From the NCBI RefSeq assembly GCF_964355755.1, contig NC_092679.1:19513432-19577431 (forward strand): DNA of 64,000 nucleotides. Direction: 5' to 3'. This document shows, piece by piece, positions 1 through 64,000 of this stretch (its first letter is position 1; each line of letters starts with the position of its first letter). The position numbers and the translations under genes are program-made. The notes under the pieces are model-generated. The model did not search any database. It was not told the DNA's origin and worked only from the letters and a program-made list of their open reading frames with translations. The stretch comes from Antedon mediterranea. Lineage: Eukaryota > Animalia > Echinodermata.

Positions 1-121
1 CGAAGTGCGAAACAATTACGAAAAGAAGAATTTAGCGGTAGCTCACCTCCATGATAAATGGGACAGTCCGCTATAGCGCCCTCTAGTGGGACCACTCCCA
101 CGTAATACCGTCATCATTTCT
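1..121. repeat. DIRS left inverted terminal repeat (partial)
   Basis: Exact reverse complement of 5221-5341 (121/121 by manual comparison). Confidence 0.95.
76..89 (-). promoter_or_regulatory. CTCF consensus motif in left ITR
   Basis: Minus strand reads CCACTAGAGGGCGC, matching CCASYAGRKGGCRS; binding untested. Confidence 0.5.
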
Positions 122-493
122 TTTCGTATCGTCGTAGTTGACAGACACGAAGTTTTTTCGAAGAGAAGACGAATTTCAAGGAATTCTACAGACTAGAATA
201 GTCTAGCTAGCCGAGGCTAAGTTTAACTTTCATTATTATTGATACGTTGGAATACGTTGCCGTTGTTGTTTAGACAAGGCAGAAATATCGTTTCTTATTG
301 TTATTTTGAGAATTTGATACGTTGCAAACCGTTGACTCGCCTAGCAAGCGAGTCAGAAATAGCTTTAGAGTTCACCGGGGTCACCGGCCGAGTGTAGGCA
401 ACGCTATACAACAGAATCAGTCAGGCGCTAGGTTAAGAGACTGTTTGTTAGGTAGTTGATTGTGTGTCTGTTAGACAGGTGTTTTGCACCATC

Positions 494-2089
494 ATGCCTA
501 AGCAAGAGTGTGTCCAGTGTAGGGGCCCGCGGACGACGGTGAAATGGGATCGCCACATGCGATGTATTAAGTGCCGTACGTGCAATCAGGATAACCCGTG
601 TGACGTTTGCGTTCGCTGGACGCCAGCCAAGTTTGCGTCGCTTCCGCGGCCCGTGGAACGCACTGTTGAGGTCGGTGTTCCGGAGGAGTCCGCGCCTGTG
701 GCGGCTCCAGTGGTAGCTACGCACGATGTCGTGCAACGCGAGGAAGAGCCTGTGGCTTCCGTTCCACTTGCGAAGGAGGTTATTCTCGGCGCCGCGCCTG
801 TTCCCGCTGCGGCCTCTGCAGCCCCGGACCCTAATGAGTTGTCTCCGGCGTTGCTGCATGCCATTGCGGCGGCGGTAAGGGCTTTACCAAGGGACGAGCC
901 TACGGTAGCCCCAGCCCAGCGTCCTCCGATTCCGTATTATCCGGTGCCCCCTCCTCAGACACCACTACCGCCCTTTTCTGAGGGTGCTTCGATGGAAGAC
1001 GACTATTTGTCTGATCGGACTATGGTCACGCTCTCGGATGAGGAGAGAGCCGCGTCGCTTAGGGGGCCCGGTGAGGAGGGTTTACAGGCGCTCGTGAACA
1101 GAGTTCTTCCGGCGGTACTGGCCTATCTTGGAATCGACTACTCGCTCCGCGAGCCTAAGCCTGCGCCTTCAACTAAGCGGTTTTCTACTTTCGGCATGCG
1201 TACGCCTCTTAGGAAAAGCACTACCTGTCCGGTGGTGCCTCTCGACCAAGAACTGATCGACCGCTTAGACGTGTTTGCGCGCGACTCAACAACGACACGT
1301 AGAGCCGCACCGTACATTCTCTCGTCGGCCTTTCCGGTGCCGTCAACGCAATTTGATAAGTACATCATTGCACCGGGAGTGCCTGATGCAGCCAAAGACC
1401 GCGTCCGAGAGGACCAGGGCGTAGAGGCTGGCAAGACCAACTACTTGGCTCCGAAGGCTGCTAAGACAGAAGAGACGCTTCTCGCAGTTGATAGAGCGGC
1501 CCGCGAGACAGTACGCGTGACGTCTATTTCTGGTTATCTCTTGTCGTTCCTGGCGGACCCGGAACACCCTAGAGAGCGTGATGACGAGGTCATCGCTTTG
1601 CTGCAGCAAATAACTGGTCTTATCGCTGATCAGCAAGCGTTTATTTCCGTTACGTCGGCCGCTGCTCGCCGGGTCAACGTCCTCCAGGGGACAGATATCG
1701 CGCCAGCGCAATATCGTAGATTCACTACATCGGAATCTTTCGGCGCTAAGGATCTCTTCTTCGGGAGTTTCTCCCAAAAGGAAGATAAGTGGGCGCGTGA
1801 GCGGGAGGCACGTCGTGAAACTCGATCGAGATTCCCGCAGAAACGTCGGGCTAGCCGTGGACGTTCGGGACCATCCAGACCGCCTCCCCTTTTTCCGGCT
1901 CCAGTACCGCCAACGCAACCGCCAGTACCGACACCGGCGCGTCCTGATACGCAGGCTTCTACTTCTTCCCGCGTTCGCACCCCACATGACATCAACAGAT
2001 ATCCCCGACCTGCACGAGGCAGGCCCGGAAGATATGACGCCAGCCATAAGAGCGGCAGGCGTCCGGGTGCGTTCGCGCGTCGCCGGTGA
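494..2089 (+). CDS. DIRS ORF1, Gag-like protein with N-terminal Cys/His zinc-binding cluster
   Basis: First in-frame ATG at 494; CVQC..DRHMRCIKC..CDVC..W cluster typical of DIRS ORF1; Pro/Arg-rich C-terminus; ends TGA 2087-2089. Confidence 0.85.
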   Translation: MPKQECVQCRGPRTTVKWDRHMRCIKCRTCNQDNPCDVCVRWTPAKFASLPRPVERTVEVGVPEESAPVAAPVVATHDVVQREEEPVASVPLAKEVILGAAPVPAAASAAPDPNELSPALLHAIAAAVRALPRDEPTVAPAQRPPIPYYPVPPPQTPLPPFSEGASMEDDYLSDRTMVTLSDEERAASLRGPGEEGLQALVNRVLPAVLAYLGIDYSLREPKPAPSTKRFSTFGMRTPLRKSTTCPVVPLDQELIDRLDVFARDSTTTRRAAPYILSSAFPVPSTQFDKYIIAPGVPDAAKDRVREDQGVEAGKTNYLAPKAAKTEETLLAVDRAARETVRVTSISGYLLSFLADPEHPRERDDEVIALLQQITGLIADQQAFISVTSAAARRVNVLQGTDIAPAQYRRFTTSESFGAKDLFFGSFSQKEDKWAREREARRETRSRFPQKRRASRGRSGPSRPPPLFPAPVPPTQPPVPTPARPDTQASTSSRVRTPHDINRYPRPARGRPGRYDASHKSGRRPGAFARRR

Positions 2090-4100
2090 CGCGATCGGTA
2101 CGCCCGTCCCCAACATCGACGGGCAGGTGGGGGGTCGCCTAAGACGGTTCGCCCGAGTGTGGGAGACCCTGTCGGAGGACAGGTGGATTCTCGCCACCAT
2201 AAAAAACGGCTACAGCATCGAATTTACGAGCCCCCCGGTGAGCGGGGGCGCTCGGTCGACAAGAATTCCGCCAGAGCCTCTAAAGAGATGTGCGCTTCTG
2301 GACGGCCTCAATTCTCTTCTCCAAAAAGGAGCAGTAGAACCAGTCGACGAACGATGCGCCGTCTCGGGACACGAGTCGACCGTCTTCCTCACAGAAAAGA
2401 AGACAGGCGACTGGCGACCTATTTTAAACCTGAGGAGTCTAAACAAGCGGTTTATTCGGCCCCAAAGGTTTCGGATGGAGACAGTCTCAACCATCCTTCT
2501 GGGGCTAAGACGAGGAGACTGGGCAGCCTCGATAGACCTGAAAGATGCGTACTTTCACGTTCCTATCGCAGAGGCAGATCGACGTTGGCTACGTTTCAGA
2601 ATCCTCGACCAACTGTACCAATTCGTCGCTTTGCCGTTCGGCCTATCGACGGCTCCACGCGTGTTTACACGCATAGTCAGAACGCTGGCGTCGTTCTTCC
2701 ACAAACATGGAATAAGAGTATTCATGTATCTCGACGATTGGTTGGTCGTGGCCCAGTCCAAGGACAGGCTGATGAGCAGTCTGCAATATGTCCTTCTCGT
2801 AACGGAACAGGCAGGTTTCATTGTCAATCGGGAGAAGTCGTGCCTGGTGCCGACACAGCTCCCGTTATACCTCGGAGCACAGATAAATCTCGTGACGGGC
2901 TTGGCGTGTCCATCCCAACAACGCATCGCGTCTGCAATGAGTGCAGTACGCAATCTAATATCTGCTCGTGCTCCGACGGCTTACGAATGGCTCAGAGCAC
3001 TGGGTTGTCTGGCCAGCTTCGTTGCCTTAGTTCCGTATTGCCGGCTACGTATGAGACCTTTACAGCTGCATCTGCTGGCTCATTACCGACCGCACATAGA
3101 CTCCCTACACAAAGTGGTTCCGTCGAATGCATTCATTCAGACGCATCTCGAATGGTGGCTGGTAGAAGGCAGGTTGACTGTGGGAATGCCGATTCAAAAA
3201 TCTTTGCCGGACGTCCGTATAGAGACAGACGCATCCGAGACAGGCTGGGGCGGTTGCTCCAAGGCACTCCGCGCCTCCGGCCTTTGGACGGTCAAGGAGG
3301 CGCGCTCCCACATCAACCTCCTAGAACTCTGGGCAGTCGTCAGGACCTTGAAGGCCCTTCGACCTCACGTGACCGGTCGTCACGTCCTTATCCATTCCGA
3401 CAACACAACAGTGGTAGCATATATAAATCGTCAGGGAGGCACGAGGTCACCGACGTTATGCTTCCACCTCTGGAGACTGATGATGTGGTGCATAGGCAAC
3501 AACATCAAACTCTCGGCTGCCCACATTGCGGGCAGCCTCAACATTGTGGCGGACGCTCTGTCCCGACAAACACTTTGTCCCACGGAATGGCGCCTTCTAC
3601 CCAGCATTGCCACACTGATATTCGACCACTTCGGGCGGCCTCATATAGATCTGTTTGCGACGTCAGACAACACACAGCTCCCGACCTTCTGCACAAGGTT
3701 TCGGGATGCACGTGCGTGGGCGGTGGATGCCCTATCCATACCGTGGGACGGACTATGGGCTTATGCGTTTCCACCGATCTCACTAATACCAACTGTTCTG
3801 ACGCACATTCAGCGCCATCCTTGCCGGGTCCTTCTGATCGCCCCGGGCTGGGCTCGACAAGCGTGGTATCCACTGCTTCTCGACCTGCTCTACGATCATC
3901 CCCTGCGTCTTCCAGTTCGAGAGGATCTGCTGACGCAGGGCCGAGCTGTGTTCTCACTACAGAACCTACAATCCCTGCGCCTGACTGTATGGCCATTGTC
4001 AGGGATCAGCTCCGAGACTCAGGCATTCCAGATGGCCCTGCCGCCCTCGCGGCGAAATCTCGTCGGGAATCTACTCTTACCGTCTACAATAGCCGATTAA
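1797..4100 (+). CDS. DIRS ORF2: reverse transcriptase, RNase H and Dam-like methyltransferase domain
   Basis: RT motifs WRPILNL, IDLKDAYFH, LPFGLSTAP, YLDD; RNase H TDAS..GWG, HINLLEL, SDN, ADALSR; MT-like IDLFA and YAFPP. True start uncertain: frame open from 1614, first ATG 1986. Confidence 0.95.
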   Translation: MSGRHVVKLDRDSRRNVGLAVDVRDHPDRLPFFRLQYRQRNRQYRHRRVLIRRLLLLPAFAPHMTSTDIPDLHEAGPEDMTPAIRAAGVRVRSRVAGDAIGTPVPNIDGQVGGRLRRFARVWETLSEDRWILATIKNGYSIEFTSPPVSGGARSTRIPPEPLKRCALLDGLNSLLQKGAVEPVDERCAVSGHESTVFLTEKKTGDWRPILNLRSLNKRFIRPQRFRMETVSTILLGLRRGDWAASIDLKDAYFHVPIAEADRRWLRFRILDQLYQFVALPFGLSTAPRVFTRIVRTLASFFHKHGIRVFMYLDDWLVVAQSKDRLMSSLQYVLLVTEQAGFIVNREKSCLVPTQLPLYLGAQINLVTGLACPSQQRIASAMSAVRNLISARAPTAYEWLRALGCLASFVALVPYCRLRMRPLQLHLLAHYRPHIDSLHKVVPSNAFIQTHLEWWLVEGRLTVGMPIQKSLPDVRIETDASETGWGGCSKALRASGLWTVKEARSHINLLELWAVVRTLKALRPHVTGRHVLIHSDNTTVVAYINRQGGTRSPTLCFHLWRLMMWCIGNNIKLSAAHIAGSLNIVADALSRQTLCPTEWRLLPSIATLIFDHFGRPHIDLFATSDNTQLPTFCTRFRDARAWAVDALSIPWDGLWAYAFPPISLIPTVLTHIQRHPCRVLLIAPGWARQAWYPLLLDLLYDHPLRLPVREDLLTQGRAVFSLQNLQSLRLTVWPLSGISSETQAFQMALPPSRRNLVGNLLLPSTIAD

Positions 4101-5017
4101 AGCATTTCTTTACATGGTGCAGGCGCCAACAAATAACACCAGGGTTGGTTACCCTTGGTCAAGTATGCGCCTTCCTGCATTACCTATTTGAGTCAGGTCT
4201 TCAGGTCCGCACCATTTCAGGCTATAGGTCCGCCATTGGGGCGGTGACACCAACACTGAAAGACGGTTCTACGATTTCGTCATCCTCCGTTATCACTCAG
4301 CTGATACGGGGGATGTTCAGACAACGACCTCCAGTCAAGGTCTTGATTCCTCGATGGGATGTCAACGTCGTTCTAGCCGCTCTTACACGCCCGCCATTTG
4401 AGCCTATGAGTAAGGCTTCTCTTTACAATCTCTCGCTGAAGACGGCGTTCCTGCTCGCATTGTCATCGTGCAAACGCCGAGGCGAGCTGCACGCTCTTAC
4501 CTTAGAACCAGGGCATGTGAGGTTCGAGCGAGGCGGCGTGAGGCTAGTGTTTAGGAAAGATTTCCTAGCAAAAACTCAGACGTTGAAATATTCGCCGCCG
4601 GCTGTGTTCGTCCCCACCATCACATCTTACTCGGCGGTTGACGGGGACAAACTTTGGTGCCCAGTGAGGGCCCTCAAGTGGTATATCCACCGCACAAAGA
4701 CAATTAGAGACGGAGTGTCTCACCTGTTTGTCACCTCTGTTCCACCACACCGCGCCGCAGCTAAATCAACCATAGCAAGGTGGGTCGTATCTACAATTCA
4801 AAACGCTTACACGTCATCGGACACACCGCCGCCGGCACACATGCATCAATTGCGCGCGGTTGCCACTTCGTGGGCGTTGTTCGCGGGTGTCCCTGTAGCT
4901 GACATTATGGAAGCGGCATGGTGGCGAACACAGTCTACATTCACCTCTTACTATCTTTCGGATGTGTCCGCTAATCTAGCTCCAGTGGCGACAGCAGTAC
5001 TGAAGCCTCGTCTATAG
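2159..5017 (+). CDS. DIRS ORF3: tyrosine recombinase with a long N-terminal extension overlapping ORF2
   Basis: C-terminal ~340 aa has YR catalytic residues R (KRRGELHAL), K (LAKT), HxxR (HQLR), W (AAWW), Y (FTSYY), plus CPVRAL. Same frame as ORF1. Confidence 0.93.
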   Translation: MGDPVGGQVDSRHHKKRLQHRIYEPPGERGRSVDKNSARASKEMCASGRPQFSSPKRSSRTSRRTMRRLGTRVDRLPHRKEDRRLATYFKPEESKQAVYSAPKVSDGDSLNHPSGAKTRRLGSLDRPERCVLSRSYRRGRSTLATFQNPRPTVPIRRFAVRPIDGSTRVYTHSQNAGVVLPQTWNKSIHVSRRLVGRGPVQGQADEQSAICPSRNGTGRFHCQSGEVVPGADTAPVIPRSTDKSRDGLGVSIPTTHRVCNECSTQSNICSCSDGLRMAQSTGLSGQLRCLSSVLPATYETFTAASAGSLPTAHRLPTQSGSVECIHSDASRMVAGRRQVDCGNADSKIFAGRPYRDRRIRDRLGRLLQGTPRLRPLDGQGGALPHQPPRTLGSRQDLEGPSTSRDRSSRPYPFRQHNSGSIYKSSGRHEVTDVMLPPLETDDVVHRQQHQTLGCPHCGQPQHCGGRSVPTNTLSHGMAPSTQHCHTDIRPLRAASYRSVCDVRQHTAPDLLHKVSGCTCVGGGCPIHTVGRTMGLCVSTDLTNTNCSDAHSAPSLPGPSDRPGLGSTSVVSTASRPALRSSPASSSSRGSADAGPSCVLTTEPTIPAPDCMAIVRDQLRDSGIPDGPAALAAKSRRESTLTVYNSRLKHFFTWCRRQQITPGLVTLGQVCAFLHYLFESGLQVRTISGYRSAIGAVTPTLKDGSTISSSSVITQLIRGMFRQRPPVKVLIPRWDVNVVLAALTRPPFEPMSKASLYNLSLKTAFLLALSSCKRRGELHALTLEPGHVRFERGGVRLVFRKDFLAKTQTLKYSPPAVFVPTITSYSAVDGDKLWCPVRALKWYIHRTKTIRDGVSHLFVTSVPPHRAAAKSTIARWVVSTIQNAYTSSDTPPPAHMHQLRAVATSWALFAGVPVADIMEAAWWRTQSTFTSYYLSDVSANLAPVATAVLKPRL

Positions 5018-5088
5018 GTATGTACTGGGGAAAAAATTTTGTTTCTTGTCACCCACCGCCGACTAGATATCTAGTCCGGTGCTACACT

Positions 5089-5186
5089 GGCTTATGTCGT
5101 GTTTATCCATTTAAGCAGGCACGATATAGACTACACAAACCAGAAATGGTGTTGGTAGTCTATGAGTGCCGCTTACCTGGATAAAC
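5089..5186. repeat. DIRS internal complementary region (ICR)
   Basis: 5132-5186 is the reverse complement of the right terminus 5362-5416; 5089-5109 repeats 5350-5370 and so should be complementary to the left terminus. Confidence 0.92.
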
Positions 5187-5220
5187 GCCCGCCCGCCGTC
5201 CCCTCAGACAAGAGGTCTTG

Positions 5221-5416
5221 AGAAATGATGACGGTATTACGTGGGAGTGGTCCCACTAGAGGGCGCTATAGCGGACTGTCCCATTTATCATGGAGGTGAG
5301 CTACCGCTAAATTCTTCTTTTCGTAATTGTTTCGCACTTCGTGGAAAAGGGCTTATGTCGTGTTTATCCAGGTAAGCGGCACTCATAGACTACCAACACC
5401 ATTTCTGGTTTGTGTA
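5221..5416. repeat. DIRS right inverted terminal repeat with 3' extension
   Basis: Inverse of the left ITR plus a terminal segment matching the ICR; followed by ATTTTT and AT-rich host DNA. Confidence 0.93.
5253..5266 (+). promoter_or_regulatory. CTCF consensus motif in right ITR
   Basis: CCACTAGAGGGCGC followed by TA; binding untested. Confidence 0.5.
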
Positions 5417-6609
5417 ATTTTTGTTAGAAAAAAAAGTATATTCAGGAAATATCTCTGAACAAATATGGATTTGTTATCATATATTTAAAATTATATCATA
5501 ACAACAAAGATATTGTTTTTCATTTTTCCTCATTTGTCAAATTGTATTTGCATCGAAAATTAAAAGTTTTACATAATAATTAATTTTAAGGGAATATCGC
5601 CAAACAATCATTTAAAATGATATCAAACAAATATAGGTTTATTTCTTACCGCCAAGACTTATCAAATTATATTTGCATTAGAAATTGAAATGTTGCCATA
5701 ATAATTATGCCATTTGATGTGCTTCTTGATCGGGTACTCTGACATCAATGGTCCGGTTATTAAAATTTAAAGTAGGGAGAATTTGCTGTGGCAGTTTTAA
5801 AATGTTAATATGTATTTGACAGTAGCATTGCAATCTACGTAATATTTTACCAGCTTTTATCATCCCCAGCTATTAACTAATTGCATGTTCTACCTCAAAT
5901 ACACATCATTCACACACATAATTAGCTAATTAGCATTTTTCATTATCATGATTTTTAACAACTTAAGGAGCTTCATGCTGGTAAAAAAAACTACCTGATT
6001 GTATGAATAATACACTAGGGAGTCTCATTACTATATCTTTTTTCATTAGTATTTTTAATTACTTCTTCATGATAGAAAAAAAACACATCTGAACAGCTTG
6101 AAAAGCTTCTAATGATTTTGTCTATTTTTAAACTGTATCTTGTTGCAGAACAACAATTGTGACTATGTCCTAATTGAATACATTGATGTTTAAAAAAAAT
6201 AACATGCTTATTTTTTAAAGATCTAGTTAAATGATATAAATGTACTCAATTTCAGTTGAATGGCACCAATTACAGATTATATTACAAAGTGTACACATAG
6301 ACATAGTCTTTTTTACATGATGGAATTTTCACAAGAAATACCATTAACATTTAAAATACCATATACTCTTTTTGCTGTGATTTTATACCAGAAACAATAA
6401 ATTCCATGCTACACAGAATATGAATATGAAGCTTATTTGTTTCACCTTTATATATTTAATGACATTTGACTTCCTAAGTATTATTTATATCATCAAATTC
6501 TACTTTTCTAACATTTTTTAAAGTTTAGTAAGTAGACTTCTATTGCTAGAATTTTTAACACAGAACCGTTGAAGGAGTTAAATTAAACCTAGGATTGTAC
6601 CATCAGATG

Positions 6610-6887
6610 CAGTGTTCTCCCAATATAGAAAATTAAGCGGAAGAGTACAAAATTGTATAAAGATATAACTATCTACTAAATACAAAGAAGTCAAATAATA
6701 TTGTACTTTGTCTATCCAATCGACAACATACAGCCTTTGATTGCCCTTGGTCTATGTTTTTAATGGCTAGGCCTAACCTACCACTAAAAGAGTGTTTATG
6801 TACAATTTCCTTACACCTTTTTTAATACTCGTTGGAGTAAATTTAAACCGGCAAATCTTGCTGGCAAAACCTGCTTCGGGAGAACAC
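6610..6887. mobile_element. Possible degenerate hAT-like MITE
   Basis: CAGTGTTCTCCC ... GGGAGAACAC short inverted ends; no clear TSD. Confidence 0.3.
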
Positions 6888-6960
6888 CACACCGCATCAT
6901 CATTAAACTTGCTCAACATTTTTATATATATGTATATATATTATTTTGTCTTATCGTTAG

Positions 6961-9900
6961 GTATCTGGGTTGTCTGAGCTAATTCCGGCGCTTTGCGAAG
7001 CTGAACTGAACATTTCGCAATGTCGACGGTGGCGCCTTCATGTGTCCATGTTAGAGAAGCTTTCCTGTCTTCCCAAGTGTCTTACAAGTGATCAAATTTA
7101 TAGTAAATTTATTCCAATTGTAACGAAGCATATTACAATGCATGTAAGTAGTTTCAAAGTATAATACAGCTGTCTCATTTGTCTTTGTGTCCAATGGCTA
7201 GCTATGGTTAGCTACCATGGTCTTTGTGTCCAATGGTTAGCTATGGTTAGCTACCATGGTCTTTGTGTCCAATGGCTAGCTATGGTTAGATACCATGGTC
7301 TTTGTGTCCAATGGTTAGCTATGGTTAGCTACCATGGTCTTGTGTCCAATGGTTAGCTGTGGTTAGCTACCATGGTCTTTGTGTCCAATGGTTAGCTACT
7401 ATGGTCTTTGTGTCCAATGGCTAGCTATGGTTAGCTACCATGGTCTTTGTGTCCAATGGTTAGCTATGGTTAGCTACCATGGTCTTTGTGTCCAATGGTT
7501 AGCTGTGGTTAGCTACCATGGTCTTTGTGTCCAATGGTTAGCTATGGTTAGCTACCATGGTCTTTGTGTCCAATGGTTAGCTACCATGGTCTTTGTGTCC
7601 AATGGTTAGCTACCATAGTCTTTGTGTCCAATGGTTAGCTACCATGGTCTTTGTGTCCAATGGATAGCTACCATGGTCTTTGTGTCCAATGGTTAGCTAC
7701 CATGGTATTTGTGTCCAATGGTTAGCTACCATGGTCTTTGTGTCCAATGGTTAGCTACCATGGTCTTTGTGTCCAATGGTTAGCTACCATGGTCTTTGTG
7801 TCCAATGGCTAGCTACCATGGTCTTTGTGTCCAATGGCTAGCTACCATGGTCTTTGTGTCCAATGGTTAGCTACCATGGTCTTTGTGTCCAATGGTTAGC
7901 TATGGTTAGCTACCATGGTCTTTGTGTCCAATGGTCAGCTACCATGGTCTTTGTGTCCAATGGTTAGCTACCATGGTCTTTGTGTCCAATGGTTAGCTAC
8001 CATGGTCTTTGTGTCCAATGGTTAGCTACCATGGTCTTTGTGTCCAATGGTTAGCTACCATGGTCTTTGTGTCCAATTGTTAGCTACCATGGTCTTTGTG
8101 TCCAATGGTTAGCTACCATGGTCTTTGTGTCCAATGGTTAGCTACCATGGTCTTTGTGTCCAATGGTTAGCTACCATGGTCTATGTGTCCAATGGTTAGC
8201 TACCATGGTCTTTGTGTCCAATGGTTAGCTACCATGGTCTTTGTGTCTAATGATTAGCTACCATGGTCTTTGTGTCCAATGGTTAGCTACCATGGTCAAT
8301 GTGTCCAATGGTTAGCTACCATGGTCTATGTGTCCAATGGTTAGCTACCATGGTCTTTGTGTCCAATGGTTAGCTACCATGGTCTATGTGTCCAATGGTT
8401 AGCTACCATGGTCTTTGTGTCATATGGTTTAGTTACCATGGTCTTTTTTTTTTCCAATGGTTAGCTACCATGATTCCACCTACCCATAATGAAATATATG
8501 CTATGCATATATTTTTATGCACTGGACCTTTTATCCTAGAAGACTAAAACTATCAGCGAGGAGAGCCTTTCCTGGACCGATTTTACGACTAGGTTCTCAC
8601 ATGCTATTCCCTTACCATTATGTCATATACATTCTAAAAATTGTCTGGTCCTTACCTTAATAACTGAGAAATAGTTGAGATCTTAAGCTCTGTCTACACT
8701 ATCAAAGTTTATGTGACAGGAAAGTGTGATGTGCCCAAATATGGTAGTGATCTGACATCATTGTGTCCATATCACATCACATTTTTTTGTCTAATAAAAT
8801 GTAATAGTGTAGAGAGAGCTTAAGTCATGAGTCTAAATATTTCTTGTCTTTTGCAGAGAGTTCTTCCGGTGAAGCGTGCTGCTGTAAGGACATTGTGTGT
8901 ATTTATGAGATACAACAGAAAACAAGAACACAGGCAAGAGATATGTAGTAGACTAATACAAGGTAAAAAATGCAGCAATTTATATGCTAATTCTTGTAAT
9001 ATACGGACTTCCAAGTGTCTATTCTTATATTGCAAGACTAGAACTTTTTTAGAAGCGGCTTATAATGTAATCTCATCACTGATACAATAATTATTGTTTT
9101 CATTTTACAGAGAATATAGTAGAGCCTTCAGAGGAGACCTTCGTGCCTCCTTAAATGTTTCGGCGTTGGATGTTGTGTTAAAATATATTATATTTTTTGG
9201 GAAAGTGTCCCCTTAATAGGAGTGTAGGTGAATAAAATTGCCCGTAGTCTTAAAATATATTTCCCTTCGTCATCATTTGATAGGAGGGTGTCCCTTTTTA
9301 AAGTTTTATTCACTAATATTTTTCTTTGTGTTTTTTCTAGCCTGCTGTCACTCTAAATCATGTACATATAGGATGCTTTTCATTGATGTTTGCCAGGATA
9401 TCATGGAGTTTTTCTCCAAGGCTTATTTCAAAGATAATTTGTATGAATTTGTATTAGAATTAGCTGAGGATCCTGTTCCCAATGTTAGGTAAGATTACAC
9501 TACACTATCAAACTATATGTGATGCTCTCATATATAGACATGATGATGTCATATCACTACCATATTTGGGAATATCAGTACCATATTTGGGCACACTTTA
9601 TATATAAATTATACTAGTTTGATGTAGACAGAGCTGTTTCTGCTACAAAATATTACCCAAAATGCAATGTGCTCAAACATCCAAGATGAGTAGTTGCCTT
9701 AAGGTCAACAGGGGTGAATAAAATCTTTATATTGCATTGCAGCTAAAACTTACATAGCCCTAACAGGTTAAATGGCATTCAAACACCCAAAAAATTTGTG
9801 TTTTTAACCGTTGTTTTGAGAATGTCATTTAACTTTTTTTTTTTCCTGTTTCTGCTATTGCGAAATTTGGGATAATTTAATAATTGGTTATATATTCGCA

Positions 9901-12900
9901 GCAGAAACAAGCAAAATGTTGTTGCTTAATATGATTACTACACAATTTCATGTTCATAATTATTAATATTTTACAGTTTAAAATTCTGCACAATCTTGCC
10001 TATGTTAATTTATTTTACCTGGTTAAATGATAGTGATTGTTTGCAACAGAAATAGGCCAAATGTCGTTATTTGTACTGTGTTTATTCAATATATTACACA
10101 ATTTCATATTCATGACTTATAACATATATTTACATATGTTTACAGGTTAAAATTCTGCACAATCTTGCCTATGTTAAAGTCTCAAATGAAGTTACCTAAG
10201 GATCGACAGATGCTACAAGATTTGGAGTACATGGCAAGGAAGCTAATGCTACAAGAAAACGACAGGGACGTCAAATCCGCAATTAGAAATGTAGGTTACA
10301 TATTTACAAAATAAATCATACTATACTAAATTCCCATGGTCCTGGGTTCAAATCCCATCCTCAGCAAAACAACTCCACTTGAAGAATAAAGCTCTGTCTA
10401 CACTATCAAACTAGTTTGACAAAAAAAAGTGTGATGTGCCCAAATATGGTAGTGATATGCTCAAATATGGTAGTAATATGACATCATCATGTCCATACAT
10501 TTTTTTGTGACATAAAGTTTGATAGAGTTTTAATAGTAATTTATAAACTACGGACAGAATGCGAAATACTATTTTTAATCATGAGAATTATCCAAGTTAC
10601 GATTGGAATTGAACCAATGCCCTCAGATTCTTTAACAAGAAGCTGACTGGTAACCTTATGTGCATACATTATGAACAAATTGTCGTATGCGAGTGGACGG
10701 TTGAGTAGTTTTTTCGTTGAGTACTTCTTTAACGGAGTATTTTGAGCATTGAGATTGTTCTTAACGAAAAAGCTTTCGTTGTCAACGTTTTCTATTCGAA
10801 TGACTTTCTGTTGAGCACAAATTTACAATTCGAATACAAAAAGTACTCAGCGAATCTTTACGTTGACAACGAAAGTTCCCAATCGAATACGACAATTGAT
10901 AACATTTATTTCACTTTTTCCATAAAACATTTTGTGCTTGAAATAAAATGAAAGTACAATTGATCAAAAGTAATAAAGAAATAATAAATAATAGATAAAT
11001 GAGAAAAATTACAATTGTATTTTTATGATTTAATGAGTAAATAGAATTATAGCCTTGCAATTCTGAAGTATTTTTAGTATTTATGTTACTCTATGTATTA
11101 AAATCAAATTCATTAAAATACCGGTTTTCTTATTTCCATTTTAGGCTTCATTCGAATTGGATAAAATTCAAGTTGTTATGGAATCTGTAAGTATTTTACA
11201 CCATGTCAATTTAAGATTAAAACAACTGTTTCAAACCATATTATATTTTTACCATAGATCGGATACATTATACATTTAACATTATTCAAATATTAATATT
11301 TGTAATCTTTTTGGGGTTTTTCGCAGCTTACAAAGCCGGGAACAGAACATGATATTTTAGATCAGCGTAAAGAAGAAGAAGAAAAAAAGATTTTAGAATT
11401 AGAAAAACGAGAACTAGAGGAAAAAGAGCAAGCGCCAAGTAAACCTGGTGCTCCTTCCAAAACCGACCGTAAAAAACCCAACAGCGCAAATATTACAGAA
11501 TCCAAGCTTTCAACTAAACGAAATACTGGTAAATAATCTTTAACAATGAAAATTGGCATTTAAAATTAATTAAATTATTGTGGCATTAAAAAAACTTTTT
11601 ATTGTGATTATTAATAATAATTTTGTGTCCATTAATAATAATATATACTGGATTTATAAAGCACCTAATGTTGTGAAACCTCTAAGCGCTGTACATGTTA
11701 TTACATTACATTGTTTAAAAACCTTTTGAGCACAACACTGTGTATTATAGTATGAATCATGGTTTCAACTCTTAGTGTTTTTGTCTACATGATGATTGAA
11801 AATGTTTGTTAATTTCGGCATTTGCTAGGCTCTAAAACAAATAAGACAACAAGTTCAACTAGTAAGAAGAATGCAACCTCATCTATCCTGCCTGGTCCTC
11901 CACCTCACCACACCTCAGCAAAAGGTAAATAGAACAGCATTCTCACTATGTCATCATATGGAATAAGTCTTTCTTTTTCCAAAATGAATGGCTTTAAAAC
12001 TGGAAATCCATTGTACACATCTGGCTTGTGTGAACTTTAAAGAGCCTAATGAATCTTTCCAAAAAAAACGTTTTTGGTTACCCCTGTTGTACTGGTCCAT
12101 CTTAACCTGTTTATGGTAGGCACTGTACTGTGGCTGCCATGTGTCCGTAGAAGACCTAATCCAAATGTCCTCATTTAGCATGAATATTATGAAACTAAAA
12201 AATCAAACAAATTGTATATACTATTTCGTTTTAGCTTCTAAGACTACAAAGTCAACTGTGAAAGCACACACCAACTCATCGCTCTCGTCCAAGTCGGCTG
12301 GTAACCGTGGTCGCAAATCTCCAACGCATGCCGAAAACAACAATATAGAATCACCAACTGGAAAGTAAGTCAATTATGTTTTATCAAACAAAATGTCTTT
12401 TTAAGGAATCCAAATTTTGCCAAATTTATACCTCATTAAAGTTTTATCTACACTATCAAATTGTTATGTGACAAAAAATGTGATGTGCCTTTATATATGG
12501 ACATGATGATGTCATATCTCCACCATATTTAGGCATATCACTACCATATTTAGCCTGGCCACAGCTGTTTCCAATATTAAAGTAGCAAAAAGGATTATCA
12601 TTTTTACATATAAAACTATATCTCTCGTATGTATATTAATACTATATATTGTATTATTGATTATTTTGCTGTATGTAAATTAATTAATAATAGTGTTTTT
12701 ATGAAGTGGTATGAATACTAAATTAATATGTTGTGTGGAGTGTTGAGTAAAGTAAATATGTTTGTACCGAGTGTTGATTGAAGATTAATAGTAGGTTGAT
12801 ATTAGGTTATATATAATAATTAAAAATTGCGTTATAACTTAAAAATTCATTTGCAAAAACATTTTATCGATTCATTGTTTGAAATGAAAAAAGAATGTAT

Positions 12901-15900
12901 TATATACCGTAAATTGTAATGTAAATGTTAATATTTGTTTGTCTTTTCTGTACAATAGAAATATGTGTAATATTATATAGTGTACATATTGCATTTTGGT
13001 AGGCATACATATATATCCCTGCATTAAATGTATCTTCTCCTTATCTGCACTTTCAGCATCCTTTCTAATTTATCATAATTATCACTATTACCAATATCAT
13101 CAATATACCATCATCCTTATACCAAAACCACTGCCACCAGAATGCCATTAACACCACTACCACAATATACCATCCTCATTATCATCATCAGTATACCATT
13201 ATCATTATCTGACATTAGTACATTATTATACCCACATCATTACCACCAGAACACCGTTATAGGATAGAAACAAACCATCATCATTAGTATACTATCATCA
13301 GTATACCATCATCATTATACCATCATCATTATACCATCATCATATACCAACACTAATACCTACCACCAGAACACCATTGTTGTACCAATACTAATACGAA
13401 TATACCATCATCATCATCAGTATACCATCATCATTATAGCAACATCACTACCGCCATACCACCATTATTATACCAACACTAACTATCACTAATAAACCAT
13501 CATCATCATTAGTATACCATCATTACTATACCAACACCACTACCACCATTGTTATACCAACACTACTATCACCAATATATCATCATTATCATCAGTATAC
13601 CATCATCCTTGTACCAACACCACTACCACCAGAACACCACCATTATACCAACACTACTGATACCAAAATACCATCATTATCATCAGTATACCATCATCCT
13701 TGTACCAACACCACTACCACCAGAACACCACTATTATACCAACACTACTTATACCAATATACCATCATTATCATTATCATCAGTATATTATCATCCTTGT
13801 ATCAACACCACTACCACCAGAACACCACTATTATACCAACACTACTGATAACCAATATATCATCATTATCATCAGCATACCATCATCCTTGTACCAACAC
13901 CACTACCACCAGAACACCACTATTATACCAACACTACTGATACCAATATATCATCATTATCATCAGTATACCATCATCCTTGTACCAACACTACTACCAC
14001 CAGAACACCACTATTATACCAACACTACTTATACCAATATACCATCATTATCATTATCATCAGTATATTATCATCCTTGTACCAACACCACTACCACCAG
14101 AACACCACTATTATACCAACACTACTTATACCAATATACCATCATTATTATTACTATCACTATACCATTATCATTAAGGTCATAATTACTATCATGTTGA
14201 TCACCAATAGTATCATCCTCTCTAAAGCTCTGTCTACACTATCAAACTTTATGTGATGTGTCCATATATGGACATGATGATCACTACCATATTTGGGCAT
14301 ATCACTACCATATATAGGCACACCACATTTTTTTCACTAGTTTGATAGTGTAGACAGAGCTTTAAATTCAAACCCAAAGTTTCAAATGGTGATATGTATG
14401 TGTTCGTATTTGTGTGTCTTGCTACTCAAATTTGTATCCCTAATCTTGTGAAGATATTTTGCATTTTGTATACGTTTCTCTATAGCTCATGTATTTGCAT
14501 TTTCAGCAACAGAAGAAGGGCTGGTTCGGAAGGCCTGATTTATCCACCGCCCTCTATTTCCAACAGGTCAACCACGTGACTTGAACTTCATTTATTAGCT
14601 TATCACGTCGTATAATTAAATTCACTATATAACATGTGTGCTGTGTTTTAATATCACAATTTTGAAAAAGAGTTGGTACAGAAACAAAAGCCATAAATTT
14701 ATGCTTAAATTTTATAGAAAAACCTACATAATGTAAACACATTTTACCACCAAGGCATTTTATTTACTTTTAATACTTATGTGTGATGTGTGAGATTACA
14801 ATACTTTACACAATACTAACTCATGTTTAATTAATATATATATATTACAATTAATATTACAGATCAATTTTCATTTATTTATGATAATTTTATGCTTTTG
14901 AAATTTATTTTTAGTCATATTATAATGTGTTAGCATTTGAAAGTACAAGGGCAAAACATACAGTAGAACACTTATTAAGTGTCCAGGCAGGTGTCCCTGA
15001 ATAGGTTTGAGAGTAGTGTTAAAAGACACATTGACCCTTTATTTCATGAGCCAGTGTCCCCTTAATAGGTGTGTCACTTTAATAGTGTCGACCATACTGT
15101 TAAGACACATTGGCCCCTAAATAGGCCCAGGGATTTCCTAAAGGAGTCATCATAATGTGACTTATATTATCCATGTAATAAAATTGTTTACTGTTAAACA
15201 GTATTCATATATACAATTGCACTGCATTATAGTATTACAGTTTAATATAGTAGACTTGTGCACTCATTTTATGTGTATATATATATTTGCATACATTAGT
15301 GACATTTCACTGAATGATATATATTGAATGTAATTTGTGTGTATTATATTGGAACGCAATGGTTTTCACTACCATCGTTATCACCATATCATTATCACCA
15401 TATCATCACTTGCCTCGACCAAGACCACTACCATAAACATTGTCATCATCATTGTAAATCATTATTAATTATCAGGACCGTCAATATTGTCTACAATAAT
15501 ACTATCACCATTATAATACCCAGTATATTATCACTTTTTATCATATTTCATCACCATCACATGTATAAATTATTATTATGTCACCGTGACAATTTACTAA
15601 CATTTGCTGTTTTAATTAATCCCATTTTATAATTTTAAACTTTACATTAATTCTTCATTTTCAGGTTAAGAAAAGTTTCAGATGTAGGAGTGCGCAGAGT
15701 GGCTAGTAGTAGCCCAGTACAAGGTATTGTTTAAATTTAATAACTGTATAATGCTTTGTCCACACTATCAAACAAGTGTGATGTTCCGAAATAGGGTACT
15801 GATATGCCCAAATATGGTAGTGATATGACATCATCATGTCCATATATGGGCACATCACATTTTTTTGTCACAAAGTTTGATAGTGTAGATAGAGCTTAAC

Positions 15901-17073
15901 ACAAATCGTCTTTAACTATACTTTTTCTTTTTAACAATTAGAAGCAAAATGTAATATATTATATATTGTTTGATAAAAAAATATAAATCTTGTATAATAT
16001 AATATTAGTAGTTCAATATACAAATATATATTTAGTATAATAATATCAATAAAGATATAGTGTATATTTGTTATTAATAATCAATAGTATGTTTTTAATT
16101 GTTATAATTTTGTGTTGCAAAATAATATTAATATTTAATAGGAAAATCATAAATTTTATATACTGTAATTAATGTCTATTTTTTCTTCAAGCTTCAGGAC
16201 AACCAAAGCTTACTTCATGTCGTTTAATTTATACAAATTATCACATAAAATAATGTTAATAAATAAAAATAATGCTATATTATTAATAAATAACATTAAC
16301 AAATATTTATATTCAATTGTATTATGTATTTGTATTGATAGAATAGAGTAATAATTGATTTATTCTTTGTGGGATTCTATTGGCTACTAACCTTCTTACC
16401 TCTTGAAACAGGTCTCCCTCAACGTAATAGTTCAGCTTCTTCTGTTTCGAGTACAAGCTCACGTAAATCTACTCACAATGTGTCCACAACAAAGTCGTAA
16501 GTCTGTTACCGTGTGTTTCTTGTTTATGTTGTTCTAATATAATTATACTTGTAAACATATTATAATGCTTGGTTCACTGTAAATGTAATATGAATAATGA
16601 CTCCATTTTGTGTCCGATTTATCAGTAAACAACAGTAGGTAGTTGACTGTTTTCCTCTTTAACAATAGAGATGTAACTAAAATATATTACAGTTCAGTGA
16701 ACACATAATTCAAGTTTTGTCATAATGTAGAGTTGTGACTTGGTGGTTATGATGCTTGGCTACCAATCACAGGGTCTTGGGTTCAAGTCCTGTCATATAT
16801 CAGATTTTTTTTCTAATGAAAAATTACAACTCCACTCCCAAAGACTTATAATAAGACTTTGTTTATGTAGAGCATCTTGTGTATATGTTTGTCTTGTGAA
16901 TGGGATTGCCACCTTTAAGAAGGATAGTGTATGGTTATCCTTGCCAATTTGCCTAAATAGATAAAAACAAAACAAAAAATTAAAAAATGTGAACATCAAA
17001 ATTGGTCAGCAATTTATTTATCTGTATTTGTTTTGGTTTTTTTTCGACCAGGAAAAAGAGTAGCAAAACGTAG
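6961..17073 (+). CDS. PPP4R4: Serine/threonine-protein phosphatase 4 regulatory subunit 4, 3' part (spliced; 5' exons upstream of window)
   Basis: Phase-consistent GT-AG exons: 6961-7143, 8857-8962, 9341-9488, 10146-10290, 11145-11186, 11327-11528, 11829-11924, 12235-12364, 14507-14566, 15665-15723, 16412-16496, 17052-17073 (TAG). Peptides LIPAL..SDQIY, VLPVKRAAVRTLCVFMRYNRKQE, ELAEDPVPNVR, LKSQMKLPKD recall vertebrate PPP4R4. Exons of the Ser/Lys-rich tail are less certain. Confidence 0.9.
7181..8472. repeat. Intronic minisatellite, 29-bp unit GGTCTTTGTGTCCAATGGTTAGCTACCAT with 39-bp variant
   Basis: About 40 head-to-tail copies with no spacers. Confidence 0.97.
8686..8820. mobile_element. 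PIF/Harbinger-like MITE, family A (AGCTCTGTCTACACTATCAAAC...GTTTGATAGTGTAGACAGAGCT)
   Basis: TIRs flanked by TTA/TAA. About 16 full or partial copies near 8686, 9497, 10390, 12440, 14226, 15753, 20590, 21795, 24770, 34455, 35930, 36760, 49994, 54458, 57129, 59631. Confidence 0.85.
13075..14180. repeat. Degenerate CAT/CAC/TAC-rich tandem repeat with longer recurring blocks
   Basis: Recurrent ACCAACACCACTACCACCAGAACACC and ATACCATCATTATCATCAGT blocks. Confidence 0.9.
14226..14361. mobile_element. MITE family A copy
   Basis: Both TIRs intact; TAA/TTA flanks. Confidence 0.85.
16727..16965 (+). mobile_element. tRNA-derived SINE-like fragment
   Basis: A-box-like GACTTGGTGG and B-box-like GGTTCAAGTCC; body shared with 62224-62420 (ACTCCACTCC..CCACCTTTAAGAAG..TTATCCTT..CAATTTGCCT). 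Confidence 0.6.
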
Positions 17074-19970
17074 CAGTAGGTTCCTTAGCTACGAGCACCA
17101 ATATGGATGGACCCCGAAAAATACATCAACTGGTTGAAGAAGGCAACAAAGTAGTTGTAGAACACAACAACCTAGAATTACATTAAAAGAATGCCACCAG
17201 CAAAAGATGGTGAACCAAATGATGTAAATGCTCAAATGGCAGCTTGAAGGTTGGGGATTTATGCAAAGACAGCTGACTGTGAATATGGTAGAATCAAGAT
17301 GTTGGACTTTGACTGTGAAGATGGTGGATTCAAGTTCTCTTTTTAATAAAATACATTTTGATTGATATGTTATCGAGAAAAAAAATAGGTTGCCATCAGT
17401 TGAATATGGCAACCATGGGAGGATGGCACATCAAGTGTACAAGAACTGGAGTTGCCAACATTTAGTGAGTGACATCATACAGATCAACTACTGCATGAAC
17501 TTGGTCTGGTGCTACAATAAAGACTCGCTCTTAACTTGGTCAGGTGCTACACACATGCTGAAGATATCTTCCGTGTTCACACTCTTCAACGACAACCATA
17601 TGATGTTTTGTCCATGTTCTTCTGTGAAGGAGTATTTATTTAACAGACCAGCTTCGTTGCTAACAAATGGTTTACTTCATAGTATAGACTCAACCTAATG
17701 GATGTAGTGCAGTGGTGTATTACAGGGTGCATAACATACATTTAAATAACAGACACAAAAATAGAATTCAGTTATTACGTATATATAACGTTCACTTCAA
17801 ATTGTGATTTTAAATTTAATTATTTGTAAGTCTTTATTTTAAAGAAGGTGCTTCGTCTCCCTCACCACCGTATTAGGAAGCTTTCGAAATGAGCGACACG
17901 GCATCAGAACTTTCACAGACTGTTGAACAGGCATCGCGTCTTGTCCAATCCGTATCTCTATTTCCCTAATGTTAATACAAGATGCTCCTTTGCATTGATA
18001 ATTAAAAAAATATATTTAAATGTTTATTCCCTCCTAATGTACACATTATTTTTATTGATTTATAACAATTTCTAATTGATATTAATTGGTGCGGCTTCCA
18101 TGATAGATATTTTGATACATATACATGGTGCTCTGGCAAGCCAACAGAATGTTTTTAATTAATAACAATTTTATAAAAGAATATAACTTGCACGATTATA
18201 TAAATTTGGCTTCCAAAAATTTCAATTTTTATCTGTCAAATTAGTTTATTTCATTTCTCCTTCTTTCACTTTTCATGCATGATTTTTTTTATCAAAAACT
18301 TGTGGTATGTCCAATTTATTGTATGAAAAATATCGGGATATGAACCAGCGACCTCACGCTTGCAGGTTGCAGGTATCATATTTGTACCATAATAGAGATA
18401 ACAAACATACAGAATATCCATGCTGACAAACGAATGATCCAATTTTAACATCAAGTTGTAGATTGAATGGATTGAGCATGTGCAGATGTGTGTTACGCCC
18501 TACTGCCTTCTGTAGTGTATTTGGATATTAAACTCCAATTAAAAATCGTACAAACATGAAAACATACAGTTTAAGAAAGAAGAAGGAACTTATGTTGTAT
18601 AAACAATTAATGGCCGTGATTCAGATTATATAGAATGTTTAAAAATATCAAACCTTGACAAATGTTTTCTAACTACACCTTTGCAAAGCCAAAAATAAAA
18701 TGTGTAATGTTACTTATTACTATTTATTTATTTTTATTGATAAATACACAATCTAATATTAATATTATTTAATGAGTATAGGATTTTTATTTATTTCTTG
18801 TTTATTTAATCTTATTTTATATGGTCAACTCTTAAACTTTCCAAAATTATTAATCTGAAAAAATAATTTTCAATAAACCAGACATAGACTATGGATATCT
18901 GGGTTTTAAGAAGTTGACCTGTCATAATGATAAATATCTATTCTGTGACAATGTTTAGAAAATGACTATAGATCTGTTCATTGTGATGATGTCACAATAC
19001 CATGTGATCAAAACTTGTTCTTTATGTAAATGTAAAATTGATACTTTATATTACTGTTACTGAATCAATTATTTTGTATTTTATGTACAATCTTCTTTTA
19101 AATTATTAAGTTTTAAAACATAAAATTCCTGAAAGCTGAGCTAAGCTTGAGTAGATTATGAAATCACTGGTGGGTAACAACTGCTTTGGTGTCTGTTGAC
19201 AACAAATAGAGTCACATGGTACTATGATGTCATATGATTTTGATTTATTTATATTAAGATGTTTTGTTATTAGATTACAAAATTTAGATGTTTGTAAATT
19301 GTTTGTTAATTTATATAGTTTCAATCTCAATTAATTATTGTTGTATGCCTTTAATATTATATGTGCAATAATTTAACCATTGATGAATCATTTAGTTACG
19401 TCCAAAAAGTATTCATACATAAACAAAAGACCCTCCAATTAAAAACCACTTTCATCATCACTAACAACCCACCTCCAAAAAGAGTTTTCGCCATTTTGCC
19501 TTTTAATGTCAGTGATTTTGACTTTACATGCATGTATGTTCCATAACTAAAAAAACAGCTGAGTGTTGTGTTTGCTATGAAAATAATGTCCAATTGGGAG
19601 ATTATATGAATTATGAGTTTCTTTGATATGTTGGGGGTAGGGGGATTCGATTTGATTTTAGTTCAAAATTCATACCAAATCACTCACTAAACTTTCTGTG
19701 TAGAAATACATCACAAAACATGGTACGCATTTATACTATTATGAAGAGAAAATATATATATTCATAAAGAATACTGCTGGTGCTCAACAGCTTATCAATA
19801 TTGTTGTAGTGTCTGGACAGAAAAGTGTGTAAAATGTGTGTGATAAAATAGGACATGCAATTATGCTTGTGTACTGTATACATTCAGTAAAAATGTTATT
19901 CGATTTAGAAACTTTTCCAAAAGCCCTTTTCCTCATTCATTACATCCTTATACCTTTATCTTGATATAGA

Positions 19971-20430
19971 GTAGAAAACCCTCCTTTGGGGACATCCCTA
20001 TTCATGGCACAGGGATATCCTTATTCAGGGGACAGGGACATCCCTATTCAGGGGACAGGGACGTCCCTATTCAGGGGACAGGGACATCCCTATTCATGGC
20101 ACAGGGACTTCCCTATTCCGAAGACAGGGGCACAAAAATTCAGGGGACAGAGACATCCCTATTCAGGGGACAGGGACATCCTTTATCCGGGAACAGGGAC
20201 ATCCCTATTCCTGGGACAGGAACATCCTTTTTTTTGGGAACAGGGACACCCCTATTCCGGGAAACAGGGACATCCCTATCCAGAGTACAGGAACATCCCT
20301 ATCCAGGGTACAGGAACATCCCTATCCAGGGTACAGGAACATCCCTATTCAGGGTACAGGAACATTCCTATTAAGGAGACACTTTCTTGGGTCCTGAAGG
20401 TGTCCTTTTCATAGGATTTCTACTGTATTT
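19971..20430. repeat. ~20-bp minisatellite (GGGACAGGGACATCCCTATTCA) inside a degenerate MITE-like shell
   Basis: About 19 units; the right end GGTCCTGAAGGTGTCC..TTCTACTGTA resembles the end at 21280-21318. Confidence 0.85.
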
Positions 20431-20948
20431 TGGATTTCTACTGTATTTTGGATTAAGCGTTTTTATCATTGTTAACATAGATGAACACAGTATCTAAGAT
20501 TTTAGAAGTATTAACAACCAGATTTTTAAGAATATATTAATCTAATTTATTTTTCTGCAACATTTGTAGTATACTTAATTTGACAAATCCACCCTACACT
20601 ATCAAACTAGACAAAAAAAGTGTGATGTGCCCAAATATGGTAGTGATATGAGGTCATCATGTCCATATATGGGCACATCACATTAACTTTGAAAGTGTAG
20701 ACTGAGCTTAAACCAGCCATTTTTAACAGATATAGAATAAGATTCTGTTTAGAACATAGAACACAATTGGTTTTTAATTAGTAAAAGCAAGTCACTGTTT
20801 CATCAACATCTTATTGTGTACAGAGACAGTATCTTGGTCTAGATAATTATTGTCATTTTAAAAGAGCTTGATTATTCTCGCAGTTGTTGTAAATAAATGT
20901 TGTAAAAATGTAGTAATTGATTTATTAGATTGTTCTTGGGTTTTCTTA

Positions 20949-21091
20949 AAGAGTCTTTCACACCTGTTCCAGGCACGGTTCCGGTCTGGCGCCGGCAAGT
21001 CAAAAGGAACGCCAAACGTTTTCTATGCTATGCGGCAATCGATTTGATTTGCCAGTACAGGACCTGTGCTGGAACAGATGTGAAAGAGCCT
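20949..21091. mobile_element. Harbinger-like MITE
   Basis: TCTTTCACACCTGTTCCAG ... CTGGAACAGATGTGAAAGA inverted ends with TAA-like flanks. Confidence 0.65.
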
Positions 21092-21794
21092 TAACTGTTT
21101 TTCGTAAATAGGGTGCATGGAATAAATTAGGTCTGTATAGAGTAGTGTAGTTAATGTAGTGTAACTCTTCCTTTGGGTTGACACTCCTATTTCACTTCAT
21201 TGTGAAATGAACAAGTACCAATACATGTTTTAAACACTGCACCAACCCACTATTTAGGGGACACATATAAAGGTTGGTGGGTCCTGAAGGTGTCCCCTTA
21301 ATAGGGGTTCCACTGTATTCGCTTTGCCGAACCTTGTCCAATGACCAACAGTACGTACAATATTTCCCTTAGCCAAGTGAATATGGCCACTGGTCATCAC
21401 AAATCAAAAAGGGGTGGTGTTCTAGGAATGACTTCGCAGTCCTAGTCGATGGAAAGTCTGTTCTGAATCTAGTTTGTGATTTTGATTAAAAAGGACAGAA
21501 CAATAATAATTACTGAACCATTTGCGTATAATAATTTAAGTTGAATTTAATAATTTCTAAATTATAAAATACAAAAGATAACAATATAAATTATATAATG
21601 TATAAATTTAAAAACTAGTACAGTAGAAATCTACTTATTATGGTGGATCCATACATTTCAGATACAGTATTTTAATTTTTTTGATTTTAATCAGATTATC
21701 ATCTTGTCAAAAATACAATCACATATGTTTATCTAAAGTTTTTTATATTAATAATAATGATTTAGTAATGATTATTTAGTACTTTCATTTCTTA

Positions 21795-21927
21795 AGCTCT
21801 GTCTACACTAGCAAACTTTATGTGACAAAAAAATGTGATGTTCCCATATATTGACATGATGGTGTCATATCTACCTAACTACCTTATTTGGGCACATCAC
21901 ACTTTTTTTGATAGTGTAGACAGAGCT
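21795..21927. mobile_element. MITE family A copy
   Basis: Intact TIRs; TTA target duplication on both sides. Confidence 0.85.
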
Positions 21928-22287
21928 TTATATGTTTATCAAGCTGTAATAAAGTTCATGAAAATGTGCCATTCACAAATTCTTCCAATCAATTATTGTA
22001 AGGCAACAAAACAGTGCCAGACATGGGTCCATGATGGGATTATACCTGTAGCTGCAGTACAATATTAATCCCATGTACTAACTTAGTCATAATAAACAAT
22101 GTATCTTTGGTAATTTATGTAGATGCCGTTTTAAGGAACAGACCTGCCGCTATTTATTTAATAGCTTCTGAGATGTTTAAATAATTTAGATTTTTTTTTT
22201 TGGTTGCTATGATGCAACAGAGAGTCTCCAAACATCAATCGTGACAACCATAAGATCTGAAAGACTTCCAGTAGGTACTGTATGAAA

Positions 22288-22426
22288 GTGTGGTTCCCAC
22301 TTGGATGCAACAAGACGATATAGACACAATGCAATCACGAGCGACAGTTTTGATGATCTTGATTGGTCAAATTACTTGCTGTGCGTTTACGTCCTTGTTG
22401 TGTCGCATCCAAGTGGAAACCAAGCT
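22288..22426. mobile_element. Harbinger-like MITE, family B, just past the zinc-finger stop codon
   Basis: TGGTTCCCACTTGGATGC ... GCATCCAAGTGGAAACCA; related to 37873-38093. Confidence 0.7.
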
Positions 22427-22436
22427 TAAAGAAAAG

Positions 22437-25400
22437 TTAATTTATAAGAAGAATTCTAATATTTCCTTCCATGTCTCTGAGTGGGTTAGTAATCTCACTG
22501 AGAGACGCCAAACAAGAGGCAATATCTTCAGTTTCTTCTTGATCTGTTGATATCACAGTCTTTTCCTCTTTTGCAATCTGTGCCAATACATTTAGTTGAG
22601 AATCAGACGGCATAAGCAGAGCATTCGAGTTGTCGTGCATGGACGGTTTTTGTTCCGTTTCTTCAACCGGACTTGGTTCTACCTTATCAATCATTTTATG
22701 AGTCTTTGCTAAATGTATTCCATCTGTTTTTAAGACTTTCCCATGCTTTGCATATAAATGTCTTTTATACGTGTTCCTGGTTTTGAACCGGGCAGAGCAC
22801 TCAGTGCAGCCAAATGGTTCCTCGCCCGTGTGTCGTCGCAGGTGTTCCCTGAAATGACTGGCGTGTCTGAATTCTCTGCCGCAATGTTCGCAAGTAAACC
22901 GACTTTGGTCGTTATGGATCATCATGTGATACTTGAGACTGTGTAGCCGAGTGAATGTAGCTGAACAAACTTTGCAGGAGTATGGTTTTATACCTGTAAA
23001 TGAAAAAAAAAAATTGTTGTGGAGCTTTAGATTGGTGGTTAATCTTCTTGCTTTCCAATCTCAAGGTTCAGGGTTAAATTCTGACCTAGTGCCAGGGTTG
23101 TAACTCCCTACTCCTAACTACACTCCCTAAGCCTCAGATAAGACTTAGTCTATAAGCACGATAAATTATTAAATAGTTTATCCATCCTGTAATTAGCAAG
23201 TTACTATGTCTATGAAATGAAACAGATCAGATTGATGAACTGGCTACCAAAATAATTGACTATTCCATATATTGTTTGGGGTTACTTTTATAAAATGTGT
23301 GTGTGCATGTTAACTTACCTGCATGACTCCTGTAGTGGGCACGCAGAGTTCCAAATGCAGTGAGCATCTTTCCACAAATCTCGCATTCCAATAGTTCCCC
23401 CTTTCTAATACGACTTCGTTTGCGTGACTGGTATAAGAGTTCCAAGGCTTGTTTCTAGATGTTTTGATAAAAATATTTACTGGTAATAATTTATTTTTCA
23501 ATATTTTTAGATATTTTTTTAACAGTATTACAAGGAATTTAGCTTTTTAGTAATTGCCACTTGCATTATATGCAAAACTTATTGGGTACTTTATGCAGTT
23601 GTTGTAGATTACTGGCCCAGTAAGTCCCTCGCTAGTAACATGTAAGTTGAAATAGCAATAATAAGTAATGGTACAAAAAAAAAAATTCTTGAAGCATTGT
23701 GAAAACAAATGAAAGGGGAAAATGGGAGAAAGTCAAAGTTTAATGTATGTGGATATGCTGTCATCTCTAACCAGAGTTTAAACTGATGGACTGCAGTTAG
23801 CATCAGTAACACAAAGACAACCACTTACTCTTATTCTTCTCTCATCAGGTGTCAAATGTTGAAAGAGTTCATAGTTGATGACTGCCAGTTGTGGATCCTG
23901 CTTCCTTTTCTTTTTACCTTTTGTCAGGCCAACATCCTGACATACATTGTCCATATCAAAGTCTGTCACAATCTCCACACTATCAATATCAGCTGTAGAA
24001 CTCTTAAACGGCTTCTCTTTCATATCAAGACGCTCTTCTTCTACCACTTCCTCCTCTTGAAAAACTACTTGATAATCTTGATAATCTTGACTAGTAATTT
24101 CCGGTTCAGGTATTGGCATACCAGATGAGTCAGTATGTAGAGCTGTTGGCAGAGGTTTTGTTGGAAGGAGCGCGTAGACGTGGTCGACATGAGGCGGTGT
24201 AAGAGGAACGACCTCCATCATGGCAATCAGGTCATCAGCAGTACCCTGCATGTATGTCTGTACGACGATCTCTGCACCAATATTATCTGCATTGATTTCC
24301 TCTGTTATACAGTTCTCACCAATAGGTAGATCAAAAATGAACTCTGAGCTTTCTGAAGATATGTCTCTCTGTAATGATTTTGGAGGTCTTCCTAACTTAA
24401 CTTCTTCTTTTGGTAAATCTATGACATTATTTACTGACAGACTCTGCTCTTCGACTGTCTGTCTTGGGATTTTTATATCTGCATCTTCTGGTTTGTTGGG
24501 TGTTTCTGAGGTACTGGATAGGTTGATCAATCTTCCTTTGGGTAGAAACACAAGTTCATTCACTCCTTCATCAGAATGAATGATTGTAAACTTGTCATCA
24601 ATGTGTTTACTGTCACTATGCAACACTTTAGCTAGTATTCTTTCACTTCTTCTTCCTTGTTTTGTTGCGTCTTGCTCATCTTCATTTTCCGACTCTTTCA
24701 TGAAATGCTTTTGGGGAGATGTTTCTGAAGCTATATAAATAGATGTAATTTGTTAAAATAAATGTATCAAACTAGTTTGCCCAAATATGGTAGGAATGTC
24801 ACATCATCATGTCCATATATGGGCACATCACATGTTTTTGTCACATAAAGTTTGATAGTGTAGAGAGAGATTTAGAGTTAGAAAGCATGTGTCCACATAA
24901 TCAAGATATCTTAGTAAGTTAACATAAATTAAATGATTGAACTTACATTCACTGTCTACACAAAGTGGCCTCTTCACTGCAGTGATATTAACAGTATCCT
25001 TTGCTCTCTTTGAATCTGGATCTAAAATAATAAACAAAATAAATAATTTTTTATATTTTGCATATTGATGTAATTTTCTGGAAAAAATAATCCCAGTTGG
25101 TTTAAGCTGAATAACTTGTTGACTCTCTAGACCCAACAAAGCTTAACTTATACAGTGGTTTTGATTACCCAAATTACTGAGTGTCAGGAGTTCCCCAATA
25201 TGTCGAAGTAGATGCCGTCGAATCTCCTCCTTGGTGTCCGAAGCTGAACCGCAAAAAACCTCTCTGCAATTATGCGGCATCATCTGACAGCTGTACTCGT
25301 GCTGGATGATCGTGCTTGATCGATCTTTAGGAATCTGCTTGGTGGTATGAATGGCGTACTTGTCAACAAGTTCTGTTACCGGTAAACGTCGTAATAGATC

Positions 25401-26304
25401 TACGTTCAGCGACTCCTCTTCTGCGAGTTTACTTTTCTTTGATTTGGTTCCAGAATGAGATGGTACTATCTTTTTCTAAAAAAATAAATATTAATGTTTT
25501 ATTTTACATTTGCAAACAATCAATCGTTCCATTTTTAAAACGCCAAAAATAAAAAATATTGATTCTTACAATTATTTAATACAGTTTTTTATTTTTTTAG
25601 TTATTTTCTATTGTCACCAAGTGTAACACCAGGAAACAACCTTACTTTTGTTCCTTTCTTTGATGGTGTCTGTGGTTTCTTTTTCGCTTTTTTTAATGGG
25701 GAAGGTGGCGACAGATTTTTTGCCATCATCTTGCTCACGATTCGGCTTGACCTTCGTGTACTTTGTGGCACTTCTGAATCTAATTGGTGACCTGAAGTTT
25801 CTTTTGATACAAAAGATTTTTAGTTATAGGAAAAAAAGATTGATTTATTATTTAAAAAACAAAATAAACAATACAAACATTCTAAAGAAGGGAAAATACA
25901 ACTTTATTTTGGAGAACAAAGACCATATCTTTCTTAAAAGTTTGTCTTATCATGGATTGATTCTATTTCTTCAATACAATTGAAATTTTAAGTATAAAAT
26001 AGGCCTATATAAACATATTTTGTTGTTAAATATATTTATACTTTATATCATTTAAACATAATAAAGTTAAACACAGTGTTTATAGTTTGTACAGTACGTT
26101 CTGTATGTATGTAGCAGCACACACAGCAGCAAGTCACGAAGACGAAATACGATTGTCATTGCTGAATATTATAACAATCATTTTTAATGCTTTAAGCAGA
26201 AATCTGTTATGTAAAATATAACTCTAGTAAGGCTACATACCATCTGGTACACATAGCTCCAAAGATCGCTGAGGTTTGTTTTGTTTTCTCTTGGTTGAAG
26301 ACAT
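22437..26304 (-). CDS. C2H2 zinc-finger transcription factor (four canonical C-terminal fingers, one atypical N-terminal finger), 7 coding exons
   Basis: Phase-consistent exons (-): 26304-26241, ~25800-25646, 25475-25169, 25021-24947, 24730-23829, 23454-23319, 22993-22437. Fingers CEICGK..HYRSH, CKVC..HMMIH, CEHC..HLRRH, CTEC..HLYAKH; linkers AGIKPY and TGEEPF. Confidence 0.9.
23018..23225 (+). mobile_element. tRNA-derived SINE-like fragment
   Basis: Same family as 62951-63200 (CTGACCTAGTGCCAGGGTTGTAACT..CCTAAGCCTCA..TTTATCCATCCTGTAATTAGC). Confidence 0.65.
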
Positions 26305-26541
26305 TTTAATTGATTTAAATCAATTTTTGCGTCTTCTGCTCCAATTTGAAGTCGTCTGCTTTGCGAATTGTAAGCGAGGTCATATTATATGACCCAGAAA
26401 TAAGTTTTTTATTTTTGGAATATTTTCTTAATTTATATTAATCTTACGTAGATTATAAAGCACATAATTTCAAATTAAACAATAAAATTATTTTAAAACC
26501 TCCAAATAATATTTTTATAATTTTAGAATAATCAATGATGT

Positions 26542-26554
26542 GCCGGAAATGGCG
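26542..26554. promoter_or_regulatory. ETS/YY1-like composite motif in the likely promoter of the zinc-finger gene
   Basis: GCCGGAAATGGCG about 240 bp upstream of the ATG. Confidence 0.4.
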
Positions 26555-26971
26555 ATTTCCGATTTTTCGATGTCGTAAAAATAGCAAAAGGTTTTTGTTG
26601 ACACTCTGTTTTCCAAAGGTCAAATTTTACTGCACACCCCACATCAAAATTGAGAAAAAATAAGAAACATTGTAAGTTGATTGTAGATAATTTATTTGAT
26701 TTGGCATGTTATGTGTGGCATTAAACGTGTGTAACATACTTGGTGAATATTATAGTATAATGTTATAACAGATACCAAAATTGTATAACGAAATCCATTA
26801 ATATTGATATTGGTCTCTACTAAAATAGGCCACACAAGCTAGGCCTAGCCAGTCAAAGAAAGGAGGAGAGCTAGTATTACTATTACTATTACTATTACTA
26901 TTAGGAGGGGTAGTTAGGCCTACTAAATTATCTTGCTATCACTAGACTGAGGCCTAGGCCTAGTCTAATAG

Positions 26972-29964
26972 GGATCCAGTCAAGTCGCCCCATCGCAAAG
27001 TCGCCCCATACAAAGTCGCCCAATACAAAGTCGCCCCATCGCAAAGTCGCCCCAAAACAAAGTCGCCCCGGCACAGTCGCCCCATCGCAAAGTCGCCCCA
27101 TTACAAAGTCGCCCCATCGCAAAGTCGCTCCATCGCAAAGTCGCCCCAACGCAAAGTCGCCCCATTGCAAAGTCGCCCACGGTTTTAATCATATTGGGTG
27201 CGTTTGATATCGATTGCGTTGTTACTTTGGTTGCGCTAAATGTCGTATACATTATAATGTTTATCATATTATATATGTTATGCGCGATTTGAACGATTTG
27301 CGCAATTTGAAATTGCGCAAAAAAAATCCTTACGCAATTTGAATTGAAACATGTGTTTCAAATTGCGCAAGCAACGTATTAAATTGCGCAAGTAATCTGC
27401 AAATTGCGCAAAGTTTTTCGACAGATTGTGAAATCATGCACACCCATATTTTTATAGTAATTTCTAAGAATGATTCAAAATTAAAGATAAATATCGCATT
27501 TCCTTATTTTAGTAGTGCAAATATTGTTATAAGTTAGCATACCGTCGAAGAACCGACGAAGGAAAACGAAGCGGTGGTGTTCCACCAGGCGGGCGTGGCG
27601 CGGGCGGCCGGCTATACTACTCTAGCCTAGCTAGGGTCTGGACTACTGATACTGACTAGGTTACATGGCCTAGCTTAAACTAATATTAAAAACTTAATTT
27701 TTACATTTATTTTGATTTATTTCAAGTTACAGTGATAATATTATTTAATTGTAATAATAAATGTTATGTATTTATTATACACATGTTATCTTCGCATTTA
27801 TTATGTTTTATTTTGAGTTATTTAGTTTCCAATAAATTATTATAATACCGATTGTCTGGTAGAATTTTGTTGCGCAATTTGAAAATTTACAGTTCGTTTT
27901 CAAATTGCGCAAAGGTGTCATTTTGCGCAAGAACTATCTTGCGCAATTTACAAATTGTGCAGCGCAATTTAAAATTGCGCAAAGATTTTCTTGCGCAATT
28001 TGAAATTGCGCAAGTTGATTGCGCAATTTGAAATTGCGCAAAAAAATCCTTGCGCAATTTTAAATTGCGCAAGAATTCTTTGCGCAATTTCAAATTGCGC
28101 AAGGATTTTTTTGCGCAATTTCAAATTGCGCAAATCGTTCAAATCGCGCATAACATATACATAATTTGTGTTTTAATTTTTATTTTACAGGTTTTAATGG
28201 AGTGATGTGCTTTTTAAAAATCATTAAAAAAAATAGTTCCTAAAAAGATTATCCCTGATTTATAGTTTCGAAAATGTTAATTTAATATGATTTTAAAATT
28301 AGTTACCAGAGCCACAATTACGAATCTTTCTTCAACCTACGCGTGGATACCAGCTAATTTTTTAGGATAATATAATAAATGTATAAAAATGTGTAGTACT
28401 AGTAGTAGGCCTTCGTATAGATTTACAGTAGTTAAAACAATAACAGTGTTGTGAGACAATGAGTGTTAGGCTACTTATTGATCATTTTGCATTTATTGAC
28501 AAGTTATGTGTCTTAATTTTATAATGACTTTTCAAAATGAAGAAATAAGAAAAAAGGATTTCATCGCCGATATGATTGTTTTACATGCAGGTATTTTAGT
28601 AAAATTAAAATGCTACATTTTGACCATGGAAAAACCATCGTACAGTATCGTGTGCGTGTTTTTTAAAAAGGGGAATCCCCGACGGTCAGCAGAAAGACGT
28701 AGCAGCTGTGAGGAAACAGATACCAGAAGGCGCAGCTCCGATTGGTTTCAGAGAATGTTTCAGATGGCGAGTCGCCTTTTATTCAACAGCACAATGATAA
28801 TTTTACTGAAGAAATTCTTTTCAACCCTTTTGGTTATAGAACATTCTAATTATCATGCCTAATAAATATCCTCATATCGGGTGTTTATTTAATTTTAAAT
28901 TAAACAAGACACTGAAGAGGTACGGAATAATACGTACACGACGGACGTACGACGAATACACACACGCCCGTCATCATTTACGACATATAGTGGTGATATG
29001 ATGCAATTTTATAATGGATATAATGATGGGATTGCCTTTCCAGGCTTACAATCAAGAATCGCATCGACACAATGTAGTTGATATGGGGTTTAAAAAGGCA
29101 CATCGCCTAAACTTTCCCATTATAACTAAACTAAACTAAACTAAACAATCAATGTTCATTGTTATATGTATATAATAATAGTAAACTGAATGTTTATAAA
29201 TAAATTGTTTTACGTAATTTGTTGCATATAAAATAAAAGACACAGACGTAGCCTACGTTTCCTATAAAATATTTCACATTTTAATAATTATGTACTGTTA
29301 AATGACATTATGCTGGATAATACTATAATCTTAAACTATGTTTACATATTATTAATATAGGCCTAATAATAATAATAAATATTCACCAAAGTAAAAATGA
29401 TCTAGATCGTATAACATCATTTTATCGCGACCAAAATTAAACGCAACCGATTTCGAACGCGACTGATATCATCGTAAAACTCCGGCGGGGTTTCCCCATC
29501 TTGAGATGGTGCGTTGTAACCGGCGGAGTAATTACGGGGGTTTCCCTCTGGTAAGCTAGCACGTTAGAGTGCGACCGCGGAGTGATTAGTCGGGGGCTTC
29601 GTCTCTGATGATGGGAGTGCGTGCCGATCGTGTGACCTGAGAGTGAGACTAGGGCCTACATGGCGGGGCTTCCCCCTTTTATGCCTACACGTTCCGTGTT
29701 ATTTTGTGTATCATTGCGACATTTTACGCACTTGTAAACTATTTTTTAACGTTTTGGGGCGACTTTGCGATAGGGCGACTTTGTGATAGGGCGACTTTGC
29801 GATGGGGCGACTTTGCGATGGGGCGACTTTGCGATGGGGCGACTTTGCGATGGGGCGACTGTGTCGGGGCGACTTTGTTTTGGGGCGACTTTGCGATGGG
29901 GCGACTGTGTAAGGGGCGACTTTGTATGGGGCGACTTTGCGATGGGGCGACTTGACTAGCATCC
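26972..29964. mobile_element. Non-autonomous foldback/MuDR-like DNA element with tandem-repeat TIRs
   Basis: Inverted arrays of ~16-bp CAAAGTCGCCCCATCG (26980-27180 vs 29755-29958); termini GGATCCAGTCAAG / CTTGACTAGCATCC; further diverged inverted match 27181-27260 vs 29400-29480; possible decayed 9-bp TSD GTCTAATAG/GTTAAATAC. Superfamily is inferred. Confidence 0.8.
27272..28159. mobile_element. Nested MITE with palindromic TTGCGCAATTTNAAATTGCGCAA subterminal repeats
   Basis: ~70-bp TIRs TATATGTTATGCGCGATTTGAACGATTTGCGC...; TA at both ends. Confidence 0.85.
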
Positions 29965-30196
29965 GTTAAATACTCACTGCGAACACTACAACTATAAGAT
30001 GTCTCAACTTTACACTATAAACTAGCCTTCTATCTATAAGTATATAAAATATGGTATGGTATATTTTTTGCATATTTGTTTTTATTATGACTTAATTTTC
30101 ACTAACTAATCTAAATGTTTATGTTGTCAATTAACAATAATTAATATTTTTATTAAGGTGGCTGGTGGCTTTTTAGTTGTATAGTGCTCTAATTAA

Positions 30197-31219
30197 CACT
30201 TTGACTGCCAAACACGAAGATCTTCGTGTTTGGAAACACAACGCTTGACTGCCAAACACAAAGATCTTCGTGTTTCGCATTTTTTTACGAAATCCGGTAG
30301 ATAGGTTAATTATTGGTATATACTATAAATACGGACACTATATTCGGTCTGGACCGTCAATATTTTACTTTACGAACGATTTTCAAAATGGTACCTGTCG
30401 AAATAACATACACCGCGCATCACAGTAGCGCGTACAGCGATGGTTTGGCGCATTGTGTATCGGTCGCGCGCTAGCTATGCCGCCGAAGCATTACAAAGGT
30501 TTATGTGGATTGGCATGTTTGTTTGTTATCTGAATAAAAAATAATGGATGAATTTTCAATATGAAGTCTTTAATTTTATTATTGTATGGATACCCTAATT
30601 GTTTTGGTGTTTCACTGTAAGTGGCCGAGTTTCACGCAACAAACTTGTTTACAAATGGTATGAATATTATCATCAGTTTACTAGCTAGGCTAGTAGTACT
30701 AGGCTAGCCTAGGCCTAGTCGTAAAACGGTTCCGGACCAACTTTAGGCCTATTTACAGTAACTAGGCCTGGTGTCTTTACTATGTGGATTTTGGCGAAAC
30801 ATTGATGTAAGATGATTTATAAAATGTAATACATTTTTCGATAGTGATAACTTGATTTTATAGGCCTATCGGTGCCGTGTAAGTAACTTTTTCGTTGTTT
30901 GTTGATCTCACCGGGCGATATTTTCATATTGTGATGTCTTGCACAAAATCGCGAATATCTCGACTTTCTTGCCCGAAACTACGAAAAACTCAAAAAGTGG
31001 GTTACTTTCATTTTACTATTACGATTTACATATATTGCGATTTGACAATCGTTGTTGGTACCATTGTAAAGCTAAAATCTTTATGATTATTTTAGTCTAA
31101 ATTACATGTAAATCAGATCACATACATAGTTTCAATCAGCTTTAATAAAAACATCGAATTGGGCTAAAAACGCTGGCGGTGGCAGTTTCTAACTGGAAAA
31201 ACCTCTGGCAGTCAAAGTG
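30197..31219. mobile_element. piggyBac-like non-autonomous element
   Basis: TTAA TSD (30193-30196, 31220-31223); 14-bp TIR CACTTTGACTGCCA / TGGCAGTCAAAGTG; subterminal repeat at ~30245. Confidence 0.88.
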
Positions 31220-31663
31220 TTAATATAGCTAAGCCTAGGTATCTACTGTATACAGATACAATTTTAATGCAATGACAAATATTTTCACTCTCTCATCTGT
31301 ACTATGTACTGTAGTGAATGAAGTATTCTGAACGATTGCTTTATTATATCTGAGTTGCGTTTAATAATATTACATAAAAAATGAATAATTTTATAATAAA
31401 TTAGTCTATTCTGATATAATAAATGTTATTTATAAATTATTGATTTATATTTTGATAATTGAATTAATACTCCCACAATACAGTGTACTGTAGCCATGGT
31501 TACTCTCATTTATATCGTATGGTATTATGCAATAAATCATAAACAAAATTTCAGTTTTCATGGTAGTCAAAATATTACTGCTTTTGAAATCTTGTTATTT
31601 AAATTGTTTATGTGGAGGAGAGGGGTCATTTCCAATTGAGATCCCAGCAACTGTTTAATGTAA

Positions 31664-31992
31664 TGCACTCGTCAATTGTATGACCCACTATACGAACCCC
31701 AGGAGAGGTCATGTTAAAAAACAGGGATGGATGGTACATCAAATCAATAAACAATGTTGTATCAATGTCCATCACTTTACCGCCCACTATATCATTAGCA
31801 CCATGGTCACAGTGCGTCAAAATTGGGGTGTCATGGTCACATTTTTTTATGCATAATGTATTCATAAGGTACAGTATGATTCACATCAGACAAATGACGC
31901 ACCTCTCCCAGTACAGGGGTCGTATAGTGGGTCATACAAATGACGCACCTCTCTCAGGGGTCGTATAGTGGGTCATGCAATTGACAAGTACA
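31664..31992. mobile_element. MITE with ~45-bp TIRs and a duplicated inner right end
   Basis: GTCAATTGTATGACCCACTATACGA ... TCGTATAGTGGGTCATGCAATTGAC. Confidence 0.7.
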
Positions 31993-32617
31993 TAATATAA
32001 TTATTGTTTTATTTTTTATAACTATAATCATAATAACAATAATTACAATAATTTAAAACAATACTATTAATAACTACTACAGTAGTAATGACTATAATTT
32101 TTATGTGTTTGAATTTTAAATGTAAATATGTATAATTATGTTTGTATGATGTAGTATGTTTAAGCGGATATTAGCCCTTGATGGCATTTGCAGCAAAGAA
32201 ATTGAATTGAATTATACTACTGACTGACAGTGACACTGTATTCAGATCCAACATAATTCAAATGTGGAGCGCTAACATAATGTTAATTAATGTGTCAAAA
32301 AGTAATTTCTTTTTTCATTGTATCTTTCAAAAGGGGAAGAATGTGCTGTAGTGCTACTATACTGGATCTGCCCCTGTGTATACAGATACGTTTTTGGCAA
32401 TATATTTTTAACAGTGACCTTTAACCTTTACTGTACCTTCCAGAAAATACATAATAAAACATTAGGAATACTTATAACTGGCTAAATGGTTGCAAAGTTC
32501 AAGTTCAGTATTGTTTATAATTTGTCAATGTCAACATCACACAGCATATGGAGTGATTGATGAATCTAAAAAAAGAATGTCAATGCTATTGCAATGTATT
32601 CAATGATGGTCATTTTA

Positions 32618-32881
32618 AAAGTGTGTCATAGTTCACGGGCTGTTAGCCAGTCATTGGCTGTAAAATGTGTCATAGTTCACAAGCTGTTAGCCAATCAGTG
32701 GCTGGAAAATGTGGCATAGTTCATGGGCTGTTAGCCAATCAGTGGCAGGAAAATGTGGCATAGTTCATGGGCTGTTATGTTAGCCAATCAGTGGCTGGAA
32801 AATGTGGCATAGTTCATGGGCTGTTAGCCAATCAGTGGCTGGAAAATGTGGCATAGTTCATGGGCTGTTAGCCAATCAGTG
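32618..32881. repeat. 44-bp tandem repeat, 6 copies, five with AGCCAATCAG
   Basis: Unit AAATGTGGCATAGTTCATGGGCTGTTAGCCAATCAGTGGCTGGA. Confidence 0.95.
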
Positions 32882-35800
32882 TTTATAAATTTTTTTGCTA
32901 TTGATTAATGTAATTCAGGTAATAAATATTTCGCCAGTGAGAACTCAATTGTTTAATATTGATGTCGATTTTATACAAAATTATGGATTTTGCCTATTTA
33001 AAAAAAAAACATTTATTGGGCTCAGTATTAAAACAAGATGATACTTCTCCTTATAGAATACAGTAATGTTCTCTCTTTAATTTCAAATTGATAATTATTA
33101 GAAATAGAGTAGACACTCTATTAAAGGGACCCAACAGAGTTCCTCCTAAAGAGTTAGATGTAGTGTTGCTCTCATTTATTGCATGTGAATTTGTCCCCTT
33201 AATACGAAATGACCCAAAGAACGAGTTTTACTTAAAATAACTTTAAAATAATAGAAGTATCGTAATAAAGAAAAAATATATATTGAGACTCTTAATAATA
33301 TTAATAATGATAGTGATTATTTTATGTTTGATAACAGTCATATAATATACTACAGTACATAAAATATGGTTTTTCTTTAGCCTACTACTTCCATCCTGGA
33401 AATGGCTGGATGTGGTTAAAAGATAGTTCCTTTACAGGCTACTGCTTTACCATACTGCATTGAAAGCATTAGTTTTCCTCTTAAAGGTCATGTCTATGTC
33501 AGTAAAGAATCATGCAAAATTAGGTCAAGTTTGAGATCTGAACGAATAATAAGGATACAAAAAATCGCAGTTACAGCAAATTCTGAATTGGTGCAATATT
33601 TATTCATTTATTTTGTTACAAAATTTATTACCCTAGTTTGTTTCACAGGAAAGTGTCCATTGAATGTGTATTGGCCAATATTTCCCCTTCACATAGAAAA
33701 GTGTCTGTATAATGTGTGTCCCATAAATATGGGTTTGCTGTAGTAGTGTTTATATTGCCCCTTAATATTATTTTAATTATTGACCCTTGTTCATTTAGCA
33801 AAAAAATCTTATTAATAAGAATTTCCCAAAGTTGGCTACTGTATTTTAAAGTTTAGATTTATTTAATAATTTTTAGATTTATTAAATATGGATGATTCAT
33901 TTATAGCATCCTTATCTATCATTACATCTTTATAAATTGTTTAAATTAGAGGAAATAAAATTAATATATAATTTAACAGTAACGGAAAACAATAATAAAA
34001 AATATAACATGCCGAAAGGAGATTTTTGTATTAATTATTTAAATGTTATTGAATTTAGTTTGAACTACGCTTTTAAAAAGTAGTACACGGGTTATAAACT
34101 ATAGCTCTTAATTAAACCTTATCAAAACTAGATACTATTTTTAAATGGCATGATTTTTAAAGTTCAAGTTTTTATTTTTAAATCTGCAAAATTGTATCAA
34201 AATACGTGATCTCATGGTAACAATTCCAAGTCACATAGACTCACTCATGATTAAGCTGCATCATTGAACCAGCGAAAGCTAGAGCAAAAACATATGTTTT
34301 ATTCTCTTTGGATCATCCAAAAGAAAAATTATTTGATTACTAAATCAGAAACCTAGGATAATTTTCTCAGCTGTTTTGTAGACAGTGTTACATTTGATTT
34401 TAACTGGGAAATGATAAAGCCACGTCACTGAATTCAGGTCAGTTTAGTATTAATCTCTGTCTACACTATCAAACTTTATGTGACAAAAAAATGCAATGTG
34501 CCCATATATGGACATGATGATGTTTGATAATGTAGACAGAGCTTTAGATTTTCATTGTACAATTCATTTTGATAATTGTATGCAGATCTCAAGTGTACTA
34601 TGAATTAGACTAATCAGACATCTTAATTAACCGCTCAGACAATTTTGGAAGTAATTTGCATAACTAATCTGCTCCGATTATGTCATCAAAATGTATTTTG
34701 AATTGATATTTGATTAAGATCAGTACATTTTATCATTATATCACACTTAATATACTTTAGACAGAGAAGAAATTCTGCAGTAAAATGCCCGGTGATAGAA
34801 TGAAAATTAAATATATGAGAATGAGGAAAAAATGCCCAAACTGAGATTTGAACTTAGAACCTTCTGCTTAATATGCATGTGTCCTAACCATTAGACCATT
34901 GAGGTTTTCATTGATATTTTTAGAATTTGATTTGATAGCGACTCAGACTTTTTAACACCATCAGTATGGTACAGCAAAACATCTACATTTTTATTTATTT
35001 CTTTCTCCCAGCCAATAATGTTAAATCATGCTTCAGTCAATTTTGTTCACTATCACTGATTTAACATTCTTAATGCTTAATTTATTTGATAATTTATTTA
35101 ATAACATTATCAGTCGGATGGTTTCCAATTTCTCTCTACATTAAACATTCATCAAAAGTGTAGTAAATTGTACATTTTACAGTAATATTCACTAGCCTGT
35201 ACCATACTATATTTCAATCTTTTAGCACATCAGCGGTTTAGTACTCTAGGTTAGTTTTGTATAACGCAACACAAAATGTACAGTATGTAAACAGCAATCG
35301 GGAAAGTATATCTTTGGTGATAATATTAATTATGCGTAATATTGGGCGTTTCTCAGAAACATCCACACAATACATTGAGTATTAATTCACAATAAAATCA
35401 ATTTTACATAAAGAATATGTTTTTCTTTTGTCATTCGTTTAATATTGATTCACATTTTGTTGAGTTATCGTTAACAAAATTAGGATGAGCCAACAAGATA
35501 ATACATCATTGTTTACCTGGAAAATAACATTATCATTGTTAGATTTAATTTGATTCATCATAGAACTATGTACGGAAGCCAAATACAGGGCCGTAGCCAC
35601 CAGTATGGTTGGTAAGGTTTCAACCTGACCACTTTTTCACAGAAGCCTATTGACATGACAACTCTGTGGCTTCAACAGGAATGGTTTACTTTTCTTGCGA
35701 AAACCGCACTACTTTCTTGTGGCTACTGTACATCACTGAAATAAGATAATTAGATTTTTTTTAAAGTAGAACAAGTGTTCAAATGTTTTTATTACAGTAT

Positions 35801-37872
35801 AGTAAAACTTCTCATAAATGAACGAGAGAATATATTTTAACAATATAGAAAAATAATAGTGGGTTAGATTGCATTACAATCAAAATATTGTACTAATTAA
35901 TACTATTCTTCCACAAGAAATTAGGCCTAAGCTCTGTCTACACTCTCAAACTGTAGAAAGTGTGATGTATCTAAATATTGTAGTGATATGCCCAAATATG
36001 GAAGTGATACAGTATGACATCATCACATCACTTTTGTTTTGTCACATCAAGTTTGATAGTGTAGACAGAGCTTTAGGGCATATTTTATTTTAGGATAATT
36101 ATTACAGGATGCTGTGAGAAATGTATATCTTCACCAGACGAAAACACATTAAATATATAAAAATAAATCTATAACATTCCTTATTCATTCAATGAAAGCC
36201 CAACCCAAATAATTAATGTAATGATACCCATACAGCATATCCTGGCTTGTTGTGTTACACAGTGCTATAAGTATTGACTCAGCCACACTATATTCTATGT
36301 ATGTTCACTGGGATGTTATGATAGTTGATTTTACCATTGATTTCTGATTCTCTTTTCAGGTTTGTTGTTCCTTACTACTGATGTTGTGAGTACTAGTTCT
36401 ATACTATAGGTAATTATATTTATTATCTTTATTTTATTTCAAACTATTTCTAATATTGATTGTGAGGACATTCAATTCAATTCAATTCAACTTCAAGAAA
36501 ATGAGGTAAACATAATAAATAATAAAATTAATAACAAGGCAATTGCTGATAAAAAAAAGTATACATTAATCAATAAGAGGATTAAGGGGGTCATGTTAAA
36601 ATTATTTTGCTGCAGTAACTAAATTTTTACTGCAATAATGTATGAGTTTAATTTGTGATTAATATAGAAGTTTATGAGCCCAATGATGTGATAAGGCAGG
36701 TTTGTGATACATTATTCTGTTAATTATAAAGGTACAGTATTTAAGAACAACTATCTAAAGATGTGTCTGCACTTTTAAAGTTTATGTGACAACAAAATGT
36801 GGTATGCCCATATATGGACAAGATGTCATATCACTACCTTGTTTGGGCATATCACTACCATATTAGGTTACAACACACTTCTGTTGTCAAACTAGTTTGA
36901 CATGGTAGACAGAGCTTTAGATGCCAACTATAAAAGAGGTAAGATGGATCTTTATGTGTTCTCTCCTTTTCCAGTGTACTGTTGATGAGATCATTACCAA
37001 TATGTAAACCCTGCGCAAAGAGAGAGTGTCCGTAATATTTTTGAGAGTGACCGTAGCACCATCAACATAGAAATTGTCAAAAAAACAAGACATTTTGACA
37101 AACTTTATCACCGAACTCGCAAATCTACATTTTTCATTATTCTAATTAGCAGAAACAGTAAATATTTTGTAAGATCCTCATTTTTATAGTTTTTTTGTAT
37201 TTCAGTTTAAAAGCGAGTCTTTAATCAGCTGATTTATGTCAAACGGTCAGGGACATAATTATTAAAAACCCTTTGTCATAATCATAATTGTCACTTCCCC
37301 TCAGTGGACAGTCGATAATTTCTCTTTCTTTTGAACTAGTCCCATGTTTTACTAGCCTATATCTTTTTTGCTTCCTAATTCTTTTCCGTATTTCTATGTG
37401 ATATTATAATTATAAAGACTTGCTCATTGAGAACTGACGGAGAGAGAACATAAAGAAAAGGTAAAGGTGTCAATTTATATGCAGATATTAATGTTCCAGC
37501 TAACTATAAATAACTTGTATTAATAGCTTATATTCACGGTTTCCTGTACTTCATATTGATCAAGACTTATTGTACATGGAAATATTTACAATAATATCTC
37601 ATTTTAAAATTGCGTTGTGACTATAATGAAAATGTACCAATTTACAACCTATGATAGAGATAAAAATAATTTTTTTACACACTTATGCAAGCAAATGTAC
37701 AATTAAGGGTTACATTTTGTACGTAATATGTTAAATTTTAAACTGACCTTATTAAAATGTACCTATTTACATTCCATGGTGAAGTAAAGAGAAAGAAAAA
37801 AAAAAGCAGTCTCAATAGTTGACATTAAAGACAAGTATATTGAAAGATTGCAATGATCTTTTTACTCACTTA

Positions 37873-38093
37873 AGCGTGGTTCCCACTAGCGACGCAACGC
37901 AAGGACGTAACGCAACGCAAGTGAATTGACCAATCACAAGCGATGACTTATTCGCTTGTGATTGCTAACTGTCTATAACTTTGCTGGTCACTGGTTAAAA
38001 CGCTTGCGTTGCATTTACGTCCTTGCGTTACGTTCTAGTGGGAATCAAGCTTTAGTTTACGTCCTTGCGTTACGTTCTAGTGGGAATCAAGCT
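37873..38093. mobile_element. Harbinger-like MITE, family B, with tandemly duplicated right end
   Basis: AGCGTGGTTCCCACTAG ... CTAGTGGGAATCAAGCT (twice); TTA/TAA flanks. Confidence 0.8.
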
Positions 38094-38133
38094 TAAAGCA
38101 AGCAAATGTATTAAGGGTTTTATTTTGTGTGTA

Positions 38134-38635
38134 CAGTAGAACCTGTGTTTTACGTACCCTAATTTTACGTTCCCTGGATTTTACGTACCCTGGATTTTAC
38201 GTATGCTTAAAATAACCAATGACGTCATCATTTTCTTACATTGAGGGCATTTTCAAACAAAGCCATGGCTGTGTAAGGAATTCTGCTGTGTAAGACAAGC
38301 TACACACGTGCATTCCTCCTACAGCAGCGACCGTTTTTATTGATAGAAAATACAAGAACATTATTGATATTAAGCGCACAGGCTGTATATACTGTGTACT
38401 TTTTTAGTTAGGCCTCACATCTTGCTAGGCCTGCTAGCCTGGACTGAATAGTCTAGGCAAGGCCTAGCTAGTGACCACCTGCATGCTGTACAGTAAAGTA
38501 GGCAAACACGGTAGCCTTTATAGCTACGATCTCTACATATTTGGGGTCAATTTAAGGTCAACCTTGATTTTACGAATCTCTTGTTTTACGTACGCCTTTC
38601 GGTCCCGTACCGTACGTAAAATGAAGGTTCTACTG
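38134..38635. mobile_element. Tc1/mariner (pogo/Tigger-like) MITE
   Basis: TA|CAGTAGAACCT..TTTTACGTAC ... GTACGTAAAA..AGGTTCTACTG|TA. Confidence 0.88.
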
Positions 38636-39419
38636 TAATAGGTTACATTTTTGTTGTATCCATGACCTTATTAAAATGTACCTATTTACACTCCATGGTG
38701 AATTAAGGAGAAAGAAACAGAAATATCAGTTGTTGTTTACATTATTGGTTTCATTGTCCGACCTAATTTGATGACTTGTTATACTAATTGTACGATGAAT
38801 TGTTTCCCCGATTTGCGCAAGGGATATGGAAAATCTCCGTCGATTAGCTTATGTATCACTTCATTTCCTGGAAATCCAAGGGCAATCCTTTAGGAATTTA
38901 TTTGAATTGTATTCAATTGTCATTATAGAATTAAGAATTTTGGTTTATTAGTCTGGGAAATTAAAATGATAATTTAACATTCATGTATACATGTAGAAAG
39001 CAATGTTAAGTTAATGATTTAATTCTAGATAACCTTGTAAAAGGGGTGAACCTTGTTATGTGTCAATTCGCACAATCGCAAGGAAAGACAAACATAGATA
39101 ATGTTGGTTTTATTACTATATTTTTTATCTTTCAGATTTGATTGGACAATACTGTATTTCGATAACTGACAAGAAGATAAAAAGTGTATAACCATGTAAG
39201 TAAATTGTTTGTGGAATGCACTATATGAATATAACATTAATAGGGTTGTCCCCTAAATAGGGGTGTCACAAATAAACCTGATTGACGAAAATGTTTGAGG
39301 AGCACCTCATTTCAGTATCTTACCATCATGGCCTAAAGCAGCCACATTTTAAAACTGACTACTTTAATAATAATATTCGTTTATATATAGTGCTTATTAC
39401 ACTGCTTCTAAGCGCTTCA

Positions 39420-39655
39420 TATTATTACCCTAGTCATTTTTTTTAATGAAACATTTTTTGGAAACTCCCATAATGCAGCTAGTAATCAGCGCAAAGTTGT
39501 ATTTTGATGTAACTGGGTACCAATTTATACACCTGGGTGGAGAGAGGCAAACATAAGTAAAGTATCTTGCATAATGATAAAAGCAATGCGACGAGAGTTG
39601 GATTCGAACCACGATCTCATGATCAGTAGTCTAAGGTCCAACACTGTGCTACACA
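39420..39655 (-). mobile_element. tRNA-derived SINE-like fragment
   Basis: Minus strand carries B-box GGTTCGAATCC; body ACCAATTTATACACCTGGGTGGAGAGAGGCA on plus. Confidence 0.55.
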
Positions 39656-41239
39656 CCCTCTTTCCATGGTAAATTTAACACTGGAGAGGTTTAAATTGGG
39701 AGATGAAAAAATGAAAAGGTTTAATTTATATCAGTGATCAGTGACACAAGAGACACACCAAATCAATTACCAATTATAAAATTGATTGATTTGGTTAATA
39801 TTCTTAAATAGTACCACAATTGGATAATCTTTAAGCTAATCCCTGCTTTGACCATTTGACCAATTTGAAATTTGACCACAGACTCTCTCATTCGTTATTA
39901 ATTAATTCGTAGGTTTTATCCCTAGACAAATTAAAACTCTTGCGTTTCTCGTTTGACCAATGCTCAATAGAAATCTTGTGAAATTTAAGATTGTCTGTTT
40001 ATGATTAACTCTATTACTACGTTATTACTTCGTTAAGAAGGCTTTGACATTTTATCATTATATTCCAATCTTGTGAAATTTGAATCAAATTTACAGTTGA
40101 AGTAATAGACATACTTTATTTTATGGAACCGCTAACCAGTGGCATTAATGCATGGGTCAAAAATAGAACCAAGAAAAAACGATGAACGTATAATGTATAA
40201 ATATTAGCAGTCCGGCTCAATCACTGTTATCATTATTTATGTTCAACTTTAACGATTCGAAAATTCAACGCAACTAGCCATAGCGTTATGTAGCCTGGAA
40301 AACAGGCTTTAGTTGCCCTCCAATACCAGGTAGTTGCATTTAGGATTCTCATGCTCTGAAGCCCCTGGGTTTAGCCAGTGAATGCTCATAATTGTAACAT
40401 TACCATGCAGATGCATGTATAAGCCAACCCTAGGCTAAAAAGCACACCCCAACTTTAAATCAATGTCCGTATCTTTGTGTGTATATTCCCACACACCAAA
40501 CCTCACTAAATTATTTATCAACTGTCTTTATGAAAAAAAAAAAACTCAAGTAGACGATGATACAGTTATGAATGTGATTATATTAATTTATTCAAATTCA
40601 TCTTTTGTAAACATATGATATTAATTATTAAATTCAAATGTAAACAAACGCCAATATAAAACTAAAATACTGTACACCACAATTATTGTTTAAACTCAAG
40701 TTGACGATGATACAGTTATGAATGTGTTGTATTCATTTTTATTCAAATTCATCTTTTGTAAACATATGACATTAATTGTTAAATTCAACTGTAGACAAAC
40801 TAAAATATTACCACAATTATTGTCTAAATGATGTAATTATCATATTTGTTATTATACTTATTAATTATGCATGTATTTGACATATTGTGTTAACAAATCA
40901 AATATTGCATTAAGTTTGTTAAGAATTGTTGAATATGTGACATTAGATTGTTGAGGCTACGGATTATCACACTAAAATGTATTTGAATCGTAAAATATAC
41001 CTGAATGTGCTCTACTCTTATTGAGAGCGTATTATACTAATAGTGCCTGCAGCATGTAAAGGGACAATTTGAGATCATACATTTTCGGGGAAAAAATCTT
41101 TATCTGACACTATCATCTATTTAAATTTAACTTGTTCTTTCTAAGTAAAGCTTATTGAACCTTTTTTTTTTCCAGATGCAGCGTAAACAACAAATTCTTT
41201 GATCGTTTTTGAGTGATGAGCCGATAACTGTCTGCAGCT

Positions 41240-44200
41240 ATGTCTTCTGTTTGGAAAAGATTACAGCGGGTCGGGAAACGGGCTGCAAAGTTTAAGTTTA
41301 CCTGCTCATACCATGAACTGCAACTCAAAGCAACTAAGAAATGGTAAGTTTTTAGTTGTATAAAATTGTTTTACATCCTCCCCACCCACCCTCTATTAAA
41401 ATTATCATGCCTTGCTCCCTGAAATAGGAACAAATATTAATAATATTATTATTATAATATTCATTCAGATGAATACAGGTAGCTGTTCATTTTGTCAGAA
41501 ACATAATATTATTAAAGGCTATCCATAATAGTAAGAATAGCACTTTTCATAGCACCTTGTTGCAATAGGTGTCCATTTAAGGGCCCCCTAAGGCACTATA
41601 AAAATGGTTGTGAGCAAGCTGTACAGTATGAAAACAAGTAGTTTGTTACAGTGATGATAGTGCGTATCCAACTGATGTATTTAATAGGTATCGAAAATAA
41701 AAGGAGTTAACAATTTATAAAAATTAAAGTGAAATGAGTAATTTTGAAATTGTTATTTCATAGTAAGATTATATTATGTATTGTAAGGTGACTTTCAATA
41801 AAGTGACATTCTGTAAGGTAACATTCTATAAGGTGATATATTCTGTAAATGACATTCTGTAAGGTGACATTCTATAAGGTGATATATTCTGTAACTGACA
41901 TTCTATAAGGTGACATTCTATAAGGTGATATATTCTGTAACTGACATTCTGTGTAAGGTAACATTCTATAAGGTGATATTCTGTAAATGACATTCTGTAT
42001 TAGGTGACATTCTGTGAGGTGATATTCTGTGAGGTGACATTCTGTGAGGTGATATTCTGTAACTGACATTCTCTAAGGTGACATTATATAATGTGATTTA
42101 TTCTGTAACTGACATTCTGTAAGGTGACATTATATAAGGTAATATTCTGTAAGTGACATTCTGTAACTGACATTCTCTAATGTGATAGTCTGTAACTGAC
42201 ATTCTGTAAGGTGACATTCTAAAAGGTGACATTCTATAATGTGATCTGTAACTGACATTCTGTAAGGTGACATTCTCTAAGGTGACATTCTATAAGGTGA
42301 TATTCTGTAGCTGACATTCTGTAAGGTGACATTCTATAAGGTGACTTTCTGTATGTGACATTTTATAATGTGATTTTCTGTAACTGACATTCTGTAAGGT
42401 GACACTCTATAACGTAATATTCTGTAAGGTGACATTTATTCTACAATATAAGGTGATATTCTGTCAACTGACATTATAAAATGTAAAACTCTGTAAAGTT
42501 GAAATTCTGTAAGAGTGTGTTTCTTCTCAGTAACACCAGACAACACATTCAGCTGAAATTAACAGTTATTTTACAGTGCATTCACATTTTTACTACAAAA
42601 AATAATAATTTTCAGTTTTTATAGTCCTTTTATTTATTTATTGTTTGGGTTTCATCTGTCAGAATTGCTTTCTCATTTATTATGTCAAGCTAAATAGCAG
42701 CTCAGGAAGTGCAGAATTCTATGAAACTGTTTGTCATTACATCCGAGTATATCCCCAACCCATATTTATAAATGATATAATTTGTGACAAAAGACGAAAT
42801 AGACACTCTTTAGAGCACACATCTGCTTTTGAATATGAATTAAATATTGTCCAACATTTGTTGTTCCTTTTCAAATATGTAGTAATGTTTAACAATCAAC
42901 TTCACGTGGCTAAACCAATCTGCGCCTTGTGATACCTTCCGCAAATTTGACAACTTTTTTTTTTCAATTGCAAAACTTGGCAAGGAAGCTATCACATTGT
43001 TTATTTATCTGTGAGCATGTGCAGAAGGTTGTTATGCTCTATCGCTTTATTTGGTGCTGTGTTGTGCCTAGTATTTCATAAAAATCTTGCTTCTGTCTAT
43101 TTTCATTTAGGATATGACTCACCGTAGGGCCTATTTTAGTATCACCTGTTTCACCCTATTTGCTGCATCTCGGTTTATGATCAATTCTAAATTTAGCTAG
43201 CCCATAATTATATCCCATGGACTTTAACACTATGCATTTACACTGTATCAATTGTTTTGTTGTTTGTTATCACTGCTAGGTATACAATACTTTACTGTAG
43301 TCCAATTGAAGCTGTATTTCCCTACAAAATACAAGGTTTCTTAAGTTTCTTTAATGTTCTCCTGCCGACCTAAAAACTACTAAAGGCCGACGCTATCTCA
43401 AGACGAATTGTCTCGTCAGGATTCAACTCAGACAGCACCAACGAGTCAAGATGTCGGGCATCGTCGTTTTGTAGATATAGGAGAATATGGTATACTGTTA
43501 CGTGTTATGGAACATTATTGTTTTGTGACATAATATACAAATAATGAATGTTTATGAGTGGAATGGTACAAATAATGAATGTTTATGAGTGGAATGGTAC
43601 AAATAATGAATGTTTATGAGTGGAATGGTACAAATAATGAATGTTTATGAGTGGAATGGTACAAATAATTAATGTTTATGAGTGGAATGGTACAAATAAT
43701 GAATGTTTATGAGTGGAATGGTACAAATAATACCTTAAATTTAAAGCACTTCTTTTTAATCAACCTGCGTACATTAGTCAATTAATCACCATTTATGTTC
43801 CTGGACGGACTCTTAGATCATCTGATGATATCTTACTCTCTGTTCCACGCATAGCTACTAAAACTTTGATCATAGATCGTTTTCTTTTGCAGCACCCACA
43901 CTCTGGAATTCACTCCCCGCACAAATTAAACACTGCTCTTCTGTTGCCTTATTTAAAAAATTGCTCAAAACTTATTTTTTCGACCTCTAACATACATAGC
44001 GCCATTGATTTTGTACCTCGGTCTTTGAATTGACGCTTTATAAATTTTGATATTATAATAATAATAATTACAAACTTCGCCAGGCAACTGAAACTGATCT
44101 AGACTAATTATGTTTTTTTTCAACGATTCCATGTCTTGTAGAGTGTTTCCCATTAATTAATCAAAATCACACAAACGATAAATTAGTACATATCTCTCTA

Positions 44201-47200
44201 AAAATATGAGATTATCATCGTGGCGAAAATACAAAAAAGCAGCACTGTTTGATTTCTAAAGTAATGCTTTTATTCAACAAATATTTTCTGTAACCAAAAA
44301 AGATTTTTTTTCCGTACACGACAAAAAAAAAACGATTGTTAAATAGTGCGTACTATTGCACGCCATGTGACCCACAATCGTCCAATCAAATTACATGAAT
44401 TTATTTAGGTGTTATATAAAAAATAATAATGATGTTTAATTAATGTTCATAATGCAGCAGTTTCCATTGGAATGTACTCCAACACTGTTGAATTATGTCT
44501 GTTGGAATTTGTACCAAGTGCAGTGAATAATTTAACTCTACTACTCCCTGTAATAATATGATTAGCATGGAAATTAAAGCACTTACTGTATCTCAGGAGA
44601 GTTTAGTAAGTGTTTTGGTACCTTTTGACAATTTCAAACACCTTAAAGTGCATTTTGTCACATTTGTAAAATGTTTGTTTATAAGAATACCAACAGGGTG
44701 CACGGTGATGTTGATAATTAAACTTTAAACACCTATTTTACGTAATAGACTACCTTAGTGAATATTTGACCCATTGGGCATAAATATTGTTACATGGGTG
44801 GAAACAAAACTTGGAAAATGTTCGCTCTTTATCACCTCTGACCTGCTGACTCCTGGGTCATCAAAATCTATAATCTTTTATATTGTCAAAAAAAACAGAT
44901 CAGAGATTATTTTTATTTTTTTTTTATTTATTCAACTTCCCACTAACAGGATCGGGACCAACAGGTGGTAAACACCTCTAAAAACGGTCATGTTGTAAAA
45001 TAGGTTACAACCATACCCTATTTTTTTCTGTTGTCATTATTTAATTTTCTGTATAATATTAAAACTATCCTATAGTATAAATATAGTAATATAATTATAG
45101 TAGTGTTTGTGAGGAAAAGCAAAATTGGAAGTGAGCCCTCTGTTGGTGAAACTCTCAAACCACTAGCTGAAAATGTGTCTATAAAACGTCTAAAGACATT
45201 GAGAAAGTACTTTCTATGGATTAGTACCAACTTATTGTTTTAACTCAACTTATTTTCGTTTAAAGATTAATCATCAATGCATTTTTAAAGGATATAACAT
45301 ATATTTGTATTTTACTTTTAATAATTCTGTACTGTATATACAGTGGAACCCTACTAATAGTGGGGTGCCTTAGGGTCAAAAACGTTACACGGATGACAAA
45401 GTTTTCAAATTTTGCACATATGTTCACTTGGACATACAGATTAAAAAAATCACTGTAGCCAAGAAAAAAAATGTATTTTATGACCATATTTGGAGTATTT
45501 TCAAAATGGCCGCCAAAACAAAATGATGGTCCATATCTTAGTAACCGGTAGGGGTACAGAGTTCATTTTAGTGTTAAATTGCTTAGAACACATATGTTTC
45601 TATTCACTCTAATACAACATTTTGTTAGAAAATGGCCGGAATCATCATTTCCGGAATTGTGACCTTTGACCCTAGTATGGTCATATCTCGATAACTACTG
45701 ACAGTAGAAACATGAGGTTGGTCTTAAAATATTCACAATATACATGTTAGTATTTGGTCTAACGAACTATTTTTCCCAAAAGTGACTGGAAATCATAATA
45801 TTGACCTTTGACCCGATAACCTCAAATTTCGTTACTGAATGCGCATAACATCAAAATATTGGGCTTAAATTGTCAAAAATGTATATTTTTGTATTAATTA
45901 AGGTAATGACTGAATTTGTCAATTGACCAGAAGTAATTATATTAACTTTTGACTTAAATTTTGTTTTATATCACTACAACATTGGCAGTAAATCGTCAAA
46001 CACTTATTTTTCACGCAATACATTGTTTTCTCAACAAATTTAAACAATTACTTTTTCATATGATATGTTTGTTTAGAATGATTCAGATTGTTGTATCTAG
46101 AGATATGGCCTACCTGGTTATGTGTAGAGGAATGTTACATTTTACTATGCGTGATTACATTTCCAGATTATTTTCTGCAAGTTGTAAGCTTCAATAAATT
46201 AATATAACTGTTTTGCAGTGTATTATATTTACAGTTTACACTTCTTCATTTTATATTTCAAACCTCAGTTATTAAAAAATAAAATAAATAAATAATAATA
46301 ATAAGTATTAACTATGTCTTAGAAATAATAAATTCTGACACGGATCGTCTGTATTCAATTACGAGTAATATTATCTGGGACATTTGCAGCTGCACAGTTC
46401 TGTACAAGGGAGGTTGGATTTGGCACATTTGCAAGTCACACAACCACGGTCAGATTTGCAGCCACATTTGATAAGTTCATTGCAGGCCTTGGCTGCTTCT
46501 GGTTTAGTCATCCAAACTGGCTTCCAATGTGTGTCTTCTAATGTCCAACCCCAATCTTCTGGAGTAGGAATAGTTGGTTCAGCATTCTGACAAGTGGTCC
46601 ATATACCTCCTTGATATATGGCTCTTTTCACATAAGTAATGCATCCTACAATATAAATGTAATATAATGTACAAACAATGCTGTTTAGTTGAATAAAAAA
46701 AAGTATGCACTAAGTATAAGTTTAATTGTATTCCAACCATTCAATTTTAATTACCTGGGTGGGTGGAACATGAGCAATATCCTTGTTCTTCTGTGAAAAC
46801 ATATTTCGACGGGCTTCATTTACTGATAATGATATGCTGCTTTTGTTGTATAGAAGAATAGTGAGCCGCTCAATATGTTTGAAGTTGAGAGAAAGACAGT
46901 CAACTTGTTGAAAAGGATGTCTGTACATGGAAAGAAATGCCTCTGTTGCCTCTGGAAATGATTTCCATGCTTTCCAAGCACTCTTCTTACTCTTACCGAA
47001 AAATGAGGATGTAGTGTCACAACCTGAAAAAGCATGGAAAAGTGGAAGGGCGCATGCCATGCTTTCACCTAGATGTCTACACATGTTGTTGATGTTATAG
47101 TAACAGAAGTGATTACCAGTGCCGAATGCAACCCACAGTTTCAGTTCAGGAAATCGATGGCAAAGATTGAAAAATTGACCAATTAGAATGATGATAATGT

Positions 47201-50200
47201 CAGTATCCACTGTTCGCACCATGATTTGTCTTGCACCATGCTCCAACGAGTGCACCAAATGAATTACAATCCTGGTATCTGCTTCTTCTTGTGTTGAGTT
47301 ACTCATGTTGTTTCCTTTAGATATGACTGATGTACCCTTTGTTATGTACACATTCTTGTTGTCTGTAAATGATTGTTGTTCAACTAACTCAGACAAATAT
47401 AGGAATAGTTCCTCTTTGTTTTTGGAATTAAGAAGGAAGTCTTTCCACTTGACAGGTGTCTTGGTTTTTGGTTCTACTTTTAAGCGTACACCTTTACCTC
47501 TCTTCTCTCTAGTAGATTCTTTAATGCTTGATGAAATATATCTATCCCACACAACATTTCGAAATGTTGTAGAAGGATTTCTTTCAAGCGCGTTTTATTA
47601 AATGATATATTCTCTCCAAATTGATGAAGACGATCTTCAAACCAAGAATGTAAATGTGATAATTGAAATAACAATGTTCCCTCTTCTACTAATCCCTCTA
47701 CATAAGAAACCAATTCTGCAAACACTCTGCCTTTCACACGATCTCTTTCTGTTTTAGAAAAAGACAAAGTATTGCTTTGATGTTTTCTATATCGATTTCT
47801 AAATTGCGTCAAACAATCCATGTGGTATTTTGCTGCAATAGCTACTAAATCACCATTCGAAATAGTAGCAAGAAGATCAAAATCATTCATTTCTGTCGCC
47901 ATTCTTCGAAGTATTTTTGTCAGTGACACCTTTGAGTATTCATGAAGCTTTTGAAATGTATCTTTTTTGCAGAAAATACAGTTATTTCTGCTAGGACTTG
48001 CAACTTTCTGTCTTTTTGAAGACCGCTCTTTCGTATCTATGTTTTCTTTTACTTGATGTTTTCTTAACCTTTCCAGCTTAGTGTTGTTGAACTTCAAATG
48101 GCAAGAATGATGCCACGAGGCACCGTTTTTAATAAAAGCCTCCGGTGTACCATGGTCTCCATATTCTAATGAAAGTGGTGAAGCTTGTAGTTGCTTAAAG
48201 CCGTCTACATTGTTTAAAAACGCTTCGTACACACATCTAGCATTAATGTTTCCTCGTTTTTGTGAACACCTTAAACTTTCCGATGTAGCAGACTGGCATC
48301 TTGACCAGTCCATTGTAAGTGTTTACTTACACCTAGTCTAGTCATAGGGCTAGTGTCTCGAACATAAATTCTGTGAAATATATAGAGTAAACTTAAACAA
48401 ATAACAATCCTGATAGTTAAAAAATAAATATGAATGTTTTTCTTTTATTCATTTTCTATCATTCATGTTTTAACCAAAATACGTGTAAGAAGCAATTCCT
48501 GTACCTATTGGTCCTAAACCTATAGCCTACATCAATTATTTAAAGTTATTAAAAAAAATTGTAATTATTTAAATTATTTAAAGTTAAATTTAATAATGAT
48601 GTGTAATTGCAATATAATTTTTCACAAAACTACACTTGGGACTCCCTGTAACTAAGCATTTGCTAGGCCTATGAGAGGCATCCGCTTTGCATTGCCACAG
48701 TCGTTTTCGCCGTGGAGGTATGCCTAGCAACGAGCCTGTGTTAGCCTAGCCTAATTGATAATCAATTTAAATGCTTAAAAGAAACAAGAAAGTAAATTAA
48801 TGGTAACCTAATGCTTTAAAGTGGTAAATCAATATATATATATTTAATAAAAACACTTGTTTGAAATCAACAACTGCTTTATAAGCATAAAAATACTTAC
48901 CACTTGGCAATTATCCACCTGTCAACACGTTTGACTTCATAAACTTTTAGCCAATCAGAATGCCGGATTTTATGAATACTCATTTTGGAGGGAAATCTTT
49001 GTCTAGGTAATACTATAGTAATTGATTGTATATAAAAGGGGTTCTATGGACCTTAAATAATGAAATCATTGTTATTATTAGTATTTATTATTCTCAAATA
49101 GAAACTATTATAACAAATATTGTGATTTATTTTAACTGGTCTTTGGAACGTTAAAAAATAGATTATGTCGAAAAGGCACTGCTTCTCTATAACACTGAAG
49201 TTAGTTGTAGTGATATAAAACAAAATTTAAGTCAAAAGTTAATATAATTACTTCTGGTCAATTGACAAATTCAGTCATTACCTTAATTAATACAAAAATA
49301 TACATTTTTGACAATTTAAGCCCAATATTTTGATGTTATGCGCATTCGGTAACGAAATTTGAGGTTATCGGGTCAAAGGTCAATATTATGATTTCCAGTC
49401 ACTTTTGGGGAAAATAGTTCGTTAGACCAAATACTAACATGTATATTGTGAATATTTTAAGACCAACCTCATGTTTCTACTGTCAGTAGTTATCGAGATA
49501 TGACCATACTAGGGTCAAAGGTCACAATTCCGGAAATGATGATTCCGGCCATTTTCTAATAAAATGTTGTATTAGAGTGAATAGAAACATATGTGTTCTA
49601 AGCAATTTAACACTAAAATGAACTCTGTACCCCTACCGGTTACTAAGATATGGACCATCATTTTGTTTTGGCGGCCATTTTGAAAATACTCCAAATATGG
49701 TCATAAAATACATTTTTTTTCTTGGCTACAGTGATTTTTTTAATCTGTATGTCCAAGTGAACATATGTGCAAAATTTGAAAACTTTGTCATCCGTGTAAC
49801 GTTTTTGACCATTTTTTCCCTTAAGGCACCCCACTATAAGGGGAAACTTTACCATGAAAATGTTAACAATATGACCACCCCTTATTTAAGTGGATACTTG
49901 GCTGGTCATGAATTTGTTCCTTTATTTGTGTTTTCTACTGTATGCAACTGCAAATATGTTGGATAGCATTTTACCGTCTAAAGTAATGACTTAAGCTCTG
50001 TCTACACTATCAAACTAGTTTGACAAAAAAAGTTTGATGTGCCCAAATATGGTAGTGATATGATATCATCATGTATATATGGGCACATATAGTTTTATAG
50101 TGTAGACAGAGCCTTAGACATCTTGTATTTAAATCCAACAATAATAATGGCCAATTTATCTATTGTTGATCCTTTAATTATCATTATCTTAATTATACAT

Positions 50201-53200
50201 AAAAGAAGTGTGTTTGTATGATTATTTCTGTCATTATACATGGATTTGGACTATACTTTTAATAATCCTATTATTGGACAATGATAAGTATGTTTGCTAA
50301 TTGCAGGGTTTTTTCCCCTTTTATTTTTTCCCAATTAAAAACAGAAACTTACAAAACAGATGGAGTATTAAGTTAATATATTCCTCCATACACAAAGTAA
50401 TTGTTATTACAGGATTTTATATTTCTTATTTAATAGACAGTAATAATGTTATTTGATCATTAGTAAGGAAAATCAAACAGCTATAGATAATAGTATCATG
50501 TATATTATTAATCCAAAGGCAAATTACTGGGGAAAAAATGACAATGCTATGGGTATCAGTGTCTGGATTTTAATAGAGATACAAAATAAGCTCAAACCTA
50601 AATAAAAATGATATAATGTAAAACAGCCAGAAAAATGTGCAAAGCTTTTGGGCAACACTAGCCTTTATTTATTTTTGTTGTTGTCTGTGTGTCATGTCAG
50701 ATTAATTGGATATTCAAGATTATAACATTATTTAAAACAATAAGGAAATCATGAAATAATACTAAATAGTAATAACAAATTTTAAAAACATGTTTACTTC
50801 TTTTGGAGTCTTATTGCTGAAAAACACCATTATTTACAAAGGTAACGTGTCGAGAAGTATTCTAGTGGGAACAATACAAGTGATAATGGGGTACGTAACA
50901 CCTCTCTCTATTCCAATCAAGACACAGTACTTCAAACAATACCTCTGTAAATAACAATAGAAACAGGTGAATCAATGGGCTACCTTAGGTAATCAATGGC
51001 CCACAAGTATTGATCTGTCCACTCATCTTAAACAATTAGCAATCTCCATTGCAGGTAGCCAATTTGCCCTCCCCTTATCTATTGTATAACTTATTGATTT
51101 CCGACTTTTCTCCAGCAAAACAACACATATTTTGTGTCTTGTTTTTTCCCATCTCTATTCTTCTGGGTACAATCTTCCCTCCTTGAAGACAGTTAGGGTA
51201 TTAATTGAAGTTGGACCCATAGAGGATTAGTCAAGTTACCCTTTATAGTAAATTCAAGTAGAACATTAGATTTGAGCAGATTAATTGATTGGATTGGGTA
51301 TCAGATAGATTAATTTAGGAAATAACTTTCAGTATTTGATGTGATTGATAGATTATTGGTTTATTAGTTAACAACTGTACTTTGCTTATCAATCCCAGGG
51401 TTCTTGGTCCAGATACTTCCAAGTTCTATGATTACTCTGATGGCCAATGTAGCACCAATATCTACTGTATAGCCTCATACTCTCAATAAACTCAATAGTG
51501 GAGGAGGTTGTTTCTGTTGGTTGGTTTAAACAATAAAAAATAATTTCTTTTCCCACTCAGATTTCTATAATAGTTTTGTTTATATACAGTATGCATCATT
51601 TATGACTAAATACACTCGTAAATAAATATATGTATTAATGTGCTTTAGATTGAAAAAAAAATCTGGATTTGGCCACCCTAACCAGCATATTTATAACCTT
51701 TTATTTTCTAACAAGGCCATACACATGGCTGCAGTCCCGTGCTCAAATTTGAGTTAGTGTTTACCAACCAACCGACCGACAGAGTGAGCTATAGAGTCGA
51801 CTTTTGCACACGGCTTAATACAGGACTATATGTAAAACATCTATACCTGTTTTTATCTTGTATAAATATGTTGTAAATTAATCAAATAAAATATTTATAC
51901 AGTGGATACTTTGTTTGGTCCCCTGAATAGAATTGCTGTACTACACTGCCCTTAGCTCATTTCTGATTAGGGGTGAGTTGTTCTGCTGTAGTTATAATGC
52001 ATGTATTCCTACCATAGATAGATACTTGATATGACTCACTACTACTAGCTGTTGATTCGTCTATTTGTTTTTTAAATATTTTTATATAGTTTATTTTATA
52101 TCATTGTTGTTACTTTGGGAGTACGGAACCTGAACTCTTGTTATAGTGATTAGGTTCACTTTTAGGTTCCTGCCTACTCCCTTAGTTTCTGTGTTTTGTT
52201 TGTTTGTAACTGGTTTTTGGCAATAAATAATAATAATAATAATAAGTATTATGTGTCCATTTTTGTTTAGTTGAATGTACAAGAAATATGTTTGAAACCA
52301 AATACAAAAATTGTTATTAGTAATGTATTATTATTGTTTGATTTTCTGTTCATGTATCATATGTATTATTAATAGGGACCCTCATAAGACAAGCTTTTGC
52401 CTCTAATCTGATTCCCAGTTGTTCTTAACTGACTAAATGTGGAATAAATAATATTTTTTTTTAAATAAAATTTTGAAACTAATAATAATGAGGTGCATCA
52501 TTCCATTTTTCTATACAATTAATTTATGAAAAATTATTATTGAATTTCAAAACATTTATAATAATTCTGTCAGAATGTATCATGGATGCATTTTACAGTA
52601 ACCTGTTATTTTGGTTTCACTTAGTCAAGAAATTTAAAGGTACATTTTACTGGTCTATTGTTTGTAACTTGAGTGGCGTTACTATTGTACAGAATAATAA
52701 AACATCACTTTCAGTTGATGTTGTTCTAGAATAGATACATTGTATAGAACTGACTTTCCATGTTGTACTAAACTAGTCCTGTTATGAATACCGGACTAGT
52801 AGCCCATTCACGCTTTCCCTGACCTGGGAATTTTAAACAATTCAGTTTGATTTTGTACCTTAATGAAGCAACGGAAGAAACTCCTTTTTCAATAAGTTCT
52901 TAAACCCCCTTTTGTTATATTGTTTCTTTTAATTTAAAAGTAAATCTTTAGAAAACTCTTTGCCATGTTCTTCATTATTAGTAAGAAACAACTGACTATC
53001 TCGTCCATTCATGATGTCTGGCTTTCCATAGTGATTGCCTCTTTTCAAGCGGCAGAGGTTTTAATCTTCAAAGGCCGAGTTAATTAGTAAGGTATTATTA
53101 AGATTTGAGGTGGACGTTTTTTGGCACAGATACCCACGGAGTACTTAGCTTTTAATAGTGTATGGTACAATAGGTAGTCTCCAGCCATTCAATTTAGACA

Positions 53201-56200
53201 GTCTCCACATTTGGTTAATTAGTAAAGTTGCTTCATAGCCGTTTTACGGTAGCGTATCCAGGGTAGAAGATTGCGATGTAGTAGACAGGTACAGAACATA
53301 ACAACTCCTTCCTATAGTGTTCGTCAAAATACTAGATGTAGTCAGAAAATATACTGTAGCATACCAACTAAAACAACAATTTCTCAACATTAAAGATATA
53401 GTGTTCCCCTAAAAAAATAATTGTTCACAATTTTTTTGTTGAATATTAAATTTTAATGTCATAATAGTTATTCACTTTGGCCAAAAATGGTATCGAAAAA
53501 AAATATTTACCTGAAAAAACTGTAATTTAAAGCAAAAAATGTCAAATTGTCTGTCAGAAAATTGGTTTTTGGTTGAATTTAACCATTTATTTTGTTACGG
53601 TTTGATTATTTATTATATGGAAGTGATTACATGGAAAAAGTGAAGTGATTCTTTTTTTAAATAAGTTAGCTAATAATAATTTTTTTCATTCATACATGAT
53701 TTTTATTAATTCATAAAATAGTCATTCTATTTTTGTTTAAATATTTTTTAAGAGCGCCCTCAATTGTCCGTTTTTGCATAACTTTTCAACTTTTCAAGAA
53801 TTGTTTTGTTTGAAATCCTATTATAAATTTGGATTTGTTTAAAGGTTTATTTCTTCATATTTGAAATTTATAAATCAACCTCATATACTAGTTGCTTAAA
53901 GCAGATGTTCCAAAGAGAAATTGGTTAAAACACTCATTTTATATTGCTGGATTAAACATCATTTGTTCATAATTAATAAGCATATAATTATGTATGTATT
54001 ACTTGTTGTTAATATTAATCATTTTAGTAGCTAATGATCAGGGTTGTGTAAACGTATCCCGTTGACCAATAGCAGGTGACAAGCATATGTTAGCCTAATC
54101 TCCGTCCAGACTCCGTTTTCATTTTGCGAACAATGATATTGGAAAATCTTTTGTAAAAGTGGAAATGTAGTTTGGTGTTTTGCTTAATAATCAGAGTCTT
54201 TGGATCAAATTGTAGCTCTGTCGAGTACCAGGATTTTTTTTATTGGCACATCAATTTTACCAAACCCTTCCTTTGGGACACTGTGACCTCTAATCTGTAG
54301 ACACCTATTTTTTTCGACATAAATGACTCTAAAGTTCGTTTAGATCCAGAGAAACCTATTAACTATTAATATTACATGTTAGCGCTCTCCTGTTTAAAAA
54401 AAATCCTGACTGGCTCCTTAGAAAGTCAGACATGGGCTTAATAATTAGTGAGGCTAAAGCTCTATCACACAGTACACTATCAAGCTAGTTTGACAAAAAA
54501 GTGTGATGTGCCCAAATATGGTAGTGAAATGACATCATCATGCCCATATTACTAACTATGTGCACATTACATATTTTTTTCACATAAAGTTTGATAGTGT
54601 AGACTGAGCTTTACAATAAAGTCAGTTTGTTTGTTAGTTCACCATCTTATTCAGCAAAGCATGCTGAATATTGTGCCGTTCTGCCATCAGCGTAGGAGGT
54701 CAAACTCAGAAAAAGTACCTTAGTCTTTTTCTTTAATGAGGATTAGGCCTTTGACAGTATTTACAAACCCCCTAGCATTTTACCAAATTCAAAAGGTACA
54801 GAAACAAGTTGTATTGAAAATTGGCACCTTACACAAAGCTTCAAACCAACACGCAAGACAAGTGCCTATGTCTGTTCACTTCCGAGAGGTGTCGAAAGAA
54901 AAAGAAACCCCCGGGTGGTTGCGGTGTAGTTTAAAAGACAAATTGTATCGCATTTTATGTACTTTATGTACTTAGATTGAATTTTGTGTACGATCTGCTT
55001 GTGTCTCGATTTTATGTATTTAATTTAATCGCCATTTATCATTATCACTATTATTTTTATCACTATTTATCATATTAAAATTAAATTGCTAAATATTATC
55101 ACTCTACAGGTATCGCTATTATCATTGTCATCACTATTATGATTATCATCATTATTGTCCTTATCATCACTGTTATCATTATCATCAAATTATCATTATC
55201 ATCACTCTTATCATTATCATCACTATTATCATTATCATCACTATTATCATTATCATCACTATTATCATTATCATCACTCCTATCATTATCATCACTCCTA
55301 TCATTATCATCACTATTATCATTATCATCATTATTATCATTATCATCACTATTATCATTATCATCACTATCATCATTATCATCACTATTATCATTATCAT
55401 CGCTATCATCATTATCATCACTATCATCATTATCATCACTATCATCATTATCACTATTATCATTATCACTATTATCATTATCACTATTATCATTATCATC
55501 ACTATCATCATTATCATCACTATTATCATTATCATCACTATTATCATTATCATCACTATTATCATCATAACTATTATCATCATAACTATTATCATTATCA
55601 TCACTATTATCATTATCATCACTATTATCATTATCACTATTATCATTATCATCAGTATTATCATTATCACTATTATCATTATCACTATTATCATTATCAT
55701 CACTATTATCATTATCATCAGTATTATCATTATCACTATTATCATTATCATCACTATTATCATTATCACTATTATTATTATCATCACTATTTACAGGTAT
55801 CAACACTACCACCATCACTATTAATTATCATTATCACCATCAACAGAATCATCATTGTTATATTATATGTATTTATTGGTCTTTGATATCAGTGAGTATC
55901 TTTAGTGGTGCAAGCAACCAAAATAAAATCAATAAATGAGGTAAATAAAACACAAAACCTAAATAACAAAGCTACCCTGTACATGGATGAATGAAATAAA
56001 TAAAAAGATCATTAAAGTAAAAGGTCCAACAACTATCAAACCTAAGCTATTGTATTCTAAAAACCAAGACATTTCCACCGAATTATTATTATTTTATAAC
56101 AAATAAAAAGACAAATTGTATTATTGTACTTAAATTGAGTTTACATACTTAACTTACTCAAGTTCAATTTGTTGTATTAAAATCTTATTGGCATAAGCAG

Positions 56201-59200
56201 ACTAATCCTCCGTTTAGTATCAACCGCAACACCGGCATTTAAATCCAACTCATAGGTGTTAAACATTTATTACTTAATACCGTATTAATGGGCGCGAATT
56301 TATTTCCAAATGGGTATAAATTTGGCAAACAATTTGAATAAATTGGATCAGATTAAGGCTTAAATAGGTCGCTAATCTATCGCCTCATGGATGCTGACTT
56401 TCTACCTTACCTGGGTACCCTTAATCTGCCTCTGTAATGGTGTTATACCTCTAAGGGCTAGACTTTATAAACCACTTAACTTTAAAAGAATATTAAAGTT
56501 AACTTTTTGTTTTAAGCCTCTTACTGTACATTAGTTTCAGTATTGAATTATATGTTGTAAGTTAAATTCTGTTGTAAGCGGGTTTGTGGTTCTGTCTGGG
56601 ATTTGATAATGTAGTTTTTTTAAATATTGTGTTTGCCACGGGACATATATCATCAAATATTAAAGTTAACTTTTTGGTTATTTAAGCTGCTTAAATTATT
56701 TTCTTATTATTTGATTAAATATGTGGTAAAGAAATATACATTCTGTTGTAAGTGGTTTGGTCAATTTTATTATTAAATAAATAAATAAATAATTAACTAC
56801 AAATTATTTAAGATTCTTTTGTCCAATGACGTTGATGTGGCTATAGTATGAGTTATAGACAGGGAATAATTTCGCCAGTGTAGCATAGCAAAAAGCTATA
56901 CAAAACAACCTTTTTGCTACACATTTCTACAATTGTGTAGCAAAAAATACAATACAAAACTATGTTTCTTGACTAAAAAATCAGTTTGATTAGCAATTTT
57001 GCTAAACAAAATTTTCAAATGAAATTTTTCCCTGATAGATACTAGAAGAATATTTTGTAAATAAAATGAGAGATAAAATAAGTAGAAATTTCAATAATAA
57101 ATCTCAGTATATACGCGGTACTCGGTAAAGCCTTGTCTACACTATCAAACGTGATGTGAAAAAAAATGGGGGGTTGTGCCCATATATGGACATGATGATG
57201 TCATATCACTACCATATTTGGGTATATCACTACCATATTTGAGCACATCACACTTTTTTGTCAAACTAGTTTGATAGTGTAAACAGAGCTTAAGGGAGTA
57301 AGACTTTAGAGTAGGAATTTAGTTCCCTTTTAACCTTCCTGCCACCTACTTTGTAATTGTATGATGTTTTTGGAAATAAAGAATAAGATTAAGAATATCA
57401 TATCATTTATTTTGGCAAAAAAATAAAATATAAGATATTTAAAGATATTTAAAAATACATTTTTTGGGGGAAAAAAGGTTTAAAATGGAGTTATTATTAT
57501 TAGCTTTTTTTTGCTATTTTATTTGTAATCTCGTTTGTCTTTTTTTAAGCAATTTGCATTGGATTTATAGTTAAAATGATTATACTTTTATTTTGTCGAA
57601 AAATGTTTTATTAGAGTTTTACTTCTATTTATTCTAACTGTTGAAGGTTGTTGTACTATTTTATCAGCATTTTTATTATCAAACTTATCAATAATTGTTG
57701 GTGTATGCTCTAACCATGATCATATCTCCACAAACAAAATTGAAAATTGACGTTGGTATTGGCATTGCCCAGCGGCGCTTTGTTTTGTTACCTCATATCA
57801 AAGAGTTTTGTTAATATTAGGTTGTCTTTTCATTCCAAGGAAAATAGAGTTTCCTGTTTTTTGTAGATAGATAAAATCATTTTAAACCTGTAAAAAATAT
57901 TTATTATTGACAGTTGATGAGTGAAATTGTTAGAATTGTTTTTCTTTCTTCATAGGCAACCAAATAAATTAACTGTGGTGTGGACAAGAAGAGGCAGAAA
58001 GAAACCTACAAAGGTATGTTTTTGTTGAAGTTATGAAAAATAGTTAAGAATCATAAAACAACACTAAAGTAATAACAATGAAAATGAGGTGTTCAATTAC
58101 AACTGCTGTACACTTACAGTATAATAAACACTATAATATCCATAAAAACTTTTACACAATAAAAAAAAATCAATATAATAATTATTTTAATCATTATTTC
58201 TAAAATCGATTAATTAAGAAAAAACATTCTACTCATCATCCCATGCATAATGTATTTGAGGTGTTACGTAGTGGTAGACGTTACCATCATCCATCATCTC
58301 TCGTACAAATAGGTTTTGTAACGGCTTTTATCCAGCCGTCATTCACACACTGAATACTTGTCAGTATACCGTACGAGAGTGCTGTGACACTTTGTAATTG
58401 TTTTTGTTAGTTTTTCATTCATCTGTTTTTGTATATCTCAGAGCAAACATAATTTCTATGTATATTTTATATGCAAATGACAATAAATGGACGTAATTTT
58501 CCACTGATGAATGAATGAAAAACATTTTCTTTTTCTTTCAGTTACATCAATGGGTGCCTGGTATCAAAGACCCATACAGGGGGTCTATTGTCTGGACAGT
58601 ACCTGAAAATGTAGAAATTTCTGTTACACTATTTAAGGTGATTATATTATATATTTCACGTTTTTTCCTTTTTCTGTTTTGTGTGATTACAAATAAACAA
58701 GTAACAACAACATATTAATTTAAATATTTTAAATGTCGGGACAGTACCTGAAAATGTAGACATTTCTGTTACTCTATTTAAGGTGATTATATATTTCATG
58801 CTTTTTACATTTTTCTGTTTTGTGTGATTACAAATTCTTAATAAACAAGCAAAAACAACAAATTATTTTAAATGTTTTAAATGTCTGGACATTACCTGAA
58901 AATGTATAAATTACTGTTGCTCTATTTAAGGTGGTTATATATTTTACCCTTTTAACATTTTGCTGTTTTGTGTGATTTACATACAAAAAAATTGTTTGAA
59001 ATGTTTTTAAAGGAAAATCGACCTGATGCAGAATTTGAAGATAAAGAATGGACCTTTGTCATAGAAGATGTAAGTTGACAGTAAATTTAAACAATTTCCT
59101 TTATCCTAAATTAATTATCAATTATCCAACTTAATTTTACCTTCCTGAGAGTAAAGCACTTTGATATCATTAAACTTTGTTCACTATTTTAGGAGTCAAA

Positions 59201-60037
59201 GAAAGGCAAAAGGAGACCTCTTGCGCAAGCTACCGTAAACATGAAAGACTTTGCCACACTGCTTCCATCGCAAGAATTCAAAACCATTAAACTACGACCG
59301 ATAAACGGCAAGAGATGCGAGGAAGCAAGCATTAAGTTGACGATGTCGTGTATGTTAATTAAGGAGGGATCCGCAATGTAAGTCAATTTTATGTTCTTAT
59401 TTAATTAACCTTTCATCAATTTTCCTCCTAAACTTGCCTATTACAGGATGAATACACTATAAGTCATTTTAGACTTGGGAAGTAGATTAGAAAAAGTTGT
59501 GAGTTAAAGCCATGGCACTAGGTCAGGATTAAACCCTGGACCCTGGCATTGGAAAACAAGAATGTTAAACACCAAGCTACAGAGCCACTTTATGTCCTGC
59601 AGAAACTTTTCTGCAGGACTGATACCCTAAAGCTCTGTCTACATTATCAAACTTGTGACAAAAACAAAATGTGATGTGCCCATATATGGACATGATGATG
59701 TCATATCACTACCATATTTAAGCATATCACTACTATATTTGGGCATGTCACTTTTTTTGTCAAACTAGTTTGATAGTGTAGACTGAGCTTAAGTCTATTT
59801 TTACTCCTTGTTATAGGGATGATGATATGCAGAGTTTAGCCAGTATATTGAGTTTTCATCAACCAGACATAGCGGACATGGCTGATTTTGATGATGAAGA
59901 CGATGATGACGATGAGATCACGGATAAAGAATCAGCGATGAAGATCTCTGAGATCGCCAACTCAATCAATCTGCTCTCGGAACTAGAAGATGAAAGTTTG
60001 AATCCTGTAGGGGATAGTGGTGATGAGTTTGGATCAG
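41240..60037 (+). CDS. EHBP1: EH domain-binding protein 1 family, N-terminal NT-C2 region (spliced; gene continues beyond window)
   Basis: Exons 41240-41343, 57956-58013, 58542-58637, 59013-59069, 59193-59377, 59817-60037 join in phase: MSSVWKRLQRVGKRAAKFKF..KKWQPNKLTVVWTRR..WVPGIKDPYRG..FEDKEWTFVIED..DMQSLAS, matching the EHBP1/EHBP1L1 N-terminus. Confidence 0.93.
41780..42480. repeat. ~15-bp minisatellite GTGACATTCTRTAAG
   Basis: About 45 variant units. Confidence 0.95.
43536..43731. repeat. 31-bp tandem repeat, ~6 copies
   Basis: TACAAATAATGAATGTTTATGAGTGGAATGG. Confidence 0.95.
43740..44070 (+). mobile_element. 5'-truncated L2/CR1-group LINE remnant
   Basis: With one frameshift translates PAYISQLI..RTLRSS..RSFSFAAPTLWNSLP..FKKLLKTYFF (typical L2/CR1 ORF2 C-terminus); (TAA)n tail. 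Confidence 0.85.
45358..49836 (-). mobile_element. Academ-like DNA transposon, internally deleted and non-autonomous
   Basis: TIRs 45358-45980 and 49204-49836, nearly identical apart from a ~10-bp indel; 5'-TAG...CTA-3' termini; 3-bp TSD TAA; encodes XPG/PIN-like nuclease and C-terminal Cys8 cluster as in AcademX. Confidence 0.88.
46371..48313 (-). pseudogene. Disrupted Academ protein: N-terminal part fused out of frame to XPG-like nuclease and Cys8 domain
   Basis: 48313-~47560 (CIFC, GDLVAIAAKYH); ~47555-46755 (WDRY, EEADTR, VDTD, HAFSGCDTTS); intron 46754-46646; last exon frameshifted after DALL, then KRAIYQ..ELIKCGCK..CKC..CTELCSCKC. No central transposase core seen. Confidence 0.85.
55035..55860. 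repeat. ATC/ATT microsatellite with 18-bp higher-order unit TCATTATCATCACTATTA
   Basis: Visible directly; produces low-complexity ORFs in four frames. Confidence 0.97.
57129..57290. mobile_element. MITE family A copy
   Basis: TIRs with TAA TSD on both sides. Confidence 0.85.
58590..59010 (+). repeat. ~146-bp tandem triplication of an EHBP1 exon end plus donor site
   Basis: GGACAGTACCTGAAAATGTA..CTATTTAAG|GTG at ~58594, ~58739, ~58887. Confidence 0.9.
59631..59789. mobile_element. MITE family A copy
   Basis: TIRs with TAA TSD; ends 27 bp before the exon at 59817. Confidence 0.85.
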
Positions 60038-62950
60038 GTTGGTTTAAAATATTGTTTTGTTTATTATTTCCATTTTGTGCAATTTGATGTGTAGTAACGT
60101 CTGTTCACATGTGAACCCAGACTTGTTCTGTTGTGTTTCTCAATGGCTTCATTCATTTTGTATAGAATTCAAAATAATATAGTTTGAATGGTTCTATACT
60201 TAAACACTACATTTTTTTTATCTGATCCGGAATCTCGGCTCGATGTCAATGTATAGCGTTAGATTTAGCCATAGAGATTTTACAAAATCTGTAAGATTTT
60301 ACAAAATTTTACACGTCCATATAGTATAAATAAACCCAGCATGTACAAATATCTAGTAAAATACTCCAGACTTTTGTTGTACCAGGCTTGGAAAATAAAA
60401 TGTGGGCTAGTAACCATATTGGGCTAGTAACCATATTGGACTAGTAATTTTTAGTGGGCTATTGAGGGAAACAAATTGAGATTGAGATAATATAATTGGC
60501 AGAAGTAATGGATAATGAATATAATGCAGAAGTAGGCGTAAGGGGCAGTCCCTAGTTTAATGTAATGATTTAACCTTAAAGACCCTAGCTTTGAAATTTA
60601 ACGGATTATTAACGATCTAATTCCTTCCTCCCAATTGTGGTGGTTTTTGTTAGAATAATCCCAAGCAATAATCTTCATAATTACTTAGTTGAGTTTATTT
60701 CCAGATTTTCTATTATACAATGTTATTCCTCGTACTTAGCTTGCTGACTGAAAGACAAAAATATTTGGTAAAAAGATCAGACCTGGATTAATAGACCAAT
60801 GCGAACCCCTCGGTAAACAGTTAATGTAAAATCTCTTTTATTATAACATAACAAACACAGAAACCTGAAATAATATAAAGCCCATTGTGGGCAGATGTGA
60901 TCGTTTGAAAGTTTAATGGAAAAAGGGTGTGAATGTGTATTGTTTGGGTTATTTTTATTTGCTAGTAGCAGTTTATAGATTTCAATAAGTTGGTAAATAC
61001 TGGTAGACAACGGTGAAAAAGTACATTTCCTGTGTATGACATGTTTTAGGTTGTACGAAACACCTTGACCTTATTCTACAGCATAGACTATGATTTTATT
61101 ATTTAGATTAATGAAGCGCGATTAATTAAACTATTTGGTTGCAGTATAAAGCTAACAATGATTACAGTTTTTTGCAGTGTTGGGTACCGGTGGACACGTG
61201 TGTTTGTGAATGGGGCATGGAACAGATGATGTAGAAATGCCTCCAAGCGCAAACTTATTGTGGCAGTGTGCGCACAAAAGAGTTAAGCGTGCACTAACTC
61301 GGTTAATTAGTCTAGGTCAATGCGTCGATTTCGCAAACCAGCGCTACCAATCGCTTGACTGGTCGGCTGCTAAACGCGATTAGTTTGTTTGATATGTGAG
61401 ATGACATTTAAGATTGTTGCCACGGGTTCAACGCCTGGTTAAGAATAGACACCACAATTTTCAATTGATTTCGCTTTTTTACTTAATTTCAATAATTAAC
61501 CAAAGAAATAATTAAAAAATACAATTGAGTGTTTGTATAAGGAATATGTTAACAATTGAGTATTTCCTTTTCCATTTTGTAAAATTCTATAGATTGTACA
61601 GGTAGTTAAATGATAATACATCAAATTTCTTTAGAAACTTTTTGGTGGTGATTTTTTAAATATAATCATTATAATTTATATTTCTTTTTGTACTATGATT
61701 TAAATGAACATATTTTTATTTTTTTTTTCAATTAACCAAATATAAAAACATAAAATTAGCCCTTGTTGATACCAAAAGTTGTGTGTTGAGTGGGTTACTA
61801 CAACAGTTTATAGAGTACACCACACAAAAACAAATAAATTAATTTCCACTTTTCACTAGAATTCCGAAGTTTCAGGTAGTATGCAAACTTTTTTGTATCA
61901 AATTTGTTATATATTTTGTTATTAAACTTGTGGCATTTATACATTTCAAACTATTATTAAAATTTGGTATTCCACCATTACAACAAAATATCTATCCTAG
62001 AGAAAAACCTATTTGATAAATATGCCTTTAAAGTCGCCGATTGTGCAACAGATTACAGTACTTTATAGATTTACTCATTAAAAATTCATGTTACTTGTTT
62101 TTGTTTACCCTTTCATCTGTGTTTAATCCAAGTGTGAGGGCAGTAAAGATTGTAAATGCACAATGAGAAAATCTGTATTGATTTTTCATTTGGCTCTCTT
62201 CTGTAAGATTTTTTCTGACATTGAGTAAAGGAGTTGTTGCTTAGTGGTTAAGACCTGGATTCCTGGATTCTGGGTTTGAATCCGGTCAGATGTCAGGATT
62301 GTTTCTCACAACAACAACAAAAAACTCCACTCCAAAAAACTTGTTGTAGGGCATCTTTTGTATGTTTGTCATACCACCTTTAAGAAGAATAGTAAATTAA
62401 TTATCCTTTGCAATTTGCCTCATACTGAATACATTTCTAGCTAGGCCTAGTTAGAGGGGGCCTAGCCTAATTCTCAACCCAATGTGAGGTGTATAAGATG
62501 TAAACAAACACTCTATAAACCGTACCAGCCAGTAAGTTTACTGTACATAAAACATTGTTTATTTTACTAACAGTAAATAATGTACCAGATACATGAAATA
62601 ATAAATTGTATTTCTTAATCTTTTTAATCTTTTCATACTGTACTGTTTTCCTCCTAATAATTCTTATTCAGTTCTCTTTTCTTCTTTTAATCTGCCTCAA
62701 TTTTCAGGACGCAGACGAAGACATTTTTTACCCTTTGCTAAATACAAAGGTTCCAAGAAAGGTTTGCTTATCCACATATATTATGAACTCATTTAGTAAA
62801 TGCCTAGTGTCCACAATATATGATGCAATGTGAAAAATGTTTAAACAAATAAATTATATAGAAATTCAGTAAATTTTAAACAGTATTGTAGTTGAGCTAG
62901 TTAAGCTGTAGCGTGCAAAGTGAAGCTGCTTCCGTAGTGGCATTGCAGCT

Positions 62951-63200
62951 TGGGTAGCGGAGCTGTAGCTTGGTGGCTAACATGCCTTCCTTCCAATCCC
63001 AAGGTCTACGGTTCAATCCTGACCTAGTGCCAGGATTCAATCCTGCATCCAGAGTCCAATCCTGACCTAGTAGTGCCATGGTTCAATCCTGACCTAGTGC
63101 CAGGGTTGTAACTATTTCTACTTCACTGCCTAAGCCTCAAATGAGACTTTATAAACATGATTTAGTTTATCCATCCTGTAATTAGCCAGTTACATGCATT
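62951..63200 (+). mobile_element. tRNA-derived SINE with internally multiplied B-box segment
   Basis: A-box TAGCTTGGTGG (62966-62976), B-box GGTTCAATCC (63010-63019) repeated; homologous to 23018-23225 and a minus-strand copy at ~59430-59590. Confidence 0.7.
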
Positions 63201-64000
63201 TGAAATATTTTAAAAATCAAATCAATTATTTATCTCATTTCACTCATACTTTATGATCTAGACTCTTTGCGATTATTCTTTAATTTCTTGATTTATACAT
63301 GATTTAAAATGTTGATTTATAATTTATACAGTTCATGATAATATTTTAATAATAATTTAATTTAGATTTTTATATCTTTCAAACCTACAAATGTATGCTA
63401 ATTATTGATAATTATTCTTTGAAATTATTGCAAGTCTATAATCATTTGAAAATGAAATCCATTGTATCAAAATATAGTTTTGGACACTAAGCAGTACAGA
63501 TGTATTATTTGTTTTTAGAGTTATTTTTTCATTTTGATTTAATTAGTGCATTGTTTATTAATATGTTCATGTGTGCTGTGAGGCTATTTTAAAGTGGTTT
63601 TTATTTCATATATATATTTTAATTTAAGATTTTTTTTTTAATGCAATCATTTTGTAATTTTGTTATATTTTAAAACACATTTTTTAAGTCATTCCATGTT
63701 GTTTTTTCTATATTATTAGTAAATAAAAAGCTTTGCTTTTTTTAAATTATTCTGATGATTTATGATAATACAGTGATATTTATATATGTATTTAAAAATA
63801 TTGTTTGTGTTTTTGTTAATTTTGTTTATAGCACTTATTTGTTTTGACTACCTTTAGTAATTAAATTAATTTTAAGTTATTGTAAACAGAGAAAAACTAT
63901 ATTTCATTTATAAAATGACGACGTTTTTTGTTTGTTTTTTTAAATGTTTTAAAGCATAGTGGTAATTTAGCTTGGTGGTTATCATGATAGCCTACCATTT

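Follow-up and report, generated by a model that had tools for sequence, protein, structure and literature searches.

A putatively leaky Gag stop codon as a candidate route to the tyrosine recombinase of DIRS1-like retrotransposons

How DIRS elements express both reverse transcriptase (RT) and tyrosine recombinase (YR) from one RNA was not explained in the literature covered, nor was the second frame that stays open across pol in half of these elements. Both questions apply to a copy at the start of the window (the whole analysed stretch, 64,000 nt of Antedon mediterranea DNA). Judged from its sequence, the copy is an intact-looking DIRS1-like retrotransposon, with a pol ORF encoding RT and RNase H, a YR ORF, inverted terminal repeats and an internal complementary region (Table 1). 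The 5' part of the internal complementary region was a repeat of right-end sequence; its left half had no comparison partner, the left end of the element lying outside the window. ORF1 matched no Pfam or PHROG family and was named Gag-like from its position in the DIRS layout. In ORF2, the Pfam matches to RVT_1 (3.5e-22) and RT_RNaseH (1.9e-6) were both above cut-off; the approximately 180 aa after RNase H, the place of the DIRS methyltransferase-like domain, had no Pfam or PHROG match. The YR domain gave Pfam matches to SAM-like and Phage_integrase families, both below cut-off, and carried R, H-x-x-R and Y motifs starting at 4472, 4844 and 4940, which we take to be the catalytic residues. No protease or rve (DDE integrase) match was obtained for the element in Pfam, no solved structure matched its YR by sequence, and no relative of it was found among viral contigs.

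Table 1. Features of the element in the window
Feature	Position	Strand	Remarks
Left inverted terminal repeat	1..121	+	100% complementary to 5221-5341 over 121 nt; cut by window start
ORF1, Gag-like, 531 aa	494..2089	+	N-terminal Cys/His motif; C-terminus rich in R/P/S
ORF2, RT + RNase H + further C-terminal part	1986..4100	+	+1 frame relative to Gag
Junction CGG-UGA-C	2084..2090	+	Lone in-frame stop; predicted readthrough site, possible +1 shift site
Bridge, ~639 codons, Gag/YR frame, overprinted on RT/RNase H	2090..4006	+	Stop-free
Hairpin, 7 bp	2102..2124	+	12 nt past stop; possible stimulator, weak support
GTG overlapping the conserved Trp codon of RT	2159..2161	+	Start not conserved
ATG six codons before YR domain	3989..3991	+	Internal-start alternative; such ATG in 13/33 elements
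YR domain	4007..5017	+	PHROG integrase 3.9e-7
Internal complementary region	5087..5186	+	~5132-5186 against reverse complement of right end, 61/79 letters
Right inverted terminal repeat and right end	5221..5415	+	

When positions 494-5017 were translated, 1508 codons were read with a single internal stop (TGA, 2087-2089), in agreement with a preliminary description in which ORF1 and ORF3, the downstream YR frame, were joined in one frame broken only by this TGA. The next 23 codons (2090-2158) were stop-free. The beginning given there for ORF3, at 2159, is no more than a GTG whose TG comes from the conserved Trp codon of RT, and the first ATG of the frame is at 2288. The stop lies in the context CGG-UGA-CGC. 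That this copy carries a nonsense mutation in what is naturally one fused Gag-YR gene, as the preliminary description had allowed, is hardly credible, and nothing was found in its favour. The public contigs of the family, which stand under two species labels, kept the TGA-C junction unchanged, a sister subfamily kept TGA-C despite 29 differences over 215 nt, and a stop was present in 41 families. Further, no Gag-YR protein of fusion length was found among 51 matches (range searched up to 1707 aa), and none of the best 150 YR representatives exceeded 1121 aa, indicating that the stop is kept rather than lost. A weak search found no longer Gag relatives.

Families were defined by RT less than 70% identical, and 47 were informative; the tree relating them was a quick tree only, and a scan for loci with the YR alignment was precluded by its divergence. 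Gag and YR shared one frame across a single stop in 41 of the 47, and the same layout was seen at 65 of 86 anchored loci; the different frames or multiple stops that could have spoken against readthrough were mostly not encountered. The Gag-YR frame was open up to the Gag stop; for the 1219 linker codons, the expected number of stops was 46. A linker stop was expected in approximately 24 of the 41 families and observed in one (L079), in which RT is broken. In four families (L042, L044, L051/L052 and L077), Gag shared its frame with RT and not with YR, again with a single stop in between; one of them has a TAA stop, and RT and YR were intact in three. In every intact family, these four among them, neither downstream frame was interrupted after the Gag stop.

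The bridge over RT had 0 stops in 615 codons in the window, where 25.7 were expected (the lowest of 100 resamplings gave 16). In a set of 33 elements, the YR frame held 0 stops across RT where about 1007 were expected, whereas the third frame held 1293 against 1080 expected. Among the loci with YR in the expected frame, 62 of 64 had no bridge stop. The amino-acid identity of the bridge equalled that of the stop-riddled third frame (13 pairs), so that a conserved bridge protein was rejected; RT fourfold sites diverged by 0.51, compared with 0.53 in YR. These sequence comparisons showed that the bridge is kept open by selection against stops, without selection on its amino acids. Such selection bears on the idea of a subgenomic or spliced message for YR, with an AUG start near the domain and an open bridge that is incidental. 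We regard this idea as quite improbable: it is favoured by the ATG that the window, like 13 of 33 elements, has six codons upstream of the YR domain, but 11 of the 33 had no ATG within -60 to +25 codons of the YR start, and the complete loss of bridge stops argues against it. The first in-frame ATG lay 8-543 codons after the stop in these 33 elements. A crude motif scan found no splice donor or acceptor common to the families, with donor-like words fewer on the sense strand (120) than on the antisense strand (164), and on this basis the splicing out of the stop, or of RT, was rejected.

The junction stops in the 41 families comprised 26 TGA, 15 TAG and no TAA, although 11.4 TAA were expected from local bases and TAA ended YR in 12 of 36 cases in the same elements (p=3e-5). 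TAA was also rare at RT ends (3/38, p=0.11). The base after TGA was C in 16 of 26 families (p=5e-4 against off-frame triplets in Gag) and the base after TAG was G in 10 of 15 (p=2e-3, same background); the excess of C after TGA was not significant when compared with YR ends (p=0.42, n=8). The p-values given here and below are optimistic, as the families share ancestry; the pattern of stops held at 50% clustering (24 groups). Leaky contexts (UGA-C, UAG-G or UAG-C) were present in 31 of the 41 families, UGA-CUA in 5, and an A directly after the stop in only one. The preferences for UGA-C and UAG-G match type II and type III readthrough motifs (PMC3159437). The emphasis that the preliminary description placed on UGA-C was justified in part: leaky contexts were enriched and UAA was absent, but UGA-C itself, though the commonest context, was present in 16 of 41 families. 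Selenocysteine insertion or a changed genetic code was rejected, as TAG stands at the junction in 15 families and ordinary stops terminate the other ORFs.

Two features expected of readthrough, a single in-frame stop conserved in relatives and a leaky context, were found. We therefore consider it probable, at roughly three chances in four, that the Gag stop is a programmed leaky stop read through to a Gag-bridge-YR fusion, as first suggested for this copy; the layout, the stop contexts and the absence of a shared AUG or splice signal support this interpretation. Most ribosomes would end Gag at the junction; the minority decoding the stop as an amino acid would continue through approximately 640 stop-free codons over the RT gene to yield a predicted Gag-bridge-YR protein of 1507 residues. 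YR would then be made at a low ratio to Gag and could be carried into particles on it. Termination could instead be followed by a nearby AUG-independent restart into the YR and RT frames, giving a YR of approximately 970 aa unfused to Gag. LINE-1 ORF2 is a precedent for such a restart. The two frames open from the Gag stop in every intact family, the four Gag-RT ones included, would suit it, as would the NTG followed by G that was always present at the Trp of RT. However, the Trp codon itself dictates this NTG, and the codons before it were also stop-free. The codon at the position of 2159 was CTG in 14 families, GTG in 10, ATG in 9 and TTG in 8, and a conserved AUG there was rejected. Nor does restart need a fixed frame, yet Gag/YR, Gag/RT and other relations stood at 41:4:0 across linkers of 15-72 codons, and it does not predict the loss of UAA or the leaky contexts. 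We consider restart unlikely.

A +1 frameshift would likewise select for a slow stop, and the context bias therefore does not single out readthrough. RT was in +1 to Gag in 41 of 41 families, open at the stop and without a conserved AUG of its own; an RT-frame ATG before the conserved Trp was absent in 17 of the 41. Of the 15 NCN codons directly before the stop, 14 were NCC (p=2e-6 against a background of 0.33); the pre-stop codon closed with a doubled base in 27 of 41 families (p=2e-7 against 0.27) and was CCC, TCC or TTT in 14 of 41 (background 0.083). This bias was restricted to that one codon; at the ends of YR and RT it was reduced or lacking. Antizyme +1 sites include UCC-UGA, CCC-UGA and UUU-UGA (PMC1874602). 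Readthrough might accordingly be extended, with nearly even odds, by the same slow stop also driving a +1 shift into RT, which the constant +1 frame, the missing ATGs and the antizyme-like pre-stop codons favour. On the other side, 27 of the 41 families lack CCC, TCC or TTT, the CGG of the window would be expected to re-pair poorly after a +1 slip, and the P-site bias could instead tune readthrough. The window copy also has two upstream RT-frame ATGs (1986 and 2034), both altered in the sister subfamily, and the four families with Gag and RT in frame would need another route to YR. The RT frame was open upstream of the stop for 87 versus 82 codons; this run is a by-product of Gag composition and does not point to upstream entry. 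Selection on the RT-frame overlap with Gag was rejected (0 of 41 families at p<0.05). That one stop serves as a three-way switch among Gag, Gag-bridge-YR and Gag-RT in a wide DIRS1-like group is offered tentatively, at somewhat less than an even chance.

Readthrough at the Gag stop may be helped by the hairpin in the folding models, and the argument does not need it. The perfect 7-pair stem described earlier (2102-2108/2118-2124, 9-nt loop) is present, as is its extension (2091-2096/2133-2138, one U-G pair). Four of five folded stretches had the hairpin in the predicted structure and all five had it in the centroid, but the stop region folded no better than shuffles (z -0.75 to +1.23; -0.50 in a separate fold). 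Perfect 7-bp stems that begin 6-16 nt downstream of a given position were present at 0.8% of sampled positions in the element, so that the stem is uncommon, though chosen after the fact. Such a stem was found at the equivalent place in 4 of 41 families (p=0.016 for 7 bp, 0.32 for 6 bp and 0.16 when G-U pairs were allowed). Among the changes listed, none fell in the hairpin arms and the loop varied in three lineages, a weak sign of conservation at the local level; a sister-subfamily change at 2094 breaks the extension stem, unless a change beyond those listed compensates. The conserved, covarying stem anticipated by the preliminary description was not seen: the hairpin was not conserved across families, and two-sided covariation was absent. 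Mild excess folding was detected 40-109 nt downstream (mean z -1.66, with 14 of 41 families below -2), but background windows also folded below zero (about -0.5) and the structures differed between families.

A leaky Gag stop would explain the ORF overlap and how an element with no protease carries its integrating enzyme. If readthrough operates, YR should be lost when the junction stop is changed to UAA or when the bridge receives a stop that is silent in RT. If the three-way switch holds, the relative amounts of all three proteins would depend on one codon, and the overlapping ORF region would serve as a bridge for translation and not as a protein domain. Together, the 41 junctions provide a natural set of putative signals for readthrough and +1 shifting. 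No published account of Gag-YR readthrough in DIRS elements was found in a search that did not reach several primary DIRS papers.

In the passages covered of a published survey of DIRS1-like elements, Dictyostelium DIRS-1 included (PMC3266345), a long pol/YR ORF overlap is reported in half of 28 elements, and the overlap is described there without a translation mechanism. The three ORFs, inverted terminal repeats, internal complementary region, long overlap and YR domain in the non-overlapping 3' end are the same in the window. Our sequence comparison adds the fixed Gag/YR frame, the single, apparently leaky stop and the unconserved bridge. Antizyme +1 shifty stops (PMC1874602) share with DIRS the second ORF in +1 and the UCC, CCC or UUU before the stop in 14 of 41 families. 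However, half of those 14 use UAG, the DIRS zero frame is open beyond the stop, and CGG-UGA is absent from the listed antizyme sites. With type II readthrough (UGA-CUA/CGG and a 3' stem-loop; alphaviruses, tobraviruses), DIRS families share the UGA-C and UGA-CUA contexts (16 and 5 of 41, respectively), whereas the window has UGA-CGC and structures vary among families. In gammaretroviral gag-pol readthrough (type III, UAG-G and a pseudoknot; PMC3159437, PMC13517186), the Gag stop is likewise in frame with an enzyme ORF, and UAG-G is found in 10 of the 15 TAG families of DIRS. By contrast, no shared pseudoknot was seen in the DIRS families, and DIRS elements, which encode no protease (PMC12440569, PMC3783388), have none of their own to cut the fusion. 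The in-frame product in DIRS would be the recombinase, reached across an RT that is encoded in another frame.

The window opens with a DIRS1-like retrotransposon, so assigned because of the features in the table, in which Gag and the tyrosine recombinase (YR) share one frame. As the preliminary description had claimed, 494-5017 held one internal stop, the TGA at 2087-2089. Its ORF3 start at 2159 was right as a coordinate but not as a start codon; there was no ATG, merely a GTG overlapping the conserved Trp codon of RT by 2 bases. Readthrough at the Gag stop would yield a 1507-residue Gag-bridge-YR protein, a reading to which we give a probability of roughly 0.75 on sequence grounds. DIRS elements are described as lacking a protease in the parts available of PMC12440569 and PMC3783388; packaging of YR by Gag would be a guess.

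Features of the window
Feature	Position	Strand	Details
DIRS1-like retrotransposon	1-5415		left end beyond window; identical inverted repeats, internal complementary region, RT/RNase H ORF, recombinase domain; 55% GC inside 30-36% GC surroundings
Gag (ORF1)	494-2089
RT (ORF2)	1986-4100		+1 frame relative to Gag
YR domain	4007-5017
Bridge	2090-4006		stop-free run of Gag/YR frame over RT/RNase H
Hairpin stem	2102-2108/2118-2124
Hairpin extension	2091-2096/2133-2138
Probable host gene	22437-24752	minus	open frames resembling exons; C2H2 zinc-finger motifs in one of them
Likely non-autonomous TIR element	26978-29957		201-nt inverted repeats, 94%, made of 16-nt units, 2578 nt between
Likely young DNA transposon	45374-49810		two minus-strand open frames (46722-47594, 47480-48322) enclosed by 607-nt inverted repeats without mismatch, spacing 3223 nt

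The stop was compared within the element's own family using contigs aligned to 1900-2230, which show presence, not expression; four records spanned it, and contigs from runs X9 and X10 lay outside it. A contig in run X5 was identical to the window, and one in run X7, under a second species label, had four differences, all listed, with none at 2087-2090. A sister subfamily (X5) differed at 29 sites in 215 nt, none of the 28 listed lying at 2087-2090; a probably degenerate relative (X7) had 18 differences, of which the 10 listed included one at 2086 and none in the stop. The TGA was thus unaltered among the listed differences of all four records, and a nonsense mutation peculiar to this copy is very unlikely. 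Over 2120-5100 the matched runs also contained several divergent DIRS families (similarity about 80-87%), whose summed depth exceeded that of the window's family; one relative had a one-base deletion at 2117 and diverged after 2158.

Relatives were selected by RT similarity, independently of the junction (80 metagenome stretches, the best of the 509 that were confirmed, plus 14 genome-bin contigs). We infer that the latter are eukaryotic contigs mis-binned with bacteria; the long-ORF elements L081, L082, L084-L087 and L088-L089, filed under Sedimenticola and Brevinema bins, are probably host DNA binned with symbionts. Anchoring and an upstream stop were achieved for 86 of 94 loci, the other eight having no anchor or no upstream sequence. 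In 65 loci the YR frame was open for 250 codons or more above one single stop; the remaining 21 were open to the contig edge (10), had a short run (9) or were mis-anchored (2). Clustered at 70% RT identity, window excluded, the families were 41 standard, 6 edge-cut, 1 mis-anchored and 6 short. The frame relation proposed for Gag and YR was therefore found, with a single stop, in 41 of 47 informative families, and readthrough appears well supported by this comparison. Among the short-run families, L074 had a standard junction with a break farther upstream and L079 had two stops and a broken RT. Gag shared the frame of RT, with one stop between them, in L042 (TGA), L044 (TGA), L051/L052 (TAA) and L077 (TAG), where the YR frame began 9-14 codons above the Gag stop and the overlap showed no slippery site of the X-XXY-YYZ type. 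This arrangement is either a swap or the outcome of inherited indels; L055, one copy of a standard family, was brought to the same state by indels. Genuine exceptions are possible, since L051 and L052 were 99.9% identical in two contigs with RT and the YR frame intact.

Gag stops in the 41 families were TGA in 26, TAG in 15 and never TAA, against 11.4 TAA expected from local base composition. YR ends in the same elements were TAA in 12/36 (p=3e-5 versus Gag stops) and RT ends in 3/38 (p=0.11, not significant). The suspected leaky UGA-C context was the commonest, with C following 16/26 TGA; G followed 10/15 TAG, and A followed the stop in 1/41 families. The pattern was unchanged with 24 groups at 50% identity, and TGA and TAG were intermixed on a quick RT tree, even inside well-supported small groups (L021/L030, L058/L071, L075/L088/L089). 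The Gag stop thus looks leaky. RT ends were TAG in 26/38, often behind a Leu codon and within the YR frame; this bias is probably an overlap constraint.

Across all 94 loci, the YR frame over RT was stop-free in 62, held stops in 2, was frameshifted in 10 and had no YR on the contig in 20. For the 33 elements that were scored, comprising the window plus 32 families (nine others had no YR, were frameshifted or were skipped), the bridge held 0 stops versus 1007 expected with RT amino acids fixed, and the third frame, neither RT nor YR, held 1293 versus 1080. A conserved bridge protein was rejected: in 13 pairs of related loci its amino-acid identity equalled that of the third frame, and fourfold-site divergence was 0.51 in RT versus 0.53 in YR. 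The bridge is maintained open yet carries no meaning as protein; being stop-free but unconserved, it must be crossed by ribosomes in frame. The linkers, from Gag stop to RT's conserved Trp, comprised 1219 codons with about 46 stops expected, in a standard class defined by a single stop from which L079 alone drops out on that ground; ribosomes must therefore enter at the Gag stop or just after. Entry just after it, by AUG-independent restart, is improbable. A shared start codon was sought at the Trp in 41 families and none was found (CTG 14, GTG 10, ATG 9, TTG 8). The first YR-frame ATG lay 8-543 codons downstream of the stop. An internal start has in its favour an ATG six codons ahead of the YR domain in 13/33 elements, the window among them, but 11/33 had no ATG near the YR start, and a crude scan of the families found no shared splice signals; either source of YR is very unlikely. 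Many YR relatives in protein searches were about 950 aa, the longest among the best 150 at most 1121 aa, in agreement with a stop-bounded YR frame.

The hairpin described downstream had correct coordinates, as did its extension, and its role as a readthrough stimulator is unproven. Folding z-scores there were not significant, and the covariation sought was not seen: no two-sided change occurred among family contigs. The sister subfamily had 4/9 loop bases altered and, among listed changes, none in the stem arms; its difference at 2094 disrupts the extension, barring a compensating one among those unlisted. One loop base varied in three lineages. In a third family the stem seems to persist, one pair being U-G and the loop longer, in a register inferred from loose ends. 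A comparable stem at the corresponding position occurred in 4/41 families, and folding 40-109 nt past the stop was mildly stronger (mean z -1.66 versus about -0.5 in distant windows; 41 families). Very stable stems (z -4 to -9) lay 4-143 nt from the stop in L014, L021, L023, L081 and L089.

RT could come from a +1 slip at the Gag stop, a tentative proposal compatible with readthrough. An RT-frame ATG ahead of the Trp was absent in 17/41 families; both of those in the window were altered in the sister subfamily, the one at 1986 less certainly owing to indels. Upstream of the stop, the openness of the RT frame was accounted for by Gag composition, and the crude scan likewise gave no shared splice signals from which RT might be made. 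In the codon before the stop, NCC made up 14/15 NCN codons and the last two bases were identical in 27/41 families, a bias absent at neighbouring codons. The window's CGG-UGA would be a poor slip site, which makes the +1 reading less sure there.

The long ORF overlap of DIRS elements is already known (parts available of PMC3266345, PMC9210276, PMC6681497 and PMC5633606). A literature search on DIRS with readthrough or a shared Gag-YR frame found no such proposal; primary DIRS papers, outside the search, may note the shared frame. Neither frameshift nor stop codon nor readthrough was mentioned in the available text of PMC7192593. DIRS did not come up in the review PMC5009743 within its first 300,000 characters, and the accessible portions of PMC2685390 and PMC5941688 contained nothing relevant; in those of a bioRxiv zebrafish paper readthrough referred to transcription. 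The Gag-stop contexts resemble the type II (UGA-CUA/CGG) and type III (UAG-G) readthrough motifs (PMC3159437; PMC13517186, in part). Likewise, CCC, TCC or TTT preceded the stop in 14/41 families, as at antizyme +1 sites (PMC1874602, in part), and a stop that is slow could favour readthrough as well as the +1 slip.
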